Below, piece after piece: positions 1 to 64,000 of a stretch of 64,000 nt of DNA. Source of the DNA: Candidatus Omnitrophota bacterium (GTDB lineage: Bacteria; Omnitrophota; Gorgyraeia; Duberdicusellales; 4484-171); assembly GCA_041652815.1 (NCBI GenBank), contig JBAZGN010000005.1, positions 99,651 through 163,650 on the forward strand, written 5' to 3'. The position numbers were made by a program, and so were the translations under genes. Every line of letters begins with the position of its first letter. Within the stretch, counting starts at the first letter, position 1. A model generated the notes under the pieces. The model was not told where the DNA came from and searched no databases. It saw nothing but the letters and a program-made list of their open reading frames with translations.

Positions 1-7
1 AGGCATA

Positions 8-883
8 GTGCCGGAGGCTTTTTTTATTAAAGAAAATGATTTTAAAGACCCCGCCAGATTAAAGAAAAAAATATTGAGCAAAAATCCTTTTTGTATTTTT
101 AATCTATTTGAAGGCTTTAGCGAAGACCCTCAGAAGGAAGTAACATTTGTGAAATTGTTGGAAAGCGTAAATATACCGTTTACCGGGAATTCCTGTTTTA
201 CATTAAGTGCTTGCCTTGACAAAATGAAGGCGAAAAGTATTTTACAAAAAAACAATTTACCGGTTGCGCGTAGTATCTTGGTTAAAAGTGCGAAAAATAT
301 AGCCATTAAAAAAGGGCTTACTTTCCCGCTTTTTATAAAGCCGTGCAGCGAAGATGCCAGTGTTGGAATATACAAAGATTCACTGGCATACAATAAGGAA
401 GAATTAATTGTTGCAATAAAAAAACGCCTTAAGCGGTTTTGCGAAGGCGTAGTCATAGAAGAATTTTTGCCTGGGAAAGAATATAGTGTTGCACTTTTAG
501 GAAACGATTCTTATGAAGTTTTGGGTATCTCTGAAATTGACTATTCTAAATATGAGAAATTTTTGCCATTTTTGACTTATGATGCTAAGTGGGAAAGCAG
601 AACCGCGGAATATCGCGCCATCTTGCCGGATTACGAACCAAAAATAAGCAAAACTTTAAGAAAAAATATAATAGATTTATCCGGTAAAGCTGCGAGGGCT
701 TTGGCCTGCCGAGGTTATTTCCGGGTAGACTTACGGCAAAAAGCCGGGAATCTTTTTATTATGGATATAAATCCTAATCCCGACATAAACACAGATAGCG
801 GCTACATGAAATTAGCCTATAACCGGGGATATACTTATGAGGAAATAATAGATAGAATAGTTCAGCTGTCAGATTGCCATTGA
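8..883 (+). CDS. ATP-grasp enzyme of the D-alanine--D-alanine ligase family. The ORF is open to the window edge, so it is probably 5'-truncated.
   Basis: Its central and C-terminal regions look like Ddl/ATP-grasp (VLHG-like region, EEFLPGKEYSVALLG, Mg/ATP-binding C-terminal block). There is no in-frame stop upstream. Confidence 0.55.
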   Translation: MPEAFFIKENDFKDPARLKKKILSKNPFCIFNLFEGFSEDPQKEVTFVKLLESVNIPFTGNSCFTLSACLDKMKAKSILQKNNLPVARSILVKSAKNIAIKKGLTFPLFIKPCSEDASVGIYKDSLAYNKEELIVAIKKRLKRFCEGVVIEEFLPGKEYSVALLGNDSYEVLGISEIDYSKYEKFLPFLTYDAKWESRTAEYRAILPDYEPKISKTLRKNIIDLSGKAARALACRGYFRVDLRQKAGNLFIMDINPNPDINTDSGYMKLAYNRGYTYEEIIDRIVQLSDCH

Positions 884-1058
884 CAAAAAAGGCAAAGTTA
901 TATATTATCAGATAGAGCGAAAGAGAGTCGAATTGTTATTGTCCCGAAGTGCCTGTATGCTCAAAAAATCTCTCTACGCAAGTACTCGTTCGATATTTTT
1001 CGAGAGCACTTCAGGGTTAAATTTTTCGACTTCGTCTAAAAATCTAAGGAGGTGTAAG

Positions 1059-1274
1059 ATGGAAGAGCAGAATAAGGTTCAAGAAACAGAAGCAAAGAAA
1101 TCTCCGGATACAACAAAAATGATAGGTAAAATCATCTTGGGAATAGTGTTCATACTTCTTGGTTTGATAGCGCTTATCCGCTGGTGGCCAAGCCTTTGGA
1201 CAGTGATTAAGGGATGCATAGGCTTGTTTTTTATTTTGGCTGGCGTAATTACGGTAGCTATAGCTAAAGAATAA
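1059..1274 (+). CDS. Small membrane protein of 71 aa.
   Basis: AGGAGG RBS 8 nt upstream of the ATG; hydrophobic TM segments; followed by a terminator. Confidence 0.45.
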   Translation: MEEQNKVQETEAKKSPDTTKMIGKIILGIVFILLGLIALIRWWPSLWTVIKGCIGLFFILAGVITVAIAKE

Positions 1275-1291
1275 ATTTTATATGGATTAGT

Positions 1292-1330
1292 AAAGGGCAG
1301 GCAGTTTAAGCCTGCCCTTTTATTTTTAAA
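1292..1330 (+). terminator. Rho-independent terminator.
   Basis: AAAGGGCAGGC / GCCTGCCCTTT stem followed by TTTTATTTTT. Confidence 0.7.
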
Positions 1331-1331
1331 A

Positions 1332-1380
1332 AGGTTCCTCGCCTGCCGTAGGCAGGCATCCGTAACTTTCGTAACATAAA
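1332..1380. repeat. Partial copy of the right end of a family A element (GCCTGCC-GTA-GGCAGGC hairpin followed by CATCCGTAACTTTCGTAAC).
   Basis: Near-identical to 46391-46432. Confidence 0.5.
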
Positions 1381-1394
1381 ATAGGGGGTTAAAG

Positions 1395-2324
1395 TTGAAG
1401 ATTGGTCTTGCTTTAGGCGGAGGTGTAGCGCGAGGTTTATATCACGTCGGGTTGCTTAAAGCGCTCGAGAAGCTTGAAATTAAAATTGATATTATTTCCG
1501 GAACGTCCATTGGCGCGATAATCGGCGGGCTTTACGCGTTAACGCAAAATGCAAATGAAGTCGAAGAGAGGCTTTTCAAAATTCTCGACAAACATCAGAA
1601 AGAATTATCGCTGCTAAAAACAAGTTTTTCTCCTGCCAATGTTGAGGCTAAAACTGCATTTTTCGAAAAATGGTGTGATCTTGCCAAGGAGTTTTACATC
1701 TGGAATTTACGTATAGCAAAAACTTCTCTTGTGGATCTCAAGCCTTTTCTTAAGATTTTCCGGGGTTTGTTTGAAGATTTTTCTTTCAAAGATTGTAAGA
1801 TTCCTTTTTCTGTTACTGCGGTGAATTTGCTTACCGCAGAGGTAGTGTCTATTGAAAGCGGGCCGCTGTATAGAGGAGTGCTTGCTTCTTCTTCCTATCC
1901 CGGATTTTTCCCACCGCTTAAAATTGAAGATAAAATTTTAATAGATGGCGGAGTCCTTATGCCTGTACCGGCTAAAATAATAAGAAAAAAGGCCGACTTT
2001 ATAATTGGAGTTAATTTGGAAAGTTCAGGCTACAGATTTCCTATTGTGAGAAATGCGATGGATGTAATGAACCTCGCAGACAGAATCAGATATAAAAGAA
2101 TCATTGAAGAAAGCTTAAACGGCATAGATTTTCTTATTTCTCCAAATCTAGAAAATTTTTCCTGGGGTGATTTTACTATTGCAAGAGAGCTTATGCAAAA
2201 AGGAGAATCCGAAATGCTTGGCCTTGGTAAAGAACTTAAGGCGGCTTTAAGGGCTAATCGTTACAGAGGTTTAATGCCGCTTAAGAAATTTTTCAGTTTC
2301 CGTTTACCTTTTAAGCACAAATAA
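1395..2324 (+). CDS. Patatin-like phospholipase.
   Basis: GGGVARGLYHVG oxyanion/Gly-rich motif, GTSIG (GxSxG) nucleophile, DGG block; TTG start after a GGGGG RBS. Confidence 0.75.
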   Translation: MKIGLALGGGVARGLYHVGLLKALEKLEIKIDIISGTSIGAIIGGLYALTQNANEVEERLFKILDKHQKELSLLKTSFSPANVEAKTAFFEKWCDLAKEFYIWNLRIAKTSLVDLKPFLKIFRGLFEDFSFKDCKIPFSVTAVNLLTAEVVSIESGPLYRGVLASSSYPGFFPPLKIEDKILIDGGVLMPVPAKIIRKKADFIIGVNLESSGYRFPIVRNAMDVMNLADRIRYKRIIEESLNGIDFLISPNLENFSWGDFTIARELMQKGESEMLGLGKELKAALRANRYRGLMPLKKFFSFRLPFKHK

Positions 2325-2380
2325 CCCCATTTTTGGCTTGCCTTTTTGGCATATATGCTTTACAATACTTTCTTTTGAGG

Positions 2381-2490
2381 CACAGATTTCCGCAGATAGA
2401 AAACTTTAATAGAACATTTAGGTATTAACACAGATTATCGCAGATGTTTCCATCTGTGATAATCTGCTTACAAATCTGTGATCATCTGTG
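2381..2490. repeat. Family C palindromic element (CACAGAT / ATCTGTG units), copy 1.
   Basis: Inverted termini CACAGAT..GATCATCTGTG. Shared with 20135-20220 and 33644-33730. Sits immediately upstream of the bioY RBS. Confidence 0.7.
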
Positions 2491-2507
2491 TATAAAAGGA
2501 GGTAATC

Positions 2508-3086
2508 ATGAAAGTTGCAACTCTTAGTCAAAGAAATTACCTTGCCCTGCGTATTTGTGCTATATTTTCTTTTAGCATTTTAATGGTGATTTCTGCTTAT
2601 GTGCGCATACCACTTTTTTTTACGCCTGTCCCGTTTACTTTGCAAACCTTTGTCTTCTATCTTAGTATTGTTTTTTTAAAAAGGCAGGCAGTGTTTTCGC
2701 AGGCAATTTATTTATTTTTAGGTTTAATCGGCCTCCCTGTTTTTACAAATGCCGGAAGCGGCTTACTTTATTTTCTTGGGCCCACCGGGGGCTATCTCGT
2801 TGGTTTTGTGGTAGCGTCATTGATTTTTCCTTTCTTTTCCCCGAAGCTTGATAGCTTTTTTAAAAACTTTTGCTATTTCTCTTCTGTTGCTTTTTGCGTG
2901 TATTTCTTTGGAATAGCCTGGCTTATGTTTATACATAAATTTTCCTTAACTAACGCTCTTATTGCGGGAGCAATGCCGTTTGCCTTAGGTGAAGTATTTA
3001 AAATTGGTTCGGCTTCTTTAATCCGCTTAAGATTGAAATCAGGTTTATTCTCCGGTAAGAACGGCTATCGCAATTACCAGATATAG
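2508..3086 (+). CDS. bioY: BioY-family biotin transporter substrate-specific component.
   Basis: PFTLQTF and GPTGGYLVGF motifs typical of BioY; multi-TM; strong RBS. Confidence 0.7.
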   Translation: MKVATLSQRNYLALRICAIFSFSILMVISAYVRIPLFFTPVPFTLQTFVFYLSIVFLKRQAVFSQAIYLFLGLIGLPVFTNAGSGLLYFLGPTGGYLVGFVVASLIFPFFSPKLDSFFKNFCYFSSVAFCVYFFGIAWLMFIHKFSLTNALIAGAMPFALGEVFKIGSASLIRLRLKSGLFSGKNGYRNYQI

Positions 3087-3175
3087 TCTTTAGTTTCGCA
3101 AATGTTAAAGCAAATATTTATATTGACCTGGCAGCCGTTATGTTATGGTAATTATAGACAGTAGGTTTAATTTCC

Positions 3176-3817
3176 ATGATTGAAAAGAAGTTCTTTATAT
3201 TTGATTTAGATGGGACTTTAGCTGATGCTTACAGGGCTATAGAGAAAAGCCTTAATTTTACGCTGAATAAGCTTGGGTTTTCCAAGGTAAGCTACAAGGA
3301 AGCGAAACAAAAAGTAGGTAGGGGGGATAAAATATTTATGGAAACGTTTTTTCCCCCTGAAGCAATAAAACAAGCTCTTGGTATATATCGCCGGCATCAT
3401 AAGGGTGCGCTTAGAATGTTCTCTAAGCTAAGGCCGCATGCAAGATGGATGCTTAAGCAATTAAAGCGTAAAGGAAAATTGACTGCTATTGCTTCCAACC
3501 GGCCGAGCTATTTTACTAATTTGATTTTAACAACACTTGGTATAAAAAAATATTTTAACATGGTTTTGTGCGCGGATGAGGTTAGGAGCAATAAACCGAA
3601 CCCAAAAATATTAAATGTTTTGATAAAAAAATTAAACGTTGCCAGGGGGGAAACTGTATTTATTGGAGATATGGACATAGATTTAGAAACAGCAAAACGT
3701 GCCAACATTGATGTTGTCTTTATAAAGGGGGGATCAAGCCGCCCGGCGGTTGCAGGTAAATATAAAAATGCGAAAGTAATTTCTTCGTTGAAAGAAATAC
3801 TGAAGTTATACGAATAG
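3176..3817 (+). CDS. HAD-superfamily hydrolase (phosphatase-like).
   Basis: FIFDLDGTLADA motif I, S/T motif II, K..GDMDID motif III/IV. Confidence 0.7.
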   Translation: MIEKKFFIFDLDGTLADAYRAIEKSLNFTLNKLGFSKVSYKEAKQKVGRGDKIFMETFFPPEAIKQALGIYRRHHKGALRMFSKLRPHARWMLKQLKRKGKLTAIASNRPSYFTNLILTTLGIKKYFNMVLCADEVRSNKPNPKILNVLIKKLNVARGETVFIGDMDIDLETAKRANIDVVFIKGGSSRPAVAGKYKNAKVISSLKEILKLYE

Positions 3818-3855
3818 CTTGTTTACTGTATATACCCCTTGCGTCCAGATACCAG

Positions 3856-3897
3856 GGGCTACGGGGTTAAGTCTCCGCCTACGGCGGAGAATTAAGG
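3856..3897. repeat. Family H module (GGGGTTAA-N3-TCCGCCTACGGCGGA-G-AATTAAGGAG) that carries the RBS of the downstream gene.
   Basis: Near-identical module at 47786-47830, also directly before a start codon. Confidence 0.5.
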
Positions 3898-3904
3898 AGT
3901 ATAA

Positions 3905-6900
3905 ATGGACAAGGACTATATGCTTCGCGATGATGGAAGTTTTATTATAAAGAATTATAACAGCAAACATCCATTTTCAAATTTTCTTCCCGGCGTAGCC
4001 GGTGCCTGGGGAGTACCGATGTGGGTTTTTTACGTAAACCGGGCACAGGGAGTTATAAGTTTCGGAGTCAAAGATAAAGATCACGCTATAACCGAATTTT
4101 TCCCGGCGAATAATGCTTATTGTTTTGCGCCGCTTGTAGGCTTTCGTACATTCCTCAAGATAAACGATAAAATTAATTATGAGCCATTTCGTGTAATTTC
4201 AGATTATGAACGTAACGAGGAGATGGTTATAAAAAGCTCATCTTTCAGCATACGCAAAAATAATCCGGAACTTGGCCTTAATTTGCGTATTAAATATTTT
4301 ACGCTTCCAAATAGCGCTGCGGGGGCACTGGTACGTGTTTTATCCGTTAAAAATATTTCCGACAAGGAAATAAAGCTTGAGGTTTTAGACGGGTTACCCA
4401 AAATAATACCCTTTGGATTAAACAACGTGTTGCTCAAAGATTTAGCAAGGACTATGGAAGCATGGATGCGCGCTGAAGTTCATAATAACCTGGCATTCTT
4501 CCGTATGATTGTTGACCCCAAAGATTCAAGCCAGACAAAATATATTGATGGCGCTAATTTCGAATACGCTTTTTATGAAGAAAACGGTAAAAAGGTATCA
4601 CCTTATATAATAGTAGACCCTACTGCAATTTTTGCGCAGGATACTTCCTATTCTGTTCCAGTTAATTTTTATGCAAGCAGTTTCAAAACTCCACTTACAC
4701 AAATTATGGCAGGGAAAACCCCGTGCGCTTTTAACCATTTTACATGGAGTATTCTACCGGGAGAGGTTAAAATATTTTACAGTATGTTTGGTTCTTCTTT
4801 TAAATCGCAGCTTATCAAAGATTTTGTTTCGGGAATAGATGCTAACTTTTTAAAAGAAAAAGAAAAAGAAAATAAAAGTATTATTGAAAATATTAAAGAT
4901 AATTGTTTTTCTGTATGTTCTTCAGACAGGCTGAAAGAGTATGTGAAATGTACTTATCTGGATAATGTTTTGCGCGGCGGTTACCCTTATAAATTTACGG
5001 ATAAAAACAGTTACTATATTTTTTCCCGCAAGCATGGTGACCTGGAAAGAGATTATAATAAGTTTAAGTTACTACCTTCCTATTTTAGTGAGGGCGAGGC
5101 AAATTATCGTGATATAAACCAGAACCGCAGGGTAGATTTATTCTTCAATCCGTCCCTTGGAAAATCAAATATAGTGTATTTCCTAAACCTCATAAAGATT
5201 GACGGATATAATCCGCTGGTAGTAAAAGGCGAAAGGCTGTTTTTTAACCAGGCAGCAGCGCGTAATCTATTAAAACAATTCGGTATAGCTGATAAAAAAA
5301 TAATTTCTCTGATGGTTTCAGGCTTTCATCTTGGTGATTTCTTTAAAATCCTTAAAGAAGAAGGTATTGTTGTCAAGGCGCGAGAAAAATTAGCCGCGGA
5401 ATTAGTTACGAAAGCGCAAAGAGAGCCTCAGGCAACTCATGGCGAAGGGTACTGGATAGATCATTGGCGCTATAACCTTGATTTAATCGAAAACTTCCTT
5501 TATTTTTATCCCGATAAATTAGATGACCTGTTTTTAACCAAGGAATATTATTTTTGGGATGATGAGTGGCGCGTTAAGGAACGCAGCCATCGTTTCCATT
5601 TAAAAGATGGTAAGGTTTACCAGTGGCACTCTGTTGAAGAAGTGGGAGAGAAAAAAGATGTTATAGCTTCGCGCGCAAAATTCGCTAATTTTCTGCGTGA
5701 TAAAAAAGGAAATATTTATACTACAAGCCTTATAGAAAAACTTTTAACTCTTATTCTCAATAAAGCTGCGACTTTAGATCCTGATGGTGTAGGCGTTGAA
5801 ATGGAGGCGGATAAACCAGGCTGGTGCGATTCTCTAAATGGCCTTCCTGCTCTTTTTGGCTCTTCAATATGCGAAACTTTTGAATTAAAGCGCGCCTGCC
5901 TTTTGCTGAGTGAAGCAGCATCAGCTTTAAACAAAAAAGGTACAGCTAATTTTAATTTGGCAGAGGAAGTGTATGAATTTTTAGAAGGGCTTGAAGGGCT
6001 GACTAAGAAATACTCTAACCTGCCGGCAAAACAGCGTGATATGTTCTGGTGGGAAAAATCCAATTCCCTGAAGGAAAGTTTCCGGAAAACAACTTTTGCG
6101 CAGATTAAAGGCAAACAGATAAGCATTCCCGGCCTGCGGCTAGAAAAATTCTTAAATTCGCTGGTTAATAAATTGGATAACGGTATCGAAAAAGCTCTGG
6201 ACAGGGATACAGGAATTTATTCTACGTATTTTAAGTATAGCGTAGAAAAATTTCATGCCAAAGGAAAAATAATTAAGCCGCTTAAGTTTAAAAAAGAGCC
6301 TCTCGCGCATTTCTTGGAAGGTTCGGTTCATGCTCTACGCACGCAAAAAGAAAGTTCTATTTATAGTGCGTTAAAGAAAACAGTTATTTTCGATAAAGTA
6401 TTACGGATGTACCGTCTCAACGCGTCTTTAGAAAAAGAACCTCTTGAAATTGGAAGAAGCAGGATTTTTACACCGGGCTGGCTTGAGAATGAATCCATCT
6501 GGCTGCATATGGAATACAAATACCTTTTGGAAGTGCTTAAAAAAGGTTTGTATGAAGAATTCTACGAAGATTTTCATAATTGCGCGGTATGTTTCTTCGA
6601 CGCGCAAAAATACGGAAGAAATATCCTGGAAAACTCTTCTTTTATTGTAAGCAGCGCTAATTGCGATAAAAATTTATGGAACAAAGGTTTTGTCGCGCGC
6701 TTAAGCGGTGCAACTGTTGAGCTCCTGAATATGTGGATTGTAATGTGCCTGGGTAAGTCGCCATTTAATATTAACGGTAATGGCGAACTAACTCTTAAAT
6801 TTTCCCCTATTCTCAAGTCAGAGCTTTTTACCAAGCAGGAGCAGAAAATCGAATTTAGAGGCAAAAGCGAGATTATTGAAAAAGATTGTTTCGCTTTCAA

Positions 6901-7096
6901 GCTATTTTCAAAAACTCTGGTTGTCTACCACAATCCAAACAGAAAAGATACTTTCAGTAAAAGCTGCAGCGTAAATAGAATAGCGGTAACCGATGGTGCC
7001 AAAAAATATGCAATAGAGGGCAGCAACATAAAATCACCATTGAGCCAGAGAGTAAGAGAGGCTATTATTGACCGTATAGACGTTTATTTTAGTTAA
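3905..7096 (+). CDS. Large conserved protein (1063 aa). It may be a divergent glycoside phosphorylase / (alpha/alpha)6 glycosidase (GH94-like).
   Basis: The N-terminal beta-sandwich-like pattern resembles GH94/GH65 N-domains, and the GWCDSLNG block resembles the GH94 DWND..N acid motif. The assignment is weak. Confidence 0.35.
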   Translation: MDKDYMLRDDGSFIIKNYNSKHPFSNFLPGVAGAWGVPMWVFYVNRAQGVISFGVKDKDHAITEFFPANNAYCFAPLVGFRTFLKINDKINYEPFRVISDYERNEEMVIKSSSFSIRKNNPELGLNLRIKYFTLPNSAAGALVRVLSVKNISDKEIKLEVLDGLPKIIPFGLNNVLLKDLARTMEAWMRAEVHNNLAFFRMIVDPKDSSQTKYIDGANFEYAFYEENGKKVSPYIIVDPTAIFAQDTSYSVPVNFYASSFKTPLTQIMAGKTPCAFNHFTWSILPGEVKIFYSMFGSSFKSQLIKDFVSGIDANFLKEKEKENKSIIENIKDNCFSVCSSDRLKEYVKCTYLDNVLRGGYPYKFTDKNSYYIFSRKHGDLERDYNKFKLLPSYFSEGEANYRDINQNRRVDLFFNPSLGKSNIVYFLNLIKIDGYNPLVVKGERLFFNQAAARNLLKQFGIADKKIISLMVSGFHLGDFFKILKEEGIVVKAREKLAAELVTKAQREPQATHGEGYWIDHWRYNLDLIENFLYFYPDKLDDLFLTKEYYFWDDEWRVKERSHRFHLKDGKVYQWHSVEEVGEKKDVIASRAKFANFLRDKKGNIYTTSLIEKLLTLILNKAATLDPDGVGVEMEADKPGWCDSLNGLPALFGSSICETFELKRACLLLSEAASALNKKGTANFNLAEEVYEFLEGLEGLTKKYSNLPAKQRDMFWWEKSNSLKESFRKTTFAQIKGKQISIPGLRLEKFLNSLVNKLDNGIEKALDRDTGIYSTYFKYSVEKFHAKGKIIKPLKFKKEPLAHFLEGSVHALRTQKESSIYSALKKTVIFDKVLRMYRLNASLEKEPLEIGRSRIFTPGWLENESIWLHMEYKYLLEVLKKGLYEEFYEDFHNCAVCFFDAQKYGRNILENSSFIVSSANCDKNLWNKGFVARLSGATVELLNMWIVMCLGKSPFNINGNGELTLKFSPILKSELFTKQEQKIEFRGKSEIIEKDCFAFKLFSKTLVVYHNPNRKDTFSKSCSVNRIAVTDGAKKYAIEGSNIKSPLSQRVREAIIDRIDVYFS

Positions 7097-7180
7097 AGTT
7101 CTTAAAATAGTAAAATTTCCCTAAAAAGCTTAAAAATCCTTAGATTTATTGCCTTTTTTTGATTTTTTTAAGAAAATTCT

Positions 7181-7215
7181 TGACAAGTCAGGTTTTCTTT
7201 GCTAAAAATGAAGTA
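7181..7215 (+). promoter_or_regulatory. Putative sigma70 promoter upstream of the outer-membrane protein gene.
   Basis: TTGACA, 17 nt spacer, TAAAAA. Confidence 0.3.
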
Positions 7216-7489
7216 GTTGAGCCTGTAAAAATTTTCATTTAAGGCTCATCCTGAGCGCAAGCGAAGGATCTCATTGACAAATTAATTCGGTTATACCATC
7301 CACGGACGGTCTTAAACTGGCAAAGAAGGAGGTGGGGAATAAAATTAAAAAGCCAAGGCTGTCAAAATCATGGATGATATAACTATAGATTGGTAATAAC
7401 AAGGCATTCCCTGTAATTAAGGGGTAGTTAACCTTGTGTGTACATATATATTTTACTTTATACCAAATAGGATCAAAAGGAGGGAACTA

Positions 7490-8893
7490 ATGAGTAAGAG
7501 ACTATTAATTATGGCAGCGATTTTGCTTTTAAGCGTTCCTGCATTTGCTGCTGTAGAAAATATCAAAGTAAGCGGTGATATCAACGAACAGGCAGTAGGC
7601 AGAGATCTTTCTTTGGGCGGCGTGAACAGAGCAGCCGGAGATGGAAGCCCTATGGATTCAGAGAGCTATCTTCTTTCCCAAGTGAGGATAAGATTTGATG
7701 CTGATTTAACAGAAAATGTTTCCGGTGTTGTTCGTTTAATCAACGAAAGAACATGGGGAAACACAGGTACAAGCGATGCGGATACAACGTATGGTGACAA
7801 CGAACACATCGCGTTGGATCTTGCTTACATTGAACTGAAAGAATTTTTGTATCAGCCTCTAAGTATTACAGTAGGCCGCCAGAATCTTCGTTATGGCAGT
7901 GCGTTAATCGTAGGCGATCCTGATACAAACATGACAGTTGAAAGTTCATCTGTCACCAACTATCGTTTTGGCGATTTGTCTTTGAGAAAATCATTCGATT
8001 CAGTAAAAGCTGTTCTTGATTTTTCTCCATGGACAATTGATGCTATTTATGCCAAAATCAATGAACCACACACATACATTAGAGATAATGTAGATCTTTG
8101 GGGTATCAACGCTAATTACCAGTGGGGTTCTTTTGACGGAGTAACTGAAGCTTATTATTTCGGTGCACAAAACAACAGAGATACTTTATCTTATGCCAAA
8201 GTTCTTTCGCAGCCGCCTGAAAACCAGGATATTACCCAGGTAATTGGTGCAAGAACGCAATTTAATCCATTTGAAAAAATGACCCTTGGATTAGAAGGTG
8301 CTTATCAGTTCGGTGATGTGCAGGCTGCGGCAGTTGCTGCAAATCCTGCTAGGCACATAAGCGCATTTGCGATTGAAGCAATGGCTGAATACAGATTTAT
8401 GACCAAGTATAACCCAACACTTGGACTGACCTATGTTTATTTAAGTGGTAATGATGACATAGGCGCAAACGGCAATAGTTATCTAACTGGTTGGGATCCG
8501 ATGTTTGAAGACCAGAGTTTGGGCGAAATTGCCAATGTGCTTTTCCCAAACAGCAACATTCAAGCTGCAAGAGTTAATGGTTCCGTTATGCCGAGGGAAG
8601 ATATTACCCTTGGTGCTTCTTACACTTGGTTGAGGCTAGCAGACAAGCTAACTGAAGCAGATAACTATCCATCATACACTCCACCACTTGGTTACTATTC
8701 CGCAAACACTTATAGCATTAACAACCTAGAAGGCTACCTTGGCAGCGAAGTTGATGCTTTCGCAACTTATGATTATACGGAAGATGTTCAGCTTAAACTT
8801 ACTGGCGCATGGTTTATACCAGGCGATTTCTTTGCAGACAACAATAATGATGTGGCATATTCAGTAAGAGGCGGAGTCAACCTTAACTTCTAA
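7490..8893 (+). CDS. Outer-membrane beta-barrel protein (porin-like).
   Basis: Signal peptide (LLLSVPAFAA), alternating amphipathic beta-strand pattern, C-terminal ...GGVNLNF with terminal Phe; GGAGGG RBS. Confidence 0.6.
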   Translation: MSKRLLIMAAILLLSVPAFAAVENIKVSGDINEQAVGRDLSLGGVNRAAGDGSPMDSESYLLSQVRIRFDADLTENVSGVVRLINERTWGNTGTSDADTTYGDNEHIALDLAYIELKEFLYQPLSITVGRQNLRYGSALIVGDPDTNMTVESSSVTNYRFGDLSLRKSFDSVKAVLDFSPWTIDAIYAKINEPHTYIRDNVDLWGINANYQWGSFDGVTEAYYFGAQNNRDTLSYAKVLSQPPENQDITQVIGARTQFNPFEKMTLGLEGAYQFGDVQAAAVAANPARHISAFAIEAMAEYRFMTKYNPTLGLTYVYLSGNDDIGANGNSYLTGWDPMFEDQSLGEIANVLFPNSNIQAARVNGSVMPREDITLGASYTWLRLADKLTEADNYPSYTPPLGYYSANTYSINNLEGYLGSEVDAFATYDYTEDVQLKLTGAWFIPGDFFADNNNDVAYSVRGGVNLNF

Positions 8894-8915
8894 GTTAATT
8901 ACTTAAGTTAATTAA

Positions 8916-8950
8916 CCCCGTTTCGGGTAACCGAAACGGGGTTTTTTATT
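8916..8950 (+). terminator. Rho-independent terminator.
   Basis: CCCCGTTTCGG-GTAA-CCGAAACGGGG stem then TTTTTTATTT. Confidence 0.75.
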
Positions 8951-9117
8951 TATAGTATCGTGTTTGAATCCAACGCTAATAAAACTGTGATGTGTCATTA
9001 ACGGAGTTTACTTTTAATAAAATTTAAGTATAATTACTAAAGGATATAAATTAATAACTTTTATTATCAAGCTCTCAACGGGCACGTTAAGGATAATTCA
9101 ACCATATAGGAGGTTAG

Positions 9118-9447
9118 ATGGAACAAATTCAATTGCCGGAAGAAGAGATTCGTGACGGTGCGCCTTTTGCTGCTTTATCTTATGTTTTTTTCCTGTGGAT
9201 TTTTACTTTCATCTGGAAGAAAGAAAACCGTTTTGCACATTTTCACGCAAAGCAGGGAATTGCTATGTTTGTCGGAGAGATAGGAGTTGGAGTATTGTCG
9301 CTTATGCCTTTTATAGGTGTAGTATTTTACGCAGCCGGGCTTTTACTTTTTCTTTTCCTTTCTCTTTACGGAATTTATTACGCTTTAACCGGCAGAATGA
9401 AACGCATACCTTTTATAAGTAATGTGGCAGACAGGTTTATAGTTTAA
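9118..9447 (+). CDS. Small membrane protein (DUF4870-like).
   Basis: FHAKQ motif between TM helices; GGAGG RBS. Confidence 0.45.
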   Translation: MEQIQLPEEEIRDGAPFAALSYVFFLWIFTFIWKKENRFAHFHAKQGIAMFVGEIGVGVLSLMPFIGVVFYAAGLLLFLFLSLYGIYYALTGRMKRIPFISNVADRFIV

Positions 9448-9653
9448 TGAGCACATCATTTTTTCAAGCCCTGACCGCCCTGACTGCCCGCAAGGGCAGG
9501 CGTGGCAGGCGTGGCGCAGGAAAAATGATAGTGCGAATTAACCCCGAAGCGCTTCGGTTAAATTTCGCAGAAATTTAACCGATATACAGGCGCAAGGGGT
9601 ATGTATAGTAAAACATGGTATAGAATTTCAAATGAAACCTTCTAAATAAAAAA

Positions 9654-9953
9654 ATGAGAAGTTTTATAAGAGTATGGGAAGAAGTTAATATACAGGAAAT
9701 TGAGAAAACTCTTATTGTTATCGGAGAATTATCAGCAGAATGTTTCTCTTGCCATAAAATTGGGATAGATTCAAAATCGCACGTATGCCCAGCCTGCGGC
9801 ACAAATTTTAAATATGTCGGTTTTAGAAGAAGGGTAGAGGGTGGATATTTGCATAGGATAAAAGAAGAAATGCCTTATGCGATTTTTATTGATTTCGATG
9901 ATTTCAAAAAAGCTGTAGGCAAGAAGGAAGCCAGAAAACTATTGGATTTATAA
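9654..9953 (+). CDS. Hypothetical small protein with a Zn-ribbon.
   Basis: CFSCH..CPACG cysteine pairs; no known family recognised. Confidence 0.35.
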   Translation: MRSFIRVWEEVNIQEIEKTLIVIGELSAECFSCHKIGIDSKSHVCPACGTNFKYVGFRRRVEGGYLHRIKEEMPYAIFIDFDDFKKAVGKKEARKLLDL

Positions 9954-10108
9954 TTATAGGTAAATATGGGTGAGGGTAGAAAAACTTTCGGTCCAACAAA
10001 TAAAAAATATTGTGACCTTCACAAGAAATCGTCCCGCTGCAGAAAAGGAAAAAAGAAATAGCCGCTTTCAATTTCATAGTTTTTTAAATAAATCTATCCT
10101 TATTGTTC

Positions 10109-10182
10109 GCCCCGGTGGCTCAATTGGATAGAGCATCTGGCTTCGGACCAGAGGGTTGCAAGTTCAATTCTTGCTCGGGGCG
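10109..10182 (+). tRNA. tRNA-Arg (anticodon TCG).
   Basis: Cloverleaf folded by hand: 7-bp acceptor GCCCCGG/TCGGGGC, anticodon loop CTTCGGA, T-loop TTCAATT. Confidence 0.8.
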
Positions 10183-10218
10183 TTTGAGTTGTTTGGTAGG
10201 TTTACTTGATATTTTATC

Positions 10219-10307
10219 GGAGAGGTGCCGGAGCGGTTTAACGGGTACGCCTGGAGAGCGTAAGTCTGTCGAAAGACGGACCGAGAGTTCAAATCTCTCC
10301 CTCTCCG
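10219..10307 (+). tRNA. tRNA-Ser (anticodon GGA), long variable arm.
   Basis: Acceptor GGAGAGG/CCTCTCC, anticodon loop CTGGAGA, long variable arm, T-loop TTCAAAT. Confidence 0.8.
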
Positions 10308-10580
10308 TTGTCCTACCTATCGCGAGAAAACATCCAACCAGAAATGGGGATGTTTTCTCGCAACATATAGGAAAAGGACAACGGATTCCGGCGAAGCACC
10401 GCCTGAGCCGGAATATCGTTAATAATATTTCGTAAGCGTAAACCATCAAACCGAAGGGGATGGTTTTCCACAACATCTAGGAAAAGGACAACGGATTCCG
10501 GCGAGCCGACCGAGGACGTAATGTCCGAGGGAGTGCCAAGGCCTCCGGATGAGGCTCCGTCCGAGCCAGAATATAACCCT
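10308..10580 (+). repeat. tRNA-Ser-linked structured element, copy 1, with a degenerate internal tandem duplication.
   Basis: 57 nt identical to 14626-14682, including a 15-bp perfect hairpin CGCGAGAAAACATCC..GGATGTTTTCTCGCA. AGGACAACGG pairs back onto the tRNA 3' trailer CCGTTGTCCT. A second conserved ~100 nt domain (GGATTCCGGCGAG...GCCGGAAT) follows. Confidence 0.6.
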
Positions 10581-10882
10581 ATTGTTAACGCTCAAGCGAA
10601 CCCTGTGATTAGCCTTTCTATGGTTCGTTGGCATCTACGACCACCCACCAGTTGTTGTTCAGTATTTGTAAGATTATCGAAAATTTCCTGTACTTTTATA
10701 ACCAGCACAATACCCTTCTCCGGGCACTATGCTTGTAAAACCATTGTAAATATGATAAAATTTCCAATAAATGAATTTAACTTTTCTTAACGTCTGAGAA
10801 TATAGTAAAAGTTCTACAGGGGCGGATTGGCTGGCGGATAATTCATAAACAGCATTAATCAAGATTTACAAGGAGGATTTAG

Positions 10883-12412
10883 GTGAAGAAAATTTTTTAC
10901 TGCATTGATAAAGCCTCAAAAAGGAAATTAAACCTTCCTTTTTCTTTAAAAAAAGTAAGAAAATTAAAAGATCTGCGTAACAAAGGCCTGTTGGTAGTTG
11001 TTTTTGACGAACATTTTGTGTATAAACATAAGCCATCGATATCCCAGCTTACCGATTGTGCCTGCATTATCCATTTTTGTAAAGAAGACAAAAATAATAT
11101 CGGAAAAGCCAAAATGTATGGTTTTCTGGATTATTTCAGCGATGAAAGTAGTAAGAAGGAAATTATTTTTAAGCTGGGGAAAGCACAAGTTTTTCTGGAG
11201 CAAAGGCAGCGGATTAGTAATTTAGAGAGAGAGCTTTTGAATAAAGATAAAAGAATAAAAGAAATAATTCTTATAGATCCTCTCACTAGCTGCTACAACT
11301 GGCGTTATTTCCTGCATCGGACGCGCCAGGAATTAAGCCGCGCAAGAAGGCATTTGCATAATATATCTTTTATTGCCGTTGATATCGATTATTTCCGGCA
11401 AATAAACGAACTGTATAGTACCGATATTGCTGATTGTATTATAAAAGAGTTGGTGTATCTATTAAAGAAAAGCTTACGAAATGAAGACGTGCTCACACGC
11501 TGGAGAGAAGACGAATTTTTTATTATACTTCCGTTTTTAGCGCGCGAAAACGCTTATCAGGTAGCAGATAGGTTGAAGGATAAAATTTCTCTGCATAAAT
11601 TTATATACAAAAAATTCAGTATAAATATAAAAGTGAGCCTTGGCGTGGTTTCTTTCCCGGGTGACAATGTGTATAATGCAAGAGACATAATAAATGCTTT
11701 GCATGGATGTTTAACCGTGGCAAAGAAAAAAGGCGGCAACAGGGTCGTTCTTTATGCGCCGCATCAACATGAACAGTTTGTAAAAGAAAAAAAAGGAGCA
11801 GGTTTTGATGTTTTCAAAACCAAGATAGAAAAGCTAAACGCCCTTCTCACTCGTGACCTTTTAGAGATGATTTATGGATTCGCGCGGGCAATTGAAGCAA
11901 AAGACTATTATACTGGAAGGCATGTGGAATATACTTCAATGATAGCAGAAAAAATCGCTCAAGAGCTAAATTTACCTCAATCAGAAATAGAGAATATTAA
12001 ACATGCAGCTGCGCTTCACGATTTGGGAAAGGTGGGGATAAACGAGAGTATTCTTTCAAAAAAAGGGCGGTTGAACGAAAAAGAAAAAGAGATAATAAAG
12101 GGGCACCCTTGGACAGCAGCAGAAATTTTAAGAGAAATTCATGCTCTACGCGGAGCTATACCGGCCATTCTTTATCATCATGAGCGATTTGACGGTAAAG
12201 GGTATCCTTTGGGGCTAAAAGGAGAAGAGATACCCCTGAGTGCCAGGATAGTATCGTTAGCTGATGTATATCAAGCGCTTATCTCTGACAGGCCCTACCG
12301 CAAGGCTTATAGTAAAAAGAAAGCAATAGATATCATTAAAAAAGAAACCGGCAACCATTTTGATCCGAAAATTACAAAAATATTTCTTAAGGTAATTAGG
12401 AAAATAAAGTAA
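10883..12412 (+). CDS. Signalling protein: unknown N-domain, degenerate GGDEF (REDEF) and HD-GYP phosphodiesterase.
   Basis: GGDEF-domain blocks with RWREDEF in place of GGDEF; HD-GYP signature HDLGK...HHERFDGKGYP. Confidence 0.75.
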   Translation: MKKIFYCIDKASKRKLNLPFSLKKVRKLKDLRNKGLLVVVFDEHFVYKHKPSISQLTDCACIIHFCKEDKNNIGKAKMYGFLDYFSDESSKKEIIFKLGKAQVFLEQRQRISNLERELLNKDKRIKEIILIDPLTSCYNWRYFLHRTRQELSRARRHLHNISFIAVDIDYFRQINELYSTDIADCIIKELVYLLKKSLRNEDVLTRWREDEFFIILPFLARENAYQVADRLKDKISLHKFIYKKFSINIKVSLGVVSFPGDNVYNARDIINALHGCLTVAKKKGGNRVVLYAPHQHEQFVKEKKGAGFDVFKTKIEKLNALLTRDLLEMIYGFARAIEAKDYYTGRHVEYTSMIAEKIAQELNLPQSEIENIKHAAALHDLGKVGINESILSKKGRLNEKEKEIIKGHPWTAAEILREIHALRGAIPAILYHHERFDGKGYPLGLKGEEIPLSARIVSLADVYQALISDRPYRKAYSKKKAIDIIKKETGNHFDPKITKIFLKVIRKIK

Positions 12413-12419
12413 TACAGTC

Positions 12420-12887
12420 ATGGTTATTCAGCAAAAGTTCTATATGGAGAAAGCTCTGCGCCAAGCGCAATGTGCCCTGGAAGAGGATGAAGTACCCGTT
12501 GGCGCAATTATAGTCTATAAAAATCAGATTATAGCAAAAGCCTATAATCAGGTTGAACGCCTGAAAGACCCTACGGCTCATGCCGAGATGATTGCTATTA
12601 CCCAGGCTACGAATTTTTTAGGCTCAAAATGGATTAATGATTGCACGCTTTATGTTACAGTTGAACCCTGCAGCATGTGTGCAGGCGCGCTTGTCCTTTC
12701 GCGAATTGCAAATGTAGTATTTGGCGCAGACGATCCCAAAACCGGAGCATTTGGCTCAAAAATTAATATCAATAACTTAGGATTAAATCATAGAATCAAG
12801 GTAAAAAAAGGACTGCTTAAAGAGGAGTGCGTTGCTTTCTTGAAAGAATTCTTTCGGAATAAAAGAAAGCCGGCAAAGTTTAATTAG
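12420..12887 (+). CDS. tadA: tRNA-specific adenosine deaminase.
   Basis: HAEMIAI and PCSMCAGAL zinc-binding CDA motifs. Confidence 0.8.
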   Translation: MVIQQKFYMEKALRQAQCALEEDEVPVGAIIVYKNQIIAKAYNQVERLKDPTAHAEMIAITQATNFLGSKWINDCTLYVTVEPCSMCAGALVLSRIANVVFGADDPKTGAFGSKININNLGLNHRIKVKKGLLKEECVAFLKEFFRNKRKPAKFN

Positions 12888-12890
12888 CCC

Positions 12891-14060
12891 ATGTTTGCCC
12901 TTAAAGACATAAAAGACAGTTTGGATAAGTTTGTAATTGACCCTTTAATGGTGATAGACCTGCAAAAAAATATTTGCGTGGTTAATGAGGCGTTACGTTA
13001 TTTAGTTGGCTATAAAGAGGGAGAGCTTGTAGGCAAGAAAGCTGACATTATTTTTAGCGATTGCGAAAAATCTATACTCAAAAAAAGCAATGTGGACAAA
13101 TTGATAGGTACAGGTACCATTCTTAATATTGAAACTTATTATCAGACTAAAGACGGAAGGGAAGTTCCCGTACTTTTTAGCAGTTCGGTAATACACGGAC
13201 AGGGTAATAATGATGCATGGATAGTGTGCACCGCAAGAGATATTAGCGAAAGAAAAAAAGTCGAAGAACAATTGCGCACAGCATATGAACAAATTAAAGA
13301 AGCTCAGGACCAGCTTGTTCAAGCTGAAAAATTAAATGCTATAGGGCTACTCGCCAGCGGTGTTGCCCATGAGGTAAAAAATCCTTTGGGAATAATTATC
13401 CAGGGCATAAATTATCTCCAGGCAAAATTTCCTGATAGCGAAATAGATGTGAATAGTACGTTTTGCATGATGATGGAAAGCGCAAGGAAGGCCAATGGCA
13501 TCGTAAATACGCTTCTTGATTTCGCAAAGACAAAGAATTTGGAATTGAAACTTGAGAATATAAACGCCATTCTCGAAAGTGCTTTGCAATTAGTAAAGAC
13601 ACAAATAAAGTTTGAAAATATAAATATAAATATTGACGCAAAGGCCGATCTTCCTCAGATTCTTGTTGATAAAAATAGGCTTGAGCAGGTATTTTTGAAT
13701 TTGATTATGAATGCCATACAAGCTATGCCAAAAGGAGGAAAGATTTTTATTCGTAGTTATGACAAAAATCTGTTTGAGCCAAAGCGTGGTGTTTCCGGAA
13801 GGGAAGATTACTTTAAATATGGAGAGAAAGTTTTGGTAATTGAAATAGAGGATACAGGTGAAGGAATATCGCCCGAAGTTTTTAAAAAATTATTCAGCCC
13901 TTTTTTTACCACGAAAGGTATGCATGGCGGTTCAGGCATAGGTTTGTATATAAGCCGCAACATTATTGATATGCATAAAGGGTTAATTGAAATTGAGAGT
14001 AAAAAGGGCAAAGGCACAAAAGCAACCATTCTTCTACGAATGCCGAAAGAAAAAGCATAG
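12891..14060 (+). CDS. PAS-domain sensor histidine kinase.
   Basis: H-box SGVAHEVKNPL, N-box LIMNAIQA, G-boxes EDTGEGI and GGSGIGL. Confidence 0.8.
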   Translation: MFALKDIKDSLDKFVIDPLMVIDLQKNICVVNEALRYLVGYKEGELVGKKADIIFSDCEKSILKKSNVDKLIGTGTILNIETYYQTKDGREVPVLFSSSVIHGQGNNDAWIVCTARDISERKKVEEQLRTAYEQIKEAQDQLVQAEKLNAIGLLASGVAHEVKNPLGIIIQGINYLQAKFPDSEIDVNSTFCMMMESARKANGIVNTLLDFAKTKNLELKLENINAILESALQLVKTQIKFENININIDAKADLPQILVDKNRLEQVFLNLIMNAIQAMPKGGKIFIRSYDKNLFEPKRGVSGREDYFKYGEKVLVIEIEDTGEGISPEVFKKLFSPFFTTKGMHGGSGIGLYISRNIIDMHKGLIEIESKKGKGTKATILLRMPKEKA

Positions 14061-14068
14061 GAGGGAAA

Positions 14069-14455
14069 ATGGGTACAAAAAGAGTATTAGTCATTGACGA
14101 TGAGGAAAATTTTTGTAAGCTCGTAAAAATGAATCTTGAACTTGACAGGCTTTTTGTTGTTGAAACGGCTGTTGAGGGGAAAAAAGGTGTAGAATTAGCT
14201 AAGAAATTTAAACCCCATATTATAATCCTCGATATAATGATGCCAAGAATGAGCGGATTTGAAGTTCTGGAAAAATTAAAAAAGAACATAGAAACAATTG
14301 CTATCCCTGTGATTATGCTTAGCGCGAAAGAAGATTTTGATTTTCAGCTAAAGGCTGCGCAATTATATGACGAAATGTACCTTACAAAGCCCGTAGATGC
14401 CCCGACTTTAAAAATAAAAATATTAGAAGTGTTAAAAAGAAGAGGGATCGAATAA
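14069..14455 (+). CDS. Stand-alone response-regulator receiver (CheY-like).
   Basis: VLVIDDE acidic pocket, phospho-Asp in ILDIMMP, T and K positions. Confidence 0.8.
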   Translation: MGTKRVLVIDDEENFCKLVKMNLELDRLFVVETAVEGKKGVELAKKFKPHIIILDIMMPRMSGFEVLEKLKKNIETIAIPVIMLSAKEDFDFQLKAAQLYDEMYLTKPVDAPTLKIKILEVLKRRGIE

Positions 14456-14537
14456 AATATCCGCATGTGGCGGTTTTACCCACCACCAAAAAAGATATTT
14501 AAGAGGACACGCCTCGGGCGGAAAAACCGTTTGTTTT

Positions 14538-14625
14538 GGAGAGGTGGCTGAGCGGTTGAAAGCGCCGGTCTTGAAAACCGGTGTGGGCCTTGTGTCCACC
14601 GTGAGTTCAAATCTCACCCTCTCCG
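14538..14625 (+). tRNA. tRNA-Ser (anticodon TGA), long variable arm.
   Basis: Acceptor GGAGAGG/CCTCTCC, anticodon loop CTTGAAA, T-loop TTCAAAT. Confidence 0.8.
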
Positions 14626-14832
14626 TTGTCCTACCTATCGCGAGAAAACATCCAACCAGAAATGGGGATGTTTTCTCGCAACCTGAGCTCATTAATAAAA
14701 ATATTCAGCGAGGCTTCGCGAAGCGAAGAGGAGGAAAAGGACAACGGATTCCGGCGAGGTAACCGAGGACGTAATGTCCGAGGGAGTGCCAAGGCCTCCG
14801 GACGAGGCTCCGCCCAAGCCGGAATGTAACCC
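14626..14832 (+). repeat. tRNA-Ser-linked structured element, copy 2.
   Basis: Same 57-nt hairpin module and ~100-nt second domain as 10308-10580. Confidence 0.6.
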
Positions 14833-14977
14833 CCGGCTTTATACGCTAAACAATTCAAGCAGTTTTTCTCCGGCACTAGGCATTCCTTTAATCCTTGACT
14901 TTGTCATTCAATTGTGCTATTTTAAATCTATTATTTTACCGGAATTTTTTCGGTTATTTTCTCAAGAGGAGGTAAAT

Positions 14978-15634
14978 ATGAGAAAAAAGTTGTTGTTGTT
15001 TATTCTATTGTTTTGTTTTATTTTTGTTAATGGTTGTGCGGTTATATTTCAGACCGGCAGGCGGTCGGATGCAGAACGTATAAAGACGCTTGAAAAAGAA
15101 CTTGAAGAATTAAGGCATACAAAAGGCCTTCTTGAGCAGACTTTAGAGAAGGAGATAAAAGATAAACAGGTCCGGTTGAGTATGGAGGAAAAAGGGCTTG
15201 TAATTACTTTTGTTTCAGAAGTTCTTTTTGATTCGGGTAAGGCCACCTTAAAGCCTGAAAGTTTTTCAAGCTTGGATAAGGTAGCTAAGATACTTGTAGA
15301 TAATGTCCCGGAAAATAATATAGGTATAGAAGGCTATACCGATAATGAGCCCATAAAGCACTCAAAATGGAAATCAAACTGGGAATTATCGGCTCATCGT
15401 GCATTAAGCGTGCTTGAATATCTGGAAAAAGAAGGTGTTAACTCAGAGAGGCTTTCTGCAAGTGGTTTTGGAGAGTATAAGCCGATCTCATCAAATGATA
15501 CTGCGCAAGGTAGGCAGTTGAATAGAAGAGTAGAAATTGTAATATTACCTAAAACCGTAAAAAAAATGGAAAAGCGAGTTTCGGAGGGTAGCGTCAGTGA
15601 GCCTTCTAGCGAAGGAGAGGAGGAATTGAAATGA
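14978..15634 (+). CDS. OmpA-family lipoprotein (Pal/MotB-like peptidoglycan-binding).
   Basis: Lipobox-like VNGC after a signal peptide; OmpA_C block GYTDNEP...NWELSAHRA...NRRVEI; GAGGAGG RBS. The upstream part of the 14774 ORF is read-through of the repeat. Confidence 0.75.
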   Translation: MRKKLLLFILLFCFIFVNGCAVIFQTGRRSDAERIKTLEKELEELRHTKGLLEQTLEKEIKDKQVRLSMEEKGLVITFVSEVLFDSGKATLKPESFSSLDKVAKILVDNVPENNIGIEGYTDNEPIKHSKWKSNWELSAHRALSVLEYLEKEGVNSERLSASGFGEYKPISSNDTAQGRQLNRRVEIVILPKTVKKMEKRVSEGSVSEPSSEGEEELK

Positions 15635-15969
15635 AAGATAAGCCTCTTATATTGAGTCTATTGGTAGGTTTGATAATGGTACTGGTTGTAGCAGGAGTTT
15701 CTTTGCTGGTTAAGATAAATTCTTTGTCGAGTTTCCGAGAGGAATTAGCTAAGAAAAACATGAATCTCGAAAAAACGATAGAAGATTTGAAAACAGAAAA
15801 TAGTGCAGTTAGCGAAAAGAATAAAGTTCTTACCGAAGACGTTAATAAGGCCAACGAAAAGGTTAATGAGCTAAAAACAGAACTTACTAAACTTGAGAAG
15901 CTTAAAGCCAAATTGGAAGACAATCTTGCAGATGAGCTTATTAAGCAGGATTCAGATGTAAAGAAGTAA
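15631..15969 (+). CDS. Membrane-anchored coiled-coil protein.
   Basis: N-terminal TM segment then heptad-rich K/E/L sequence; 4-nt overlap with the upstream gene. Confidence 0.4.
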   Translation: MKDKPLILSLLVGLIMVLVVAGVSLLVKINSLSSFREELAKKNMNLEKTIEDLKTENSAVSEKNKVLTEDVNKANEKVNELKTELTKLEKLKAKLEDNLADELIKQDSDVKK

Positions 15970-15998
15970 GGAGGCTAATAACTGTTTTTTATTCTTCA

Positions 15999-16030
15999 AG
16001 GGGGCAAAAAAAGCCCCCTTTGTTTTTAAT
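15999..16030 (+). terminator. Rho-independent terminator.
   Basis: AGGGGGC-AAAAAAA-GCCCCCT then TTGTTTTT. Confidence 0.7.
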
Positions 16031-16101
16031 ATGAACCCTGCCCTTCAAAAATAAGGGTTGGGCAAAAATAATAAATTGAAAATACAAGGAGGAAGAGCGG
16101 G

Positions 16102-16806
16102 GTGAATATACCGAAGCACATAGCAATTATAATGGATGGTAACGGCCGGTGGGCAAAGGCGCGAGGATTTTCCCGTATTGCCGGCCACAACGAGGGCGCT
16201 AAAAGAATAAAAGAAATAGTAAAAGCTGCTAAAGAAGCCGGGGTGAAGATTATAACTGTTTTTGCATTTTCTACCGAGAATTGGGATAGGCCTAAAAACG
16301 AAATATCTGCGCTTTTTTCTCATCTGAATGATTTTTTAAATAATTATAAAAATGAATTGGTGAAAGAAAATATAAAGCTTAAAATAATTGGAAAAAGAGA
16401 CAGGCTGGATAAAAATACCATCAAAAAAATAGAAGAAGTTGAGAATGCTACATCTAAAAATGATGCTTTCATTTTTAATATTGCAATAGATTACGGCGGC
16501 AGGTGGGATATAGTAGAAGCAGTGAGAAGGGTTTTAACAGATTTTCAAAATTCCAAAATAACTAAAGAGCAAATAACCGAAGAGTCTTTCGGGAGGTATC
16601 TCGAGCTAGGCAGCTTACCTGACCCTGAATTACTTATAAGGACTTCAGGGGAAGAGCGTATAAGCAACTTTTTACTTTGGAACTTTGCTTATACGGAATT
16701 TTATTTCCCGGATGTCTATTGGCCTGATTTTACAAAGGAAGAGTTGAATAAGGCAATTGAGCTTTATTCCACGCGAGAAAGGAGATTTGGCAAGGTCTAT
16801 GGGTAA
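16102..16806 (+). CDS. uppS: Undecaprenyl pyrophosphate synthase.
   Basis: HIAIIMDGNGRWA and FSTENW motifs; GTG start after a GGAGGAAG RBS. Confidence 0.9.
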   Translation: MNIPKHIAIIMDGNGRWAKARGFSRIAGHNEGAKRIKEIVKAAKEAGVKIITVFAFSTENWDRPKNEISALFSHLNDFLNNYKNELVKENIKLKIIGKRDRLDKNTIKKIEEVENATSKNDAFIFNIAIDYGGRWDIVEAVRRVLTDFQNSKITKEQITEESFGRYLELGSLPDPELLIRTSGEERISNFLLWNFAYTEFYFPDVYWPDFTKEELNKAIELYSTRERRFGKVYG

Positions 16807-17614
16807 AAGGTTATTGAGTTCGCTCTTTTTGGGTATAGTTGTAGTCTTAGCGTCTGTTTATTATCCTGTTTGTGGGTTTATGGTTACTCTTCTTATAGTC
16901 GTAGGATTGTATGAGTTTTTTTACATGGTTGAGAAAAAAGGCGTAAAGTTATTTAAAATTTTTGGGATAGTCATCGGCATTCTTATACCTATAACAACAT
17001 TTTTTCATTTTTCAATAAAAGAGGGTTGGCAGTTTCTGTTCGCTGTCCTTGGGCTTTTTGTCCTTTTCCTTCTTGAGCTTACGAAAAAAGAAAATCATCA
17101 GGCAATACTATCTCTCTCAACGACGGTGTTCGGTATTATCTATATTGCCTGGTGTTTTAGTTTTTTGATAAAAGTAAGACAGCTTCCTGAGGGAGCTTTG
17201 TTGGTTGCGTTTTTGGTGGTAGTTACAAAATCATCAGACATAGGAGCTTATTTATGGGGGAGGAAATACGGGAAAACGCCGCTTCTTGAAAGGATAAGCC
17301 CTAAAAAGTCGCTTGAAGGCGCGGTTGGTGGATTTTTTACCAGTCTGGTAGTAGGAATTATCTTTTCTTTTTTTGTAGAAAGTATAGGTTTTTGGGAGAA
17401 ATTTTTCTTAATTATCATAATCGCGATTATTTCTCAACTTGGAGACCTGTTTGAATCCCTGCTTAAGAGAGATTGCCAGGTTAAGGATTCCGGAAAAATT
17501 TTCCCCGGTATGGGGGGTGTTCTTGATGTGATAGACAGCATAATTTTTACCGCCCCGACTTTCTATCTTTATGTTACGATGATGAAAGAGAGCTTGTCTT
17601 TCCCGGCTTTATAA
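16799..17614 (+). CDS. cdsA: Phosphatidate cytidylyltransferase.
   Basis: CdsA C-terminal signature PKKSLEG..GG...KRD..VKDSG...PGMGGVLDVIDS. The ATG overlaps the uppS stop (ATGGGTAA). Confidence 0.85.
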   Translation: MGKRLLSSLFLGIVVVLASVYYPVCGFMVTLLIVVGLYEFFYMVEKKGVKLFKIFGIVIGILIPITTFFHFSIKEGWQFLFAVLGLFVLFLLELTKKENHQAILSLSTTVFGIIYIAWCFSFLIKVRQLPEGALLVAFLVVVTKSSDIGAYLWGRKYGKTPLLERISPKKSLEGAVGGFFTSLVVGIIFSFFVESIGFWEKFFLIIIIAIISQLGDLFESLLKRDCQVKDSGKIFPGMGGVLDVIDSIIFTAPTFYLYVTMMKESLSFPAL

Positions 17615-17653
17615 TTTAACCCAGAATTTATTATAGAAATTTTTAAAAATAGT

Positions 17654-18790
17654 ATGAAAACGATAAATATTTTTGGCTCAACCGGCTCTATAGGCAAAAA
17701 TGCCTTGGATGTTATAAGGAAAAATAAAAAAGATTTTAAGGTTCTTGGTTTATGTGCGCATACCAATATTGATGCGCTTTACGCTCAGATAAAAGAATTT
17801 TCTCCTTCCTATGTCTGTGTCGTTAATGAAGAAAGCGCCGAAAAGATTAAGAATCTTTCTAAAAAAATAAAATTATTTAAAGGCCAAATTGGCCTTTATG
17901 AGTTTGCTTCTATCAATTGTGATATCTCGCTTATGGCGATTTCAGGTATTTCTGCACTTCGACCGCTTATGATAAATATTGAGCATGCAAAAAAAATTGC
18001 GCTTGCCAATAAAGAGTCTATAGTAACTGCGGGAAATTTTGTTTTAAACAAAGCAAAACAGTTCAAAACGAAAATTCTGCCTGTTGATAGCGAGATAAAT
18101 GCGTTATATCAGCTTTTTACTCCGCAGAGTAATTTCAGCAAAGTATATTTAACTGCTTCAGGAGGAGCGCTTTTTGATTATAAACCGAAAGACTTAAACA
18201 AGGTTTGCGTAAAAACAGTATTGTCGCACCCAACCTGGCGTATGGGTAAGCGTATAACTATTGATAGCGCAACCTTAGTTAATAAGGGTTTTGAGGTAGT
18301 AGAATCTCATTATTTTTTCAATTTACCTTACGAAAATATTGATATAGTTATTCACAGAGAATCCAACGTGCATGCATTCGTAGAATTTAAGGATAAAACG
18401 CTTTTTGCCTGTATGTATCCGCCGGACATGCGGATACCAATTTCGTTTGCTTTAAGTTACCCTAAGCGTATAGACGCGTTGCAGACCCCCAACTTTAGAG
18501 GCAGGTTTTCTCTTTCGTTTGAGCCACTTCACGCAAAACAGTTTCCGCTTTTGGATATAATTCTTAAAGGTGCCAAGCGCGGCGGTAATTCGCTCGCTGT
18601 TTTAAATGGTTGCGATGAGGTGGCAATAGAATATTTTTTAAGCAATAAAATAAAATTTACGGATATCTATAGGGCAATGAATTATATATTCTCGCATTAC
18701 AAGCAGGCTAGGCTAAAAGCATTAGACGATGTTTTTTATTGGGATAATTGGGCAAAAGAAAAAACAAAGGAATACCTGAGGGCATTATGA
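17654..18790 (+). CDS. dxr: 1-deoxy-D-xylulose-5-phosphate reductoisomerase.
   Basis: IFGSTGSIGKNALDV NADPH-binding N-terminus; LANKES; conserved Dxr C-terminal blocks. Confidence 0.9.
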   Translation: MKTINIFGSTGSIGKNALDVIRKNKKDFKVLGLCAHTNIDALYAQIKEFSPSYVCVVNEESAEKIKNLSKKIKLFKGQIGLYEFASINCDISLMAISGISALRPLMINIEHAKKIALANKESIVTAGNFVLNKAKQFKTKILPVDSEINALYQLFTPQSNFSKVYLTASGGALFDYKPKDLNKVCVKTVLSHPTWRMGKRITIDSATLVNKGFEVVESHYFFNLPYENIDIVIHRESNVHAFVEFKDKTLFACMYPPDMRIPISFALSYPKRIDALQTPNFRGRFSLSFEPLHAKQFPLLDIILKGAKRGGNSLAVLNGCDEVAIEYFLSNKIKFTDIYRAMNYIFSHYKQARLKALDDVFYWDNWAKEKTKEYLRAL

Positions 18791-20130
18791 GCTTTATTAT
18801 TTTTATAATAATTTTGAGCATTCTTGTGGTAGCGCATGAATTTGGCCATTATCTTGCCGCGAAGCGTAATAAAGTAAAGGTAGAAAAATTTGCTATTGGT
18901 TTCGGCCCGGCACTTTTTACCAGAAAAGGCAAGGAAACCGATTTTGTAATTTGCCTTTTTCCTTTGGGCGGATATGTTAAATTGGCCGGTGATAACCGTT
19001 TAGAGCTTAAAGGAAAGGATTACGAATTTCTTTCAAAACCGGTATCGGCAAAGATAGAAATTGTATTTGCCGGGCCATTATTTAATTACGTTTTTGCTTT
19101 TGTGCTTTTCTGGTTGGTTGCGATGTTCGGTATGACTTACAAGTATGTTGACCCGGTAGTTGGCATTGTAAAGGCGGATTCTCCGGCCCAAAAAGCCGGC
19201 ATACTTAAGGGTGATGAGATTATTGAAGCTAACGGCAAGCCGGTTAAAGTATGGGATGATTTTGACAAAAGAGTTTATAAGAGCAGCACTAAAGTAGAGT
19301 TAAAAGTTAAAAGAGATAATAAAGTTATAACGTTCGATGTCCCGACCGTGAAGGGCCAGATTTTTGATGAGTTCGGCGCAAAAAGAAAAGTTTATTCCAT
19401 AGGTATTTCAGCGTATATACCGCCGGTTGTCGGTATCCTGATAGAAAATTTTCCCGCGCAGAAAGCCGGTATACAGAAGGGCGATAAAATAATTTCCGTA
19501 AATGGCACAAAAGTTAACCAATGGGAAGATATGACCAACATCATCCATAATTCTAAAGGCCCAATTGCCCTTGTTATTGAGCGTAATAACAAAACTTTTT
19601 CAATTACTGTCCCAACTAAACAGCAGGAAGTTATAGATGAAGCCGGCATCAGGAAAGAAATTTCTTTTATAGGCATTGACCGGTTTATCAAAACCAAGGT
19701 GGTTAAATATAACTTTTTTGAAGCTTTCGTAAAAGGGTTTGAAGAGGTTTACAGGGTTTCTTCCATAACCATACGAGGCTTTGGCGCAATAATTTTCAGG
19801 ATTCTTCCCTTAAAAGATGCAGTAACTGGCCCGTTGGGTATTTATAAAATCACTGCTGATACAGCTAAGCTGGGGTTACTTCCTCTTATTACTTTTATGG
19901 CGATTTTAAGCGTAAGTTTGGCGATAGTAAATTTAATACCGCTTCCTTTGTTTGACGGTGGGCATATACTGACCTTTCTTGTTGAGAAAATAAGAAAAAA
20001 GCCTTTAAGCGAAAAAACAGATAACTTACTTACACGTATCGGGTTCGCAATCATAGCTTTGATAATTGTGTTTGTTTTCTATAACGATATAGTCAGGTTT
20101 GGCCCAAAAATATGGGGAAAATGGTTTTAA
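18787..20130 (+). CDS. rseP: RseP-type site-2 (RIP) zinc metalloprotease.
   Basis: HEFGHY zinc motif, two PDZ-like segments, C-terminal LDGG. The ATG overlaps the dxr stop. Confidence 0.85.
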   Translation: MSFIIFIIILSILVVAHEFGHYLAAKRNKVKVEKFAIGFGPALFTRKGKETDFVICLFPLGGYVKLAGDNRLELKGKDYEFLSKPVSAKIEIVFAGPLFNYVFAFVLFWLVAMFGMTYKYVDPVVGIVKADSPAQKAGILKGDEIIEANGKPVKVWDDFDKRVYKSSTKVELKVKRDNKVITFDVPTVKGQIFDEFGAKRKVYSIGISAYIPPVVGILIENFPAQKAGIQKGDKIISVNGTKVNQWEDMTNIIHNSKGPIALVIERNNKTFSITVPTKQQEVIDEAGIRKEISFIGIDRFIKTKVVKYNFFEAFVKGFEEVYRVSSITIRGFGAIIFRILPLKDAVTGPLGIYKITADTAKLGLLPLITFMAILSVSLAIVNLIPLPLFDGGHILTFLVEKIRKKPLSEKTDNLLTRIGFAIIALIIVFVFYNDIVRFGPKIWGKWF

Positions 20131-20134
20131 TAAG

Positions 20135-20220
20135 CACAGATTATCACAGACGGCAGACGCAGATGACCACAGATAAAATTATCTGCGATTATCTGTTTTC
20201 CAATCTGCGATCATCTGTGT
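20135..20220. repeat. Family C palindromic element, copy 2.
   Basis: CACAGATTATCACAGA ... ATCTGCGATCATCTGTG. Located between rseP and ispG. Confidence 0.7.
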
Positions 20221-20229
20221 AATAAAAAA

Positions 20230-21273
20230 ATGACAAGGACAGTAACATTAGGCAGCTTAAAGATAGGCTCAAAATATCCGGTAAGGATAAAGGGTATGCT
20301 TAAGACCTCATACCAGAATATGGAAGGGCTTATTGCGGAAGCTAAGCTGCTTGAGAAGGAAGGAGCAGAGGCTCTGCGTATCGCGGTTCGTGAGGAAGCT
20401 GATGCAAAAATAGCAAAAGTGCTTAAGAAAGAGATAAAAATACCTATAGTTGCTGACATACATTTTCATTACAAAATTGCGTTAGTTGCTATAGAGAATG
20501 GTTTCGATGGGATAAGGCTTAACCCTTTAAATATCTATAAATTGGCTGAAGTAAAAGCCGTAGCAAAAGAGGCTAAAATATGCAAAATTCCCATAAGGGT
20601 AGGGATAAATTCAGGAGGTTTTAAAAAAGATTTTTCTTCTCCCGGGGTTCTAGCGAAGCAAATGGTTGCAACTGTAGGGCGTTATATTAGGATATTGGAG
20701 AAAGAAAAGTTCTTTGATATAATGGTATCCTTAAAGGGTTCTGATGCGGCTTCTACCATAATTGCAAATGAGCTATTTTCCAAAGAATTCGATTACCCTC
20801 TTCATCTGGGGATAACCGCCACAGGTTCATTTTTAAACGGCGTAGTTAAGTCTTCGATAGGTTTAGGCGAGCTTCTTTCTAAAGGTATTGGAAATATCAT
20901 AAGGGTGTCTCTCACAGCCCCTTCATTTTGGGAAATAAGAGTTGCAAAATATATTCTGCAGGCCCTGGGCTTACGAAAATACGGGCCTGAGATTGTATCT
21001 TGTCCGACTTGCTCGCGCTGTGAGGTAAAACTTATAGATATAGTTGAAAAATTTAATAAAGAACTCGAAAATTCTGGGTTAAGCGTGCCTATCCGGATTG
21101 CACTTATGGGTTGCGTAGTGAATGGCCCGGGCGAAGCTTACCAAGCGGATATAGGTGCTGCTTTTGGCAAGAAAAAAGCCGTTATATTCAGGAAGGATAA
21201 GATTTTAAGGCAGAGCGACGAGAATAATATAATAAAAGATTTGCTTGAAGAAGTGAGGCGGATATGGATATAA
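20230..21273 (+). CDS. ispG: 4-hydroxy-3-methylbut-2-enyl diphosphate synthase.
   Basis: GcpE blocks ADIHFHY, IRLNPLN, CPTCSRC 4Fe-4S cysteines, MGCVVNGPGE. Confidence 0.9.
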   Translation: MTRTVTLGSLKIGSKYPVRIKGMLKTSYQNMEGLIAEAKLLEKEGAEALRIAVREEADAKIAKVLKKEIKIPIVADIHFHYKIALVAIENGFDGIRLNPLNIYKLAEVKAVAKEAKICKIPIRVGINSGGFKKDFSSPGVLAKQMVATVGRYIRILEKEKFFDIMVSLKGSDAASTIIANELFSKEFDYPLHLGITATGSFLNGVVKSSIGLGELLSKGIGNIIRVSLTAPSFWEIRVAKYILQALGLRKYGPEIVSCPTCSRCEVKLIDIVEKFNKELENSGLSVPIRIALMGCVVNGPGEAYQADIGAAFGKKKAVIFRKDKILRQSDENNIIKDLLEEVRRIWI

Positions 21274-22514
21274 AAACTATTAAAAAAGAGTTGCGTAAAG
21301 AATTAAGTTTTTTAGGCGGTGCCGATGCTAAGCTTGAGGAAGAAATTATCCGCGACCGCATAACAAAAATATTTGACTTCTGGGAAAAAGAGAAAAACCG
21401 TACAATTGATAACGCATCAAAAGAAAAAGTCATAAAAGAGCTTTGCGATGAATTTCTAGGATGGGGCCCGCTTCAAAAATTGATGGACGACCCAAATGTA
21501 ACCGAAATAATGATAAACGGGCCTTTTAAAGTTTATATAGAAAAAAACGGAAAAAAAGTAATAACTGAGGTAAAGTTTGATGACGAAACTCACTTGCGCC
21601 ATGCAGTTGAAAAGATGCTTATTCCTGCCGGTAGGCGCGTTGACGAATCTTACCCGTATGTAGATTTTTCTCTAACTGACGGCTCGCGCGTTAATGTTAT
21701 TATCCCGCCGCTTTCAGTCGGGGGTGCCACTGTCACTATCAGAAAATTTTTACGCAGCATAAGTTTGGTAAATGATTTAGTTAATTTAGGCACCATCGAC
21801 GAGAGAATGGCTAAATTTTTGGTTGCCTGCATTAAGGCAAAGGTAAATATCCTTTTTTCGGGGGCTACCGGAAGCGGTAAAACCACGACTCTTGAAGTAC
21901 TTTCTTCGTATATAAATCCGATGGAAAGAATCATAGTTATTGAAGACACTCTTGAGCTTACGCTCAGGCAGGAACACGTTGTGCGCTTGCTGACGCGCCC
22001 GCCTAACATAGAAGGTAAAGGCACGATTGAAATAAGGGACCTGTTCATTAATACCTTGCGGATGAGGCCTACCAGGATTATTTTAGGCGAAATAAGGGGA
22101 GCGGAAGCAATGGATTATCTTCAGGCCCTAAATAGCGGGCACCGAGGCTGCCTTGCGGTAATACATGCCTCAAGCCCGTTTGATGCATTAACCAGGCTTG
22201 AGACAACCGCGCTTTATGCCGGATTATATATGCCGGTATGGGCGATAAGAAAACAAATTGCTTCGGGTGTGGATTTAATTATACAGCACGACCAACTTAC
22301 TGATGGCACAAGAAAAATAACTTATATGACGGAAGTCCTAGATCGTTTAAACGGAGAAGAAATAATTCTTAATGATATTTTCCGTTACGAAATAGACAAA
22401 GTTGATCTGGAAGGAAAAGTAATGGGTTCATTTAAAGCAAAGAATACACCGTTATTTTTCCCATTATTTAAGAAGAAAGGAGTTGAATTAAGCGAAGATA
22501 TATTTAAAGAATAG
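21264..22514 (+). CDS. CpaF/TadA-type type II/IV secretion-system ATPase. It is an orphan: no other pilus genes are nearby.
   Basis: Walker A GATGSGKTT, Walker B IVIEDTLEL, ILGEIRG and His-box SGHRGCLAVIHASSP. Confidence 0.8.
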   Translation: MDIKTIKKELRKELSFLGGADAKLEEEIIRDRITKIFDFWEKEKNRTIDNASKEKVIKELCDEFLGWGPLQKLMDDPNVTEIMINGPFKVYIEKNGKKVITEVKFDDETHLRHAVEKMLIPAGRRVDESYPYVDFSLTDGSRVNVIIPPLSVGGATVTIRKFLRSISLVNDLVNLGTIDERMAKFLVACIKAKVNILFSGATGSGKTTTLEVLSSYINPMERIIVIEDTLELTLRQEHVVRLLTRPPNIEGKGTIEIRDLFINTLRMRPTRIILGEIRGAEAMDYLQALNSGHRGCLAVIHASSPFDALTRLETTALYAGLYMPVWAIRKQIASGVDLIIQHDQLTDGTRKITYMTEVLDRLNGEEIILNDIFRYEIDKVDLEGKVMGSFKAKNTPLFFPLFKKKGVELSEDIFKE

Positions 22515-22595
22515 CTATCAGCTTTCAGCCCCCCCTAAGGGGCGCCCTTGAAGGGCGGCTGGCGGCTGACGACAGAGAGCAGAAAACTTATTAAA

Positions 22596-23825
22596 ATGTT
22601 ATACTCCAAAAGTTTCATTTTTACTTTAAGGGAAGACCCAAAAGTTGCTGAGTGCATAAGTCATAAGCTGCTGCTTAAAGGTTCTTTCCTGTATATGGTT
22701 TCTTCAGGCATATATTCTTATCTTCCTTTAGGCTACAGAGTGCTTGAGAATGTAAGCAACATCATAAGAAAGCATATGGAAGCAAACGGCGCACAGGAAC
22801 TCTTAATGAGTGCGCTTCAACCTATTGAAATGTGGCAAAAGACAGGCCGTGACCAGGTGCTTTCTGAAGTAATGTTTAAGTTTAAGGATAGAAAGAACCG
22901 CACTCTTTGCCTCGGGCCTACCCACGAAGAAGAAGTTACCGAGATAGTAAAAAAACATGTTTCTTCTTACAGGCAATTGCCGTGTATTTTATATCAAATA
23001 CAAACAAAATTCAGGGATGAAGTGCGGCCAAGGTTCGGTATTGTAAGAAGCTGCGAATTTATAATGAAAGACGCCTATAGCTTTGATATGGATGAAGCAG
23101 GCCTGGCCGTAAACTACGATAGTATGCTTTCTGCTTATCAGGCAATATTTAAAGAATGCGGCTTAAATTTTATAATGACCGAAGCTGACCCGGGGGTAAT
23201 GGGAGGAAATATTTCTCACGAATTTATGGTTCCGGCAGAAATCGGAGAGGATGTGCTTTGCCATTGCGCAAAATGCGACAAACATTTTAAAGATATGTCC
23301 AACTGCCCCAATTGCGAGGCAAAATTATCTGAAAGAAGAATGATTGAAATTGGGCACATATTTAAACTCGGAACAAAGTATTCATCAGCCCAGGAGGCGC
23401 TTTTCCTGGATAAAAGCGGAGTACGTAAGCCCATGATTATGGGTTGTTATGGTATCGGCGTAAGCAGAGTGCTTTCCGCGATAGTTGAAACTAATTATGA
23501 CGAAAAGGGCATAATCTGGCCAAAGACAGTCAGTCCTTTTGATGTTGGGCTTATTTGTTTGGATGAAAAACTTCTGGCCCCGGCTACGGCCTTAAGCGGA
23601 ATGCTTGAAGCGAACGGATTTAAAGTTTTGCTTGATGAAAGGAGTGAGCCGGCAGGAGTAAAATTCAACGATGCCTATCTTTTAGGTAATCCTTATATCG
23701 TTATTATGGGGAAAAATTACGTAAATTCCAAAAAAATAGATTTAGAAATTAGAAAGACCAGGCAGAAGCTTAGCATGAGCGAAGAAGAGCTTATGAATTT
23801 TTTAAATAACGAATATGGAAAATAA
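22596..23825 (+). CDS. proS: Prolyl-tRNA synthetase, bacterial-type catalytic core without the INS editing insertion.
   Basis: Class II motifs (FRDE..PRFG..R..EFIMKDAYSF; GCYGIGVSR). Size ~410 aa. CxC-x2-C...C-x2-C cluster where the editing domain would normally be. Confidence 0.8.
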   Translation: MLYSKSFIFTLREDPKVAECISHKLLLKGSFLYMVSSGIYSYLPLGYRVLENVSNIIRKHMEANGAQELLMSALQPIEMWQKTGRDQVLSEVMFKFKDRKNRTLCLGPTHEEEVTEIVKKHVSSYRQLPCILYQIQTKFRDEVRPRFGIVRSCEFIMKDAYSFDMDEAGLAVNYDSMLSAYQAIFKECGLNFIMTEADPGVMGGNISHEFMVPAEIGEDVLCHCAKCDKHFKDMSNCPNCEAKLSERRMIEIGHIFKLGTKYSSAQEALFLDKSGVRKPMIMGCYGIGVSRVLSAIVETNYDEKGIIWPKTVSPFDVGLICLDEKLLAPATALSGMLEANGFKVLLDERSEPAGVKFNDAYLLGNPYIVIMGKNYVNSKKIDLEIRKTRQKLSMSEEELMNFLNNEYGK

Positions 23826-24297
23826 TCTTGGAAAAGCGCTGGAAGAAAAAATTAAAGAAATAGTTGCAGAAGAGGGAGTTGAGATTGTCGATTTTAGACT
23901 TTCTTCCTATGGAAATCAATATTCGTTACGTTGCCTCGTCGATTATAGCGCAGGCGGAATCTCAATAGATAGATGCGCTGTATTGAATAGGAAAATATTT
24001 AATTTTCTTGAAGAGAGCAAAATGCTAGGCGAAGATTTTGTTCTGGAGGTAAATTCTCCCGGGCTGGACCACCCGCTTAAAAATTATAAAGATTTTTTGC
24101 GGATGAAAGGAAGTATTGCCGGTATTTGGCTAAGTATCCCGATAGATACTAAGGCATATATAGAAGGAGAAATAATTGATGCAAATCCGCGCCATGTAGC
24201 ATTGAAAGTAAAAGATAAAATATATACCGTAGAATTAGAAAAAATTAAAATTGGTAAGGCCAGGTTGGATTTGGAACGATCAAAGTGCCGGCATTAA
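23815..24297 (+). CDS. rimP: Ribosome maturation factor RimP.
   Basis: Size, position immediately upstream of nusA-infB, and RimP-like N-domain pattern. Confidence 0.55.
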   Translation: MENNLGKALEEKIKEIVAEEGVEIVDFRLSSYGNQYSLRCLVDYSAGGISIDRCAVLNRKIFNFLEESKMLGEDFVLEVNSPGLDHPLKNYKDFLRMKGSIAGIWLSIPIDTKAYIEGEIIDANPRHVALKVKDKIYTVELEKIKIGKARLDLERSKCRH

Positions 24298-24306
24298 TCA
24301 GGAGGT

Positions 24307-25509
24307 TTGAATATAATGAATAAAGAATTTTTAACAATCTTAGAACAATTAGAAAGAGAAAAAGGCTTGGATAAAAATGTGCTTCTTGAGGCGGTAAAGC
24401 ATGCTTTGACCGTCGCCGCAAAAAAAATTGCAAAAATTACCTCAGCTTCAGAAGATGTAAAAGTAGAGATAGACCCTGCAAAAGGCGATATCCATGTGTA
24501 TATAGGAGAGAAAGAAGTAGTTTCAAGAGAATTTGGCCGCATTGCCGCCCAGACTGCGAGGCAGGTAATTATCCAAAAAATACGCGAAGCAGAAAAAGAT
24601 AATATCTATGCCGAGTTTAAGAAAAAAGAAGGCGACATTGTTAGCGGGGTTGTCTATCGCATCGAAAAAAGAGCCATTATACTCGACCTTATGGGAAAGG
24701 CCGAAGGAATAATCCCTTATTCATTTCTTTCGCCACAAGACCAGTTCAGGCTGGGTGAAAGAGTAAAGGCCTTTGTCTATGAGGTTAAAAAAGATAAAGG
24801 TACCCAGATAATACTTTCAAGGCGCCACGAAGGCCTGGTGAAGAAGCTTTTTGAGCTTGAAGTGCCTGAAATATTTGAGGGAGTGGTAGAAGTAAGGTCT
24901 ATTGCCCGCGAAGCAGGCGAAAGGACAAAGATAGCCGTAATTTCCAAAGACGAAAAAGTCGACTGTGTAGGCGCCTGCGTTGGAATGCGCGGTTCGAGAG
25001 TAAAGAATATAATAGAGGAGTTAAGAGGAGAAAAGATAGATATAGTCCGGTTTAGCGAAGACATAAAAGAATTCATAAAAGCAAGTTTAGCACCGGCAAT
25101 TATTTCGCGCATCGAATTAGATAGGGAAGCTAAAAGAGCCAGAGTGCTTGTTGCTTCTGACCAGTTGTCGTTAGCTATAGGCAAGCGCGGCCAAAACGTG
25201 CGCCTGGCATCCCGGCTTGTCGGCTGGGAAATAGACGTGCGTTCGCGTGAAGCAATCGAAGAAGAAGTAAACGATATTTTACAGCTAAAAAACATCGGCA
25301 AGAAACTTGCCGCAATTTTGGTTGATGCGGGATTTACTTCTTTAGGCAAAATATCAAATGTAACTGCGCAAGACCTTTCCAAGCTAAAAGGGATAGGAGA
25401 GAAAAAGGCTGCGAAAATCATAGAAGAAGCAAAGAAGTTTTTAGAAGAAAAAGCAAGCCAGGCAAAGGAAAAAGAAAAAACAGATTTACCTAAAGAAAAA
25501 CAAGAATAA
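24307..25509 (+). CDS. nusA: Transcription termination/antitermination factor NusA.
   Basis: N-domain, S1 and two KH domains (GACVGMRGSRVKNI, AIGKRGQNVRLAS). Confidence 0.9.
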   Translation: MNIMNKEFLTILEQLEREKGLDKNVLLEAVKHALTVAAKKIAKITSASEDVKVEIDPAKGDIHVYIGEKEVVSREFGRIAAQTARQVIIQKIREAEKDNIYAEFKKKEGDIVSGVVYRIEKRAIILDLMGKAEGIIPYSFLSPQDQFRLGERVKAFVYEVKKDKGTQIILSRRHEGLVKKLFELEVPEIFEGVVEVRSIAREAGERTKIAVISKDEKVDCVGACVGMRGSRVKNIIEELRGEKIDIVRFSEDIKEFIKASLAPAIISRIELDREAKRARVLVASDQLSLAIGKRGQNVRLASRLVGWEIDVRSREAIEEEVNDILQLKNIGKKLAAILVDAGFTSLGKISNVTAQDLSKLKGIGEKKAAKIIEEAKKFLEEKASQAKEKEKTDLPKEKQE

Positions 25510-25522
25510 AAGGTGGTGAATA

Positions 25523-27436
25523 ATGAGAATCCATGAATTAGCCAAGAAGCTTGGCATAGACAGTAAGGAGCTACTTACCAAGCTGCAAAGCTTAAATTTT
25601 CCCGTAAAGAGCCATATGTCAAGCGTTGACGATGAGACCGCCGAAATAATAAAACATGAAATAACCGGGTTAAAAGAGAAAGAAATAGAAGAGAATGTTA
25701 TTGAGGTGGATTTCCCCATTTCCGTAAAAGATTTAGCATTGAAATTGGGGAAAAAACCGTCAGAGCTCCTGTCGGATTTATTGAAGGAAGGTAAGTTCTT
25801 AAATATAAACCAGAATCTTAATGAAGAGCTTGCCGCGCAAATTGCCTATAAATATAAAATTAATTTAAAAAAGAAACCAACCAGAGAAGAAACAATACTG
25901 AAAACCGACTCAGAATCAAAGGAAATTAAGAAACGGGCGCCTATAGTTACGCTCATGGGGCATATTGATCACGGCAAAACAAGTCTTCTTGATTATATAA
26001 GAAAAAGTAAAATTGCCGAAAAAGAAAGTGGGGGAATTACCCAGCATATTGGAGCTTACCAGGTTACTTTGCCGAAAGGTAAAATAACTTTCCTAGATAC
26101 TCCGGGCCATGAAACGTTTACTGCGATGCGCGCGCGAGGGGCAAACATTACGGATGCAGTAATACTTGTGGTTGCTTCTGATGAAGGCGTTAAGCCTCAA
26201 ACTGAAGAGGCTCTTGACCATGCAAAAGCCGCAAATGTCCCGATACTTATAGCTATTACAAAGATGGATAAGCCAAATGCAAACCCCGATATGGTAAAAC
26301 AGCAACTTTCAAAGTTAGGGCTTGCGCCTGAGGAGTGGGGAGGAAAAACTACCGCAGTCGGAGTGTCGGCAAAAACCGGCCAAGGCATAGATGAATTGCT
26401 CGAACTCATACTTTTGCAGGCAGAGTTGCTTGAATTAAAAGCAGATTATGGAAGGCCGGCAGTAGGAGTGGTTGTTGAAGCGCGCCTGTCCAAAGGTAAA
26501 GGCCCTCTTGTTGCTATTCTTGTAAGAGAAGGAGTGCTTAAGCTTGGGGATTGTTGTGTTTGCGGGCACTACTACGGTAAAATCAAGGCCATGAGTGACG
26601 ATAAAGCCAACAATGTTATTGAGGCGCAGCCATCATCGGCGGTTGAGGTGCTTGGTTTAAATGGCGTGCCTAATCCCGGAGACCAGCTTTTTGTTGTCCC
26701 GGATGAAAAAAGCGCAAAAGAGATTGTCGAGCGCAGGCGTGAAGAAGACGCCAAGCTTAAGCTGAAAGCTCCCGCACATTTTAAACTGGAAGACCTCTTT
26801 AAAAAAATAAAAGAAGAGCATTTAAAACAACTCAAAGTGATATTAAAGGCAGATGTGGGAGGTACTCTTGAAGCAGTCGAGGACGCTTTAAAGAAAATTT
26901 CTCATGAAGAGGTAGAACTTGTGTTGACTCATAGAGGGGTAGGCGCTATTAATGCTTCAGACATTTTGCTTGCTGAAGTAACTGATGCTATAGTTGTGGG
27001 TTTTAAGGTAACCATAGATACTCAAGCGAGGGACTTAGCCAAGCAAAAGGGAATAGAAATAAGAGTTTATCAGATAGTTTACGAGCTGATAGATGATATA
27101 AAGGCAGGTTTGGAAGGGTTGCTTACGCCGCAGGTTAAGAAAATTTTTGTTGGCCGCGCACGGGTTAAGGCAGTTTTTAAATTATCTAAATCCGGAATTA
27201 TCGCTGGCTCCATAATTGAAAAAGGAAAGATGCAAAGAAACTTAACTTGCCAGCTGACGCGGGAAAGTAAAATAATATTTGAAGGAAAAATCCAATCGCT
27301 TAAAAGATTTAAAGATGATGTCAGAGAGGTAGCTGAAGGGGTTGAGTGCGGAATAGGGATAGGGTTTGATGAAATCAAAGAAGGCGACATTATAGATGCT
27401 TATAGCGAAGAGCTGATTGCTCGCCGCCTTAAATAA
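25523..27436 (+). CDS. infB: Translation initiation factor IF-2 (short form).
   Basis: G-domain [23 protein letters not shown], and C-terminal IF2 domains. Confidence 0.9.
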
Positions 27437-27496
27437 AGGTTAAGGCTAAGGTTGAGGTTAAGGATTAATTTAGCTTCAACCTAAACTTTTATAACT

Positions 27497-28477
27497 ATGA
27501 AAAAAGTAATATTGAGCGGAATGCGTCCTACCGGTAAGCTTCATCTGGGCCATTGGGTTGGCGCTCTTAGTAATTGGGTTAACCTGCAAAAAGACTATAA
27601 GTGTTTTTTTATGGCCGCCGATTGGCATGCACTAATGAGTGAGTACAAAAATCCCAGTGCAACCAACGATTTTATTTTTGATAATGTATGTGATTGGCTT
27701 AGCTATGGCATAGACCCGAAACACTCGGTAATATTCGTGCAGTCACAGGTGCCGGAGCATCTAGAGCTTTTTGCAATTCTCTCATTCTTGACGCCTTTAG
27801 GCTGGCTTTATCGCTGCCCTACCTTTAAAGAGCAGATTGCTCAGCTTAAAGATAAAGAGATAAATACCTATGCGTTTTTAGGCTATCCGGTTCTGCAGGC
27901 CGCGGATATAACCTTATATAAGGCAAATGCTGTTCCGGTGGGAGATGACCAATTGCCACATTTAGAGCTAGCCCGCGAAATCGTGCGCCGCTTTAATTCT
28001 ACTTATAAAAGGGAAGTTTTATTAGAGCCGCAGGCAATTCTTACTCCAACTCCGCGCCTCTTAGGCCTTGACGGAAGAAAGATGAGCAAAAGTTATAATA
28101 ATTATATCGCTCTCGACGAAGACGATAAATCCATAAAAAACAAAATTTCCAACATGATTACAGACCCGCAGCGTATAAAAAAAGAAGATAAGGGCCGTCC
28201 TGATGTTTGTAATGTGTATAGCTATTACAGTGTTTTTGCCAAGGATAAAGCTAGCGAGGTTTATGATTGGTGTACCGGCGCCAAGAAGGGCTGCGTTGAA
28301 TGTAAAAAGATATTTACTGACCTTCTCATAGAATTTATCGCTCCACACAGAGAAAAAAAGAGAGAATTTTTGAAGAAAAAAGATTACATCTATGATATAC
28401 TAAAAGAAGGTACATCCAAAGCCCGTGAAATAGCTTCTAAAACTATTGTTGAAGCAAAAGAGGCAATGGGGTTGTAA
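27497..28477 (+). CDS. trpS: Tryptophanyl-tRNA synthetase.
   Basis: SGMRPTGKLHLGHW (HIGH-like) and KMSKS motifs. Confidence 0.9.
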   Translation: MKKVILSGMRPTGKLHLGHWVGALSNWVNLQKDYKCFFMAADWHALMSEYKNPSATNDFIFDNVCDWLSYGIDPKHSVIFVQSQVPEHLELFAILSFLTPLGWLYRCPTFKEQIAQLKDKEINTYAFLGYPVLQAADITLYKANAVPVGDDQLPHLELAREIVRRFNSTYKREVLLEPQAILTPTPRLLGLDGRKMSKSYNNYIALDEDDKSIKNKISNMITDPQRIKKEDKGRPDVCNVYSYYSVFAKDKASEVYDWCTGAKKGCVECKKIFTDLLIEFIAPHREKKREFLKKKDYIYDILKEGTSKAREIASKTIVEAKEAMGL

Positions 28478-28490
28478 AACTAGAAGCGGA

Positions 28491-28572
28491 TATCCGCGGA
28501 TCTAAACGCGGATAAACGCCAGCGAGTTACCGTGCGTAAATCCGCGTAAATATCCGCGGCAATCCGCTTCTA
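28491..28572. repeat. Family B palindromic element (CCGCGGAT units, TAGAAGCGGAT...ATCCGCTTCTA termini), copy 1.
   Basis: Near-perfect inverted termini with internal CGCGGAT repeats. Shared with 35144-35234 and 41299-41390. Confidence 0.75.
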
Positions 28573-28585
28573 CTAACTATATACC

Positions 28586-29293
28586 ATGAAAATACGATTA
28601 GACATATTCGAAGGCCCGCTGGATTTACTTCTTTATCTTATTAAAAAAGACCATCTTAATATATATGATATTCCTATATCTACCGTTGTCGGGCAGTATT
28701 TACAGTTCCTGGAGCTTATGAAGTTTTTGGATATAAATATAGCTTCCGAATATATGGTTATGGCAGCAACGCTTATAAATATAAAATCAAAAACTCTTCT
28801 TCCCAAAGAGCAGGCTCCGGAAGCTCCGGAAGAGGACCCTCGCGAAGAGCTGGTAAAGAAGCTTCTTGAATATGAAAAATTCAAGGAGGCAGCGCAATTC
28901 CTTAAGGAAAAGGAAAAAGAACGGCTTAAATATGTAACGCGCTCCGGCTCTGACAATCAGGAAAAAGAAGTATTTCTGGAAGCTTCAATCTTTGATTTAA
29001 TAAGCGCTTTTAAAGGAGCCCTTAAGGACGTTCCCAGGGATATTTTCTTTGAGATTATAAAAGACGAATTTACCGTGGAGCAGAAAATCCACGACCTTTT
29101 GCACCTTTTTCTTGTAAAAGAAACCGTATCTTTGGATGAATTATTTTCTTCGGCTAAAAGTAAACTTGAAGTAGTTGTTATTTTTCTTGCCATACTTGAA
29201 CTTATCAGGCTTTGTGAAATTGTTGCTATCCAAAAAGTGCTTTTTGGGCAAATTTCAATTGCCAGAAGGCAAAATGTTTTAACCTGCCCCTAG
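28586..29293 (+). CDS. scpA: Segregation and condensation protein A.
   Basis: ScpA N-terminal block FEGPLDLLLYLIKKDHLNIYDIPIS..QYL. Confidence 0.75.
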   Translation: MKIRLDIFEGPLDLLLYLIKKDHLNIYDIPISTVVGQYLQFLELMKFLDINIASEYMVMAATLINIKSKTLLPKEQAPEAPEEDPREELVKKLLEYEKFKEAAQFLKEKEKERLKYVTRSGSDNQEKEVFLEASIFDLISAFKGALKDVPRDIFFEIIKDEFTVEQKIHDLLHLFLVKETVSLDELFSSAKSKLEVVVIFLAILELIRLCEIVAIQKVLFGQISIARRQNVLTCP

Positions 29294-29298
29294 AATGT

Positions 29299-29560
29299 CG
29301 GTTACGTTAAACGGTTACGTAACTCGTTACGGTTGCGTTTGACGTAAAACGTTATGGAAGATAAAAAACCTATACGAAGTTTCCATGATTTAGATGATAC
29401 AATGACAAAATCCAACGAAACAATTACTTATGACAAAATTAGTAAGCAGTGTTACAATCTAGCAATTGCCTAGGATAAATTTAACGAACGTAATCCGGGA
29501 CGCAACCGATAGACGATAGACGAAACGGGTCGCGCAACCGTTTTACGAAAAACGCAACCA
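29299..29560. repeat. Family A' composite element (GGTTACG / GGTTGCG / TTTTACGTAAAACG arms) with a ~125-bp internal segment.
   Basis: Arms are related to 34658-34785 (GGTTGCGTTTTACGTAAAACG ... CGATAGACGAAACG..GCGCAACCG). Confidence 0.6.
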
Positions 29561-29561
29561 T

Positions 29562-30599
29562 ATGAATCAAGAGAATGAACGAGTGGTCGATTATTTACAG
29601 GAGAACGAAGAGGAAAAGGTTATAAACCTCTCTCTTCGCCCGCATAGTATTTCTGATTTTATCGGGCAGAAAAATGTTATCAGTGCTTTAGAAATTGCGA
29701 TTGCCGCGGCAAAGAAAAGAGAAGAACCCCTTGAGCACGTCCTTCTTTCCGGCCCCCCCGGCCTTGGTAAAACCAGCCTTGCCTATTGTATTGCTCATGA
29801 AATGGGAAGCAAACTTACTTCAACAAGCGGCCCGGCTATTGAGCGCGCAGGCGACCTGGTCGGTATTTTAACTAACCTTGAAAAAGGAGATATTCTCTTC
29901 ATAGATGAAATCCACCGCCTTTCAAAGATTGTAGAAGAGTTTCTTTATCCTGCCATGGAAAATTTCCAGATAGATTTTGTAATTGATAAAGGCCCTTACG
30001 CAAAAAGCGTAAAATTTAACTTGAAGCCTTTTACACTTATAGGCGCAACAACAAGGAAAGGGTTGTTAAGTGCACCGCTGCGGGGCAGGTTCGGCCTTTT
30101 TTATGATTTTGATTTTTATAAAGCTTCTGATTTGTCTTTAGTTGTTGAAAGAAGCGCAAAACTTCTTGATGTAAAAATTGACAAGGAAAGCGCTCTGGAA
30201 ATTGCGTCTCGCTCCCGTGGTTCGCCGAGGCTTAGTAACCGGCTTTTAAAAAGAGTAAGAGACTATACGCAGGTAAAAGATAAAGGCGCAATCCACCTTG
30301 AAATAACCAGAGAAGCCCTTACGCATTCAAGAATTGATGAAAATGGATTTGATGATTTAGACAGAAAATACCTTCGTGCGTTAATTGAGCTCTACCAGGG
30401 TGGCCCTGTCGGCATTGAGACAATTGCAGCTTCTCTCGGCGAAGATAAGGGTACTCTTGAGGATGTGGTTGAACCTTACCTGTTAAATAAAGGCTTTATA
30501 ATCCGCTCTCCGCGTGGCAGAATCGTTACAGATGCGGCTTACAAGAATTTAAACATTTCTTCCCCTGAGAAATCTATGGAAGGAAGAGATGGCAAATAA
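29562..30599 (+). CDS. ruvB: Holliday junction branch-migration helicase RuvB.
   Basis: AAA+ Walker A GPPGLGKTSLA, Walker B FIDEIHRL, sensor motifs. Confidence 0.9.
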   Translation: MNQENERVVDYLQENEEEKVINLSLRPHSISDFIGQKNVISALEIAIAAAKKREEPLEHVLLSGPPGLGKTSLAYCIAHEMGSKLTSTSGPAIERAGDLVGILTNLEKGDILFIDEIHRLSKIVEEFLYPAMENFQIDFVIDKGPYAKSVKFNLKPFTLIGATTRKGLLSAPLRGRFGLFYDFDFYKASDLSLVVERSAKLLDVKIDKESALEIASRSRGSPRLSNRLLKRVRDYTQVKDKGAIHLEITREALTHSRIDENGFDDLDRKYLRALIELYQGGPVGIETIAASLGEDKGTLEDVVEPYLLNKGFIIRSPRGRIVTDAAYKNLNISSPEKSMEGRDGK

Positions 30600-31185
30600 T
30601 AATCAGACTGATTTCCCACCATATAAAATTTCCAAATCATTCAAATTTTTTATCACTTTATTTTCAATCATAGCTTTGCTATTTCTTGGCTATATTTTAT
30701 TTAAGACAGGTGAAAATTTGCAAGACATTATAAGTATTATTACAGGTGCAATTGGCGGGATTGTTTTAATCGTTTGGCTTGCGCTAGTGAGTATAAAGAA
30801 AATTCGTAATAAAGAAGGTCTGTCAGATAGAGAGTGTTTATATATTGATGATTTGGGGAATTCTAAAATTGTAAATATTATCAAAAAATATATATTTTCA
30901 AATATGGAAATAGGCGATGTTTTGAAATTTATAATTGTGATGGGTTATCTGTTTAAATGGATGTTTTTTGGTGTATTTACTTTTGGAACGATAATAGTAT
31001 TTTGTAGAAATGATACTTTTTTTAGCAAAATCTTGATGCTATCTTTAGGCATAATTTGGTGTCCTTGGCTTGAAAATCTTATTTTGAAAAAGCTTAATTA
31101 CAAGATTGTTTTTATTATTAAGATATTAGCCACTTTTGCTATATTTTGTGCAGGTATTATTATGATAGATAAGAAAGGAGGTTAA
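30589..31185 (+). CDS. Hypothetical polytopic membrane protein in an AT-rich segment.
   Basis: Multiple TM helices; the start overlaps the ruvB stop; local GC is clearly lower than the flanks. Confidence 0.4.
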   Translation: MANNNQTDFPPYKISKSFKFFITLFSIIALLFLGYILFKTGENLQDIISIITGAIGGIVLIVWLALVSIKKIRNKEGLSDRECLYIDDLGNSKIVNIIKKYIFSNMEIGDVLKFIIVMGYLFKWMFFGVFTFGTIIVFCRNDTFFSKILMLSLGIIWCPWLENLILKKLNYKIVFIIKILATFAIFCAGIIMIDKKGG

Positions 31186-31189
31186 GGTT

Positions 31190-31375
31190 ATGTATCAGAA
31201 TATTGGAGCCATTATTGATAAGTTAATTTTCTTTGGATGTGGTATATATTTCATAGTTTTGTCCATAAAAAATAGAGAAAAATTAGGAAATAAAGTAGCC
31301 ATGGTTAGATTCTCTGGGATACTATTGATACTCATAGGCATAGTGTTTACTATAAAGTCAATACTACAGAAATAG
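31190..31375 (+). CDS. Small 2-TM membrane protein.
   Basis: GGAGG RBS 5 nt upstream; two hydrophobic helices. Confidence 0.3.
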   Translation: MYQNIGAIIDKLIFFGCGIYFIVLSIKNREKLGNKVAMVRFSGILLILIGIVFTIKSILQK

Positions 31376-31479
31376 CTAATTTTTAACGCCTTTTCCGTTT
31401 CCCTCCACGCTCAAAAGCCAGAAAATTCTTCCAACTTTCCTAAAATTTTCAATCAGTGCAATCAGTGCTACAAATTTTA

Positions 31480-31497
31480 TAAACTTATGGTATAATT
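31480..31497 (+). promoter_or_regulatory. Putative extended -10 promoter (TGGTATAAT) for the DUF2905/tgt unit.
   Basis: TGnTATAAT match; weak -35. Confidence 0.35.
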
Positions 31498-31544
31498 TGG
31501 ACCCAGATTTTATACAGTGATATTAGGCAAAATTCGCTAAATTT

Positions 31545-32887
<1,343 letters not shown>

Positions 32888-32950
32888 GCCTTTTGTCTTT
32901 GGTCGTCTTGCCCTGAGCGTAGTCGAAGGATTATCTTTGGCCGGATTATT

Positions 32951-33652
32951 ATGATTATCGACGTAATAACTATTTTTCCAAGGATGTTTACGCCGGTTGT
33001 GGATGAATCTATCATCAAAAGGGCTAAAGATAAAGGCCTTTTAAAAATAAATTTACACGACTTAAGAAATTACACTAATGATCCGCATAAAAAAATTGAT
33101 GCCCCTGCTTATGGCGGAGGAGGCATGGTATTTAAGCCAGAGCCAGTATTTGGCGCAGTTGAACATATTCTCGGATATAAAATATATCCGAAAAAAAAGG
33201 CCGGCAAGAATAAAAAGATTATTCTTTTTAGCCCACAGGGGAAAAAATTGAACCAGCAAATTTTAAAAAAATTTCTTAACTATGAAAGGCTAATTCTTAT
33301 AGCCCCGCGTTATGAAGGGGTAGATGAACGGGTAGCCAAGCATTTGGCTGAAGAAGAGCTTTCTATAGGCGATTACATTTTAAGCGGAGCGGAACTTGCG
33401 GCAATGGTTTTTATAGATTCAATTACCAGGCTTATCCCGGGCGTTGTTTCTGATAGAAGCTCGATAGAAAACGAAAGTTTTGAGAACGGACTTCTTGATT
33501 ATCCCGCGTATACAAGGCCGGAGGATTTTCGCGGGCTGAAAGCCCCCGAAGTTTTACTTTCCGGAAACCACGATAAGATAAAAAAATGGCGTAAGGATAA
33601 AGCGTATGAGGCAACAAAAAAGAAAAGGCCTGATTTATTAAAACACAGATGA
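32951..33652 (+). CDS. trmD: tRNA (guanine37-N1)-methyltransferase.
   Basis: MIIDVITIFPRMF N-terminus and SPOUT knot motifs. The stop codon lies inside the family C element. Confidence 0.9.
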   Translation: MIIDVITIFPRMFTPVVDESIIKRAKDKGLLKINLHDLRNYTNDPHKKIDAPAYGGGGMVFKPEPVFGAVEHILGYKIYPKKKAGKNKKIILFSPQGKKLNQQILKKFLNYERLILIAPRYEGVDERVAKHLAEEELSIGDYILSGAELAAMVFIDSITRLIPGVVSDRSSIENESFENGLLDYPAYTRPEDFRGLKAPEVLLSGNHDKIKKWRKDKAYEATKKKRPDLLKHR

Positions 33653-33730
33653 TCACAGACAAGAAATCACAGATGATCGCAGATAAAATCATCTGTGATC
33701 ATCCGCTTACAAATCTGTGCTAATCTGTGT
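33644..33730. repeat. Family C palindromic element, copy 3. It overlaps the trmD stop and precedes the rplS RBS.
   Basis: CACAGATGATCACAGA ... ATCTGTGATCATC...ATCTGTG. The TGA stop of trmD is inside the first unit. Confidence 0.7.
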
Positions 33731-33747
33731 ACCCAAAGGAGGTTAAT

Positions 33748-34095
33748 ATGGATAAACTAATGATGGTCGAACAGGAACTTAAGGAAAGCCTTAAAAAAAA
33801 TTACCCGCAATTTTCAGCAGGGGACATCATCAAGGTTCACTATAAGATTAGAGAAAAAGAAAAAGAAAGAACGCAGCCGCTTGAGGGGGTTGTCATAAAG
33901 CTTCAGGGCGCGCTTCACAGGAAATCTTTTACCATACGAAGGATTGCTTACGGTGAGGCATATGAAGTAACTTTTCCTTACTATTCGCCAAATATCGAAA
34001 AAATCGAGCTTGAGAAAAAGGTCGCAAAAACACCAAGAAGAAAAAGGCTGTATTATTTACGCGAAAGAATCGGCCGGCAAGCAATGGCAGCCTAA
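33748..34095 (+). CDS. rplS: 50S ribosomal protein L19.
   Basis: L19 core (FxxGDxIxVxxxIxEGxKxRxQxFEGVVI) and conserved trmD-rplS adjacency; AGGAGG RBS. Confidence 0.85.
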   Translation: MDKLMMVEQELKESLKKNYPQFSAGDIIKVHYKIREKEKERTQPLEGVVIKLQGALHRKSFTIRRIAYGEAYEVTFPYYSPNIEKIELEKKVAKTPRRKRLYYLRERIGRQAMAA

Positions 34096-34107
34096 ACCTT
34101 TTTTAAT

Positions 34108-34662
34108 ATGATAGTAGGAATTGATGAAGCAGGCCGCGGCCCTTTGGCAGGAATTGTAAGTGCGTGCGCTCTTTATCTTAGTAAAGAGCCGCCGGAAGCT
34201 GTGCGCGATTCAAAAGAGTTAACGCCTTTTGCGCGGCAAAATCTTTTTGGTTGGCTTGTTGAAAATGCTTGTTTTTCCGTAGGTATTGCCAGTCCCCAGG
34301 AAATTGATAAACTCAATATACTTGAGGCGACAATGCTTGCGGCAAACCGGGCGATAAAAAAACTTTTAAACAAAGCGCCTTATCTTAAAAAAGCGCTTTT
34401 TATAATTGACGGCAATATCTTTCGCACCGAACTTGATATAAAATATAAGTGCATAGAAAAAGCAGATAAAACCGTAAAATCAGTTTCCTGCGCTTCAATC
34501 GTTGCGAAAGTGACCAGAGATTATCTGATGATGAATGCGCATTTTCTGTACCCTGAATGGAATTTTGCCAATCACAAAGGTTACCCGACGAAGGAGCACT
34601 ACGCGCTGATTGAAAAACACGCATTATCGCCGTTACATAGAAGGAGTTTTCGGTTAGGGTAA
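34108..34662 (+). CDS. rnhB: Ribonuclease HII.
   Basis: GIDEAGRGPLAG catalytic N-terminus; DSK; HK.GY motifs. Confidence 0.9.
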   Translation: MIVGIDEAGRGPLAGIVSACALYLSKEPPEAVRDSKELTPFARQNLFGWLVENACFSVGIASPQEIDKLNILEATMLAANRAIKKLLNKAPYLKKALFIIDGNIFRTELDIKYKCIEKADKTVKSVSCASIVAKVTRDYLMMNAHFLYPEWNFANHKGYPTKEHYALIEKHALSPLHRRSFRLG

Positions 34663-34785
34663 CGAAGCAAATTGGTTGCGTCAAGCGGTTGCGGTTACGC
34701 GACTCGTCACGGTTGCGTTTTACGTAAAACGTCTAACGATAGACGAAACGAGCAGCGCAACCGATTCACGTAAGACGCAACCATT
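34658..34785. repeat. Family A' element, copy 2.
   Basis: GGTAACGAAG...GGTTGCGTTTTACGTAAAACG...CGATAGACGAAACG...GCGCAACCG, immediately after the rnhB stop. Confidence 0.6.
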
Positions 34786-34800
34786 AATCATCCTGAATAG

Positions 34801-35166
34801 ATGCAAAAAGGTAAGTTTTACGAAGATAAAGCGGCAAATTATCTGAAACTTAAAGGCTACAGTATCCTAAAAAGAAATTTTCGTTCTCCTTTCGGAGAGA
34901 TTGATATTATCGCAACGGATGAGGGCTATATCTGTTTCATTGAAGTAAAAGCAAGAAATTATAATTATCTTGTATCCGGTAAAGAGGCAATAGATTTTAG
35001 AAAAATAGAAAAGATTAAAAAAACCGCTCTTTTTTACGCATCCGGTAATTTAGACAGGCTTTTTAGGTTCGATGTCCTGGAGATAATCCAGGGCAAGGAT
35101 TTTCGTGAATATAACCTCATAAAAGGAGCGTTTGATTGTAGCGTAGAAGCGGATAGCCGCGGATAG
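34801..35166 (+). CDS. yraN: YraN-family (UPF0102) endonuclease-like protein.
   Basis: GE.DIIA...FIEVKAR restriction-endonuclease-like core; conserved rnhB-yraN adjacency. The last ~7 codons are supplied by the family B element. Confidence 0.7.
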   Translation: MQKGKFYEDKAANYLKLKGYSILKRNFRSPFGEIDIIATDEGYICFIEVKARNYNYLVSGKEAIDFRKIEKIKKTALFYASGNLDRLFRFDVLEIIQGKDFREYNLIKGAFDCSVEADSRG

Positions 35167-35234
35167 CAACGCGGATTTACGCAAGCGAATTGTGGGCGGT
35201 TATCCGCGTCAATATCCGCGGTAATCCGCTTCTA
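35144..35234. repeat. Family B palindromic element, copy 2.
   Basis: TAGAAGCGGATAGCCGCGGAT ... ATATCCGCGGTAATCCGCTTCTA. Confidence 0.75.
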
Positions 35235-35249
35235 TAATAAAATGTAAAC

Positions 35250-35765
35250 ATGGAAAAATACAGGGATAATTTTAAAACTTATTTAAAAGATTTAGGCGCG
35301 AAAAAACCTTCCCCCGGAGGAGGCAGCGCTGCTGCGCTGTCAGCCTGTATCGGGATTTCCCTGATTGAAAAAGCCATTAATTACTCCGCTAAAGATAGAA
35401 AATTCCTTAAGGAAATAAGACTTCTTAATAGCCTTAGAAACAAAGCTTTAATCTGTGTCGATAGTGATGGGGAAATTTTTGAAAAAGTTATGCAATCGAA
35501 AGGCAAGAAGCGGCTTTTCTTTTTAAGTAAAAGCAACGCGTTGGTTGTGGATTTGGGTAATATTTGTGTCAGAGTGTCGTGCCTTGCCAAAAAAGTTGAA
35601 TCCGGCATAAAAAAGAGTATAATTAGTGATTTTTATACGGGATTAAATTTTATCCGGGTTTCCCTTAAGGCTTGTATTTATAATCTAAAAGATAACAGCA
35701 GAATTTTAGGCAAACCGGAAAGAAGCATTAATGTTTTTAAGAGGCATTTAAAGGCAGGTGTTTGA
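35250..35765 (+). CDS. Cyclodeaminase / methenyl-THF cyclohydrolase-like protein (FtcD-C / FchA family).
   Basis: PSPGGGSAAALS glycine-rich motif of the formiminotransferase-cyclodeaminase C-domain; adjacent to folD. Confidence 0.55.
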   Translation: MEKYRDNFKTYLKDLGAKKPSPGGGSAAALSACIGISLIEKAINYSAKDRKFLKEIRLLNSLRNKALICVDSDGEIFEKVMQSKGKKRLFFLSKSNALVVDLGNICVRVSCLAKKVESGIKKSIISDFYTGLNFIRVSLKACIYNLKDNSRILGKPERSINVFKRHLKAGV

Positions 35766-36739
35766 TGGCGATGATTCTGGAAGCAAAAGAAATATATGAT
35801 GTGCTTAAGGAGAGGCTAAGAGCGCGCCTCAAGAGCCTGCCTACCTTGACACTTGCTTCTTTAACTATCGGAAAAAATTATTCTTCGCAAGTTTATCGCG
35901 CCTCGCAGAAAAAGCTCGCGGAAAGCCTGGGGGTTAAATATCTATCTTTGGAATTACCGCAGAATATCAGAGTAAAAGACGCACTCGCCAAAATTCAAAG
36001 CTTCAACAAAAATAAAAAAATAACCGGAATTGTCGCCAACAAGCCTTTCCCTTCAAATTTTACCGAAGAAATAATATTTAGCACAATTGACTATAAAAAA
36101 GATATCGAGGGGATGAATCCCTATAACCTTGGGCTGCTTTTTGTCGGAGAGCCTTTGTTTATTTCTCCGACAGTATTAAGTATTCTGGAATTCATAAAAA
36201 TGTCAGGCATTGACCTTTACGGGAAACAGGTAACCATAGTCGGTTTTTCCACACTTATAGGAAAACCTTTAGCGCTTATATTGGGCAGGAAGTTAGCAAC
36301 TGTCACTATCACCCATATAGGCACTTACGAATCGGGGAAGCTGCCGTTTTATGTAAAAAATTCTGATATCGTTGTATCTGCGGTAGGCAAGCCTCACATT
36401 ATAAAGGGTGAGTGGATAAAAAAAGGCGCAGTTATTATAGATGTGGGTATCGGCAAGCTCAATAATAAAGTTGTCGGCGATATAGAATTTGAGGCAGCAA
36501 AGAAAAAAGCCGCTTTTATTACACCTGTCCCAGGCGGCGTGGGGAAACTGACTTCGCTTTTTCTTTTCAAAAACCTGATAGACGCATATTCCCTTTACCA
36601 GAATACCCTGCCCGCCTCCGGCGGGCGAGGTTGCACCCGTGGACAATCAAGGAGCGGGACGTCGCCCCACGGGGCGTATTGCAAGTCCCCACGGGCTGCC
36701 GAAGGCGTACCCATGGGGCTCCAGAAAAAATATGCTTAA
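35762..36739 (+). CDS. folD: Bifunctional methylene-THF dehydrogenase/cyclohydrolase, with a ~35-aa GC-rich C-terminal extension that reads through a repeat element.
   Basis: FolD blocks (YxxxKxK...GIVxNKPFPS, PGGVGKLT). The ORF is ~35 aa longer than typical FolD, and the tail is encoded by the GC-rich segment 36601-36730. Confidence 0.85.
   Translation: MMAMILEAKEIYDVLKERLRARLKSLPTLTLASLTIGKNYSSQVYRASQKKLAESLGVKYLSLELPQNIRVKDALAKIQSFNKNKKITGIVANKPFPSNFTEEIIFSTIDYKKDIEGMNPYNLGLLFVGEPLFISPTVLSILEFIKMSGIDLYGKQVTIVGFSTLIGKPLALILGRKLATVTITHIGTYESGKLPFYVKNSDIVVSAVGKPHIIKGEWIKKGAVIIDVGIGKLNNKVVGDIEFEAAKKKAAFITPVPGGVGKLTSLFLFKNLIDAYSLYQNTLPASGGRGCTRGQSRSGTSPHGAYCKSPRAAEGVPMGLQKKYA
36601..36730. repeat. 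GC-rich hairpin-rich element (repeated CCCCACGGG; GCCCGCC-TCC-GGCGGGC hairpin) at the folD 3' end.
   Basis: Local GC is far above the window average. Similar GC-rich hairpin patches occur at 37380-37450, 9470-9530, 22525-22560 and 61300-61400. Confidence 0.45.
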
Positions 36740-37844
36740 TAATTTAAAATTGAGCGCAATTACTGTTTTAGGGGCAGGAGAAGCCGGCCTTGAATTTATA
36801 AAAAAAACCCGCGAAAAAAATTCCGGCATAAAACTAACCCTTATCGACAAAAATGCGCATTATTTTGACAAATCCAAATTTATCCGTTCTATGGACTTAA
36901 AGGCTTACGTCGATTTGAAGGATTTTGCGCAAAAGCATAACGTTATGTTCATACAGGATACGGTTGAGCGGATAAATCCAAAACAGAAGAAAATTTATTT
37001 TAAACAGAATGAACCAATAGACTTTGAGGTGTTGGTTGTAGCCAGCGGCGTAAAATCCAAAAGCATACCTTTAAAGGGTGAGCGCAGGGAAGGTTTATTC
37101 TATCTTTCAGACATAAATCCTTTTGAGTTTAAAAGTTTGCTTAAGATATCGTCAGAATTGATAATCTATGTAACTACGTTTTTGGGGCTTGAGCTTTGTG
37201 TCTTACTTAAGTCCGCAGGTAAAGAGGTAAGGGTTTTAGGCGATAATTGGAATTTCCTGGCGAGCTACAAGGAGAGAGTTGTTAATTTCTTGAGTGAAAA
37301 ACAAATAAATGTCCATTTAAACGTTACAGTAGATGAAGTAATCGGAGAAGGCCAGGTTAAGGCAACAAAAATAAGCCCGCTTAACCCGCCTTCGCTTGCC
37401 TCGTCGCTTCCGGCGACGGGCGAAGCTTCGGCGAGGTTTCCGCTTGCTCAAAATGAAAAACAGGAACCTATAGGCATAAGTTCAAAGAGCTTCAAAGTGT
37501 TTTCTTCCCAGATGGTTTTTCTGGATACCGGGTTTTCGCCGAACCTTGACTTTTTCGAAGCGCCTATTAATATAACAAATATATTTACGGAGTTTGAAAA
37601 CATCTTTGTTGTGGGCGATTGCGGCAGAATGGATATAGGAAACGATTATTTTTACGCATATAATTCTGATGAAGCGCGCAGCCAGGCGCAGCTTCTAAGC
37701 CAGTTTATACTTGAGGCGAAAGAAGCAAGTTTTGTGCGTAAAATCTTAAGCGAGGAAGATAAACAGAAGATGATAGATGATTTTATAGCTGCAAAGGAAA
37801 ATATAAATTCGGAAAATCAAAATTTAAATAAAACCGTAAATTAA
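36732..37844 (+). CDS. FAD/NAD(P)-dependent pyridine-nucleotide-disulfide oxidoreductase family protein with an in-frame 24-aa GC-rich insertion.
   Basis: Rossmann VLGAGEAG near the N-terminus and a second dinucleotide fold (GDCG). Residues LNPPSLASSLPATGEASARFPLAQ are encoded by a GC-rich hairpin segment. Confidence 0.55.
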   Translation: MLNNLKLSAITVLGAGEAGLEFIKKTREKNSGIKLTLIDKNAHYFDKSKFIRSMDLKAYVDLKDFAQKHNVMFIQDTVERINPKQKKIYFKQNEPIDFEVLVVASGVKSKSIPLKGERREGLFYLSDINPFEFKSLLKISSELIIYVTTFLGLELCVLLKSAGKEVRVLGDNWNFLASYKERVVNFLSEKQINVHLNVTVDEVIGEGQVKATKISPLNPPSLASSLPATGEASARFPLAQNEKQEPIGISSKSFKVFSSQMVFLDTGFSPNLDFFEAPINITNIFTEFENIFVVGDCGRMDIGNDYFYAYNSDEARSQAQLLSQFILEAKEASFVRKILSEEDKQKMIDDFIAAKENINSENQNLNKTVN

Positions 37845-37855
37845 GGAGGTCTAAA

Positions 37856-39016
37856 ATGGCTGAGTGGATTGGTATAGGAAGGCGCGCAAGAAGATGTTAT
37901 GGTTTTGATGAAATCGCTCTCGCTCCTGGGCGTATTACTATAAATCCGGAAGAAGTCGATACATCATGGGAATTCTGCGGCAGGAAGTTTTCTGTCCCGA
38001 TAATGGCTGCAGCAATGGATGGCGTCGTAGACGTTGATTTTGCTGCTGCGATGTCTAAGCTTGGAGGAATAGCTGCCCTTAATTTAGACGGGGTTCAGAC
38101 CAGATACGATAACCCCAAGGAAGTGCTGAAAGATATTTCAAAGGCAACCCCGGAAGAGGCAACAAACCTTATTCAGAAAATATACACAAGCCCGATAAAA
38201 GAAAAACTTATCGGTAAGCGCGTAGAAGAAATAAAGAAAAAAGGCGGCTATGCTGCTGTAAGCTGTATACCGCAAAATGCCGCTAAGTTTGCAAAGATAG
38301 CGCAGGCTGCCGGTGCGGATTGTTTTATTGTGCAATCTACAGTTACAACCACCCAGCACGTTGCCAAGCGCTATATGCCTCTTGATTTGTATAAATTCTG
38401 CAAAGAAACAAAAATTCCCGTAATCCTCGGTAACTGCGTAACTTATAATGTAACGCTGGAGCTTCTTGAAACAGGATGCGCCGCGGTGCTGGTTGGTGTT
38501 GGTCCGGGTGCAGCTTGCACAACCAGAGGCGTTTTAGGTATTGGTGTTCCTCAGGTAACCGCAACTGTTGATTGCGCAGGCGCAAGAGATTTTTATTACC
38601 AGAAAACAGGTAAATACATACCGATAATAACTGATGGCGGAATGCGCCGCGGCGGAGACGTTTGCAAGGCTTTTGCCTGCGGAGCAGATGCAGTTATGAT
38701 AGGTTCTACTTTCGCCAGGGCCAAAGAAGCTCCAGGCAGAGGTTTTCATTGGGGCATGGCGACATCCCACGGTAATTTGCCCCGCGGAACACGTATTTCC
38801 GTTGGAATTTCCGGAAGCCTCGAGCAGATACTTTTTGGCCCGGCGCAGGTTGATGACGGCTCCCAGAATTTAATGGGCGCACTTTCAACTTCGCTGGGCT
38901 CTCTTGGTGCAAAGAATATCAAAGAAATGCATTTTGTAGAAATAATAATAGCTCCTTCCATCCAAACCGAAGGAAAATTATTTCAGGCTTCACAAAGAGT
39001 CGGTATGGGAAAATAA
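37856..39016 (+). CDS. IMP dehydrogenase/GMP reductase-family TIM-barrel protein without a CBS pair (GuaB-like).
   Basis: GFDEIALAPG...NPEEVD N-terminus like IMPDH; IMPDH-type catalytic Cys loop and phosphate-binding C-terminal blocks; adjacent to guaA. Confidence 0.6.
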   Translation: MAEWIGIGRRARRCYGFDEIALAPGRITINPEEVDTSWEFCGRKFSVPIMAAAMDGVVDVDFAAAMSKLGGIAALNLDGVQTRYDNPKEVLKDISKATPEEATNLIQKIYTSPIKEKLIGKRVEEIKKKGGYAAVSCIPQNAAKFAKIAQAAGADCFIVQSTVTTTQHVAKRYMPLDLYKFCKETKIPVILGNCVTYNVTLELLETGCAAVLVGVGPGAACTTRGVLGIGVPQVTATVDCAGARDFYYQKTGKYIPIITDGGMRRGGDVCKAFACGADAVMIGSTFARAKEAPGRGFHWGMATSHGNLPRGTRISVGISGSLEQILFGPAQVDDGSQNLMGALSTSLGSLGAKNIKEMHFVEIIIAPSIQTEGKLFQASQRVGMGK

Positions 39017-39093
39017 ATGGTCCGCGTTACAGTTTTTAAGCTGCAAATTAAAATTTTAATTAGCAGCCAATTTTTTAAAAAAGCGCAGGTGAA

Positions 39094-39723
39094 ATGATGA
39101 AAAAAAAGTTATTTTTATTTGTCTCGTTAATACTATTTACCAATGCCTATTTTTCTTACGCCGACGAGATCGAACAAAAATTCAAAACAATTGGTGAAGC
39201 AATTAAAGAAGAATTTTATAAAACAGTTAAGCCGATAGGCAGCCAATATGAAATATCCGATGAAGAGAGAGAAGATAATTATCTTCACCAAATAAAGCTG
39301 TTTAAGGAATGGCAAAAAGAACTAAAAAAATTAGTCGAAACTAAGCCTAATAGTATTTGGGCTGACGATGCACAGTATTTAATGGCTACATTAAACATCA
39401 AAGATAATAATTCGGATATTAAACAAAGATCATCGGAGCTAGAATATTTGATTGAAAAATATCCTTCTATCCATATAGAACAATGGACAAAGGATAATAT
39501 TGTTTTGGTGCGAATTCCTAAAAAAATCTCGGATGATGTATGGGTAAGGTGCGAATTAATTTTCGAGTATCAACAAATTGGCGATAATAAAAAAGCTGAA
39601 GCGCTTTACAGGAAATCACGTGATGAATTTCCGGACTACGCAGACCTTTTAGCAAGATTTTATGATTCTAAAGATATATCGAAAGCGGAAGTAGAAAAGC
39701 TTAGAAGAAAATATTTCGAATAA
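39094..39723 (+). CDS. Secreted hypothetical protein.
   Basis: Signal peptide LFLFVSLILFTNAYFSYA; no recognisable domain. Confidence 0.4.
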   Translation: MMKKKLFLFVSLILFTNAYFSYADEIEQKFKTIGEAIKEEFYKTVKPIGSQYEISDEEREDNYLHQIKLFKEWQKELKKLVETKPNSIWADDAQYLMATLNIKDNNSDIKQRSSELEYLIEKYPSIHIEQWTKDNIVLVRIPKKISDDVWVRCELIFEYQQIGDNKKAEALYRKSRDEFPDYADLLARFYDSKDISKAEVEKLRRKYFE

Positions 39724-39753
39724 TAATTAATTTCAGCCCCATCCTTAAAGAAA

Positions 39754-41295
39754 ATGAGTAAAGATACAATCTTAATCCTCGATTTTGGTTCACAATACAC
39801 ACAGCTTATTGCGCGCAGAGTGCGTGAGCTTAAGGTCTACAGTATTATTGAGCCTTGCAACATAAGCCCGGCAAAAATAAAGGAGATAAATCCTAAAGGG
39901 ATTATTCTTTCAGGAGGCCCCCACAGCGTTTACGAGAAAGGCGCGCCTTCGCTTAACAAGGAAATACTTAAGCTAAAAGTGCCGATTTTAGGCATCTGTT
40001 ATGGGATGCAAATTTTGGTAAAAACTTTAAACGGCACAGTTAAAGAAGCAAAGAAGCGGGAATATGGAAGAGCTGAAGTATATATCGATAATCACAAAGA
40101 TTTATTTTTCTCTTTACCTTCAAAAATAGTTTCCTGGATGAGCCACACCGACCAGGCAGTTAAGTTACCCCGGGGCTTTGAGGCCCTCGCGCATACGCTG
40201 CATACCGAATTTGCCGCGATAGGAAACAAAAAAGAAAAAATTTACGGCGTTCAATTCCACCCCGAGGTAGCGCATACAGAGCACGGTACGCAAATTATTT
40301 CAAATTTTCTTTTTAGAATTTGTGAATGTTTTGCAAGCTGGCAGCTTGAAGATTTTATCCAAAGCGAAATTAAAGCCATACGCGAAAAAACCGCAGGCAA
40401 AAACGTAATCTGCGGTTTAAGCGGAGGAGTGGATTCTTCTACCGCGGCAGTTTTAATTAATGAGGCGATAGGTAAAAAACTTAAATGTATTTTTGTAAAT
40501 AACGGGTTACTTCGCAAAAACGAGGTAAAACAGGTGCTTTCTGTATTTCGCGGCAACTATAAGATAGACCTTCGTTACGTTGATGCTTCAAATTCTTTTC
40601 TCACCAAGCTTTCCGGCGTAACTGACCCGGAAAAAAAGAGAAAAATAATCGGCCATGAATTTATAAGAGTTTTTGATGCCGAGGCGCATAAAATAAAGAA
40701 TGTGGAATTTCTCGTGCAGGGAACATTGTATCCCGATGTTATAGAGTCAGTTTCCTTTTTCGGCGGTCCTACTTCAAGGATAAAATCTCATCATAATGTC
40801 GGAGGGCTTCCTCTTAATATGAAACTTAAGCTTATTGAGCCTTTCCGCCAGCTTTTTAAAGACGAGGTAAGAGAAATTGCAAAAATCCTGAAATTGCCAA
40901 AGGCCATAGTCGGCAGGCATCCGTTTCCCGGACCCGGGCTGGCGGTAAGAATAATTGGAGAAATCACAAATGAACGTTTAAGGGTTTTACGCGAAGCAGA
41001 CAGCATATTCGAAGACATTATAAAGAAACATAATCTTTACGATGGCATCTGGCAGGCATTTTGCGTGCTGCTGCCGCTTAAAACCGTTGGAGTTATGGGA
41101 GATAAGCGCACCTATGAAAACGTTTGCGCAATAAGAGCAGTAAACAGCTTAGATGGTATGACTGCTGACTGGTCGAAGATTCCCGTAGACGTCCTTGGCG
41201 AGATTTCAAACAGCATAATCAATAAAGTCCGGGGAATTAACCGCGTAGTTTTTGATATAAGTTCAAAGCCTCCCGCAACGATTGAGTGGGAATGA
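39754..41295 (+). CDS. guaA: GMP synthase (glutamine-hydrolysing).
   Basis: GATase ILILDFGSQYTQLIARRVREL, catalytic GICYGMQ, PP-loop SGGVDSS, C-terminal dimerisation domain. Confidence 0.9.
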   Translation: MSKDTILILDFGSQYTQLIARRVRELKVYSIIEPCNISPAKIKEINPKGIILSGGPHSVYEKGAPSLNKEILKLKVPILGICYGMQILVKTLNGTVKEAKKREYGRAEVYIDNHKDLFFSLPSKIVSWMSHTDQAVKLPRGFEALAHTLHTEFAAIGNKKEKIYGVQFHPEVAHTEHGTQIISNFLFRICECFASWQLEDFIQSEIKAIREKTAGKNVICGLSGGVDSSTAAVLINEAIGKKLKCIFVNNGLLRKNEVKQVLSVFRGNYKIDLRYVDASNSFLTKLSGVTDPEKKRKIIGHEFIRVFDAEAHKIKNVEFLVQGTLYPDVIESVSFFGGPTSRIKSHHNVGGLPLNMKLKLIEPFRQLFKDEVREIAKILKLPKAIVGRHPFPGPGLAVRIIGEITNERLRVLREADSIFEDIIKKHNLYDGIWQAFCVLLPLKTVGVMGDKRTYENVCAIRAVNSLDGMTADWSKIPVDVLGEISNSIINKVRGINRVVFDISSKPPATIEWE

Positions 41296-41298
41296 AGA

Positions 41299-41390
41299 TA
41301 GAAGCGGATACACGCGGATTTATACGCGGATAAACGCCAGCGAGTTCGCTTGCGTGAATCCGCGTCAATATCCGCGGATATCCGCTTCTA
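41299..41390. repeat. Family B palindromic element, copy 3.
   Basis: TAGAAGCGGATACACGCGGAT ... ATCCGCGGATATCCGCTTCTA, between guaA and dnaE. Confidence 0.75.
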
Positions 41391-41407
41391 TTATTAAGCA
41401 TATAAAT

Positions 41408-44400
41408 ATGGCTCACAGTGATTTTATACACCTTCACGTTCACACCCAATACAGCCTTCTTGACGGCGCGTGCCAGCTCAACCGCCTTATAGAAAAAGCC
41501 GTTAAATTCAAACTACCCGGCCTTGCCATAACCGACCACGGAAACCTTTTCGGAGCGGTAAAATTCTACGAAGAATGTATGGACGCAGGCATCAAGCCGA
41601 TAATCGGCTGCGAGGTCTACGTTGCACCGGACTCCCGCTTTAAAAAAGAATACAAAAACGAAGACGCCGGCAATTACCATCTTATACTTCTTGCCAAAGA
41701 CGAGCAGGGTTATAAGAATCTAATTAAGCTTGTAAGCCTTGCGCATTTAGAAGGCTTCTATTATAAGCCAAGGATAGATAAAGAAATATTAAGCCAGCAT
41801 AACAAGGGTTTAATCGGCTTAAGCGCCTGCCTTAAAGGAGAAATTGCATCAGCGATAATAGCCGATGACATTAAAGGCGCGTATAAAAAATGCGATGAAT
41901 ATTTGCAGATTTTAGGCAAAGGCAATTTTTACCTTGAAATTATGGAAAATGGCCTTAAGGAACAGGCAAAAGCAAATAAACATCTTCTAAAAATTTCAAA
42001 AGAACTGGATGTGCCGGTGGTAGCGACAAACGATATTCATTACCTTGAAAAAAATGAATCTTTCGCTCACGAAGTGCTTCTGTGCATACAGACGCAAACC
42101 ACGTTAAATGACCCAAACCGTTTTAAATTTAACAGCGATACTTTTTATTTCCGCAGCCCCGATGAAATGAAAGCTATATTTAAGGAAGCCCCCGAAGCGA
42201 TAAAGAATACCCTTGAGGTAATGCAGAAGTGCAATTTGGTTATGGATTTTTCCAAGATTCATCTTCCGCGTTTTCCGATTCCCGAGAATGAAACCGAAAA
42301 CGGGTATTTGCAAAAGATAGTCACTGAAAATTTGCCTAAACGCTACAGCGAAGTTACTGATGAGGTAAATAAGCGCCTTGAATATGAACTGGGAGTAATC
42401 AATAGCACGGGCTTTTCCAGTTATTTTTTGATTATCTGGGACCTTATAAAATATGCCAAAGAAAACAATATTCCGGTTGGCCCGGGCAGGGGCTCTGCTG
42501 CAGGAAGCATTGTAAGTTTTCTTCTCGGTATAACCGATGTTGACCCGCTTAAATACGACCTTCTTTTTGAAAGGTTTCTTAATCCCGCGCGTATTTCAAT
42601 GCCTGATATCGATATGGATTTCTGTTATGAAAAGCGCTCGCGGGTTCTTGAGTATGTAGGCAAAAAATACGGCGAAGCCAACGTTGCCCAGATTATTACT
42701 TTCGGAACAATGCTTGCCCGCGCAGTGGTTAGAGACGTAGGCCGTGCCATGGGCCACAGCTATGCCGATGTCGATAAAATTGCCAAGATGATTCCGGTTA
42801 TTGTCGGCCACCAGGTAACTTTAAAAGAAGCCCTTTCTCAAAGCCCCGAGCTTTCGCAAGTTTATCAATCGGATGCCGGGATAAAACGCTTAATCGATGT
42901 CGCCATACAACTTGAAGGCCTGTCGCGCCACGCCTCAACTCATGCCGCAGGAGTAGTTATTTCCGATAAGCCTTTAATGGAAAGAATACCTTTAATCAGG
43001 GGAGCGGAAGAAGAAATAGTTACCGGCTTTGATATGGAATCTCTTGAAAAGACCGGATTGCTTAAAATGGATTTCCTGGGCCTTAAAACCCTGACCGTAA
43101 TAGATTCGACCGTAAAAATAATCAAAAGAACCAAGGGCGTAGAGGTGGACATTACGAACTTGCCTCTCGATGATAAAAAAACTTTTTCTCTGCTTAGCCA
43201 GGCAGATACAATCGGCGTGTTCCAGCTTGAAAGTAGGGGCATGCGCGAGATATTAAGAAAGCTTATTCCCACCCGCTTTGAAGATTTAATCGCAGTCTTG
43301 GCATTATACAGGCCCGGGCCCTTGGGTAGCGGAATGGTCGATGATTTTATCGAAAGAAAACAGGGCAAAAAACCCGTAAGCTATGGCCATCCAAAGCTTG
43401 AATCAATACTTAAAGAAACCTATGGGATTATCCTTTATCAGGAACAAACTATGCAGATTGCTTCCAAGCTTGCAGGCTTTAGCTTGTCACAGGCAGATTT
43501 GCTACGAAAAGCCATCGGTAAAAAGATTCCCGAAATAATGGAAGAACAACGCAACTTATTTGTAGAAGGAAGCAAAAAAAATGGCGTATCGCAAAGAATC
43601 GCCACACAGATTTTTGATTTAATAGATTATTTTTCCGGCTACGGCTTCAACAAGTCTCACAGCACTGCTTATGCGCTTATTTCCTATCGCACTGCGTATC
43701 TTAAAGCCAATTACCCGGTTGAGTTTATGGCAGCACTTCTAACAAGTGAACGCACCAATACCGATAAAATCGTCGAATACGTAAATGAAGTTAATCATAT
43801 GGGAATGAAAGTGCTTCCGCCGGACATAAATACCAGCTTTGCGAATTTTACGGTTACTGATGAAAAAAATATCAGGTTTGGGCTCTTGGCGATTAAAAAC
43901 GTAGGCACCACTGCCTTGGATAATATAATTGAAATCAGGAAACAGAAAAAATTCGATGATTTTTTTGAATTCTGCGACCGCGTTGACGGCAGAGTTGTAA
44001 ATAAAAAAGTCCTGGAAAGCCTTATAAAATCCGGCGCAATGGATAGTTTTAAACTTAAGCGCGCGCAAATGACAGCTATGCTCGATAAAATTTTAGCAAA
44101 AACTACAAAAAAAGAAGACCCTTCGCAGTTTCTGTTATTTACCGCGCCAAAGAAACAGCAGGAAATACCTGATGTTGAAGAGTGGCCGCTCTTACAAATC
44201 TTAAGCTTTGAAAAATCTCTGCTTGGCATCTACGTAACCAGCCACCCGTTATATTCCTATGCAAATACTGTAAAGCATTTGCATCGGCAGGAAATTATTT
44301 CTCTCTATGAGCAGGAGTCGCGCGAAGAAGTAGTCATTTGCGGCATAGTCGAAAAAGCGCGCATTATAACTACGAAAAGAAGCGGCGAACGTATGGCAAT

Positions 44401-44815
44401 TTTAAAAATTGAAGATGAGACTTCAACTGTCGAGGTTTTTGTCTTTCCCAGGCTTTTTGCCGAAGCTGCTGCCGATATCAAGGAAAAAAGCATAATCGTT
44501 ATAAAGGGTAAACTTGAATCCAAAGAAAGAGCGCCCAAGATTTTAGCCGCTAAGATTATCCCGATTGAGCGTATTTTTGACAATATCAAAGGCCTTAATA
44601 TCGCCATAAACCAGGAGAAATTTCCTCTGGCGAATCTAAAAACCATTTTTTTAAATAATAGAGGAACAACCCCGGTTGTTTTTGCCTTTCGAAACGCAAA
44701 GCTTAATGGTGTTAAAATTAAAACCGCCAATCAATTCTGCCTAAAACTTACTGAAAACGCCCTAAAGGAAATTGGTGCGTTAATAGGGGATGAGAATCTT
44801 TCGTTGAGCCTCTAA
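41408..44815 (+). CDS. dnaE: DNA polymerase III alpha subunit.
   Basis: PHP N-terminus FIHLHVHTQYSLLDGA, palm and fingers blocks, OB fold. The annotated upstream ORF part is read-through of the repeat. Confidence 0.9.
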   Translation: MAHSDFIHLHVHTQYSLLDGACQLNRLIEKAVKFKLPGLAITDHGNLFGAVKFYEECMDAGIKPIIGCEVYVAPDSRFKKEYKNEDAGNYHLILLAKDEQGYKNLIKLVSLAHLEGFYYKPRIDKEILSQHNKGLIGLSACLKGEIASAIIADDIKGAYKKCDEYLQILGKGNFYLEIMENGLKEQAKANKHLLKISKELDVPVVATNDIHYLEKNESFAHEVLLCIQTQTTLNDPNRFKFNSDTFYFRSPDEMKAIFKEAPEAIKNTLEVMQKCNLVMDFSKIHLPRFPIPENETENGYLQKIVTENLPKRYSEVTDEVNKRLEYELGVINSTGFSSYFLIIWDLIKYAKENNIPVGPGRGSAAGSIVSFLLGITDVDPLKYDLLFERFLNPARISMPDIDMDFCYEKRSRVLEYVGKKYGEANVAQIITFGTMLARAVVRDVGRAMGHSYADVDKIAKMIPVIVGHQVTLKEALSQSPELSQVYQSDAGIKRLIDVAIQLEGLSRHASTHAAGVVISDKPLMERIPLIRGAEEEIVTGFDMESLEKTGLLKMDFLGLKTLTVIDSTVKIIKRTKGVEVDITNLPLDDKKTFSLLSQADTIGVFQLESRGMREILRKLIPTRFEDLIAVLALYRPGPLGSGMVDDFIERKQGKKPVSYGHPKLESILKETYGIILYQEQTMQIASKLAGFSLSQADLLRKAIGKKIPEIMEEQRNLFVEGSKKNGVSQRIATQIFDLIDYFSGYGFNKSHSTAYALISYRTAYLKANYPVEFMAALLTSERTNTDKIVEYVNEVNHMGMKVLPPDINTSFANFTVTDEKNIRFGLLAIKNVGTTALDNIIEIRKQKKFDDFFEFCDRVDGRVVNKKVLESLIKSGAMDSFKLKRAQMTAMLDKILAKTTKKEDPSQFLLFTAPKKQQEIPDVEEWPLLQILSFEKSLLGIYVTSHPLYSYANTVKHLHRQEIISLYEQESREEVVICGIVEKARIITTKRSGERMAILKIEDETSTVEVFVFPRLFAEAAADIKEKSIIVIKGKLESKERAPKILAAKIIPIERIFDNIKGLNIAINQEKFPLANLKTIFLNNRGTTPVVFAFRNAKLNGVKIKTANQFCLKLTENALKEIGALIGDENLSLSL

Positions 44816-44818
44816 TTA

Positions 44819-44873
44819 AGGTTACGAAAGTTACGAGGGTTACGCAGGTTACGAAGGTTACGGAAGTTACATT
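44819..44873. repeat. Family A array: six tandem 9-mers of GTTACGNNG (GGTTACGAA type).
   Basis: Strict 9-bp periodicity, directly after the dnaE stop. Confidence 0.75.
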
Positions 44874-44948
44874 TAAAAGACCTGATTTATTGTAATCTAT
44901 GTGATTTTCGTAGCTTTCGCGATCTTAACATATAATTTGTATAAACTC

Positions 44949-44977
44949 TTGACAAATCTCCAAATATATTGTATATA
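44949..44977 (+). promoter_or_regulatory. Sigma70-like promoter for the NTase module.
   Basis: TTGACA, 17 nt, TATATA; about 40 nt upstream of the ATG at 45017. Confidence 0.55.
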
Positions 44978-45016
44978 TTAATACAGAGGGTTGTATAAAA
45001 ACATACAATAAATTGT

Positions 45017-45586
45017 ATGGAATTACGCATAAATAAACAAAAATTGCTTGAAAATATTGGCCTTTGGGATGGTTACTTTAAGCGCAAGGTAAGCCTTATT
45101 GCTTGTGGCGGCACAGCCCTTACGCTTTTAGGGGTTAAGGATTCAACCAAGGACATTGATTTAATCGTTCCTAAAGAAGGTGAGTATGATTATTTGATAA
45201 AGGCTTTAAAGCAATTAGGTTATAAACCGGTAACCGGTGTAGGCTGGGCGAGAGATAGGGGTTTTATCTTTGATTTATTTAAAGGCAATAAAATTCATAC
45301 AACGCAGTTATTGGAATCGCCCCTTGATAATGGAAACAATATGTTGGTTAAAGAGTTTAACCATATCTATTTAGGCGTGCTTAACTATTATGATATCATT
45401 ATCAGCAAATTATTCCGTTCAACTTCCGTGGATATAGAGGATTGCTTGTTATTGGTAGAAAATAAGCGTAAAGATATAGATTTGGAAAAGTTAATTTCGC
45501 GTTTTAAGGAAACTGCAAGCTTCGATGTTTCCGAGGAAAAGGTAAATAAGAATTTAGAATATTTTCTTAAACTTATTGAAAAATAA
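45017..45586 (+). CDS. Pol-beta-superfamily nucleotidyltransferase, AbiEii/DUF1814-like (short).
   Basis: IACGGTALTLLGVKDSTKDIDLIV matches the hG[GS]..x(9-13)..DhD NTase core and the KGGTAL...S.DLDF signature of AbiEii-type toxins; a later acidic residue (DIIISK) is present. Confidence 0.55.
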   Translation: MELRINKQKLLENIGLWDGYFKRKVSLIACGGTALTLLGVKDSTKDIDLIVPKEGEYDYLIKALKQLGYKPVTGVGWARDRGFIFDLFKGNKIHTTQLLESPLDNGNNMLVKEFNHIYLGVLNYYDIIISKLFRSTSVDIEDCLLLVENKRKDIDLEKLISRFKETASFDVSEEKVNKNLEYFLKLIEK

Positions 45587-45588
45587 CT

Positions 45589-46263
45589 ATGGATAAAAAA
45601 GTTTTGCTTCAACAATTACATGCGTTAGGTTTCCCGTTATTAGAGCCGGATTCTTTTCTTAGCGCCGACTTGGTTTTGTGTGAGGTATTTAAAAGCAAAG
45701 ACCCGCGTCTCTGGGAAGGCTTTCCTGTTGTTTTAGCTAATGCTAATCAAAAAGGATTATTTAACTATCAAAGCCTCGCCCGCTCTTTAAAAACGCAATC
45801 GGAAAAATCGCAGCTTAATTCCCTTCTTGTGATGTCATTTGCCCTTTATGAATTTTATAACCTTAAATTCTATTGGGTAAAAGAACTTTTAAAAGCTTTG
45901 CCTGCCGGTTATAAAAATGAATTAGATTTATTTTTAAAAAAACTTAAAAACGATGAAGATTTTAAAGTAAACAATGTTACTATGTCAGCGCAAAGGCTTA
46001 AAGGCGCTTTTAATAATTATTTTAGCCATTTCCAATCAGCATTAGGAGATTTATTAGCGCAAAAACAGGAATTTGGCCTTGAATACGCCCTCTCACAGGT
46101 ATTTTCACCTAAACAAAAAGAATTATTTTTGAAAAAATTAAAAGGCGAAAAACTTACCAAAACCGAAAAAGAATACTTCTCCCGCACAGTTAAAAAGAAG
46201 GTTCAAGCTCTTGCCAATACCGAACTTCATCAATTTTGCAATAAGCTTCTTGACCAGCTATAA
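45589..46263 (+). CDS. Uncharacterised 224-aa partner protein of the NTase (no domain recognised).
   Basis: Starts 2 nt after the NTase stop (operonic); helical, K/L-rich; no match to HEPN Rx4-6H. Confidence 0.4.
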   Translation: MDKKVLLQQLHALGFPLLEPDSFLSADLVLCEVFKSKDPRLWEGFPVVLANANQKGLFNYQSLARSLKTQSEKSQLNSLLVMSFALYEFYNLKFYWVKELLKALPAGYKNELDLFLKKLKNDEDFKVNNVTMSAQRLKGAFNNYFSHFQSALGDLLAQKQEFGLEYALSQVFSPKQKELFLKKLKGEKLTKTEKEYFSRTVKKKVQALANTELHQFCNKLLDQL

Positions 46264-46290
46264 CGTACCTAATTATCTATATCAATTTTA

Positions 46291-46432
46291 GGTTACGAAG
46301 GTTACGAAGGCCAACAGGCCACCCTGTTGGGTAGGTTACGAATGTTACAATAAATCAAGTGATTTAAATGTAACCTTCGTAACTTCCGTAACCTGCCTGC
46401 CGGCAGGCAGGCATCCGTAACCTTCGTAACCT
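46291..46432. repeat. Family A palindromic element (GGTTACGAA arrays in inverted orientation with inner GC hairpins).
   Basis: TAGGTTACGAAGGTTACGAAGG ... TGTAACCTTCGTAACTTCCGTAACC ... CCGTAACCTTCGTAACC. Inner hairpins are CCAACAGG-CCAC-CCTGTTGG and CCTGCCTGCC-GGCAGGCAGG. Confidence 0.75.
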
Positions 46433-46473
46433 AAATTGTAATTCGTGGCAATTCGTCTTTAAAAAGAACCACC

Positions 46474-46502
46474 TTGACACCCCATTCCATAGCGTTAAAA
46501 TA
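46474..46502 (+). promoter_or_regulatory. Putative promoter (CTTGACACCCC, 16 nt, TAAAAT).
   Basis: A -35/-10 match. The same CTTGACACCC -35 context recurs after the family A copy at 49463. Confidence 0.35.
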
Positions 46503-46617
46503 ACCCCAAGTTTCACGGCGTTCGGGGGAAAACTACAATCAGGAGTAAACATCAGAGCGTTGGGAGACCGACGCTTTTTTAATGTTTATAGTTTGGTTGT
46601 AAGAAAAGGAGGTAAAC

Positions 46618-46959
46618 ATGAGATTTATAGTCTTGTTATTGTGTTTTTGTTTATTACCCATTCATGTGTTTTCTGCAGATGAGAAAAATACTATAAAGGT
46701 TCAAGAGTTAAATCGGGAAGAAGCAACTCAGATTTGGACTAAAACCGTATCAGAAGATGTGGCTGTAATAAGTTCAGATTTACGTACAATTACACCGGAA
46801 ACTCCTAAAGAAAAAGTAAATGAAATTTTAGAGGAAGCTTTGAAGAAAGTTCAAAAAATGCGAACAGAGGCAGCCAAACGAGGAGTTATTTTAGAAGGTT
46901 TTTCCATAAATTTAGCATTTCCACCATCGATGACAGTAGATTTTAAGTTTAAAGATTAA
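46618..46959 (+). CDS. Small secreted protein of 113 aa.
   Basis: AGGAGG RBS; signal peptide LLLCFCLLPIHVFSA. Confidence 0.45.
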   Translation: MRFIVLLLCFCLLPIHVFSADEKNTIKVQELNREEATQIWTKTVSEDVAVISSDLRTITPETPKEKVNEILEEALKKVQKMRTEAAKRGVILEGFSINLAFPPSMTVDFKFKD

Positions 46960-47042
46960 TTATACTTATAGCGAGTTCAGGCTCAACCCATTGCTTTGAA
47001 CCAAGGGTTTATCAAAACGTTTGATTTGTTAATGAGGGAAGC

Positions 47043-47687
47043 GTGTGCATGTTTGATTTTTTTAAAAACATTAGACGATATGTCAGAAGCAAAGATGCTT
47101 GTTTGCTTTATATGGTTATTGCTATCGTAATAATCCTTAGTTGTGTTTGTTTTGTAATCGGCAAATTCCTAGGTATTAACAAAGAGTTAGCAACAATTAT
47201 TGTGTTGTTTGCTACTTTAATGGCAATAATCATTTATACCTGGAAAACTTGGCAATATAAAGATCTTGTTTGCGAACAAATCCTATTAGACATAAGGCCT
47301 CTTGTAATTTTTGAATGCTATCACAGAACAATTAGAAATGTGGGTAAGGGGATAGCAAAGGGCATTTGGATTGAAAAAATTCCCATAAATTGCTTTAGAT
47401 TGCTCGGTATAGAAAATTCAGAGGCAAAATTTGTTATTTTTGATAAGGTTGGTTGTTTAGCAGACAAAGATTCATCCCCATACCTTAAGTTTAATCTTTT
47501 CGATGAAAAAGGAACAAAAATTACTGACCCCAATATCAGCGCTCTCATTGCGCGCACGTTGGATGACACCGGTAATTCCTTAGAGAAATTAAAGGTAGTA
47601 ATAGGATATTATGATTTAAAAAATAATGTTTATAGGACTCACATGAAAAACATAAATGGTGTATTTCAAGTTGATCATATCGTATAA
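47043..47687 (+). CDS. Membrane-anchored hypothetical protein.
   Basis: One or two N-terminal TM helices and a soluble C-domain; no known family. Confidence 0.4.
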   Translation: MCMFDFFKNIRRYVRSKDACLLYMVIAIVIILSCVCFVIGKFLGINKELATIIVLFATLMAIIIYTWKTWQYKDLVCEQILLDIRPLVIFECYHRTIRNVGKGIAKGIWIEKIPINCFRLLGIENSEAKFVIFDKVGCLADKDSSPYLKFNLFDEKGTKITDPNISALIARTLDDTGNSLEKLKVVIGYYDLKNNVYRTHMKNINGVFQVDHIV

Positions 47688-47785
47688 TAAATTCCAAGGA
47701 CGCAATACTTAATTATAGAAATACCCCTCGCGCCTGTATATCGTGTAAATTTTCACGCTCACTTCGCTCGCAGAAAATTTACACG

Positions 47786-47830
47786 AAGCGCTTCGGGGTT
47801 AATTTTCCGCCTGCGGCGGAAAATTAAGGA
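47786..47830. repeat. Family H module (GGGGTTAA-TTT-TCCGCCTGCGGCGGA-A-AATTAAGGAGG) that carries the RBS.
   Basis: Near-identical to 3856-3897; preceded by the CGAAGCGCTTCG palindrome also seen at 9551. Confidence 0.5.
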
Positions 47831-47836
47831 GGTATT

Positions 47837-48256
47837 ATGAATAGTTCATTATTTCTCGCAAGATTATTAGGCCCTTTTATTGTGCTAATTAGTATCAGCC
47901 TGCTAATTAATCTGAAGACTTACCGGCAGATTGTAGAAGGGTTTTTAGAGAACACCGCCCTTATCTACGTGACCGGTTTAATTACTTTTGTTGCGGGGCT
48001 GGCGATTGTGATTTTCCATAATTTATGGGTTGTTGATTGGAGAGTGATAATCACGGTTTTTGGTTGGATTACACTTATTAAAGGCGTGTGGCTTACAGTC
48101 TTTCCGGCTAATGCGGTTAAAATCAGCAAGGTATTTGTAAAGAATATTAAATTTGTTGCAATTCCCTGGATTGTGATGTTTGCGTTGGGGCTTTTTTTGG
48201 TTATGCAGGGTTATTTACCGCAACCAAGAATACACGCACCCGCTATGCAAATGTAG
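47837..48256 (+). CDS. 4-TM membrane protein (hypothetical).
   Basis: Four hydrophobic helices; RBS supplied by family H. Confidence 0.45.
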   Translation: MNSSLFLARLLGPFIVLISISLLINLKTYRQIVEGFLENTALIYVTGLITFVAGLAIVIFHNLWVVDWRVIITVFGWITLIKGVWLTVFPANAVKISKVFVKNIKFVAIPWIVMFALGLFLVMQGYLPQPRIHAPAMQM

Positions 48257-48257
48257 A

Positions 48258-48295
48258 AACCAAAGCCCACCTCGTAGGTGGGCTTTGGTTCTAAT
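48258..48295 (+). terminator. Rho-independent terminator.
   Basis: AACCAAAGCCCACC-TCGTAGG-TGGGCTTTGGTT followed by CTAATT. Confidence 0.55.
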
Positions 48296-48327
48296 TCCCA
48301 ACCTACTAACCTATCAACTAAATTTCC

Positions 48328-48357
48328 TTGACATTCATATAGGACATATGGTATATT
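48328..48357 (+). promoter_or_regulatory. Sigma70 promoter with extended -10 for the fic gene.
   Basis: TTGACA, 18 nt, TGgTATATT. Confidence 0.55.
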
Positions 48358-48409
48358 CTAATTGAGCCTATTTATGGGACAAATGTCCTAATGCTAAAAA
48401 GGGGAAAAA

Positions 48410-49315
48410 ATGAAGGTTTTTAGGCTAAGCGATAAAGAGAAACTGCAGAAAATACTTAAAGCTACCGGGGTTTCGCGTTCCGAGCTTGCCCGTCAGCTTG
48501 AGGTAAATTATAAGGCTATTTACCGCTGGCTGGATTGTGGAATTAACCCGCATCCGCGTCAATCCAAAGATATAGACCAGTTATTTAAAAAATACGTTGA
48601 TTTACGCGAAGTGGTCTTGTCTTTACGTAAAAGCGCGAAAGAACCCATAAAGCTTCTTAGGGAGAATAACAAATTACGCGAGAAATTTTTCCTTGAGATG
48701 ACTTATAACTCTAACGCCATAGAGGGCAGCCGGATGACGGTCAAAGAAACCGAGCTTGCCTTTGAGGGTAAAAAGGTTAAAGGCAAAGAGCTATTTGAGG
48801 TGCTGGAAGCGGTAAATCACAAAAATGCGTTAGAGTTTTTGCTGGAGAACATAAAACCTAATTTTAAAATTGATGAACAATACGCCCTTAAACTGCATTC
48901 AATAATAATGTATAATTTTAACAACAAGCTTCCGGGTAAATACCGGACCGGCCACGTAAACCTGACCAATACCGAAAAAGAGCTGCCTTCTGCCCAGGAA
49001 GTTCCTTTAAGGGTGGGTAAGCTGCTAAAAAATATAAATAATTATGGCAAAGATGCCATAGGCAAAATCGCTCTTGACCATTATGAATTCGAAGCAATCC
49101 ACCCATTTTTTGATGGAAACGGCCGCGTTGGCCGGCTGATTACGCTTACTCAAACCTTAAGCAAAGGGTTTGCTCCGGCGCTTCTAAAGGTTGATGACCG
49201 TTATAAATATTATATGGCTTTAGGCAAGGCGGATTTTGGTGATTATAAAAACATTATCCAAATGATTTGTGATAGCATAATAGAGGGTTATAATTTATTC
49301 TTTCAAGCAATTTAG
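48410..49315 (+). CDS. Fic-family protein (AMPylase-type) with an N-terminal HTH.
   Basis: Canonical Fic motif HPFFDGNGRVGR; N-terminal wHTH-like segment (RSELARQLEVNYKAIYRWL). Confidence 0.8.
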   Translation: MKVFRLSDKEKLQKILKATGVSRSELARQLEVNYKAIYRWLDCGINPHPRQSKDIDQLFKKYVDLREVVLSLRKSAKEPIKLLRENNKLREKFFLEMTYNSNAIEGSRMTVKETELAFEGKKVKGKELFEVLEAVNHKNALEFLLENIKPNFKIDEQYALKLHSIIMYNFNNKLPGKYRTGHVNLTNTEKELPSAQEVPLRVGKLLKNINNYGKDAIGKIALDHYEFEAIHPFFDGNGRVGRLITLTQTLSKGFAPALLKVDDRYKYYMALGKADFGDYKNIIQMICDSIIEGYNLFFQAI

Positions 49316-49393
49316 CTTTGTTCCACATACCCAAGACAAAACATAATAATAAGCCTAACTTCCTGCCCTCAAGTAGGTTGCAATAATTCTGTA

Positions 49394-49456
49394 GGTAACC
49401 TTCGTAACTTTCGTAACCTACGTAACCTTCGTAACCAGAGCCAACAGGCTCTTCTA
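49394..49456. repeat. Family A array (GGTAACCTTCGTAAC units, inverted orientation) plus a GC hairpin.
   Basis: Five tandem 9-mers GTAACNTNC, then AGAGCCAACAGGCTCT. Confidence 0.7.
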
Positions 49457-49462
49457 TTACTC

Positions 49463-49492
49463 CCTTGACACCCAAAAAAACAATGATACACT
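49463..49492 (+). promoter_or_regulatory. Putative promoter giving a near-leaderless hup transcript.
   Basis: CTTGACACCC, 17 nt, TACACT; the ATG at 49499 is ~7 nt after the -10. Confidence 0.35.
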
Positions 49493-49498
49493 AAACCT

Positions 49499-49771
49499 AT
49501 GCGTAAACGTGATATTGTCCTAAAAATAAGCCAAAATACAGGCATTAAGCAGGTTGTGGTCAGGGATATTGTCCAGCATACCTTTGACACCATTTTTGAG
49601 GCGCTTAAAAACGGGGAACGCATAGAATTAAGGAATTTTGGGGTTTTCCAGGTAAAGAAAAGAAAGAAAAGAATCGGCAGAAACCCTAAAACAGGGGAAG
49701 TTATCCCAGTTCCGGAAAGGCATACCGTAGTATTTAAGCCTGGCCTTGAGATGAAGCAACTCATTAAATAA
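49499..49771 (+). CDS. hup: HU/IHF-family DNA-binding protein.
   Basis: The whole 90-aa sequence matches the HU/IHF fold (GFGxF arm motif NFGVFQV...R.GRNPKTGE). Confidence 0.8.
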   Translation: MRKRDIVLKISQNTGIKQVVVRDIVQHTFDTIFEALKNGERIELRNFGVFQVKKRKKRIGRNPKTGEVIPVPERHTVVFKPGLEMKQLIK

Positions 49772-49784
49772 TCCCGCACCTTCA

Positions 49785-51077
49785 ATGATAAAAACCTATA
49801 AAAGTATAAGGGGAACTTATGATTTTAGCCCCGCAGAAACCTACCTGTTTAATCAAATAGCCGAAAAGGCAAGGCATATTTTTGCTTTGTACGGTTATGA
49901 CGAAATTATTCTTCCGTTTCTTGAGGAAGAAGGTGTTTTTATAAGAAGCGTTGGCGAGACTACAGACATCGTCGAAAAACAAATTTTTAGAATTGCCAAA
50001 CGCTCTGAAACTGATTCCGACATCGTGTTAAGGCCCGAAGGAACCGCGCAGGTTGTAAGGTATTACCTCGAGCATGCTCTTTATAAACAAAGCGACTTTA
50101 ATAAATTTTCCTACATCGGAGCGATGTTTAGGGGAGAGCGGCCGCAAAAGGGAAGGCTTCGTCAGTTCCACCATATCGGCGCAGAAGCAATGGGCTCAGA
50201 CAGCATTTTTCTTGATGCGGAAATGATTTCATTGAGCCTTAAGTTGCTGGATGAAATAGGCATTACCGAAAGAAAACTTAATATAAATACTTTAGGCTGC
50301 CAGGCAGATAAAGAAAAATTTATGAGTCTGCTTAAGAAAGATTTATCCGCCAGGCGCAATGAGCTTTGCCCGGATTGCCAAAGAAGGCTTCTTAAAAATC
50401 CTTTAAGGATACTTGATTGCAAGCAGGAACACTGTAAGAAAATAGCGGTTTCTTTTTGTCTTTCTGAAACCAGCGGCAAAACTTATCTTTGCAAGGATTG
50501 CGATAGCAAATTTCAGGAACTGTTAAAATTGTTTAAAAGCTCAAATATAGATTATGTTTATAATCCCTGCCTTGTCCGAGGGCTTGATTATTATACAAAT
50601 ACGGTTTTTGAAATTACCTCATCTAGCTTGGGATCGCAAGATGCAATCGGCGCCGGCGGCAGATATAATAATTTAATAAAAAATCTGGGCGGACCGGACA
50701 TACCGGCTTGCGGTTTTGCGCTTGGCGTTGAAAGGGTTATGCTTGCGTTAAATAAAAGCCAAGCGCAAATTGCGCCTGATGTTTTTATCGCGGTAACCGG
50801 AGAAAATTTACGTGATGAATCTTTCAAAATGCTTCAGGTTCTGCGGGCTGCCAACGTGCATTGCGATATGGACTATTGCGCAAAATCACTTAAAGGGCAG
50901 CTGCGCTATGCCGAGAAAAAGGGCATTAATTTTGTTTTAATTGTCGCTGAAGAAGAATACAGTCAAGGATTTGTTATCCTGAAAAATATGGAAGCATCTT
51001 CCCAGGAAAAAATAAAAATAGGAGACCTCACTGAGGTAGTACGCGGGGTTGTAGCAGACGGAGAAGGAATAGCGTAA
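49785..51077 (+). CDS. hisS: Histidyl-tRNA synthetase.
   Basis: Class II motifs and HisRS-specific blocks (YIGAMFRGERPQKGR, GGRYNNL). Carries a Cys-rich insertion CPDC...CKQEHC...CKDC. Confidence 0.9.
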   Translation: MIKTYKSIRGTYDFSPAETYLFNQIAEKARHIFALYGYDEIILPFLEEEGVFIRSVGETTDIVEKQIFRIAKRSETDSDIVLRPEGTAQVVRYYLEHALYKQSDFNKFSYIGAMFRGERPQKGRLRQFHHIGAEAMGSDSIFLDAEMISLSLKLLDEIGITERKLNINTLGCQADKEKFMSLLKKDLSARRNELCPDCQRRLLKNPLRILDCKQEHCKKIAVSFCLSETSGKTYLCKDCDSKFQELLKLFKSSNIDYVYNPCLVRGLDYYTNTVFEITSSSLGSQDAIGAGGRYNNLIKNLGGPDIPACGFALGVERVMLALNKSQAQIAPDVFIAVTGENLRDESFKMLQVLRAANVHCDMDYCAKSLKGQLRYAEKKGINFVLIVAEEEYSQGFVILKNMEASSQEKIKIGDLTEVVRGVVADGEGIA

Positions 51078-51096
51078 AAAAATATTTTGATATTCA

Positions 51097-51202
51097 GGTT
51101 ACGAAAGTTACGAAGGTTACGCAGGTTACGAATGTTACAATAAATCAAGTGTTTCAAGTGTAACTTTCGTAACATTCGTAACTTCCCGTAACATCCGTAA
51201 CC
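51097..51202. repeat. Family A long palindrome: five GGTTACGAA 9-mers, a ~25-nt centre, then five inverted 9-mers.
   Basis: GGTTACGAAAGTTACGAAGGTTACGCAGGTTACGAATGTTACA ... TGTAACTTTCGTAACATTCGTAACTTCCCGTAACATCCGTAACC. Confidence 0.8.
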
Positions 51203-51216
51203 TAAAAAAGGGACTT

Positions 51217-52599
51217 ATGTTAAGAACACATACATGCGGAGAGCTTAACCAGGATAATTTAAATCAGGAAGTGGTTTTGTGCGGCTGGGTGCATTCGCGC
51301 CGCGACCACGGTAAACTGATTTTTATCGACATAAGAGATAGATACGGTATTACGCAGGTTGTATTTTTCCCAAAACCAAACAAAGAAACTTACGAAAAAG
51401 CCAAGAGCCTGCGCAGCGAAGATGTAATTAAGGTTAAGGGGCCAGTTAATTTACGGCCTAAAGGAACTGAAAATCCTAAGCTTAAAACAGGTTTCGTCGA
51501 AATAGGTGGCCTCGAGCTTGAAATTATAAATTCATCATTGGATTTGCCTTTTCCTATTGATGATACAATTGAACCCGGAGAAGAAGTAAAGCTTACTTAT
51601 CGTTATCTTGATTTGCGCCGGCCAAAGACACTTGAAAAAATGGTTTTGCGGCATAATTTTAACCAAGCCTTAAGGGAATTTTTAAACGATAAAAATTTTA
51701 TTGAAGTGGAAACACCGTTTCTTACCAAGTCTACGCCGGAAGGCGCGCGCGATTTTCTTGTTCCTTCCAGGCTTAGCCCTAATAAGTTTTACGCGCTTCC
51801 GCAGTCACCGCAGCTTTTCAAACAGATTCTTATGGTTGCCGGCTTTGACAGATATTATCAGGTGGTTAGGTGTTTCAGGGACGAGGATTTAAGGAAAGAC
51901 CGCCAGCCGGAATTTACCCAGCTTGATATTGAAATGTCTTTTGTCGATGAAGATGATATAATTTCACTGATGGAATCTTTTATTGCCTATACTTTCAAAA
52001 AAGTCCTGGGTAAAGAAATAAAAACCCCTTTCTTAAGAATACCTTACACTGAGGCAATGGAAAAATATAAGAGCGATAAGCCTGATGTGGGCGAAGGCGA
52101 ATACCGTTTTTGCTGGGTAGTGGATTTTCCGCTTTTCGAATATAATGATGAAGAGAAAAAATGGCAGTCATGCCATCACCCTTTTACCTCTCCAAAAATT
52201 GACAGCCTTGAGCTTCTCGATGGAGATTTGTCAAAAGTGAAAGCCCGCGCTTACGACCTTATCTTAAACGGAGAAGAAATTGCCGGCGGCTCAATAAGAA
52301 TACATTCTTCGCAATTACAACAAAAAATATTTTCTATTTTAGGCATATCCGAAGAGGATGCTAAGCATAAATTCGGGTTTTTGCTGGATGCTTTTAAGTA
52401 TGGCGCGCCAATACACGGCGGTATAGCTTTTGGTTTGGACAGGCTTTATGCAATTATTACAAAATCGGACAGCATAAGGGAAGTTATAGCGTTTCCCAAA
52501 ACACAAAAAGGAGTTTGCCTTTTATCGGACGCGCCGTCACAGGTTGAGCCTAAGCAGCTTAAGGAAATTTACATAAAGATGATAGAGGAAGAAAAGTAA
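51217..52599 (+). CDS. aspS: Aspartyl-tRNA synthetase, bacterial-type core lacking the GAD insertion domain.
   Basis: QSPQLFKQILMVAGFDRYYQVVRCFRDEDLRKDRQPEFTQLDIEMSF; 460 aa rather than ~590. Confidence 0.9.
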   Translation: MLRTHTCGELNQDNLNQEVVLCGWVHSRRDHGKLIFIDIRDRYGITQVVFFPKPNKETYEKAKSLRSEDVIKVKGPVNLRPKGTENPKLKTGFVEIGGLELEIINSSLDLPFPIDDTIEPGEEVKLTYRYLDLRRPKTLEKMVLRHNFNQALREFLNDKNFIEVETPFLTKSTPEGARDFLVPSRLSPNKFYALPQSPQLFKQILMVAGFDRYYQVVRCFRDEDLRKDRQPEFTQLDIEMSFVDEDDIISLMESFIAYTFKKVLGKEIKTPFLRIPYTEAMEKYKSDKPDVGEGEYRFCWVVDFPLFEYNDEEKKWQSCHHPFTSPKIDSLELLDGDLSKVKARAYDLILNGEEIAGGSIRIHSSQLQQKIFSILGISEEDAKHKFGFLLDAFKYGAPIHGGIAFGLDRLYAIITKSDSIREVIAFPKTQKGVCLLSDAPSQVEPKQLKEIYIKMIEEEK

Positions 52600-52678
52600 G
52601 CTTTCAGTTGTCAGCCGTCAGCTATCAGCAGGTTTTATAGAAGCTGAAGACTGAAAGCTGAGAGCTGACAGCTTAAAG
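52600..52678. repeat. Family G palindrome (CAGCTATCAGC / GCTGACAGC units).
   Basis: GCTTTCAGTTGTCAGCCGTCAGCTATCAGC...GCTGAAGACTGAAAGCTGAGAGCTGACAGC. A partial relative is at 22515-22560. Confidence 0.6.
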
Positions 52679-52695
52679 CAAAAAAGGAGGGTTCC

Positions 52696-53217
52696 ATGAA
52701 GTATTTAATTGCGTTACTGGGGATTGTTTTTTTAGGCGGATGTCTTAGCAGGACTTATACCATAGAAAAACCGCGTACTAATTTAGAAATACATGGTAAT
52801 CAGGGTTATTTATTCGGCACCCCAAAAGAAGAACCCAAACCGAATAAATTCGGTGAAACAAGAAAAGTTTCAGTACTTGAAGTGGAGCTGGGTGCGCATC
52901 CAAGAAAAAAAGCCAAAAAAGAAGAAGTAAAACCACAAGAAGAAATGGTTGTTGAAGAAGAAATTATTGAAGAAGAACCAATGGTTGAAGAGCCTTTGGC
53001 TGCCTCTGAGGCAAAGTATGAATTATATACCGTCCAGAAAAATGATACTCTTCAGAAAATTTCAGAAAAATTCTACGGAACAACGAAAAAATGGAAAATG
53101 ATTTATGATAATAACCGGGATGTGTTAAAAACTCCGGATAGAGTTTATCCCGGCAAAACCATAAAGATACCTATTTTGAGCAATAAAGCGCAGAATACAG
53201 ATTATCAATATAAATAA
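52696..53217 (+). CDS. LysM-domain lipoprotein.
   Basis: Lipobox LGGC; E/K-rich linker; C-terminal LysM (YTVQKNDTLQKISEKFYG...PGKTIKIP). Confidence 0.6.
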   Translation: MKYLIALLGIVFLGGCLSRTYTIEKPRTNLEIHGNQGYLFGTPKEEPKPNKFGETRKVSVLEVELGAHPRKKAKKEEVKPQEEMVVEEEIIEEEPMVEEPLAASEAKYELYTVQKNDTLQKISEKFYGTTKKWKMIYDNNRDVLKTPDRVYPGKTIKIPILSNKAQNTDYQYK

Positions 53218-53276
53218 AAAAGTTACTCTGTGCTTGTGAGTTTATCCGGTAATCCAGCCTAAGAGGCAAGGTTAGG

Positions 53277-54248
53277 ATGGAAAAGATAATCAACATTCAG
53301 GATTTTTCGCATATACGGGAAGTTTTTGGTATCGAAGACAGAAACTTAAAATTTCTTGAAAAGAGGTTTAAGGTAACGATTTCACTAAAACCGCACGGCC
53401 TTTCCATAAAGGGGCCGGGCGATAAGGTTGGGATAGTAGAAAATTTTATAAAGAAAATGATGGAATTAAGCAAGCAAGGTTTAGTTTTAAACGGAGACGA
53501 ACTCAAGGCATATGCCGGCGCGAAAAGTTTAGAAGAGGGTTTTGAATCCGGGAAGAATTTAAAAGAAGGAGAAGTCGGCATAAGAGTTTTTTCTGCGCAT
53601 AAAAAGTTTGTTTTTGCTAAAACATCCGGCCAGCAGGAATACGTAAAAGCAATGAGAGAACACGATATTGTTTTTTCGGTAGGCCCGGCAGGCACCGGTA
53701 AAACTTATCTTGCTATGGCTATGGCAGTAAATTCTCTTATGAGTAAAAAAGTAGGAAGGATAATCCTGACTCGGCCGGCGATTGAGGCCGGGGAATCGCT
53801 CGGGTTTTTACCGGGAGATATGCATGAAAAGTTAGGGCCGTATCTCAGGCCGCTTTATGATGCGCTTTACGATATGATGGAGGCAGACACAATAGAAGAC
53901 TACATAGAAACAGGGGTAATCGAGGTTGCCCCCTTGGCATATATGCGCGGAAGAACCCTGAATAACGCATTTATTATTCTTGATGAAGCGCAGAATTGTA
54001 CATCTGAACAGCTAAAAATGTTTATTACCCGTTTTGGCTTTGATTCAAAAGCTGTCATAACCGGCGACATCACGCAGAGCGACCTGCCGGGAGGCAGGCC
54101 TACAGGCCTTATGGAAGGCATTGATATTTTAAAGCCCATAAAAGATATAAGGTTTATTACGCTTGGCAGAAAAGATGTTGTAAGGCACCCGCTGGTACAA
54201 AAAATAATTCAGGCATATGAAGATTTTTTCAGAGAAAAAACAGTTTGA
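53277..54248 (+). CDS. ybeZ: PhoH-like ATPase.
   Basis: Walker A GPAGTGKTYLA, Walker B ILDEAQN, and a KH-like N-domain. Confidence 0.85.
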   Translation: MEKIINIQDFSHIREVFGIEDRNLKFLEKRFKVTISLKPHGLSIKGPGDKVGIVENFIKKMMELSKQGLVLNGDELKAYAGAKSLEEGFESGKNLKEGEVGIRVFSAHKKFVFAKTSGQQEYVKAMREHDIVFSVGPAGTGKTYLAMAMAVNSLMSKKVGRIILTRPAIEAGESLGFLPGDMHEKLGPYLRPLYDALYDMMEADTIEDYIETGVIEVAPLAYMRGRTLNNAFIILDEAQNCTSEQLKMFITRFGFDSKAVITGDITQSDLPGGRPTGLMEGIDILKPIKDIRFITLGRKDVVRHPLVQKIIQAYEDFFREKTV

Positions 54249-55581
54249 TATATTTTCACAGATTTTTTTAACGGCAATTTTTTTTATTGTTTCCGGTGTT
54301 GTATTTTTTAAATACTCAATAGATATATCGCCGCTAATATTTGCTCTCCTGCTTCTTCTATATACATTTTATTTTAAAAAAGTTGACGTGGTAATTTATC
54401 CCCACGATTTATGCCTTTTAGCTGCTTTGGCTGTATTTGTTTCCATTTTTACCGCAATTACTTTACGCCTTCCCGGGTATGCTATTCCGGCAATTGGTTT
54501 TACCATATTGATTACGCTTTTGTTCGATAGCCTGGAATTTTCTTTTCTTTTTTCGCTTTTTTTCTTTTCTCTCGGCGCCAGCATTGAAGGAGGAAATCTT
54601 TCTGTAGGTACAAGTCTGTTTGCTGGTGCGTTAAGCGCGGCCTTGTTGTCTTTTAGGGTAAGAAAAAGATTCGAAGTGATAAAAGCCGGAGTGGCTGCTG
54701 GTTTTATCCAGTTTTTAGTTGCTTTTGTTATTGAGAAAGTTAAAACCGAACAAGGTTTTGTTTCCGGTTTTCGGCCGGACCTTAATCTTTTAATAATCTG
54801 CCTTTTAAACGGAATAGCCGCGTCAGTAGTGCTCGTGATTTTGCCTATTTTCGAATATATTTTTAGAGTGGTTACGAACCCATCTTTGCTTGAGCTGTCG
54901 GACTTAAATCACCCCTTGCTGCGCAGGTTAATACTTGAAGCCCCCGGCACATACCAACACTCGCTGGTTGTTGCTAATTTAAGCGAATCTGCCGCGGAAT
55001 CAATTGGCGCTAATGCGCTTTTAGCGCGGGTTGGCTCTTATTATCATGATATCGGAAAAATGATAAAACCTAATTATTTTGTGGAAAATATTATAGGATT
55101 TAAAGATATACATAAAGACCTTAAGCCGTCAATGAGCAAGCTGATTATTACAAATCACGTAAAAGACGGAGTTGACCTTGCCAAAAAATACCGTATTAAT
55201 CCAAGGATAATTGATTTTATAAGCGAGCATCACGGAAAAACCCTTGTGTATTTTTTTTACCAGAGGGCAAAAGAGCTCGAGCCGCAGGTGCAGCATGAGG
55301 AAGAATACCGTTATGGCGGGCCTAAGCCCCAAAGCAAAGAAACTGCTATTGTTTCTCTCGCAGATACCATAGAAGCTTTATCGCGCACAGTCGATGAGCC
55401 CACGCCTTCCAGGATAGAAGAAATAGTAAGAGAAGTCGTAAGGAAAAGATTTATGGAAGGGGAACTTGACGAAAGCAACCTTACGCTCAAGGACCTTGAA
55501 AAAATCACGCAAAAGTTTACCCATGTCCTAAATGCACTTTTCCATACCCGCATAAATTACCCTAAAGATGAGCCACGCTGA
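54217..55581 (+). CDS. 7TM-receptor-coupled HD hydrolase (YqfF/PgpH-like).
   Basis: Multi-TM N-terminal half; HD domain H..VA....A..G......GLYHDIGK...HH; phoH-yqfF-ybeY synteny. Confidence 0.75.
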   Translation: MKIFSEKKQFDIFSQIFLTAIFFIVSGVVFFKYSIDISPLIFALLLLLYTFYFKKVDVVIYPHDLCLLAALAVFVSIFTAITLRLPGYAIPAIGFTILITLLFDSLEFSFLFSLFFFSLGASIEGGNLSVGTSLFAGALSAALLSFRVRKRFEVIKAGVAAGFIQFLVAFVIEKVKTEQGFVSGFRPDLNLLIICLLNGIAASVVLVILPIFEYIFRVVTNPSLLELSDLNHPLLRRLILEAPGTYQHSLVVANLSESAAESIGANALLARVGSYYHDIGKMIKPNYFVENIIGFKDIHKDLKPSMSKLIITNHVKDGVDLAKKYRINPRIIDFISEHHGKTLVYFFYQRAKELEPQVQHEEEYRYGGPKPQSKETAIVSLADTIEALSRTVDEPTPSRIEEIVREVVRKRFMEGELDESNLTLKDLEKITQKFTHVLNALFHTRINYPKDEPR

Positions 55582-56050
55582 ATTGAGAGCACTTCAGTCT
55601 TTCGAAATAACCAATCAGCAGAGAATAAAGCGAATAAAAATTAAAAATATCAGAGAGGTTTTAAATCGTATTTTACCTTTGCTGGGAATGCCCTACGCAA
55701 AGGTGTCAATTTTGTTTTGCGATAATAAATTTATCCGTAAGCTTAATAGAAAGTTTTTCAATGAGAGCGGCGTTACGGATGTAATTTCTTTTCCTTTAAA
55801 AGATGCAACTTACCCGCAATATCTGGGAGAGGTAATTATTTGCGTGGAAGAAGCAAAAAAAGCAGCTAAACTTTACGGAAATACCTGGCAGGAAGAGCTG
55901 GTTTTCTATCTCATACATGGAATTTTGCACCTTATGGGATATAATGATATAAAGAATAAACAAAAAATAATTATGGAGCGAAAACAGGAAGAAATACTTT
56001 CGAAAATATTAAAAAAGCATAAAAAGATTGTTAATAATATAGGCAAATAA
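55568..56050 (+). CDS. ybeY: Endoribonuclease YbeY.
   Basis: HGILHLMGYNDI zinc motif. Confidence 0.85.
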   Translation: MSHAELRALQSFEITNQQRIKRIKIKNIREVLNRILPLLGMPYAKVSILFCDNKFIRKLNRKFFNESGVTDVISFPLKDATYPQYLGEVIICVEEAKKAAKLYGNTWQEELVFYLIHGILHLMGYNDIKNKQKIIMERKQEEILSKILKKHKKIVNNIGK

Positions 56051-56059
56051 TTGATTAAA

Positions 56060-56210
56060 TAACCAAGCTCCAAGATACAATAACCAAACAATGACCAATA
56101 ATCAAATTCCAATAACCAAACGAAAAAGAATAAAACTGTTTGGTCATTGGTTATTGGATATTGGAATTTGTTTGTATCTTGTACCTTGGTTATTGGTTAT
56201 TTTATAAAGA
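56060..56210. repeat. Family F imperfect palindrome (CCAATAACCAAAC / GTTTGGTCATTGGTTATTGG units).
   Basis: ATAACCAAG...CCAATAACCAAAC - centre - GTTTGGTCATTGGTTATTGG...CCTTGGTTATTGGTTAT. Confidence 0.6.
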
Positions 56211-56221
56211 TTTCCTAAGCT

Positions 56222-56944
56222 ATGGTTACAAAAGATTTAGGTTTTTTATTAAAGCGTTACAATTTCAGGGAAACCAGCGTAATTGCTTCTTTCTATACGC
56301 AGAAATTCGGCAAAATTACCGGTATTTTAAAAGGGTTCTATACGCAAAAAAAAGAATTTTCCTCTCACCTGGATAGCCTTAGTTTAAATGAGCTTGTTTT
56401 TTATCCAAAGAAAAGCGATATATGGCTTGTTTCTTTTGCCGACCTTGTGTGTGATTATGATTTCTTACGCAGCGACATTTCACGGGCAGCCGTTGCGTCT
56501 ATTTTTTTGAATCTGATAGATAAAACCATGCAGCCGCTGGATAAAAATCCCGAAGTTTTTCAATTGCTTAAAGATTGCCTTTCTTCGCTTAAGGGAGAAA
56601 GCGCAAAAAAAGCTTTATATGTTTTTCTGATAAAATTTCTAACTCTTTCCGGCTTTAAGCCGGAGTTTGGAAAATGCCTCATCTGTCATAAGCCAGCAGA
56701 CGAAGAAACGCAATTTAGCGTATCCAGAGGAGGGCTGGTATGTAAAAAATGCGGCGCAAAAGAACAGGACACAAGGAAAATAGGCGCAGATACGATTGCT
56801 TCTTTATTTTATATCCAAAACAACGATTTTCCTCTGGCGCTTAGAATTAATCCGACAGTTACTTGCGAAAAAGAAATGGCTTATCTTTTACGAGAGTTTC
56901 TCTGCTGCCATTTGGATATCGATATTTCCCCTAAACTTTCATAA
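56222..56944 (+). CDS. recO: DNA repair protein RecO.
   Basis: RecO OB-fold N-terminus (LKRYNFRETSVIASFYT..GKI) and a C4 zinc motif CLICH...CKKCG. Confidence 0.8.
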   Translation: MVTKDLGFLLKRYNFRETSVIASFYTQKFGKITGILKGFYTQKKEFSSHLDSLSLNELVFYPKKSDIWLVSFADLVCDYDFLRSDISRAAVASIFLNLIDKTMQPLDKNPEVFQLLKDCLSSLKGESAKKALYVFLIKFLTLSGFKPEFGKCLICHKPADEETQFSVSRGGLVCKKCGAKEQDTRKIGADTIASLFYIQNNDFPLALRINPTVTCEKEMAYLLREFLCCHLDIDISPKLS

Positions 56945-56966
56945 AACTTCTGGTATAATAACCGCT

Positions 56967-57395
56967 ATGATTTATGAAGACAGACGCATCGACCCGCTTG
57001 AAGAAAAAGCTAAGAAAACCATAGGCAAAACATATCTTTCAAAAGATATAGATACTTCAATTCTGCAAACTATTGAATACGAATATCCCGGAAAGAAAAT
57101 AAACGTCGAATTAAGCACAACTGAATTTACTTCAATCTGCCCTTTTTCCGGCCTGCCTGATTTTGCTAACCTTACCATTAATTATGTCCCTAGGGCTAAA
57201 CTCATAGAACTTAAGTCTTTAAAGTATTATCTTTATTCTTACCGCAATATAAAAATATATAATGAGCATGTGGTAAATAAAGTAATCGAGGACTTAAAGA
57301 AAGTACTTAATCCTTACGAAATAACCATAACTGCAGAATTTACAATAAGAGGCGGCATAAAAAATAAAGTTACCGTCCACCACAAAAAGAAGTAG
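56967..57395 (+). CDS. queF: NADPH-dependent 7-cyano-7-deazaguanine reductase.
   Basis: EFTSICPFSGLPDFA catalytic Cys motif and the IELKSLKYYLYSYRN QueF motif. A TGGTATAAT extended -10 sits 8 nt upstream of the ATG. Confidence 0.8.
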   Translation: MIYEDRRIDPLEEKAKKTIGKTYLSKDIDTSILQTIEYEYPGKKINVELSTTEFTSICPFSGLPDFANLTINYVPRAKLIELKSLKYYLYSYRNIKIYNEHVVNKVIEDLKKVLNPYEITITAEFTIRGGIKNKVTVHHKKK

Positions 57396-57410
57396 AGAAT
57401 AAAGATAAAC

Positions 57411-57495
57411 AATAAATTTCTATCAATTTCATAATTTCTACCAATTTCAATTGCCGTTGAAATTCATAGAAATTCGCTTCGCGAAATTGGTTGAA
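57411..57495. repeat. Family E palindrome (AATTTC / GAAATT units).
   Basis: AATTTCTATCAATTTCATAATTTCTACCAATTTCAATTG ... TTGAAATTCATAGAAATTCGC..GCGAAATTGGTTGAAATTCATTG. Confidence 0.6.
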
Positions 57496-57539
57496 ATTCA
57501 TTGTTTAATAGGATATCTCTACTCATAAAGATATAAATT

Positions 57540-59294
57540 ATGAAAAACCAAGAAGTATCCCGTATTTTCAGGGATATTGCTAAAATACTGGAATTAAAGG
57601 GAGAAAATATTTTTAGAATCCGTGCCTATGAGCGCGCAGCCCAGGCAGTAGATAATTTACAGGAAAACCTTGAAGGGGTAATTAAAAAAGAAGAACTTAC
57701 TTCAATACCCGGTATCGGCGCAGATTTATCCGTAAAAATTAAAGAAATTGCCGCAACTGGCCGTCTTAAGTATTATGAAGAGCTTAAGAAAAAAACTCCG
57801 CAGGGCCTTATCGCAATGATGGAAATACCCGGGCTTGGCCCAAAAACAGTTAAAAAGCTATATGAGCAATTAAAGATAAACACGGTAGAAAAATTAGAAA
57901 AGGCTGCCAAGAGCGGCAAACTGTTAAAACTCGAAGGTATAAGGGAAAAAACCGAAGATAATATTTTAAGGGGCATTAACCTTGTAAGGAAAGGCGGGGA
58001 AAGGCAGACGCTTAATTCTGGCTTGCTACTTTCGAAAAGTTTTGTTGATAAGTTAAAAAGCCTTAAAGCCATAGATGATATCGAGGTGGCAGGTTCGGTA
58101 AGAAGGAAAAAAGATACCATAAAAGATATAGACATCCTTGTTACTTCAAAAAAACCCAAGGAAGTAATGGATAAATTTATACATCTTGATTTGGTCAAAG
58201 AAGTTTTGGCGCACGGAGAAACAAAATCTTCGGTAATCGCGAAGGAAAATAATATGCAGGTAGACTTGCGTGTCCTTAAACACGAAAGTTTCGGCTCGGC
58301 GCTTTTATATTTTACCGGCTCCAAAGAATTTAATATCCGGCTTCGCCAGCTTGCTATAAAAATGGGATACAAAATAAACGAATACGGGGTATTTCCTGCC
58401 ACCTCAATGAAAAATACAGGCGGGCCCGCCTCTGGCGGACAGAAAGATAAAAAACTTGCCGGAAAAACCGAAGAAGAAATTTTTTCACTATTAAAAATGG
58501 CGTATATCCCTCCTGAGCTAAGAGAAGACAGGGGAGAAATCGACGCTGCGCTGGAAAACAAATTACCCAAGCTCATAGAATTGAACGATATTAAAGGGGA
58601 TTTCCATATCCATTCAAGATACAGCGATGGCTTAGCCTCGATTGCGGATATCGCGAAAAAACTGGAAGAGTTTGACTATGAATATGCTGCGATATGCGAC
58701 CACTCGCAGAGCTTAAAAATTGCCGGAGGGCTTTCAGAGAAAGAAGTTTATAAGAAACTTAAAGAACTTAAAAAAGTAAACCAAAAAAGTAAAATAAAAC
58801 TTTTTGCCGGGACAGAAGTTGATATAGCCTCGGACGGCACGCTTGATTATTCAAATAACTTGCTTAAAGAATTTGACGTGGTCGTTGCGGCGATACACTC
58901 TGGGTTCAAACAAACAAAAGCACAGCTTACAAAACGGATTGTTAATGCCTGCAAAAATAAATATACAAATATAATCGCTCATCCAACAGGCAAATTATGG
59001 GGCGCGCGGGAAGCCTATGATATTGATATTGATGAAATTTGCCGTGCGGCAGCCGATAACCAGGTAGCCCTTGAGATAAATTGCTATCCGCAAAGATTAG
59101 ACTTAAACGATATTAATGTGATGAGAGCTAAAAAACACGGTGTTAAGCTTACATTAGGCACAGACAGCCATCAGCTTAATCAATTGTGGTCTATGGAATT
59201 AGGGGTAGCTGTTGCCAGGCGCGGCTGGCTGGAGAAGGGCGATATTATAAATTGTCTTTCCTTAAATGGGGTAATTAAATGGTTAAAAAAATGA
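57540..59294 (+). CDS. polX: Family X DNA polymerase with a C-terminal PHP domain.
   Basis: Pol-beta-like N-terminus (IFRDIAKILELKGENIFRIRAYERAA, HhH GIG motifs), catalytic Asp region, PHP HxH...H motifs. Confidence 0.85.
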   Translation: MKNQEVSRIFRDIAKILELKGENIFRIRAYERAAQAVDNLQENLEGVIKKEELTSIPGIGADLSVKIKEIAATGRLKYYEELKKKTPQGLIAMMEIPGLGPKTVKKLYEQLKINTVEKLEKAAKSGKLLKLEGIREKTEDNILRGINLVRKGGERQTLNSGLLLSKSFVDKLKSLKAIDDIEVAGSVRRKKDTIKDIDILVTSKKPKEVMDKFIHLDLVKEVLAHGETKSSVIAKENNMQVDLRVLKHESFGSALLYFTGSKEFNIRLRQLAIKMGYKINEYGVFPATSMKNTGGPASGGQKDKKLAGKTEEEIFSLLKMAYIPPELREDRGEIDAALENKLPKLIELNDIKGDFHIHSRYSDGLASIADIAKKLEEFDYEYAAICDHSQSLKIAGGLSEKEVYKKLKELKKVNQKSKIKLFAGTEVDIASDGTLDYSNNLLKEFDVVVAAIHSGFKQTKAQLTKRIVNACKNKYTNIIAHPTGKLWGAREAYDIDIDEICRAAADNQVALEINCYPQRLDLNDINVMRAKKHGVKLTLGTDSHQLNQLWSMELGVAVARRGWLEKGDIINCLSLNGVIKWLKK

Positions 59295-60352
59295 GTCAAA
59301 TAACAGGTAAAAAAACATCTGCCATTCCTTCGACTCGGCCTTTAGCCTCGCTCAGGATTTCCTTCGGTCGCTGCAATCTGCTATCTGCTATCCATTTGGA
59401 CTTTTTGTTTCTATTTTTTGGCCTTGTATTTCTTACTTCTTGCGCAAAGCCCATGCATAAAGATAAATTCGTAATCGCAGGCACTTTCCTTGAGGTAATG
59501 TCAACAGATGCGCGGGCGTCACAAATAGTATATGAAGAGTTTAAGCGCTTGGATAAAATATTTAATTTCTATGATAAAAATTCCGAGATAAGCCGGCTTA
59601 ATAGTACTTATAATACGCCCGTTAAAGTTTCACCGGAACTATTGGAAGTTTTACGCTTGTCGCAGCAGCTAAACCAAATGACTAACGGGGCTTTTGATGT
59701 AAGTTACGGTAGCCTTTATGATTTCTGGAAAGAGCTTATTAAAAAGGGAAGTATCAAAGAATTGCCGTCAAAAGAGACGATAGATAGCATTATGAAAAAT
59801 TGCGGTATGGATAAGATAAAAATAGATGCGGCAGATTCGACAGTTACTCTTCAAAAAGAAGGCTTGAAAATTGATTTGGGTGCAATCGCCGAAGGCTACA
59901 TGGTAGATAAGGCGGTAATTGCATTAAAGAAGAAAGGAATATCCAGCGCTCTTATAAACGCCGGAGGAGATATTTATTGTTTGGGTACAAACCGTAAAAA
60001 TCCCTGGAGGGTCGGGATAAAAAACCCAAGCGAAATTGAAGGTATAATCGAAAATGAAGACCTTGTAGATGAAGCAATAACAACTTCAGGCAACTATGAG
60101 CAATTCTTCGATTTAGGCGGCAAGCGCTATTCTCATATAATTGACCCACGCACCGGATTTCCGGTAGCTACTCACGTAATAAGTGCGAGCGTTATAACTA
60201 AGAATTGCACAACAGCTGACGGGCTGGCTACAGCTTTTTTTGTAGGCGGAATTTCCGGAGTAAATGATTTTCTTTCTAAGTATCGATCAACGATGAGAAT
60301 ATTTTTAGTTACGCAGGAAGGTAAACAGAAAAGAGTGCATGTCTTTAGATAA
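59291..60352 (+). CDS. apbE: FAD:protein FMN transferase (ApbE family) lipoprotein.
   Basis: Lipobox LTSC; ApbE blocks (NGAFDVS, DLGAIAEGY, INAGGDIY, TSGNYE); overlaps the polX stop. Confidence 0.75.
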   Translation: MSQITGKKTSAIPSTRPLASLRISFGRCNLLSAIHLDFLFLFFGLVFLTSCAKPMHKDKFVIAGTFLEVMSTDARASQIVYEEFKRLDKIFNFYDKNSEISRLNSTYNTPVKVSPELLEVLRLSQQLNQMTNGAFDVSYGSLYDFWKELIKKGSIKELPSKETIDSIMKNCGMDKIKIDAADSTVTLQKEGLKIDLGAIAEGYMVDKAVIALKKKGISSALINAGGDIYCLGTNRKNPWRVGIKNPSEIEGIIENEDLVDEAITTSGNYEQFFDLGGKRYSHIIDPRTGFPVATHVISASVITKNCTTADGLATAFFVGGISGVNDFLSKYRSTMRIFLVTQEGKQKRVHVFR

Positions 60353-60399
60353 CAGAAACCAGAGTACAGAAACCAGAAGGCAAATAACAAGGAAGAGAG

Positions 60400-61266
60400 A
60401 TGGGTAAAATAACCATAGAACAAATTAAGGCAAAGAAGGGCAAAGGGAAAATTACAATGCTTACCTGCTACGATTATTCTTTTGCCAAAGCGCTTGATGC
60501 AACTGATTTGGATATAGTTTTGATTGGGGATTCTCTGGCGAATGTTGTGCTTGGCCTTGAAGATGTAAAGAAAGTAAGTATTAATGAAATGCTTAACCAT
60601 ACAAAGGCTGTTACCGGTGCTATAACCAGAAGTTTGGTTGTAGCTGACATGCCCTATGCCAGCTATCAGAAGAATCCGAAAAAATGCCTTTATTATGCAG
60701 AAAAATTTATCAAAGCCGGAGCTGACGCAGTTAAGATAGAATGGTTTGAGTCTTGTCCGGAGGTAATTTCAAAGCTCGTCAAAAATAAAATACCGGTAAT
60801 GGGCCATATCGGCCTCACCCCTCAGACTGCGCATCTTTTGGGTGGATTTAAGGTGCAGGGCAAAGATAAAGAATCAGCAAAAATAATTATGCGCCAGGCA
60901 GAAACTCTTTGTTCGCTTGGTGTATTTGCAATAGTTTTAGAATGTGTTCCTTATCAACTTTCACGTTACATTACGCAAGCAATAGATGTTCCAACCATAG
61001 GTATCGGCGCCGGAAAATTTTGTAACGGCCAGGTCCTCGTGCTTTATGATGTTATCGGCCTTTACAAGAGAATCATACCCAAATTCGTAAGGGCATATGC
61101 TGATTTTTCATTGCAAACTGAAAAAATAGCCGAAAGATTTATTAAAGATGTCAAATCCGGTAAATTTCCGGCGCCAAAAGAAACTTTTTCTATCAAGAGT
61201 AACGAATGGAAAAAAATGTTTGTTGAATTAAAGCAGGCAGGATGTAAAGCTAATAATAAGCTATGA
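60400..61266 (+). CDS. panB: 3-methyl-2-oxobutanoate hydroxymethyltransferase.
   Basis: ITMLTCYDYSFA, VLIGDSLA, ADAVKIE, GHIGLTPQ motifs. Confidence 0.9.
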   Translation: MGKITIEQIKAKKGKGKITMLTCYDYSFAKALDATDLDIVLIGDSLANVVLGLEDVKKVSINEMLNHTKAVTGAITRSLVVADMPYASYQKNPKKCLYYAEKFIKAGADAVKIEWFESCPEVISKLVKNKIPVMGHIGLTPQTAHLLGGFKVQGKDKESAKIIMRQAETLCSLGVFAIVLECVPYQLSRYITQAIDVPTIGIGAGKFCNGQVLVLYDVIGLYKRIIPKFVRAYADFSLQTEKIAERFIKDVKSGKFPAPKETFSIKSNEWKKMFVELKQAGCKANNKL

Positions 61267-61477
61267 TTCATTTAGCTTTTTTAATGCTAAACCTCGATTG
61301 ACCCATTCGACGGCGCCCAAGTTTCGGATTTTGAGCCGGGCTAAAAGGCGCTGCTCAGGGTCAACCCTGAGCAAACGGAGCGTGCCGAAGGGTTGACTTA
61401 TTCTTTTTGATTGATAAAATATAACGTAAGCACTAGAAGCGGAAAACCGTTTCTGTAAATTTAAAGGAGGTGTCAAG

Positions 61478-62137
61478 ATGAGAAGAATTTCGGTTATGGT
61501 GTTACTTTTGTGTTTAGTCCTTTCTTTTTCAGCGTATGCCGAAGATAAATATGTTCAATCTTCCGTAGAAAAGGCAAAGCAGGGTTTTACAAACCTGATT
61601 ACAGGTTGGTTAGAAGTGCCTTATCAGATAGTTAAAGGCTATAAGGGCGGCTTTGGCAAGGAAAAAAAGAATAAAATTCTCGGCGGCACGTTCGGTATTT
61701 TTAGAGGAGTAATTCATGGTGTTGGACGCACTGCAGATGGCGCATATGAATTAGTAACATTTGCCCTGCCTAATCCTAAAGATAACGCAGGCGTGGGCAT
61801 ACCTTTAGATAGCAGAAATGTGTGGGAAGATGGTACGCAATATTCACTTGTGAATAACGGATTCTCTCCTGTAGGTAAAAAAGCAAAGAGAGGCATAATC
61901 AATGCCGCTCTTGGAATATTTGATTTGCCCGCTCAGATTGGTAAAGGTTTTAGCCAGGACAAACCGATTAAGGGTTTAGCTAAGGCAATAGTTTATCCTC
62001 TGGGAAGAATTTCTTCCGGTGTTTATGATGTTGTAACATTCTTCCTTCCTAATAATGTTGAAGGCTATGGTTATCCTTTATCCGAAAAATATCCTTGGGA
62101 TGGTTTTGATAAAAAGACCTGGGATAGCGGTTTGTAA
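61478..62137 (+). CDS. Secreted two-repeat protein resembling the exosortase-system-associated family (TIGR04073-like).
   Basis: Signal peptide; two internal repeats each with G..N..TGW.E.P / G....LP..I motif and ...YE.VTF.LPN; AGGAGG RBS. Confidence 0.4.
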   Translation: MRRISVMVLLLCLVLSFSAYAEDKYVQSSVEKAKQGFTNLITGWLEVPYQIVKGYKGGFGKEKKNKILGGTFGIFRGVIHGVGRTADGAYELVTFALPNPKDNAGVGIPLDSRNVWEDGTQYSLVNNGFSPVGKKAKRGIINAALGIFDLPAQIGKGFSQDKPIKGLAKAIVYPLGRISSGVYDVVTFFLPNNVEGYGYPLSEKYPWDGFDKKTWDSGL

Positions 62138-62151
62138 TTGAAAACATTAAT

Positions 62152-62204
62152 CACGAATTACCACGAATAAAACCGTTTCCCATTCGTGGTAATTCGTGAA
62201 TTCG
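62152..62204. repeat. Family D palindrome (CACGAAT / ATTCGTG units).
   Basis: TCACGAATTACCACGAAT - centre - ATTCGTGGTAATTCGTGAATTCG. A fragment ATTCGTGGCAATTCGTC is also at 46441-46457. Confidence 0.6.
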
Positions 62205-62388
62205 ATTGACGCAATAGGCTCGTTCTGGTATTATATTTAAGTAACATTTTCTTAGGCCGGGTGAGCAGTTTCTGTTGTTCACCTCAACTTTTCCGCAAGG
62301 CAAGAGAATTAATCCGTTACATATAAAATAATAAAATATGGCGATTTGCAGATTTTCGTAATGCAATTGCCTTTTTTAGCGTGCATTT

Positions 62389-63678
62389 ATGATTGAAAGA
62401 TATACTCCAAAAGAAATAGGAAAAATCTGGAGCGACGAGGAGAAATTCAAAAGATTTCTTGAAATAGAGGCTCTTCTAGTTGAAGCTCTCGAAGGCTCTA
62501 AAAAGATTCCCCGCGGAAACGCAGCCAAGGTGAGAAAAGCCAGGATTTCCGTGCGAAGCATAAAAAAAATAGAAGAAAAAACCCACCACGATATCATTGC
62601 ATTTATAAAAAGCATATCTCCCCAGATAGGCAAGTCGGCAAAATACCTTCATGCAGGGATGACTTCTTCTGACCTGCTCGATACGACATTGGCCTGGCAG
62701 ATAAAAGATGCAACAGCTATTATTCTAAAAGACCTCGACTCGCTTATCAAGGCAGTTGCGGGAAAAGCTCAAAAGTATAAAGAATTTTTGTGTGTAGCAA
62801 GAACGCATGGTGTGCACGCGGAAATTTATTCCTTCGGCCTTAAATTTTTATATCTTTATGATGACCTTAAAAGAGAGTATGGCTTGCTTAAGGAAAGCCT
62901 GGAATATGTAGCCAGCGGAAAAATTTCCGGTGCGGTAGGCACTTTTGCGCACTTTAGCCCGAAAATAGAGGAATATATCTGTAAAAAAATAGGGATAAAC
63001 TACGCAAAAATTTCAACACAGATAGTTTCCAGAGAAAGGTTTGCATATTACCTCTCGTTACTTTCTCTCGTTGGCTCAACACTCGAAAGATTTGCTACCG
63101 AAATACGGCATTTGCATCGCACTGAGGTAGCTGAAGCAAAAGAGCCGTTCTATAAAGGGCAGAAAGGCTCAAGCGCTATGCCTCACAAGCAAAACCCTAT
63201 TATTTGTGAGCGTCTTTGCGGCCTTGCGCGGCTGCTTCGCGGAAATATGCTGGTTGCTTACGAAAACATTAATCTATGGCACGAAAGAGATATCTCTCAT
63301 TCGTCGGTTGAACGGATAATTATTCCTGATTCAACTATAATTGCTGATTATATGATAAAAAAGAGCGAAGAGGTCGTAAAGGGATTACGGGTAAACCGGG
63401 AAAATATGCTAAATAATATCGAGCTTAACCGGGGACTGATTTATTCCCAAAAAATATTGCTTAAACTTATGGAGAAAGGGCTTGCCAGGATGCTCGCCTA
63501 TGACATCGTGCAGAATGTATCTTTGGATGTCATAAACAATAATTCCAATTTCAAAGAAGAGGTTGCTAAAGATAAAAAAATAAATCAATACCTTACAAAA
63601 AAAGAAATAGAAGAAATATTCAATCCCTATACTTATCTTGATAACATAGATAAAATTTATAAGCGCGCAGGGTTGTAA
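62389..63678 (+). CDS. purB: Adenylosuccinate lyase.
   Basis: MIERYTPKEIGKIWSDE N-terminus; fumarate-lyase signature GSSAMPHKQNP. Confidence 0.9.
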   Translation: MIERYTPKEIGKIWSDEEKFKRFLEIEALLVEALEGSKKIPRGNAAKVRKARISVRSIKKIEEKTHHDIIAFIKSISPQIGKSAKYLHAGMTSSDLLDTTLAWQIKDATAIILKDLDSLIKAVAGKAQKYKEFLCVARTHGVHAEIYSFGLKFLYLYDDLKREYGLLKESLEYVASGKISGAVGTFAHFSPKIEEYICKKIGINYAKISTQIVSRERFAYYLSLLSLVGSTLERFATEIRHLHRTEVAEAKEPFYKGQKGSSAMPHKQNPIICERLCGLARLLRGNMLVAYENINLWHERDISHSSVERIIIPDSTIIADYMIKKSEEVVKGLRVNRENMLNNIELNRGLIYSQKILLKLMEKGLARMLAYDIVQNVSLDVINNNSNFKEEVAKDKKINQYLTKKEIEEIFNPYTYLDNIDKIYKRAGL

Positions 63679-63739
63679 GTTAGTTGACTTCAATCTTTTT
63701 TGCCGCTAAAATCAATTGCCTAACTGCCACCACCCTTAA

Positions 63740-64000
63740 ATGATTTGGCGAATAGATGTTTTCCCAAAACAAGAAGTTTCTTCAAAAGACCTGGCCGCTC
63801 AGATTAAAGATTTGGGTATACAGAAGGCTCTCAAAGTATTTTGCAAGAAGGTATATTTCATTGAGGGAAAGTTTTCAAAAAGCGACATAGAGGCAGTTGT
63901 GAGCTCTTTATTGGTAGACCCGGTTACGGAAAAATATCTTATTGGTGAAGGGCTTTTTAAAGAAAAGCCTGATTTAAACGAAATAATAATTACCTATAAC
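63740..64000 (+). CDS. purS: PurS-like protein (FGAM synthase PurS subunit or N-terminal PurS domain). The 3' end runs off the window.
   Basis: Hand translation gives MIWRIDVFPKQEVSSKDLAAQIKDLG...LLVDPVTEKYLIGEGLF, resembling PurS (..LL.N.VIE.Y). It is not in the ORF track because it is open at the window edge. Confidence 0.4.
   Translation, partial: MIWRIDVFPKQEVSSKDLAAQIKDLGIQKALKVFCKKVYFIEGKFSKSDIEAVVSSLLVDPVTEKYLIGEGLFKEKPDLNEIIITYN

Follow-up and report, generated by a model that had tools for sequence, protein, structure and literature searches.

The window, i.e., the whole 64-kb stretch of DNA that was analysed, comes from a subgroup of Candidatus Omnitrophota and carries the genes of tRNA-Ser(GGA) and tRNA-Ser(TGA), which were placed with ARAGORN and Rfam. 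CCA is not encoded in either gene; the discriminator G lies at 10307 in tRNA-Ser(GGA) and at 14625 in tRNA-Ser(TGA), and the two genes share nine identical nucleotides up to the discriminator as well as similar T arms. Both are followed by copies of one element, whose first base in each case comes immediately after the discriminator. Between the copies, the 57 nt that follow the discriminator G show 100% identity (10308-10364 against 14626-14682), and a ~100-nt GC-rich distal domain (10479-10579 and 14732-14832) is 92% identical, just as the original prediction had described a 57-nt module and a second conserved domain of ~100 nt. The interval first pointed out, 10219-10600, covers copy 1 alone, while copy 2 occupies 14626-14837. 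The GC content of the element is 51-53%, compared with 39% in the window, the fold z-scores of the two copies are -4.5 and -5.3, and the element motifs were recreated in none of the shuffles. The presence of a shared, structured element linked to tRNA-Ser was thereby confirmed. The gene context consists of ordinary, syntenic housekeeping genes, and the genes downstream differ between loci.

According to the seven copies compared, the element is a chain of H1, zero to four copies of S, and L or another tail. H1 is a trailer helix (CCG-UUGUCC/GGACAACGG) around a 14-bp hairpin with a 3-bp/GNRA tip, and the last three nucleotides of tRNA-Ser(GGA) (CCG) belong to this helix. The S module, a hairpin of 30 nt, has tandem G.A, and ..CG|UUG marks the limits of each unit. 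The long module L stands last; in it, an S-like hairpin is expanded by an invariant core (about 40-45 nt), and in another lineage a different tail takes its place. The features of the window are as follows, with R1-R3 denoting the covariance models of the modules.

10218/19-10307/08, + strand: tRNA-Ser(GGA) (ARAGORN; Rfam tRNA, 54.8 bits)
10308-10384, + strand: H1 of copy 1 (R2 model, 106 bits; covariation)
10308-10314, plus CCG at 10305-10307, + strand: 5' strand of the H1 helix of copy 1, UUGUCCU
10322-10335 and 10348-10361, + strand: arms of the H1 hairpin of copy 1
10338-10347, + strand: tip of H1 of copy 1, CCA-GAAA-UGG
10376-10384, + strand: 3' strand of the H1 helix of copy 1, GGACAACGG
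10385-10414, + strand: S of copy 1 (R1 model, 67.8 bits at 10377-10423)
10416-10494, + strand: degenerate second H1 unit of copy 1 (repeat search; R2 model, 49.3 bits)
10495-10572, + strand: L of copy 1 (R3 model, 78.4 bits at 10498-10548)
10622-10646, + strand: possible weak relic of the right-end (RE) family of L140, L124, and L130, GGTTCGTTGGCATCTACGACCACCC (MAFFT; uncertain, BLAST gave nothing significant)
10716-10729, + strand: motif TTCTCCGGGCACTA, common to copy 2 (comparison with L129)
14537/38-14625/26, + strand: tRNA-Ser(TGA) (ARAGORN; Rfam, 63.8 bits)
14626-14682, + strand: first 57 nt of H1 of copy 2, same as copy 1 (arms at 14640-14653 and 14666-14679; tip at 14656-14665)
14683-14738, + strand: insertion within H1 of copy 2 (sequence and fold)
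14739-14747, + strand: 3' strand of the trailer helix of copy 2, GGACAACGG, pairing with 14623-14631
14748-14825, + strand: L of copy 2 (R3 model, 76.9 bits at 14751-14801)
14818-14837, + strand: alternative hairpin of copy 2, GCCGG-AATGTAACCC-CCGGC, then TTTATA (MFE fold)
14866-14878, + strand: motif TTCTCCGGCACTA, common to copy 1, close to the right-hand limit of the variable region

The S module of copy 1 reads ATTCCGGC-GA-AGCACCGCCT-GA-GCCGGAAT, in which an 8-bp stem leads through tandem G.A into a 3-bp stem capped by an ACC triloop. The degenerate H1 unit, already suspected to be an internal duplicate, begins with CGTTAAT, contains the hairpin AAACCATC/GATGGTTT (10440-10447/10459-10466), and ends with GGACAACGG (10486-10494). 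L of copy 1 opens with an S-type 5' half (ATTCCGGCGAG), has the 40-nt invariant core at 10510-10549, and finishes with GCCAGAAT at 10565-10572; in copy 2, the invariant core lies at 14763-14802, between the two strands of a perfect stem, ATTCCGGC/GCCGGAAT (14748-14755/14818-14825). The insertion within H1 of copy 2, shared by its orthologue in L002, comprises an AT-rich hairpin (CUGAGC...UUCAG) and a mini-hairpin, GCTTCGCGAAGC (14713-14724). The alternative hairpin at 14818-14837 is weakly terminator-like, and the terminator scan does not report it. The motif at 10716-10729 lies at the right edge of the variable region, immediately 5' of the conserved promoter region of a GGDEF-HD gene.

The pairings proposed originally needed some adjustment. 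The downstream strand AGGACAACGG is the exact reverse complement of CCGTTGTCCT in the tRNA trailer, as claimed. The perfect stem is also real, but it is 14 bp long (GCGAGAAAACATCC/GGATGTTTTCTCGC) instead of 15 bp, and its loop is not of 11 but of 12 nt, which form 3 bp topped by a GAAA tetraloop. The stem that closes the distal domain, GGATTCCGGC...GCCGGAAT, is perfect in copy 2 but has one mismatch in copy 1 (GCCAGAAT), and it is lost in two of the five related L modules.

H1 and S have been retained through compensatory changes across six Omnitrophota genomes. In the H1 alignment, 91% of the cells are paired, nine pairs show double changes, and the covariation score was reached by none of 500 shuffles; in the S core hairpin, 97% of the cells are paired, with double changes in five of the 11 pairs. 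The 3-bp stem under the GNRA cap covaries as well. Covariation is absent from L, whose sequences are too similar to show any, and the counts of G.U versus A.C did not tell apart the strand of action. The structures maintained in evolution, as was supposed originally, comprise the trailer helix and both hairpins, the big one and the small ATTCCGGC...GCCGGAAT; in place of one conserved RNA domain of ~200 nt, though, there is a variable chain of modules with zero to four small hairpins and an optional long module, distributed patchily at the same tRNA. Taken together with the GNRA tetraloop and the tandem G.A pairs, the compensatory changes look like selection for an RNA fold, of which a passive DNA scar would have no need.

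A series of known identities was considered for the element. In Rfam 15, only the tRNAs pass the threshold. Neither in the window nor in its relatives does any family overlap the element, whether at the gathering score or under permissive settings (even E<=10), so that no Rfam terminator or leader accounts for it. The scan for intrinsic terminators finds none within either copy; a U tract is lacking, and H1 is followed by AACAUAUAGG. By-eye resemblances to hammerhead, SRP RNA, and K-turn were not borne out. The ORFs beginning with MSEGVPRPPDEAP, which were called spurious from the outset, share their first 13 codons and then diverge; neither they nor the antisense ORFs are conserved beyond the L core or give a credible match to a Pfam family. 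The differences between L copies are not adenine-specific, as would be the case for the template and variable repeats of a DGR, and no toxin gene follows, as in a type III antitoxin-like array, the downstream genes being locus-specific. In the attC site of integrons, an imperfect palindrome, RYYYAAC (the inverse core) comes 5' and GTTRRRY (the core) 3'. The order GTTGTCC...GGACAAC puts GTT/AAC at the outer end of the helix, and GTTGTCC does not fit GTTRRRY. A phage or provirus origin was dropped after viral contigs had been scanned five times, with no match at all or just coincidental ones in coding sequence.

Scans for 19-mers in genomes and for 14-mers and longer in metagenomes mostly returned chance matches in high-GC genomes; the true relatives, among the matches listed, are L002, L072, L103, and L124, and L118 was dismissed after inspection. 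The sample comprises at least ~10 independent copies from at least ~6 genomes among the matches listed. In 311-389 kb of related DNA, the three covariance models match tRNA flanks only, and two loci of the 64-kb window carry modules. The tRNA-linked copies follow three isoacceptors, i.e., GGA and TGA in the window and L129, TGA in L002, and GCT in L103 and L140; in all seven, the element starts exactly after the discriminator, and every copy has the orientation of its tRNA. Occupancy differs at each locus: at GGA, the element is present in the window and L129 and not in L130 and L145; at TGA, it is present in the window, L002, and L129 and missing or replaced in L130, L131, L133, and L145-147; at GCT, it is present in L103 and L140 and not in L139 and L141/L142. 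The number of modules likewise differs between close relatives, and ranges overall from zero to four. Within a genome, the copies are homogenised (CAUCC/GGAUG in both window copies, CAUCU/AGAUG in both L129 copies). The tRNA-Ser(GCT) of L103 also has an upstream leader typical of tRNA-Ser(TGA) loci, indicating flank exchange between tRNA-Ser genes.

A filled and an empty allele were found at the tRNA-Ser(GCT) locus of another lineage, the window loci being without a defined right boundary. L140 contains an insertion of 1,006 bp (8895-9900) between ..CCCCTCCG and TTCTTCTTCGCCC, and the element is its left end; in the empty allele of L139, the same flank (TTCTACTTCGCCC) adjoins the tRNA directly. 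The insertion terminates with ..ACTACCCG, CCG|TT is present at both junctions, and the core common to them is ~5 nt, CCG|TT alone. Such fuller versions measure ~1 kb; besides the hairpin array, which makes up their left end, they include a small cargo ORF and a ~110-nt right end that is conserved and finishes with ..ACUACCCG (this boundary is also written ..CCACGAYTACCCG). In L124, the right end is joined to a left end (ACTACCCG|TTGTCC), and in L130 the right-end family also occurs, after an unrelated ORF. The cargo ORFs of L140 and L130 are mutually unrelated and belong to no Pfam family. The window copies are cargo-less derivatives of these ~1-kb units.

Other elements use the same site. L145 has two units of 171 bp and L146 has one, all of them with the last 17-19 nt of tRNA-Ser repeated at their end; L131 retains a remnant of a tRNA 3' half at a tRNA-Ser site; and L141/L142 carry a mini-element with an L-like unit, bounded by a 17-nt repeat of the tRNA-Asn end. 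The tRNA-Ser 3' site, which is also an assembly break point, is an insertion hotspot. Recombinases and transposases are linked to none of the copies and are absent from the window, as originally stated for integrases; a single integrase adjoins tRNA-Lys in L141 and is not linked to the modules. Genes for Y1/HUH, TnpA, RAYT, and TnpB were not found among the annotated genes of the fetched loci or the 10 window ORFs scanned.

Three origins had been raised for the element: an RNA-level function, a tRNA-linked, SINE-like retroelement, and insertion at tRNA-Ser. The second has nothing in its favour: the tRNA bodies of the copies differ, and only the flank is common to them. The third fits best, given the precise insertion of 1,006 bp in L140 relative to L139 and the other att-flanked mini-elements at the site. 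We put at roughly one half the probability that the copies are lineage-restricted, small, non-autonomous insertion elements at tRNA-Ser 3' boundaries, moved by a recombinase supplied in trans and read through from the tRNA. The results thus suggest a small, gene-less mobile DNA landing exactly at the tRNA-Ser end, rather than a demonstrated functional RNA. The unit would come and go by site-specific recombination, with (C/T)CCG|TT as the short core; this is found in all tRNA-Ser isoacceptors because they have a common acceptor end. The recombinase acting in trans would most likely be a tyrosine integrase of the type targeting tRNA 3' ends, and the repeated CG|TTG junctions may be where the arrays grow, through tandem accretion or duplication. 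Once inserted, the element would be transcribed by read-through from the tRNA promoter, and its hairpins would fold in the 3' trailer of the precursor, to be removed when the tRNA 3' end matures; a trailer starting with U and a self-contained fold would leave the tRNA functional. A benefit to the host, such as a structural block at the 3' end or insulation from the downstream gene, would be optional, because relatives live without the element. The absence of a linked recombinase or transposase, the shortness of the core at the junctions, and the signs of selection on the fold count against this explanation. The lack of an att repeat speaks against a scar of the integrase type, since classical scars have a tRNA-end repeat (as in L145 at this very site) and the window copies do not: a direct repeat of the tRNA-Ser 3' end to their right was no better than in random segments (p 0.38 and 0.17), and the proposed check for attL/attR accordingly revealed no tRNA-end repeat bounding them.

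The maintenance of the fold could instead reflect a structured RNA serving the host, which seems unlikely to us. Such a trailer would be freed by 3' processing (an RNase Z-type cut after G73) and act as a stable small RNA or in cis in the maturation, termination, or stability of tRNA-Ser, its patchiness being due to lineage-specific gain and loss. This would agree with the strong compensatory variation (nine pairs in H1, 5/11 in the S core hairpin, and the covarying 3-bp stem with its GNRA cap), with the fold z-scores and a GC content 12-14 points higher than the genome, with the orientation of every copy as its tRNA, and with the part that the tRNA's own CCG takes in the helix; conservation between lineages whose DnaX is ~72% identical is also above the expectation for a neutral spacer. 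However, orthologous tRNAs of close relatives are without the element (L139 versus L103/L140; L130 and L145 versus the window), module number and order vary, which leaves no fixed RNA, the L closing stem is missing in two of five copies, the locus-specific downstream genes offer no common target in cis, and the element behaves as part of a 1-kb indel. The hairpin array might also be the element's own functional RNA, cut free by tRNA 3' processing and serving site choice or maintenance, which we regard as quite unlikely; for example, a recombinase acting in trans would recognise the folded H1, in which GGACAACGG pairs across the junction of tRNA end and element. If true, this would be a structure- or RNA-directed insertion system for tRNA-Ser ends, of a kind not yet described.

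The conserved fold is also what would be expected if hairpins were the recognition signal of an HUH/Y1 enzyme, by which a palindrome-associated, non-autonomous derivative would move as single-stranded DNA in the style of IS200/IS605 or REP-RAYT, inserting 3' of a short target (..CCG) in one orientation without target duplication. The unlike, structured left and right ends, the lack of both terminal inverted repeats and target duplication, the insertion exactly 3' of a short fixed sequence, and the ..CGG beside the hairpin, complementary to the target CCG, are all consistent with this. We nevertheless consider it very unlikely, as Y1/TnpA, TnpB, and RAYT genes were not seen at the loci or in the window, the copies are limited to tRNA flanks although a target of 3-4 nt would permit many sites, and neighbours at the same site have direct repeats of the integrase type. 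Mobility might not be needed at all if a spacer repeat had arisen once behind one tRNA-Ser, grown by slipped-strand or tandem duplication, and been copied from one tRNA-Ser locus to another, the near-identical tRNA-Ser 3' halves serving as anchors for homologous recombination or gene conversion. The homogenisation within genomes, the nine nucleotides up to the discriminator and the similar T arms shared by tRNA-Ser(GGA) and (TGA), the TGA-type leader of tRNA-Ser(GCT) in L103, and the CG|TTG microhomology at unit boundaries would be explained in this way. Yet conversion needs homology on both sides and the downstream flanks are unrelated; a unit of 1,006 bp with a cargo ORF and a recurring right end, which abuts a left end in L124, is hard to obtain by conversion alone, and L-like units lie behind tRNA-Asn inside an att-bounded segment. 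Such an origin is rather improbable.

If the preferred explanation of trans-mobilised insertion elements holds, this subgroup of Omnitrophota would have private miniature mobile elements, which use the common acceptor end of tRNA-Ser as a landing pad and ride on the tRNA transcript. They cause assembly breaks and seed false gene calls, such as a 109-aa 'gene' in L129 and an in-frame N-terminal extension of an OmpA/MotB-like gene in the window, and they could pass for new regulatory RNAs. The enzyme moving them could show an unusual mechanism of recombination.

Several known systems resemble the element in part. REP/BIME sequences of enterobacteria are mosaics of palindromic units, located extragenically at the 3' side of transcription units, where the hairpins can stabilise or attenuate transcripts; REPs have hundreds of dispersed copies, a GTAG-type head, and a linked RAYT gene. 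The present element is likewise a mosaic of palindromic units in extragenic DNA at the ends of transcription units, but dispersal, a GTAG-type head, and a RAYT gene were not seen here. IS200/IS605-derived elements have asymmetric, structured ends without inverted terminal repeats, make no target duplication, and insert 3' of a short fixed sequence. The same holds for the element, with its short fixed 5' target; unlike them, it has no TnpA/TnpB relative at the loci examined and uses a range of targets far narrower than a tetranucleotide gives. RNAs from tRNA 3' trailers, such as 3'ETS-leuZ of E. coli and the plant tRNA-snoRNA dicistrons, are fixed conserved sequences with a defined target. Here too the sequence lies directly 3' of the tRNA and would be freed by tRNA 3' processing, whereas it is modular, variable in copy number, and dispensable.

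CIMEs are decayed integrative elements at tRNA 3' ends, which can form tandem structures by accretion (Guedon et al. 2017, PMC5704250). The position at the tRNA 3' end, the lack of integration genes, the variable occupancy, the tandem structures, and the use of the site by other elements are all shared, and both filled and empty alleles were found at a tRNA 3' end, as expected for elements of the integrase or CIME type. By definition, however, a CIME keeps attL and attR as direct repeats of the tRNA end, while the window copies have no significant repeat and a core of ~5 nt; CIMEs usually comprise kilobases of decayed genes, compared with arrays of covarying hairpins here. BOX elements of pneumococcus are built as boxA-boxB(n)-boxC (Croucher et al. 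2011, PMC3049150). The element has the same A-Bn-C order of modules with a variable number in the middle, and in both systems stem-loops are formed by all modules. In both, a 3' extension is co-transcribed with the upstream gene (here as predicted), gene callers annotate spurious ORFs, and a transposase of its own is lacking. In contrast to BOX, which is dispersed over >100 intergenic sites, the modules were found in tRNA 3' flanks alone, with a fixed start base, and the two share no sequence similarity and belong to different phyla. Lacking the usual att repeats, the element thus combines features that are usually found apart, namely the strict tRNA-end specificity of integrase islands and a BOX-like chain of covarying hairpins with RNA-type motifs.

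Three tRNA genes of the window are considered here, in none of which CCA is encoded:

10108-10183, forward strand, tRNA-Arg(TCG)
10218-10307, forward strand, tRNA-Ser(GGA)
14537-14625, forward strand, tRNA-Ser(TGA)

The trailers of the two tRNA-Ser genes begin with 57 identical nucleotides (10308-10364 and 14626-14682), starting at the base after the discriminator G, and a distal stretch of 101 nt shows 92% identity between them (10479-10579 and 14732-14832). The 64 kb contain the 23-mer AAAAGGACAACGGATTCCGGCGA three times, always within these trailers, and it was reproduced by no shuffle. Fold z-scores of the trailers were -4.5 and -5.3 against shuffled controls, and their GC content is 51-53%, compared with 39% for the window. 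The 57-nt identity, the distal stretch and the z-scores bear out the original prediction of a structured element behind both tRNA-Ser genes, with small amendments: its perfect stem is present with a length of 14 bp, the hairpin "loop" contains a 3-bp stem with a GAAA cap, and the distal closing stem is perfect in copy 2, behind tRNA-Ser(TGA), and imperfect in copy 1, behind tRNA-Ser(GGA).

The OmpA-like protein of the window has a counterpart with 100% identity in an NCBI Candidatus Omnitrophota MAG. Species-representative genomes were scanned with a 19-mer and metagenomes with a pattern; most matches were due to chance, and at least four real ones were among the matches listed: L002 (from an Omnitrophota MAG, in synteny with the window), L072 (identical to the window), L103 (element behind tRNA-Ser(GCT), upstream of dnaX), and L124. 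Orthologues of the OmpA-like protein and of DnaX then gave access to syntenic loci of graded distance. L139-L142 share a conserved gene cluster around tRNA-Ser(GCT) (e.g., L142 1530-9316): archease, DUF4139, RtcB RNA ligase, seryl-tRNA synthetase, ORF195, tRNA-Ser, dnaX, and recR.

Module boundaries were resolved by comparison of copies. In H1, the last three tRNA bases (CCG) and the first trailer bases (UUGUCC) pair with GGACAACGG; this outer helix encloses the 14-bp hairpin, with the tip CCA-GAAA-UGG. The S module is a 30-nt hairpin, AUUCCGGC-GA-AGC-ACC-GC(C)U-GA-GCCGGAAU, with ..CAACGG before it and AUCGUUG after it. The long terminal module L has an S-like opening, a 40-nt core almost invariant across genomes (10510-10549 and 14763-14802) and usually GCCGGAAU at its end; the core holds GAGGA-N4-AUG and then a proline-rich 13-codon start, MSEGVPRPPDEAP. 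Every unit starts with UUG after ..CG, which is the same junction as that between tRNA and element, and module content varies so that no two copies are alike.

Module composition of element copies (H1', degenerate H1; GGA and TGA locus, flank of the tRNA-Ser gene with that anticodon)
Window, copy 1: H1-S-H1'(degenerate)-L
Window, copy 2: H1 with 56 nt inserted (two further hairpins), then L
L129, GGA locus: H1, four S-type units, L
L129, TGA locus: H1-S-L
L002: H1-S-S-H1'-insert-L
L103: H1-S-S
L140: H1-S-S-S-tail

The element is real and fits no family in the libraries searched: the Rfam check suggested with the original prediction matched tRNAs alone, at curated and permissive thresholds, in the window and its relatives. 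A protein-coding element was rejected, as ORFs across it gave no family and those of different copies agree for 13 codons only, which are the ones inside the L core. One ORF (14774-15634) runs from the AUG inside L in frame into the OmpA/MotB-like gene, whose true start at 14978 is preceded by GAGGAGG, and a called 109-aa "gene" of L129 (5483-5812) lies wholly within the element; both calls are likely annotation artefacts. The neighbouring window genes are ordinary (porin, GGDEF-HD, TadA, PAS kinase, response regulator, OmpA/MotB-like protein, uppS, cdsA, and dxr, among others), and no integrase or transposase was found among the genes around the window copies. Upstream of the porin gene, a 1063-aa ORF (3905-7096) is conserved in L129, L130, and L145; for its counterparts in L129 and L145, Pfam hits are not recorded.

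The reading with the best support is a family of non-autonomous insertion elements specific for the tRNA-Ser 3' boundary. In L139 and L140, two close relatives, the site behind tRNA-Ser(GCT) is empty and filled, respectively: TTCTACTTCGCCC directly follows the tRNA end ..CCCCTCCG in L139, and the matching flank TTCTTCTTCGCCC is displaced by 1,006 bp in L140. From left to right, the insertion consists of H1 (TTGTTTTGCC..), three S units, a tail, a 161-aa ORF with no Pfam family, and a conserved right-end segment of ~110 nt ending ..CCACGACTACCCG, with CCG followed by TT at both junctions. The right-end segment recurs downstream of tRNA-Ser(GGA) in L130, where an unrelated ORF precedes it, and in L124, where it abuts the left end directly (ACTACCCG followed by TTGTCC), the junction that would be expected of tandem or circular copies. 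A weak resemblance to the right end at window 10622-10646 is not significant. In L140, the tRNA-Ser(GCT) that bears the element has an 88-aa GIY-YIG ORF (8475-8741) immediately before it; L139 has none at this position and one elsewhere.

Occupancy is patchy across close relatives at all three tRNA-Ser loci. The element is absent at the GGA locus of L130 and L145, absent or replaced at the TGA locus of L130, L131, L133, and L145-147, and absent at the GCT locus of L139 and L141/L142; DnaX is 91% identical between L139, without the element, and L103, with it. When 311-389 kb of Omnitrophota DNA were searched with covariance models of H1, S, and L, all copies found lay in tRNA flanks. Within a genome, both copies carry that genome's own variants (CAUCC/GGAUG twice in the window, CAUCU/AGAUG twice in L129), so copies are exchanged or re-inserted once species have split. 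Duplication plus gene conversion alone, which would cover such exchange, is rather improbable. The ~75-nt leader with two hairpins upstream of tRNA-Ser(GCT) in L103 (3030-3104) is homologous to the tRNA-Ser(TGA) leaders of L002, L129, and L130 and lacks homology to the leader that precedes tRNA-Ser(GCT) in its closest relatives, indicating that flanks were swapped between tRNA-Ser genes.

The tRNA-Ser end is a hotspot for insertions. In the species of L145-L147 (OmpA-like protein 85% identical), tRNA-Ser(TGA) is trailed by 171-bp units, two in tandem in L145 (9543-9884) and one each in L146 (9359-9530) and L147, and the tRNA 3' end is copied in the last 17-19 nt of every unit; six other assemblies of this species break at this region (contig ends, L148-L154). 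L131 carries an intact, though different, tRNA-Ser(TGA) at 9457-9545 and, ~130 nt downstream (~9645-9700), the 3' half of a near-identical window-type tRNA-Ser(TGA), resembling the scar of a replacement or an integration. Behind tRNA-Asn of L141/L142 is a ~215-bp segment that contains two L-like units and is delimited by a direct repeat of 17 nt from the tRNA-Asn end. All of these are classical marks of site-specific integration and tandem accretion at tRNA genes, a known concept (PMC5704250). An 81-aa GIY-YIG ORF overlaps the start of this tRNA-Asn(GTT), which is also followed by a terminator and an inverted T-arm fragment (L142 9832-10400; identical in L141 13060-13460). A tyrosine integrase gene of L141 (2127-3306) ends 25 nt before tRNA-Lys(CTT), and the L142 contig, from an identical strain, begins at that site, suggesting a variable island boundary.

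The hairpins themselves covary. Across seven H1 units, which come from five genomes, 91% of cells are paired and nine pairs show two-sided changes, including the trailer helix (UUGUCC/GGACAA, UUGUCU/AGACAA, UUGUUUU/AAAACAA) and the tip (CCA/UGG vs. CCC/GGG), with a score that no shuffle reached. The S core hairpin is 97% paired in ten units, with double changes in 5 of 11 pairs (e.g., CCGGC/GCCGG, CCGAC/GUCGG, CUCUGGC/GCCAGAG). L sequences are too similar for a covariation test; their closing stem shows covariation in the L129 copy at the GGA locus, whereas two copies have lost it (TGA loci of L002 and L129). The H1 and S hairpins are thus maintained by evolution, a part of the predicted conserved structured RNA that stands; given the variable modules and patchy occupancy, the element is not a fixed, conserved RNA. 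Features typical of RNA, namely the GNRA tip, the tandem G.A, and the compensatory changes, point to selection on fold or sequence, as does the invariant L core; this speaks against a mere insertion element. Nevertheless, we consider a host-functional trailer RNA unlikely. Single-strand hairpin transposition, for which such stem-loops would be suited, is improbable; it is retained as a rival, as are the trailer RNA and duplication plus gene conversion.

Also against an insertion element, no mobilising enzyme was found in the window or beside any copy, and the decisive filled/empty pair belongs to another lineage and another tRNA-Ser gene. Insertion at tRNA-Ser, the last alternative listed with the original prediction, nevertheless comes closest, in view of that pair and the site hotspot, and the window copies would be cargo-less forms of the insertion element. 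The simplest explanation of its specificity for tRNA-Ser with three different anticodons lies in the DNA, because the acceptor end ..CUCCG, with TT after it, is common to all tRNA-Ser concerned. The sequences directly demonstrate the anatomy, the covariation, the polymorphism, the filled and empty alleles, and the junctions. A recombinase supplied in trans, probably a tyrosine integrase, would act at a short core; arrays may grow via accretion or duplication at the repeated junctions between CG and TTG, and the hairpins would ride in the trailer of the tRNA precursor until removed at 3' maturation.

Among known systems, membership in the CIME/integrase class fails on a defining feature, as no direct repeat of the tRNA end bounds the window copies. 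Pneumococcal BOX elements have an A-Bn-C build of stem-loops throughout, are co-transcribed as a 3' extension and give rise to spurious ORFs (PMC3049150). The tRNA-Ser element appears analogous in its A-Bn-C build, stem-loop modules, 3' extension architecture, and spurious ORFs; however, BOX elements are dispersed, so membership fails here too. The element is best read as a variant among known kinds of small mobile repeats.

Follow-up and report, generated by a model that had tools for sequence, protein, structure and literature searches.

Repeats linked to stable RNA genes have been described in E. coli since 1978 (Egan & Landy 1978; Rudd 1999), and these tRNA-linked repeats (TLRs) now comprise 22 repeats at ten tRNA or rRNA loci, with one to five per locus (PMC8144298). 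Their hallmark is that 18–19 bp at the 3′ end of each repeat exactly match the end of the upstream tRNA gene; three rRNA-linked members arise by processing of the primary transcript, and the tRNA-linked members have no known function (PMC8144298). Precedents for RNAs derived from trailers are also found in E. coli, namely 3′ETS-leuZ and RrA, RrB and RrF (PMC8144298). Here we describe a repeat in the 3′ trailers of two tRNA-Ser genes in a 64-kb stretch of Candidatus Omnitrophota DNA, which we refer to as the window, together with its relatives elsewhere. Judged by sequence comparison, the repeat is real and non-random, structurally constrained, dispensable, and narrowly distributed.

There are three tRNA genes in the 64-kb window, all of them on the forward strand and none with an encoded CCA (ARAGORN, Rfam; Table 1), and the same sequence trails both tRNA-Ser(GGA) and tRNA-Ser(TGA). 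The original prediction, that a second copy of the repeat lies past tRNA-Ser(TGA), is borne out by the tRNA calls and by two shared blocks of 85 nt and 101 nt. The interval that it gave, 14538–14832, combines two things: the first 89 nt (14538–14626) are the tRNA itself, and the element proper in this second copy is 14626–14832. In both tRNA-Ser genes of the window the element starts at the first base past the discriminator, as it does in the related loci L004, L025, L017 and L041 (see below). The 85-nt block (10280–10364 and 14598–14682) is 98% identical, and its sole two differences are a compensating pair within the tRNA T stem. A shared 57-nt module and a second domain had both been recognized, and both stand: the first 57 nt past each tRNA-Ser are identical in the two copies, and the 101-nt block (10479–10579 and 14732–14832) is 92% identical. 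It contains eight differences (10506–10508, 10550, 10560, 10563, 10568, and 10573) rather than the four to six substitutions proposed. The 25-mer and 40-mer cores of the shared blocks occur two to three times, with zero occurrences expected from shuffles.

The element is modular, and its basic unit consists of the two hairpins A and B. Module A is a hairpin of ~75 nt that starts at the last three bases of the tRNA (CCG, followed by TTGTCCT); its outer arm CCGTTGTCCT, which includes the CCG of the tRNA end, pairs with AGGACAACGG, and its core is a perfect 14-bp stem (GCGAGAAAACATCC / GGATGTTTTCTCGC) with the tip CCA-GAAA-UGG. The 3′ arm of A runs directly into module B, a hairpin of ~45 nt that has an 8-bp stem (ATTCCGGC / GCCGGAAT), the loop GARGCNCCNNCNGA and an outer CAACG / CGTTG extension. 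Module C is a B-type hairpin with an insert of ~46 nt in its loop; the insert has inverted ends (CCGAGG...CCTCCGG) and contains a 40-mer (14763–14802 in the second copy) that does not vary between the window copies. These copies are not collinear: copy 1 (at 10.3 kb, past tRNA-Ser(GGA)) has the order A, B, A′, C, and copy 2, past tRNA-Ser(TGA), has A, a 50-nt piece with the palindrome GCTTCGCGAAGC, and then C. This piece (14683–14732) is particular to copy 2, and copy 1 has two additional modules (B and A′, ~110 nt). Both regions fold far better than shuffled sequences (z = -4.6 and -5.6), and the opposite strand folds equally well, as palindromes should. With covariance models built on B (R1) and on A+B (R2), the copy 1 region 10301–10418 scores 143.9 bits against R2, and no further copies are found in the 64-kb window with filters off.

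Table 1. Coordinates of the tRNA genes, element modules and downstream features in the window.
Feature	Position	Strand	Basis or remarks
tRNA-Arg(TCG)	10108–10183	+	ARAGORN, Rfam; precedes tRNA-Ser(GGA)
tRNA-Ser(GGA)	10218–10308	+	ARAGORN, Rfam
Module A, copy 1	10305–10384	+	Outer arms 10305–10314 / 10375–10384; core stem 10322–10335 / 10348–10361
Module B, copy 1	10380–10420	+	R1 71.7 bits; ATTCCGGC 10385–10392 / GCCGGAAT 10407–10414, loop GAAGCACCGCCTGA, outer CAACG/CGTTA
Module A′, copy 1	10436–10479	+	Direct repeat; degenerate second A core hairpin GCGTAAACCATC...GATGGTTTTCCAC; R2 match 10426–10526
Module C, copy 1	10479–10579	+	Closing 3′ arm GCCAGAAT 10565–10572, C·A mismatch on + strand
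tRNA-Ser(TGA)	14537–14626	+	ARAGORN; Rfam tRNA 63.8 bits; discriminator G = 14625
Module A, copy 2, 5′ part and core hairpin	14623–14682	+	Inverted repeat, MFE fold z = -4.6; identical to 10305–10364
Module A, copy 2, outer 5′ arm CCGTTGTCCT	14623–14632	+	Last 3 nt of tRNA included
Module A, copy 2, core stem	14640–14653 / 14666–14679	+	14 bp, perfect
Copy-2-specific piece	14683–14737	+	Alignment; small palindrome GCTTCGCGAAGC at 14713–14724
Module A, copy 2, outer 3′ arm AGGACAACGG	14738–14747	+	Fold, pairs with 14623–14632; stem covaries across relatives
Module C, copy 2	14745–14832	+	Arms ATTCCGGC 14748–14755, GCCGGAAT 14818–14825
Promoter-like site of OmpA-family gene	14895–14923	+	TTGACT-17-TATTTT; downstream of and outside the element
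OmpA-family CDS	14978–15634	+	Starts 146 nt past element

A 20-mer scan of the GTDB species genomes returned one true orthologous locus, L004, and one chance match, L005, which lies inside an alphaproteobacterial CDS. L004 is a Candidatus Omnitrophota MAG in which the response regulator–tRNA-Ser(TGA)–OmpA locus carries modules A, B, B, A′, and C. Forty loci were returned by a degenerate 21-mer scan of metagenome contigs; about 34 are chance matches in high-GC contigs and about five are true, and in L024 and L028, which were not assigned to either group, the match is only to the 5′ arm of B. The 122-kb contig L025 contains both orthologous loci, with A, four B-type modules and C at the GGA locus, and A, B, B, C at the TGA locus. 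In L017, tRNA-Ser(GCT) is followed by A, B, B and then by dnaX, whose start is ~30 nt past the last B, leaving no space for a promoter of its own. A much diverged A+B directly follows tRNA-Ser(GGA) in L041, which has a second copy consisting of a lone B at ~1.2 kb from the tRNA cluster, and L013 has A+B without a detectable tRNA; a search beside these two tRNA-less copies for a decayed tRNA found none. A search for copies after other tRNAs had been suggested, and the related contigs carry A+B after tRNA-Ser(GGA), tRNA-Ser(TGA), and tRNA-Ser(GCT). Hairpin A is at position +1 of the trailer in every tRNA-linked copy; the number of B modules ranges from zero to four per locus and differs between strains. 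The element is confined to a small clade of Candidatus Omnitrophota and, with the exception of L013 and one of the L041 copies, to tRNA-Ser trailers. No relatives were found in phage, plasmid or viral collections, with three scans of viral contigs giving nothing or chance matches inside CDSs, and BLAST against phages and plasmids giving the tRNA part only, or nothing. Rfam 15 has no match within the element even at E <= 10, only tRNA matches, and a search of the Omnitrophota literature for the same element found nothing relevant.

About 30 further loci were fetched via orthologues of the OmpA-family gene and homologues of the 99-aa protein encoded upstream of tRNA-Arg/Ser(GGA). No R1 or R2 copies are present in the ~40 related loci without the element, there is no A, B or C around the more distant homologues of the 99-aa protein, nothing related was seen in the more distant genomes L070 and L079, and L048 has only a decayed B. 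In L059 and L047, where the OmpA-family protein is 85–90% identical, the element is absent and there is a short plain trailer; since relatives this close are without it, the element is dispensable. At the same OmpA identity, L052, L054 and L055 have unrelated trailer repeats. These are a hairpin using 5 nt of the tRNA in L052 (CTCCGTTTTTTGC / GCAAAAAACGGAG), and in L054 TTCTTCTTCG / CGAAGAAGAA after tRNA-Ser and 159-nt tandem units after tRNA-Arg. L055, like L056, has 172-nt tandem units, each closing with the last 17 nt of the tRNA; those of L055 are true TLR-type units, with three copies 172 nt apart, each ending AAATCTCACCCTCTCCG. In three unrelated trailers (those of L052 and of the TGA and Arg loci of L054) the tRNA 3′ end takes part in a helix. 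The tRNA-Ser(TGA) position is a rearrangement hot spot in L047, L049 and L059, with tRNA fragments, a replacement tRNA-Ser, and an 80-aa GIY-YIG ORF. We also note a second short palindromic family (CCACC...GGCGGA): relatives carry it within tRNA-Ser pseudogenes, in the D-loop and the anticodon loop, and the window has two copies.

The two window copies had been thought to differ in ways that preserve pairing; preservation of pairing is borne out for modules A and B, from compensatory changes in other genomes only. Between the window copies themselves, none of the eight differences is two-sided. The change described as G-U to G-C (GCCAGAAT versus GCCGGAAT) is A at 10568 and G at 14821, opposite a C of the 5′ arm ATTCCGGC. 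Read on the tRNA strand, copy 1 has a C·A mismatch here and copy 2 a C-G pair; only the opposite strand would give G·U and G-C, respectively. Nor is the closing stem of this second domain, module C, retained throughout: its 3′ arm is lost in L004 and at the TGA locus of L025, and RNAalifold finds no covarying pairs among the five C modules. The A+B units behave differently: among seven units from five lineages, 13 of 37 predicted pairs have compensatory double changes (RNAalifold), and these are spread across the outer stem, the core stem, and B. Examples include TTGTCCT/AGGACAA, TTGTCTT/AAGACAA, TTGTTTCT/AGAAACAA and TTTTTCTT/AAGAAAAA. In nine B units, 86% of cells pair, versus 25–44% with the partners slid by one to three columns, and B alone has three doubly changed pairs (e.g. 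ATTCCGAC/GTCGGAAT and ACTCTGGC/GCCAGAGT). Several unpaired stretches are constant while the stems vary (GCAACAT.TAG.AAAA; ACGGATTC; GGCGARGC). Given compensatory changes across five lineages, formation of the A and B hairpins is maintained. For these two modules the outcome that would have reduced the repeat to plain duplicated filler is excluded, and filler stays a possible description of the C insert. The A+B stems are almost purely Watson-Crick, with two G·U and one C·A among ~259 cells, and the pairing pattern therefore reads alike for RNA and for single-stranded DNA, and for either strand.

The trailers are nearly alike although the tRNA-Ser bodies stay very different; the two isoacceptors differ strongly in their 5′ two-thirds, with perfect identity from the acceptor 3′ strand. 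This agrees with the original prediction that the element was duplicated independently of the tRNA body, and supports a trailer that is exchanged or copied separately from it. Module A has no differences between the window paralogues versus three to four to the L025 orthologues, and module C has eight versus 14–17. Paralogues that are closer than orthologues indicate exchange between the two loci after the lineages split. It may have proceeded by gene conversion or by re-copying, with the shared 3′ end of the tRNA-Ser genes as the seed, and the number of modules probably changes by unequal recombination between the repeated ACAACGGATTCCGGCGA cores. In the alignment the 50-nt piece of copy 2 is orthologous to the sequence past A′ in L004, so that copy 2 looks like the product of recombination between A and A′, with deletion of the B modules.

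The genes flanking both loci are ordinary chromosomal genes, all co-oriented with the tRNAs. Around copy 1 the order is the 99-aa protein, tRNA-Arg, tRNA-Ser(GGA), the element, a GGDEF/HD-GYP protein, a TadA-like deaminase, a PAS histidine kinase and a response regulator; around copy 2 it is tRNA-Ser(TGA), the element, the OmpA-family protein, uppS, cdsA, and dxr. No transposase or integrase was found adjoining either locus. The element had been placed immediately upstream of the OmpA-like gene, and the gene is indeed downstream, although not immediately so, since a promoter-like site is positioned in the gap (Table 1). A comparable promoter-like site precedes the GGDEF gene, and the promoters of both downstream genes thus lie past the element. 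Every orthologous locus has the block TTGACTTT...TATTTTAAA of the ompA promoter region, whether or not it carries the element. The position of the promoter-like site, and the retention of this block where the element is missing, mean that the element is not an ompA leader; a 5′ leader or riboswitch was rejected on this basis, and because orthologues that are 85–90% identical do without the element. No terminator-like site was found within 10308–10580 or 14626–14840, and a U tract follows none of the modules.

With no terminator between the tRNA and module A, RNA polymerase must transcribe into the element. The explanation that we favor, with moderate confidence, is that this is a lineage-restricted, modular tRNA-linked repeat of the tRNA-Ser 3′ trailer, structured, homogenized by conversion, and with a probable role in cis. 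The element would be part of the tRNA-Ser precursor as a structured 3′ external transcribed spacer, and gene conversion between tRNA-Ser loci would keep its copies alike. In cis, a very stable block of hairpins without U tracts could slow or stop read-through from the strong tRNA promoter into the co-oriented gene, and it may also set, or shield, the RNA ends that 3′ processing leaves. In L017, where dnaX has no room for a promoter of its own, A+B cannot terminate transcription completely. Equally, the element may be a by-product of recombination whose persistence in trailers is tolerated. If its action is on the precursor RNA, it would offer a simple model of the way in which bacteria without canonical terminators separate strong tRNA promoters from downstream genes, or of how trailer RNAs are stabilized. 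Being dispensable and narrowly distributed, it is of limited general importance whether it acts in RNA or in DNA.

The main alternative, which we consider open to doubt, is that the modules are selfish or neutral DNA palindromes, either small hairpin elements or the outcome of fold-back or template-switch errors at heavily transcribed tRNA genes, and palindromic through DNA-level processes without an RNA function. Stems that are almost purely Watson-Crick with no strand asymmetry are consistent with this, and so are the rapid turnover and presence/absence polymorphism among close relatives and the construction of C as a B with a loop insert that has inverted ends of its own. In three unrelated trailer families the inverted copy takes in 2–6 nt of the tRNA gene, as fold-back copying would, and the second palindromic family in tRNA-Ser pseudogene loops of relatives points the same way. 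However, the copy number is very low, with two trailers in 64 kb and about five true loci in 40 metagenome matches, there is neither a transposase or integrase adjoining either locus nor a target-site duplication, and the conservation of unpaired stretches where stems have changed suggests constraint beyond palindromy. If the modules do arise at the DNA level, tRNA gene ends would be hot spots for palindrome formation and gene conversion. On this account the modules would settle in the loops of pre-existing hairpins as well as in tRNA trailers.

A bolder reading, to which we give little credence, is that this clade has very small hairpin elements whose insertion is specifically targeted to the loops of other hairpins, in tRNA genes and in trailers, or else that A+B is a stable, processed trailer RNA acting in trans. 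Insertion into hairpin loops would suit a structure-targeting transposition of single-stranded DNA, with the array in the tRNA-Ser trailer as a nesting ground.

Taken by itself, a small RNA from the tRNA-Ser 3′ ETS that acts in trans seems distinctly unlikely. Once freed by cleavage at the tRNA 3′ end, the RNA would start exactly with hairpin A, such that its 5′ end is protected, and would accumulate and bind a protein or other RNAs. The location of hairpin A at the trailer +1 position in every tRNA-linked copy is consistent with this, as is covariation alongside conserved single-stranded motifs, the L013 copy stands alone without a tRNA, and 3′ETS-leuZ and RrA/B/F are precedents (PMC8144298). 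Against this, close relatives dispense with the element, the number of modules is unstable, and we can propose neither a target nor a partner protein.

It is more improbable still that the element is the remnant or attachment site of an integrative element targeting tRNA-Ser genes, or represents the ends of a miniature transposon. The module A inverted termini (TTGTCCT / AGGACAA) have the appearance of such ends, and the tRNA-Ser(TGA) position is a rearrangement hot spot in three relatives, but the tRNA 3′ end does not recur as a direct repeat at the element boundary, no integrase or transposase is nearby, phage, plasmid and viral collections contain no relative, and covariation of hairpins is unexpected for att sites bound by protein. 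That module C encodes a short proline-rich peptide (MSEGVPRPPDEAP...), from an ATG in the loop of a GGAC-GUAAU-GUCC hairpin with GAGGA 4 nt upstream, is scarcely credible: the frame is open for ~20 codons in all five copies and four of five variable sites in the first 39 nt are third-position, but this excess (p ~0.045 for one frame) fails correction for six frames, over 60 nt the three codon positions have 8/5/10 variable sites, past about codon 20 the copies share neither frame, length (31 to >89 aa) nor sequence, there is no Pfam match, and the lineages with A+B only have no such ORF.

Among the known systems with which the element can be compared, several share single features with it. Intrinsic terminators resemble it as stable G+C-containing hairpins past a highly transcribed gene and before a co-oriented gene with its own promoter; a Rho-independent terminator was rejected, as no module is followed by a U tract and the L017 dnaX seems to depend on read-through. 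A small RNA between tRNA-Ser and dnaX is a common arrangement, and SRP RNA and 6S RNA were considered for the L017 locus; both were rejected, with no Rfam match and no domain IV motif. Integron attC sites have R″ (RYYYAAC) and R′ (GTTRRRY) cores around an imperfect hairpin, one per cassette, and an intI integrase. Module B carries ACAAC...GTTG in six of nine copies, five of them as CGTTG, and the terminal B copies are without the 3′ core; attC was rejected since the R/Y positions misfit, successive units, spaced 66 nt apart, enclose no cassette ORF, and no integrase is nearby. In type III toxin-antitoxin systems of the ToxI kind, tandem RNA repeats are directly upstream of a toxN-type endoribonuclease gene; this class was rejected, as the downstream genes here encode OmpA-family and GGDEF/HD-GYP proteins and DnaX. 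An integrated element bounded by att sites was also rejected, since the far boundary does not repeat the tRNA 3′ end directly and there is no integrase nearby.

REPs and MITEs occur as tens to hundreds of dispersed intergenic copies, MITEs with terminal inverted repeats and a target-site duplication and REPs with a RAYT. The Omnitrophota element shares with REPs, BIMEs and MITEs its short imperfect palindromes, variable mosaics, nesting, and strain variation, and it differs in being found at only two trailers in 64 kb and at about five true loci of a very large collection of metagenomes. It was not assigned to either class, given the low copy number, the lack of a linked RAYT or transposase, and no target-site duplication seen. 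The RNAs 3′ETS-leuZ and RrA/RrB/RrF are similar to it in their location, a stable-RNA trailer, and in having near-identical copies at several operons. They have no sequence or Rfam similarity to the element, and their expression, processing and partners (Hfq, CsrA, sRNAs) have been shown.

The likeness to TLRs, the nearest class described, extends further. Both are directly downstream of a tRNA gene and on the same strand, both consist of tandem units at several loci per genome (here, two loci in the window and zero to four B modules per locus), and TLRs are co-transcribed with the stable RNA, as we infer for the Omnitrophota element. The differences are in how the units relate to the tRNA. 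With up to three mismatches allowed, the 19-mer TCAAATCTCACCCTCTCCG, which would correspond to the TLR hallmark, is present only inside the two window tRNAs, and only CGTTG recurs at the unit junctions. The tRNA end is copied in inverted orientation here, so that the first hairpin incorporates the tRNA's own 3′ end, and, unlike in E. coli, the units are hairpins with compensatory changes. From these features we do not count the element as a member of the TLRs; it is better placed alongside them as a variant arrangement, a second and unrelated family of tRNA-linked repeats, in a phylum that has been barely studied.

Encoded CCA is absent from every element-bearing tRNA observed in this analysis. 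Within L041, one of the loci from related genomes and metagenome contigs (L numbers), two CCA-encoding tRNA-Ser genes have plain trailers and the CCA-less tRNA-Ser(GGA) gene is followed by modules A (a ~75-nt hairpin from the last three bases of the tRNA) and B (a ~45-nt hairpin). Three trailer families of unrelated sequence (L052, L054 and the window) open with a helix that takes in the final 2–6 nt of the tRNA itself. The junction of tRNA end and trailer recurs downstream as an inverted copy in the same three families. The arrangement reflects either fold-back copying that has happened repeatedly or selection that favors pairing with the 3' strand of the acceptor. A match to the candidate Na+ riboswitch nhaA-I (RF03057; 51.3 bits, above the gathering score) lies ~270 nt past a lone B module in L041 and has no relation to the tRNA-Ser-linked element.

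Module C (B with a ~46-nt insert) contains a short reading frame. An ATG within the GGAC-GTAAT-GTCC hairpin loop, with GAGGA 4 nt upstream, starts the frame MSEGVPRPPDEAP.., and each of the five copies of C keeps this frame open for ~20 codons. At the tRNA-Ser(TGA) locus of the window it continues by chance, in frame, into the OmpA-family gene, and the resulting 286-aa ORF is spurious.

Among the relatives, the place of tRNA-Ser(TGA), with the response regulator gene on one side and ompA on the other, is a hot spot of rearrangement, where an older tRNA-Ser persists as 5' fragments and a different, intact tRNA-Ser(TGA) has been inserted next to this older gene or within it. L047 also has an 80-aa GIY-YIG ORF (Pfam E = 8e-16) immediately upstream of the replacement, and together these features suggest a mobile cassette that targets tRNA genes. 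In L060 and L064, the gene for a 314-aa protein with a Y1_Tnp domain (IS200-like/RAYT-type) lies upstream of the 99-aa gene (which in the window precedes tRNA-Arg and tRNA-Ser(GGA)), at a distance of ~2.5 kb, and is possibly relevant to mobility of the hairpin elements in the clade; the genome concerned has no tRNA at the site by the 99-aa gene.

There is also a second, short palindromic repeat family, which reads ..CCRCCACC, an A-rich stretch and then AGGCGGGYCCGCCTYNGGCGGA, with ends TCCGCC/GGCGGA. The window copy just upstream of tRNA-Ser(TGA) is flanked by CGGTTTT/AAAACCG, and the 58.4-kb copy is apparently within a reading frame (..NEYGVFPATSMKNTGGPASGGQKDKKLAGKTEEEIF..IPPELRE) that we take to be PolX-like. 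The tRNA-Ser pseudogene fragments of relatives house this palindrome in the D-loop and anticodon loop.

Coordinates of tRNA-linked and neighboring features
Feature	Locus	Positions	Remarks
Second palindromic family	Window	14467-14529; 58396-58441	Two copies
Second palindromic family	L047	5913-6019	
Second palindromic family	L059	6203-6249	
Second palindromic family	L049	6083-6147	
Rearranged tRNA-Ser(TGA) site	L047	5888-6381	
Rearranged tRNA-Ser(TGA) site	L049	5823-6200	
Rearranged tRNA-Ser(TGA) site	L059	6181-6376	
Rearranged tRNA-Ser(TGA) site	L055/L056		Upstream of tRNA-Ser(TGA)
Module C frame	Window	10521-10580; 14774-14833	Also L004, L025 copies
286-aa ORF	Window	14774-15634	Spurious
tRNA-Ser(TGA)	L041	5502-5591	Minus strand
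tRNA-Ser(CGA)	L041	5141-5229	Minus strand
tRNA-Ser(GGA)	L041	4694-4780	Minus strand
Encoded-CCA observation	L070	3839-3929	Listed with L041
nhaA-I match	L041	3085-3142	Minus strand
Trailer helix with tRNA 3' end	L052	6207-6240	
Trailer helix with tRNA 3' end	L054	6178-6262	
Trailer helix with tRNA 3' end	Window	10305-10384; 14623-14747	
Y1_Tnp protein gene	L060, L064	1-18	Runs off locus
tRNA-Ser(GCT) trailer and dnaX	L017	3265-3400	
172-nt tandem units	L055	6025-6389	Also L056
159-nt tandem units	L054	550-830	

The last B module in the tRNA-Ser(GCT) trailer of L017 is ~30 nt from the start of dnaX, a distance into which a promoter of its own would not fit, so that transcription of dnaX probably passes through the element. 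A search for SRP RNA at this position gave no match; the element occupies the place of the SRP RNA that lies between tRNA-Ser and dnaX in the Bacillus tRNA-Ser-scr-dnaX arrangement. Repeats in relatives are of the classical type of the E. coli tRNA-linked repeat (TLR): 172-nt tandem units in L055 (two of them) and L056, each with the last 17 nt of tRNA-Ser(TGA) at its end, and tandem 159-nt units after tRNA-Arg in L054, where the 3' end of tRNA-Arg is copied at the unit's end. In size, the 172-nt unit comes close to the 178-bp repeat of E. coli tyrT.

Follow-up and report, generated by a model that had tools for sequence, protein, structure and literature searches.

Palindromic intergenic elements of an Omnitrophota genome resemble rRNA IVSs and share their arms with GxxExxY genes

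Bacterial rRNA IVSs are located in helix 25 or 45 of the 23S rRNA or in the 16S rRNA gene; they occur in Leptospira, and those of Salmonella are ORF-less and about 90-110 nt long. The Correia element of Neisseria is a MITE of about 100 bp that lies between genes and is co-transcribed with its neighbors, and its hairpin RNA is cut by RNase III. REP sequences and REPINs are high-copy extragenic palindromes associated with RAYT transposases, and they have known effects on mRNA stability. Arrays of heptamers form another class of intergenic repeat; those of cyanobacteria have been named STRR.

The IVS in helix 45 of the Coxiella burnetii 23S rRNA has been described as a selfish element; it is 428 nt long, has inverted repeats, and carries an S23p ORF (PMC4990558). 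On the 5' side of its ATG, AGAAGA is followed by three GACAGAT heptamers and a degenerate GACAGAA, and the number of repeats varies among strains; RNase III cuts the IVS out of the transcript, and neither its origin nor its mobility has been explained (PMC4990558). 23S_rRNA_IVP ORFs are found among the rRNA insertions of CPR bacteria (PMC11270868). Heptamer arrays are common in bacteria and are ascribed to polymerase slippage (PMC4692102, PMC4679880). For example, GGGAATC arrays form 70-75 convergent inverted pairs in Xanthomonas, GGGGA(C/T)T arrays are present in Nostoc/Anabaena (PMC4692102), and TAACTGA arrays are found in Beggiatoaceae, cyanobacteria, and Bacteroidetes (PMC4679880).

This study describes the anatomy, distribution, presence/absence polymorphism, and predicted folding of a 91-92-nt palindrome, Family B, and its link to GxxExxY genes. 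The window, i.e., the whole 64-kb stretch of DNA that was analyzed, is syntenic with the Omnitrophota MAG SO_2017_LW3_58 (76-78% nucleotide identity) and with another Omnitrophota MAG (about 69%), and the closest named relatives of its proteins are Omnitrophota. A first-pass annotation had placed three palindromic copies between genes of the window. All three were confirmed, the first of them starting at 28481 rather than at 28491, which is the last base of its left terminal repeat. The polarity that reads ..GGAT-CTAAA-CGCGGAT-AAA-CGC..GCG-TAA-ATCCGCG-TAGAT.. is referred to as the A-form. The copies and their arms are as follows:

28481-28572 (92 nt), + strand: copy 1, in the spacer between the trpS stop (28477) and the scpA start (28586), with A-form polarity on the + strand
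28481-28519, + strand: left arm of copy 1, TAGAAGCGGAT-ATC-CGCGGAT-CTAAA-CGCGGAT-AAA-CGC
28534-28572, + strand: right arm of copy 1, GCG-TAA-ATCCGCG-TAAAT-ATCCGCG-GCA-ATCCGCTTCTA
35144-35234 (91 nt), + strand: copy 2, in the spacer between yraN (UPF0102) and the cyclodeaminase gene (start 35250)
35144-35176, + strand: left arm of copy 2, from an inverted-repeat call and CGCGGAT matches
35202-35234, + strand: right arm of copy 2, from an inverted-repeat call and CGCGGAT matches
41299-41390 (92 nt), + strand: copy 3, in the spacer between the guaA stop (41295) and the likely dnaE start (ATG 41408)
41299-41343, + strand: left arm of copy 3, from an inverted-repeat call
41346-41390, + strand: right arm of copy 3, from an inverted-repeat call

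As the first-pass annotation had stated, every copy is bounded by a perfect 11-nt inverted repeat, with TAGAAGCGGAT at one end and its exact reverse complement ATCCGCTTCTA at the other. These six exact ends, one per end of each copy, are the only exact occurrences of the 11-mer in the 64 kb; when up to one mismatch was allowed, seven matches were found against 1.43 expected, a number reached in none of 100 shuffles. CGCGGAT occurs 19 times in the window (5.4 expected), and 14 of these occurrences fall within the three copies. Pairwise identity among the copies is 79-88%, and the likeness ends at the element ends, beyond which the flanks are unrelated. The GC content of the copies (52-54%) is indeed far above the background of 39% for the window. 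All three are situated in spacers between + strand ORFs, with the element end 13-17 nt before the next ATG. Copy 2 also contributes to the gene upstream. The yraN ORF (34801-35166) ends inside the element, its last seven codons and stop being the first 23 nt of copy 2, which agrees with the earlier description of about seven borrowed codons. The resulting protein ends in ..GAFDCS-VEADSRG*; in relatives without the element, YraN ends in ..GAFDVSENF* or ..GAFDCTDSEY*.

The arm is laid out as TAGAAG-CGGAT, N3, CGCGGAT, N5, CGCGGAT, N3, CGC. In the window copies, each arm contains about three (A/C)GCGGAT heptamers at a spacing of 10-12 nt with variable 3-5-nt spacers; the internal units had been taken for tandem repeats, and are instead 7-nt blocks set apart in this way. 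Across the family, the arm starts with TAGAAG and continues with three to four C(G/N)C(G/N)GAT heptamers 10-12 nt apart, and variation in unit number produces forms of 22, 32, and 77-92 nt. The two arms are inverted, so that the element closes as one long interrupted stem. The element is intrinsically polar, since the spacers of the left arm do not complement those of the right arm. On the + strand, the predicted fold of each copy is a single long hairpin with interruptions (-54 to -60 kcal/mol, z about -10), and the predictions for either strand range from -53 to -61 kcal/mol (z -9 to -10.6). An alignment of 35 copies drawn from many genomes shows almost no change in the units and ends, in contrast to the variable spacers. 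Over the 31 arm pairs of this alignment, 95% of the cells hold a standard pair; compensatory changes are few, one example being C-G to A-U in eight copies. The CCGCGG palindrome that had been attributed to the units is present in some copies, and it depends on the spacer: it arises only where the spacer ends in C or begins with G, and the pair is C-G in 20 of the 35 copies.

Searches for a known identity led to the rejection of several candidates. At the gathering threshold, the Rfam matches in the whole window were limited to three tRNAs, and no family was found for the element there or with copy 1 at E values up to 10; a miRNA-precursor match of copy 1 in the latter search was far below threshold and was attributed to chance. 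An intrinsic terminator was rejected on the grounds that none of the three copies received a terminator-like call and no T-run lies 3' of the hairpins. The likeness to a DnaA-box (TTATCCGCG vs. TTATCCACA) was judged coincidental, given that the copies lie in operon spacers and that the cumulative GC skew rises monotonically across the window. There was neither a regular array nor a spacer-repeat pattern of the CRISPR type, nor any integrase context for an integron attC. No operator of a characterized factor matched the element, and neither did an Rfam family. The orientation of copies relative to flanking genes, tallied by hand, was 14 vs. 6 (p about 0.1, two-sided sign test by hand); so weak a bias speaks against an RNA function tied strictly to the sense strand.

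To investigate the distribution of the family, one genome of each species was scanned with the arm pattern TAGAAGCGGATNNNCGCGGAT. The scan returned at least 112 stretches in many MAGs, and the element is therefore dispersed rather than confined to a single locus, as had been predicted. Among the matches listed, the MAGs are labeled as Omnitrophota (many, above all SO_2017_LW3_58), many Patescibacteria/CPR lineages, and Elusimicrobia, as well as 'Planctomycetia', Bacteroidota, and others; these labels are those of the records and were taken as given. By our own estimate, about 17 random matches are expected for 18 specified bases in the genome collection, and a few of the matches in high-GC genomes may be due to chance. 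The pattern had no match in IMG/VR viral contigs. The hundreds of copies per genome put forward in the first-pass annotation are an extrapolation from the copy density in the window, three per 64 kb. Eight loci of relatives (54 kb) contain nine arms, six of which are in one 20-kb locus chosen for its GxxExxY gene, and 22 loci (135 kb) of one Omnitrophota MAG, picked for having arms, contain 58. One related arm (L091) was found 60 nt upstream of a 16S gene, outside it.

Empty sites, which the first-pass annotation had proposed to look for in related strains, were found when gene junctions were compared. A metagenome scan with ScpA provided 80 related loci. In one of them (L116), whose ScpA is 96% identical, the trpS|scpA junction has flanks identical to those of the window and holds only a 22-nt remnant, TAGAAGCGGAT|ATCCGCTTCTA; this allele equals that of the window minus 70 nt, the deletion lying between two 6-nt ATCCGC direct repeats. 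The same junction contains no palindrome in L119, carries similarly built palindromes made of different units (GAATTTC, CACGAAT, CACAGAT) in L117, L118, L120, and L121, and is closed up in more distant relatives, in which the two genes abut. The neighboring junctions infB|trpS and scpA|ruvB are gap-free in some strains (2 nt or an ATGA overlap) and hold other unit families in others. Family B itself is found in syntenic Omnitrophota MAGs at scpA|ruvB (L112) and at both infB|trpS and trpS|scpA (L103). The yraN|cyclodeaminase site is empty in two relatives (L210 and L211) with proteins 93% and 83% identical; the 93%-identical one originates from the same sample as the window, and its two genes overlap.

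Among 39 copies, the preceding base is A in 24 and the following base is T in 27, and no direct repeat extends beyond the terminal TA. No target duplication could be demonstrated for Family B at yraN|cyclodeaminase or trpS|scpA; at the former, alleles with and without the element have diverged too far for the break to be placed. Neither a movement event nor an exact insertion breakpoint is definable. A sister array with AAGACC units lies between (T/G)TGA and ATGA, a pattern that a duplicated ATGA overlap could produce.

In addition to Family B, the window has about ten palindromes between genes that are constructed along the same lines with other units. Their units are CACAGAT, CACGAAT, GGTTACGAA, GGTTGCG/ACGTAA, AATTTC, CCAA, and AGGTTAAGG; those of GGTTACGAA, at 46287 and 51093, are contiguous. 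Some of these sister palindromes are 88-90% identical to copies in other MAGs. Genes are also found within such a build: in L203, a PF05635 23S_rRNA_IVP gene is placed between AATTTC/GAAATT arms, and plasmids of Planktothrix, Nostoc, and Treponema carry four-helix-bundle genes with inverted heptamer arrays on either side. In the window, tblastn revealed no 23S_rRNA_IVP gene. A 39-aa ORF in the palindrome at 29294-29561 was considered by eye as a decayed four-helix-bundle gene, and was rejected for want of Pfam support.

The spacing of converging Family-B arm pairs among the matches listed is bimodal, with about 45 pairs at 77-92 nt and about ten at 407-511 nt; a few pairs at 118-214 nt have small inserts in the center. 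The pairs at 77-92 nt contain no gene. Some copies have inserts at the center that are unrelated to one another; besides small hairpins and other repeats, these include an insert of about 110 nt that recurs in one MAG. Nine of the 12 arm pairs examined at a distance of 339-735 nt enclose a single ORF of 101-152 aa. Three representative ORFs were scanned and matched PF13366 (PDDEXK_3) with E values of 1e-28 to 1e-31, two of them also matching TIGR04256 'GxxExxY protein'; the remaining arm-enclosed ORFs were confirmed as GxxExxY by tblastn. When about 730 kb of arm-containing loci was searched by tblastn, GxxExxY genes were located in 12 places, between or next to arms in every case except one at a contig edge.

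The gene is closely fitted to the arms. Its orientation relative to arm polarity is constant, in the A-form sense; the ATG directly follows unit 4 of the left arm, and the last codons (..R.SA) and TAA are in the right arm. An inner inverted repeat, CGCACAG..CTGTGCG, brackets the ORF and forms the loop of gene-less copies. The right arm of copy 1 contains ACC GTG CGT AAA TCC GCG TAA, that is, TVRKSA*, which resembles the GxxExxY C-termini in full elements. In one full element (L198, 9954-10432), the predicted fold pairs the arms around the ORF, and an ORF-less copy on the same contig is 94.6% identical to copy 1. As an independent test, GxxExxY genes obtained by protein search (56-72% identical to the query) were inspected for arms, and all five lay between unit-repeat arms. 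One of the five is the L198 gene, with exact Family-B arms; its contig and that of the window both occur in ENA sample ERZ27247363. The other four have diverged arm units (CGCTGAT, GCTGAT, ACNGAT). CACGGAT/ATCCGTG-type repeats also flank plasmid-borne GxxExxY genes of two cultured bacteria; they are inverted in Treponema saccharophilum and direct in a Fusobacteria isolate.

The PD..ExK residues D69, E79, and K81 are invariant in 34 GxxExxY homologues. The AlphaFold model of the protein (pLDDT 90) matched PD-(D/E)XK nucleases weakly, with TM scores of 0.4-0.5, including alkaline and lambda exonuclease, Cas4, and Hjc, and a PDB sequence search with the protein gave nothing significant. In the literature searched, of which coverage was incomplete, no function is assigned to GxxExxY, PDDEXK_3, PF13366, or TIGR04256, and there is no description of the association between arms and gene or of GxxExxY with flanking repeats. 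We know of no PD-(D/E)XK protein of this size that acts as a transposase.

The window copies are probably ORF-less members of an IVS-like family of palindromic insertions whose full form carries a GxxExxY gene. The full form consists of the same arms around one GxxExxY gene of about 130 codons (PF13366, PD-(D/E)XK nuclease fold), and the 91-92-nt form may be such an element reduced to its loop. Family B and its sister families appear to settle in tiny spacers between co-directional genes and to be gained and lost as strains diverge, in a family common to several phyla; the mover may be the GxxExxY nuclease or another factor that recognizes the repeated units. Upon transcription of the operon, the arms would pair as in an rRNA IVS to form a stem of about 31 bp. 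RNase III could plausibly act on such a paired stem, so that in the host the polycistronic mRNA is likely to be cleaved, or structurally punctuated, between the two genes. Against this reading, we count the lack of a known transposase among PD-(D/E)XK proteins of this size and the result that tblastn detected no GxxExxY gene in the window or in about 330 kb of relatives' loci around scpA, so that a supplier in trans can only be postulated for this genome. A broader view, which we offer tentatively, is that GxxExxY proteins are the nucleases of unrecognized very small mobile elements, with four-helix-bundle IVS proteins possibly in a parallel role in sister elements, and that IVSs, many intergenic inverted heptamer arrays, and the palindromes of about 90 nt at gene junctions of Omnitrophota and CPR genomes are members of this group, either full or gene-less. 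The element ends might then be inverted arrays of a short unit recognized by the protein, although we consider this doubtful.

The order of events may also have been the reverse, with the palindrome primary, the 91-nt form as the ancestral target, and GxxExxY as a homing-type nuclease gene that invaded the loop or the tip of the cruciform; a parallel is the insertion of certain IS elements into the loops of REP sequences. Several unrelated inserts occupy the center of Family-B arms, so the GxxExxY gene could be a later invader instead of the parent; ORF-less pairs are also more numerous than ORF-bearing ones (about 45 vs. about ten of the sampled arm pairs), and the conservation of catalytic residues is as expected of an active nuclease. 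However, the ORF fills the inter-arm space, its start abutting unit 4 and its last codons and stop being supplied by the right arm, and gene and arms therefore look like co-evolved parts rather than the product of a recent insertion. The fixed orientation of the ORF and the possession of their own diverged arms by GxxExxY genes of distant taxa likewise speak against late invasion, which we regard as possible but not favored. Family B is unlikely to be a conventional MITE or REPIN that is mobilized in trans by a RAYT/IS200-like Y1 or DDE transposase encoded elsewhere. Such an origin would account for an element that is small, has terminal inverted repeats, is dispersed between genes in many copies, and is present in some relatives but absent from others, and the TA...TA ends, with flanks favoring A before and T after, are compatible with a TA target. 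The cognate RAYT or IS200-like transposase anticipated in the first-pass annotation, however, was not present next to arms among the matches listed (112 loci): the 32 scanned ORFs of at least 90 aa that adjoin unpaired arms are housekeeping genes, with no transposase-like protein among them, and no IS with Family-B ends was seen in the 730 kb or so of arm-containing loci, where GxxExxY is the sole recurrent associated gene. The proposed classification as a MITE, Correia, or REPIN element thus holds insofar as Family B is a dispersed, multi-copy palindrome with terminal inverted repeats whose sites are occupied in some close relatives and not in others; it is not supported with respect to the transposase in these loci, the GTAG head, or a target duplication.

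The two explanations that dispense with movement fit the data poorly. One is that Family B is a module selected by the host, either an mRNA-processing or -stabilizing hairpin or a protein-binding array, which is kept for operon expression and is not mobile now. The copies in the window are always between co-directional genes, 13-17 nt before the next start codon, the units are conserved and the spacers drift as expected for repeated protein-binding sites, and the predicted hairpins are very stable. Nevertheless, junction occupancy differs between close strains, some of which have no spacer at all, indicating that the module is dispensable at each site. Both orientations relative to transcription occur, no terminator-like T-run follows the hairpins, and the sequence is nearly identical across phyla whose housekeeping genes are far more diverged; a purely host-serving role is thus quite improbable. 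The other is that the elements grew locally, by heptamer slippage and hairpin-templated repair at each site, without transfer between sites. Bacterial heptamer arrays are common and are ascribed to slippage (PMC4692102, PMC4679880), unit number varies among the 22-, 32-, and 77-92-nt forms, and copy 1 differs from the L116 remnant by a 70-nt deletion between 6-nt direct repeats. Yet the same 11-nt end and spacer polarity recur with 80-95% identity at unrelated loci and in different phyla, and the spacers between units are non-repeated, which is not a product of simple slippage. Since the copies share these non-repetitive parts, local growth is largely excluded and can be given hardly any weight.

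With IVS-like insertion as the preferred reading, the findings bear on three decades-old puzzles that have no accepted origin or function: rRNA IVSs, intergenic heptamer arrays, and the large paralogous families of GxxExxY and four-helix-bundle proteins. A single anatomical frame, consisting of inverted short-unit arms, an optional small ORF, and gene-less derivatives, can be applied to all three. The association of the arms with GxxExxY links these long-unexplained features; the kinds of element involved (IVSs, MITE-like palindromes, and heptamer arrays) are known, and Family B is not a new category. The function of GxxExxY is now approachable, with a defined arm sequence and a defined protein as substrates. 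Comparison of strains also makes visible the real-time turnover at gene junctions in uncultured Omnitrophota. With respect to annotation, Family-B elements provide host genes with stop codons and C-terminal tails, as in yraN; the repeats may break assemblies, and operon transcripts are predicted to be punctuated by the elements.

The closest likeness is to the rRNA IVS. Both have complementary terminal arms that pair as a long stem, with a small ORF enclosed in some members, and in both an AGAAG motif is followed by three C-A/G-GAT-type heptamers and a degenerate last unit before the ATG. The full Family-B arm, TAGAAG-CGGAT..CGCGGAT..CGCGGAT..CGCnGA(A/T)-ATG, can be compared with AGAAGA-(GACAGAT)x3-GACAGAA-ATG of Coxiella. 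Both also show variable unit number, ORF-less and ORF-bearing forms, a decay-prone ORF, and a sporadic spread suggesting horizontal transfer. On the other hand, the window copies are between protein-coding ORFs and not within rRNA, the cargo of Family B is a GxxExxY PD-(D/E)XK protein (PF13366/TIGR04256) instead of the four-helix-bundle S23p, and its units are split by 3-5-nt spacers, whereas IVS units are contiguous. Excision by RNase III has been demonstrated for IVSs; Family B is known here from sequence and predicted folds.

Heptamer arrays and Family B have in common intergenic units of about 7 nt, often arranged as two converging, hairpin-capable arrays, and a patchy phylogenetic spread; the function and the mechanism of transfer are unexplained for both. 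The arrays, however, are contiguous simple-sequence repeats with many units, whereas Family B has a fixed unit number, variable spacers, a unique terminal motif, and a loop, and it appears to behave as a discrete element of defined length. Like Correia elements and other MITEs, Family B is about 100 bp long, with terminal inverted repeats and many intergenic copies, and the window copies have the MITE properties of perfect 11-nt TIRs, a length of 91-92 nt, no ORF, and presence/absence polymorphism. It differs from Correia elements in having no sequence relation to them, no demonstrated TA duplication, and arms made of repeated units; the longer form with Family-B ends encodes only a GxxExxY PD-(D/E)XK protein, and no transposase parent was found in the loci searched. 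The occurrence of several palindrome families per genome between co-directional genes is reminiscent of REP sequences and REPINs. In contrast to these, Family B lacks the conserved GTAG head (the base before TAG is G in 6 of 39 copies), consists of a single 91-nt unit and not of two paired REPs of 20-40 nt, and has no RAYT near the arms examined, the linked PD-(D/E)XK gene being located inside the element. In sum, the build of Family B appears to match that of the rRNA IVS better than that of Correia or REPIN elements.

Family B, the 91-92-nt gene-less palindromic element, is accompanied in the window by about ten further intergenic palindromes of the same build but with different units; each of their arms consists of repeated short units, inverted around a loop. 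Their unit types include CACAGAT, AGGTTAAGG, GGTTGCG/ACGTAA, GGTTACGAA, CCAA, AATTTC, and CACGAAT, and several of these palindromes are 88-90% identical to copies from other MAGs.

Sister intergenic palindromes in the window
2427-2493
27437-27490
33665-33700
34711-34782
46287-46435
51093-51206
56058-56201
57406-57507
62151-62199

Two junctions, infB|trpS and scpA|ruvB, were compared between the window and loci L117-L121 among strains whose ScpA proteins are 94-96% identical. Depending on the strain, these junctions are gap-free or occupied by palindromes of differing unit families. At scpA|ruvB, the genes overlap (ATGA) in close strains where the window carries a spacer. The ~130-nt insert of this spacer contains a 39-aa ORF (MEDKKPIRSFHDL..), for which a Pfam scan returned no match. 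In L116 and L121, four AAAGACC heptamers form a one-sided array between (T/G)TGA and ATGA.

Features of the scpA|ruvB spacer in the window
29294-29561, 268-nt spacer, GGTTACG/ACGTAA-unit arms plus the ~130-nt insert
29430-29458, promoter-like ATGACA-17-TACAAT, inside the insert

Short forms of Family B also occur. At trpS|scpA of L116 (~270-318), directly upstream of scpA (start 319), there is a 22-nt mini-palindrome, TAGAAGCGGATATCCGCTTCTA, whose flanks are those of window copy 1. It is that copy with 70 nt lost between a pair of ATCCGC direct repeats. L102 and L068 (3677-3708) carry 32-nt forms.

ScpA of the L120 contig (Ga0265297_10000450) is 95% identical to that of the window, but the cyclodeaminase (window 35250-35765) only 62%, and this protein (P0133) is encoded on L120's own 122-kb contig. 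Judged from these identities, either genome divergence may be very uneven along its length, or the cyclodeaminase gene may be a paralogue.

A recurrent ~110-nt insert (..GGTAAGCTAATTTGTTT..) occupies the centre of Family-B arms in the Omnitrophota MAG SO_2017_LW3_58 and one relative.

Family-B arms with the ~110-nt central insert
L015, 217-422
L068, 4836-5014
L037, 2899-3102
L024, 273-339

A second widespread repeat, GTCAT(T/C)..CGAG..GAAG..., was seen beside or within Family-B arms (L016, L036, L114); its hosts there are CPR and Elusimicrobia MAGs.

In the A-form, the orientation set by interior spacer polarity, every reading frame of the left arm contains a stop codon in window copies 1 and 2; frame 2 of copy 3 has none. 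On L198, a contig with a GxxExxY gene in exact Family-B arms, the upstream gene mnmE takes its stop codon from the first TAG of the element (9954-9956).

At 2.6 kb, a Saccharibacteria 16S rRNA gene in L091 (3325-5962) exceeds the model by ~1.1 kb; ~60 nt ahead of its 5' end lies a Family-B-like half element (3246-3266). Inverted short-unit arrays also flank 23S_rRNA_IVP/four-helix-bundle genes (L203 12977-13345, L206, L208, and L209). The arrays on a metagenome contig use AATTTC units; those from Planktothrix use AATCGTA/AATCCCC, those from Nostoc TTCAAAA, and those from Treponema GGAAAGN.

Follow-up and report, generated by a model that had tools for sequence, protein, structure and literature searches.

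Family C, a group of palindromic repeats built from CACAGAT units, probably represents a selfish cassette in a MITE-like state without its gene; in full length the cassette carries a GxxExxY gene in its loop. The observations that bear on this are the architecture of the repeats, the size of the family, the presence, absence and replacement of elements at orthologous sites, the linkage to GxxExxY genes, and a recurrent ATGA overlap with host genes. Three copies lie in the window (the whole 64-kb stretch of Omnitrophota DNA that was analysed), where an earlier note had drawn attention to them. From sequence comparison we add to that description a likely association with a nuclease family that awaits characterisation and with elements resembling the intervening sequences (IVSs) of 23S rRNA.

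Family C copies in the window and their conserved units

The building block of Family C is a double unit, CACAGATnATCRCAGAT, which occurs twice in each arm and is mirrored in the other arm. The copies share one layout, in which an outer double unit (CACAGAT-nAT-CRCAGA(T/C)) is followed by a 7-8-nt spacer, an inner double unit, a 4-6-nt loop and the mirror image of the arm. The outer double units are mirrored in 17/17 columns, that is, terminal inverted repeats are present. The copies and an associated site are as follows:

33644-33729, unstranded: Family C copy at the trmD/rplS junction, 86 nt, covariance model score 96 bits; outer-left double unit 33644-33660, inner-left 33668-33684, loop AAAATC, inner-right 33691-33707, outer-right 33713-33729
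20135-20219, unstranded: Family C copy at the rseP/ispG junction, 85 nt, covariance model score 93.5 bits; rseP stop at 20128-20130, ispG ATG at 20230
2381-2490, unstranded: Family C copy upstream of bioY, 110 nt, covariance model scores 50-53 bits
2338-2366: promoter-like site upstream of the 2381 copy

The 2381 copy has a longer left spacer than the layout prescribes (31 nt vs. 7-8 nt), and its closest relative, L226, is 77% identical. Because this copy lies 3′ of the promoter-like site, it is probably located in the bioY 5′ UTR.

A covariance model derived from 23 family members and run on the window found exactly three Family C copies, at 50-96 bits; the next matches (≤38 bits) belonged to other unit families. 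The CACAGAT heptamer occurs 18 times in the window vs. 2.8 expected, with 13 of the 18 inside these copies, and the fold energies of the copies range from −36 to −42 kcal/mol (z ~ −7) on either strand. Unit scan, covariance model and folding therefore all bear out the three palindromic copies that had been described. When Rfam covariance models were run on the window, tRNAs alone reached the gathering score and the Family C copies gave no match. There is no rRNA in the window, and all three copies sit between protein-coding genes; the identities of trmD, rplS, rseP, ispG and bioY were upheld.

Several details of the element ends had to be revised. The 16-nt termini reported as shared do exist, although they are exact in just one arm per copy, and TGTGTATAAAAGGAGG, which had been given as the end of all copies, is present in the 2381 copy only. 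The 33644 copy has TGTGTACCCAAAGGAGG; that at 20135 has TGTGTAATAAAAAAATG, without a Shine-Dalgarno (SD) sequence, and is followed by TAATAAAAAAATG, where an SD is also absent. The tails of the three copies are TACCCAAAGG, TATAAAAGG and TAATAAAAAA. Elements end 7-8 nt upstream of the SD and 17-18 nt upstream of the ATG, not ~15 nt before the ribosome binding site. The suggestion that the elements carry promoter or ribosome-binding information was rejected: no + strand sigma-70-like site was predicted inside any copy, TATAAA occurs in one copy only, and an SD (ACGGAGG) already exists in the empty sites of relatives, which assigns the SD to the host gene instead of the element. A role as intrinsic terminator was also rejected, as there is no U-tract and no + strand terminator-like prediction at any copy.

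To judge what is conserved, unit sequence and pairing were compared. In 23 aligned copies, 87% of the cells in the two 17-bp helices pair, and compensatory change affects 3 cells, fewer than the 18.7 obtained in shuffles. Pairing fails at the first outer linker column in 22 of the 23 sequences, and A/G positions are often mismatched. Among all copies listed, the A/G states of the two arms are loosely correlated (odds ratio 3.8) and linker bases are complementary no more often than by chance. Sense and antisense folds, oriented by host genes, do not differ in stability (p=0.58). Selection on RNA structure was rejected on these two grounds, the lack of a compensatory excess and of a sense/antisense difference, which together argue that the constraint acts on the unit sequence of both arms and not on pairing in the transcript. 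The units are most likely protein recognition sites set in inverted arrays.

The intergenic spacers of this genome are filled with unit-repeat hairpins of roughly ten families, Family C among them. Three hairpins in the window are built from CGCGGAT units:

28481-28575, unstranded: CGCGGAT-unit hairpin, score 31 bits with covariance model R1
35144-35241, unstranded: CGCGGAT-unit hairpin, R1 score 38 bits; the upstream gene (34801-35166) takes its last ~7 codons and its TAG stop from this hairpin
41299-41393, unstranded: third CGCGGAT-unit hairpin, R1 score 31 bits

Judged by their architecture, which is the same, and by their unit, which is one base off CGCAGAT, these hairpins form a related family and not part of Family C. 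For many of the other unit families present in the window, no gene partner is known.

Insertion between host genes

At the trmD/rplS junction the element reaches into the upstream gene, and two of the window copies contain short reading frames:

33650-33652, + strand: trmD stop TGA within the first unit (CAC AGA TGA), overlapping an ATG at 33649 (ATGA)
33649-33723, + strand: mini-ORF MITDKKSQMIADKIICDHPLTNLC plus stop, 24 codons; corresponds to a GxxExxY cassette reduced to its N-terminal leader and C-terminal tail, the protein body being absent
20163-20222, + strand: mini-ORF MTTDKIICDYLFSNLRSSV plus stop, ending 7 nt before the ATG of ispG, which has no SD

The last two codons and the stop of trmD thus come from the first unit, as originally proposed, giving a C-terminus that reads RPDLLKHR. 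The TrmD of the window is 100% identical to a protein of a Candidatus Omnitrophota MAG. TrmD homologues are conserved as far as RPDLL and then continue for 0-16 variable residues; comparison with relatives, which had been suggested as a check, found the KHR ending in no other of the 60 closest homologues listed. In relatives the orthologous junction is an empty spacer of 20-22 nt and TrmD has other C-termini, which supports the view that the 3′ end of trmD has been remodelled. At the protein level the effect is small, since it concerns two residues in a tail that varies across all homologues.

The window copies contain mini-ORFs of 19-24 codons only. The leader of the 33649 mini-ORF (MITDKKSQMIAD...) matches the N-termini of cassette proteins (MITDKKTQMTTD...; MITDKKTQMTTDYIYKDLT in P0245 and P0253), and a match to the read-through tails of cassettes (...NDVCDHL) is seen in its tail. 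These matches argue that the window copies are cassette ends without the protein body. The mini-ORF at 20163-20222 may have a functional role.

Both junctions were compared with those of relatives:

trmD/rplS in L004 (TrmD 84% identical): empty 20-nt spacer, SD already present
trmD/rplS in L006 (TrmD 83% identical): empty 22-nt spacer, SD already present
trmD/rplS in L002, which shares its sample with the identical contig L001 (TrmD of L002 92%): a different hairpin with TAGCGT units, the first of which gives the TAG stop
trmD/rplS in L003 (TrmD 87%): unrelated 164-nt insert
rseP/ispG in the window: Family C
rseP/ispG in L253 (IspG 92% identical): TCAGC/GCTGA-unit hairpin with the same flanks
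rseP/ispG in L254 (IspG 82% identical): TCAGC/GCTGA-unit hairpin as in L253
rseP/ispG in L256 (IspG 82% identical): empty 17-nt spacer

Since these junctions are empty in relatives, the Family C element is an insertion. As far as the compared contigs indicate, occupancy turns over between close relatives, and different families fill the same gap from stop codon to SD.

The family extends well beyond the window and is widespread among Omnitrophota bacteria. A pattern scan of metagenome contigs together with a genome scan recovered at least 94 distinct full palindromes with the Family C layout (median length 86 nt among the copies listed), including ~90 further copies in intergenic positions on other contigs. 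The expectation of a dispersed palindromic repeat family is thereby upheld. Single contigs hold up to three copies. The 33644 copy is 93% identical to L185/L193 and 90% identical to L184, L234 and L235, all at unrelated sites; the TrmD of L006, from the same sample as L193, is just ~83% identical to that of the window. An AAAAT loop is common to gene-less copies at different loci, which argues that the gene-less form propagates as a unit. Mobility is likely in light of the empty orthologous sites, the near-identical copies elsewhere, the common loop and the contigs with several copies.

The insertion sites have a consistent character. Flanks are A/T-rich, with T preferred immediately outside the terminal unit, and matches between the two flanks are at chance level among the 94 copies listed (2-nt matches in 7, 3-nt in 6 and 5-nt in 0), giving no sign of a target-site duplication. 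The 67 listed copies with genes on both sides comprise 54 in a stop-element-start context, 11 flanked by convergent ends and 2 flanked by divergent starts. Elements usually start 0-5 nt past the host stop; at ~10 of the element ends listed, as in trmD, the host gene stops at the TGA within CACAGATGA, at a distance of −9 or −10. Together with the gene-carrying loci L258-L262 described below, these ends make donation of a stop codon a recurrent habit of the family and no one-off at trmD.

A GxxExxY nuclease gene between the arms

Arms of the Family C type also surround a GxxExxY gene, in L175, L221, L224, L172, L240, L062, L125, L028 and L018. In L175, L172, L221 and L240 the arms stand 370-490 nt apart and enclose one ORF, which in L175 (612-1013) matches GxxExxY models TIGR04256 at 1e-33 and PF13366 at 2e-33. 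The full-length cassette gene encodes ~125 aa of this PD-(D/E)XK nuclease family (TIGR04256/PF13366). In L175, L221, L224 and L258-L262, the arms have the same 2+2 double units as the window copies.

A profile search of the repeat-selected loci yielded 12 GxxExxY ORFs, 11 of which are bracketed by CRCAGAT arrays; these 11 come from Omnitrophota-like contigs, Zixibacteria, Saprospiraceae, Chitinophaga, Anaerolineales and a Bifidobacteriaceae bin. The remaining ORF, which is located away from the search pattern, has CACAGTG-type units on both sides. GxxExxY was the sole ORF family found between inverted arms in the loci examined, the remaining matches being host genes between two separate elements; transposase ORFs were never found between Family C arms in these loci, and no Y1/HUH ORF was seen.

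Because the first loci had been chosen by their repeats, tests were also run that started from the protein. A tblastn search of plasmids gave eight GxxExxY genes, five of which are flanked by inverted CRCRGA-type unit arrays or inverted repeats:

Bacteroides plasmid: CACAGAGGA, three times
Bernardetia plasmid: CACAGAGA
Treponema plasmid: CACACGGATTCG
Gemmatirosa plasmid: CGCAGAGGA, 3+3
Sphingomonas plasmid: CGCGAAGG, with the gene between fabD and fabG

Two of the remaining three plasmid genes have direct repeats as flanks and one has no repeats. All six plasmid genes with annotated neighbours are co-directional with them. A homologue search with the L175 protein returned 315 matches at 75-87% identity, including Omnitrophota and Nitrospira. 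Among the best 120 of these 315, 77 have the unit-encoded N-terminus M-I-[AT]-D and most others start M-x-[TA]-D; the latter is the translation of ATGnnnRCAGAT, which places the start codon inside the double unit. In L258-L262 the upstream host gene ends with the TGA of the first unit, overlapping the cassette ATG (ATGA), in 5/5 contigs, which represent only two proteins, one of them carried by four of the five.

Gene-less copies outnumber gene-carrying ones by ~15 to 1 among the copies listed. One downstream gene is preceded, at the same right boundary, by a gene-carrying element in L224 and by gene-less elements in L026 and L208; as both states stand upstream of one orthologous gene, they would appear to interconvert in place. 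Neither tblastn nor jackhmmer found a GxxExxY gene or remnant in the window, and no decayed GxxExxY gene was found in the longer loops of other copies. Gene loss, if any, has therefore been clean.

The catalytic D...E-x-K residues are invariant in the GxxExxY proteins. An AF2 model (pLDDT 88) has a PD-(D/E)XK fold, with Cas4 and restriction endonucleases as the closest structures, and on this basis the protein looks like an active nuclease. GxxExxY/PDDEXK_3 is a widespread family listed as ‘function unknown’ (PMC3424549). The literature searched holds no report that ties it to a DNA element or repeat, and nothing relevant on the exact Family C repeat or on Omnitrophota repeats.

Mechanism, alternatives and known elements

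These findings suggest a model in which GxxExxY, acting in trans, is the best candidate binder of the units. The nuclease would recognise phased CACAGAT units, bind or cut them, and promote the movement or copying of anything between them, so that gene-less copies might be mobilised as well; the palindrome would be a by-product of the inverted arrangement of the units. The element would land in, or survive only in, the short spacer from the host stop to the next SD, with no target-site duplication. Since each 10-nt unit contains ATGA, a displaced host ORF would terminate within one or two units. Translation of the cassette ORF, or of the mini-ORF left over from it, would be coupled to the host gene. 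The hairpin in the transcript might be processed as in 23S rRNA IVSs. Against this model speak the lack of a GxxExxY gene or remnant in the window, the lack of decayed genes in longer loops, and the many unit families without a known gene partner; nor does the lack of a target-site duplication fit any well-characterised transposition chemistry for a lone PD-(D/E)XK enzyme.

The main rival keeps the same association and reverses its direction. In this account, which we regard as rather unlikely, the gene-less hairpins are autonomous REP-like repeats spread by other machinery. GxxExxY would resemble a homing endonuclease gene, its product recognising the unit arrays and cutting empty hairpins, into whose loop the gene is then copied when the arms recombine. 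The excess of gene-less copies, the loops that they have in common across loci, as if propagated as such, the site that shows both states and the lack of gene remnants in loops all agree with it, and 75-87% identity between GxxExxY proteins across Omnitrophota and Nitrospira is what a recently spreading homing gene would be expected to show. It leaves the dispersal of the hairpins themselves without explanation, however; a non-exhaustive look at ~1.7 Mb of element-rich loci revealed no other candidate mobilising enzyme, and arms of 40 nt are short for recombinational homing. An RNA element that benefits the host (mRNA stabiliser, RNase III site, terminator/attenuator or translational coupler), its link to GxxExxY being incidental, seems improbable. 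The strong fold speaks for such a role, as do the predominance of co-directional stop-element-start contexts (54/67 of those listed), the mini-ORFs that end just upstream of the next start, the lack of an SD at ispG, and the GACAGAT repeats of the Coxiella 23S IVS, which lie in a stem cut by RNase III (PMC4990558). Against this, variable positions are not kept paired by compensatory changes, sense and antisense do not differ, U-tracts and + strand terminator predictions are lacking, and close relatives have either no insert or unrelated hairpins at the same junctions. These points disfavour an RNA role that serves the host alone, while RNase III processing may occur as a consequence.

Two further explanations have very little probability. 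One would make Family C a conventional MITE, derived from an insertion sequence with a DDE transposase, whose terminal inverted repeats contain repeated transposase sites. The ends of Tn7, Mu and IS21 are terminal inverted repeats with multiple sub-terminal sites, and the arms of Family C resemble them; high copy number and presence/absence polymorphism would also be as expected. This is highly improbable given the chance-level flank matches (2 nt in 7/94 copies listed), termini that read 5′-CA...TG-3′ and not TG...CA, and the finding that the sole ORF between the arms in the loci examined is GxxExxY and never a transposase. Even less probable are operator arrays for a host regulator of the OmpR/PhoB-like kind, which binds direct repeats at 10-bp phase before genes. 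Direct heptamers do occur at that phase immediately upstream of start codons, but the flanking genes are unrelated housekeeping genes, eleven of the listed copies lie between convergent gene ends, the elements vary between strains, and in many phyla a nuclease gene lies between arrays of these units.

Returning to the gene-less cassette, we compared it with described elements. The closest of these are the 23S rRNA IVSs of Coxiella burnetii, Leptospira and Salmonella, which are likewise seen as selfish insertions with inverted repeats that form a long stem, a loop containing a small ORF or nothing, and a sporadic, strain-variable distribution; RNase III excises their stem-loop. The Coxiella IVS has tandem GACAGAT heptamers, variable in number, in a stem next to the start of its ORF, and RNase III cuts at the first repeat; the origin and function of 23S rRNA IVSs remain unclear (PMC4990558). 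An ACAGAT core is common to the Coxiella heptamer and the Family C unit, which were compared by description, and might reflect common descent. In contrast to Family C, which lies between protein-coding genes, IVSs reside in helices 9, 25 or 45 of 23S rRNA; their ORF encodes S23p, a four-helix bundle, where the partner of Family C is GxxExxY, and the Coxiella repeats are contiguous heptamers whereas Family C units are phased at 10 nt.

With the MITEs Correia/NEMIS and RUP, Family C has in common a length of ~100 bp, terminal inverted repeats, many intergenic copies co-transcribed with their neighbours, presence/absence polymorphism, and a longer, gene-carrying form with the same ends. It differs in having no target-site duplication, a small PD-(D/E)XK nuclease as partner in place of a known transposase, and arms that are phased 7-mer arrays. 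REP/BIME elements and their RAYT genes are similar in being extragenic palindromes without target duplications, with several families per genome and a cognate gene flanked by its own repeats; Family C lacks the GTAG-type 5′ tetranucleotide, has four 17-bp double units vs. one imperfect palindrome of 20-40 nt, and is partnered by a PD-(D/E)XK and not an HUH/Y1 protein. With no target duplication, transposase or REP-type palindrome, Family C is neither a MITE nor a REP as these are defined. Free-standing homing endonuclease genes such as seg/mob of phage T4 are also small nuclease genes between conserved co-directional host genes, patchy among close relatives and expressed from host transcripts, but they are single-site and have neither inverted repeat arms nor gene-less dispersed derivatives; cleavage by GxxExxY is putative. 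Rickettsia palindromic elements, like Family C, can contribute codons to host ORFs. They insert in-frame inside genes, without unit arrays or a partner gene, whereas Family C touches the last codons and the stop only.

Tentatively, GxxExxY and phased CRCRGA(T/G) arrays may constitute a previously unrecognised, cross-phylum class of mobile element, driven by a nuclease, inserting at stop codons with ATGA coupling and no target-site duplication, giving rise to gene-less derivatives and having the 23S IVSs as rRNA-resident relatives. The cassette reading would give the GxxExxY family defined ends, an insertion niche between stop and SD, an ATGA-coupled expression strategy and a large population of gene-less derivatives; such ends imply a likely selfish, mobile lifestyle for an uncharacterised gene family. 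It makes GxxExxY function a testable hypothesis, namely that the protein binds and cleaves CACAGATGATCACAGAT arrays and mobilises elements in trans, and would point to a specific possible source of 23S rRNA IVSs. It would also account for Omnitrophota spacers packed with unit-repeat hairpins, which inflate and mis-extend gene predictions, as in TrmD tails and the 382-aa IspG call P0121.

Hairpins at gene ends

All plausible genes of the 64-kb window (1-64000) lie on the + strand, and unit-repeat hairpins, which are inverted arrays of short repeated units, are present in approximately 20 of its 33 intergenic gaps of at least 45 nt. At the exact rseP|ispG position that is held in the window by Family C, the palindrome with CACAGAT-type units, two relatives (L253 and L254) carry a hairpin composed of TCAGC/GCTGA units; therefore, one hairpin family replaced another between conserved flanks. 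Members of the TCAGC/GCTGA family are located as follows:

Window 52600-52695, TCAGC/GCTGA-unit hairpin
L253 2533-2592, TCAGC/GCTGA-unit hairpin
L254 2427-2490, TCAGC/GCTGA-unit hairpin

The trmD|rplS spacer of L002, from a strain with a 92% identical TrmD, contains a TAGCGT-unit hairpin (804-887), the first unit of which supplies the TAG stop codon of trmD. Within the window, the gene at 34801-35166 takes its final ~7 codons and its TAG stop codon from a CGCGGAT-unit hairpin that lies downstream (35144-35241). The tail of TrmD homologue P0043 (...ADIRGSSARGG) looks like a translated GCGGAT-type element.

Start codons of ispG and other genes

The window ispG lacks a Shine-Dalgarno (SD) sequence (TAATAAAAAAATG, 20220-20232), and a mini-ORF beginning within the Family C element terminates 7 nt before the ispG ATG. 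This placement of a stop codon ahead of an SD-less ATG hints that translation of ispG could depend on reinitiation. In L253, the IspG call (P0121, 382 aa; 2501-3649) reaches 35 residues too far, into the hairpin that lies upstream. Several reading frames of unit-repeat hairpins contain ATGs, and these hairpins are a cause of wrong start-site calls in public annotations.

A conserved module, GCGCTTCGGGGTTAAnTTTCCGCC...GGCGGAAAATTAAGGAG, adjoins start codons and includes the SD, and may represent a portable 5′-UTR or promoter module. It also occupies the trmD|rplS spacer of L003.

Window 3851-3899, module
Window 47783-47831, module
Window 9536-9565, module, inverted
L003 7801-7964, module

Other repeat families and unit arrays

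Palindromes of a 9-nt unit, GGTTACGAA, share the architecture of Family C with an unrelated unit; no partner gene was identified for those of the window. Repeat pairs that are 92-98% identical lie 3′ of tRNA genes and had no match in Rfam.

Window 44797-44919, 46282-46440, 49395-49437, 51083-51193 and 1361-1385, GGTTACGAA-unit palindromes
Window 10280-10364 / 14598-14682, tRNA-downstream repeat pair
Window 10479-10579 / 14732-14832, tRNA-downstream repeat pair
Window 10346, 10456 and 14709, three copies of GGAAAAGGACAACGGATTCCGGCGA within the tRNA-downstream repeats

In some loci of other contigs the right arm has grown into a long tandem array, with 11 units in L224 (561-685) and over 1 kb of sequence in L244 (10209-11457), where the units are of the ATCTGTG type. 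From these expanded arms, unit number appears to be unstable. Rumen Prevotella contigs (L011 680-1320, L035 and L045) contain clustered palindromes of ~140-190 bp, with ends formed by three CACAGATTA units and an interior devoid of ORFs.
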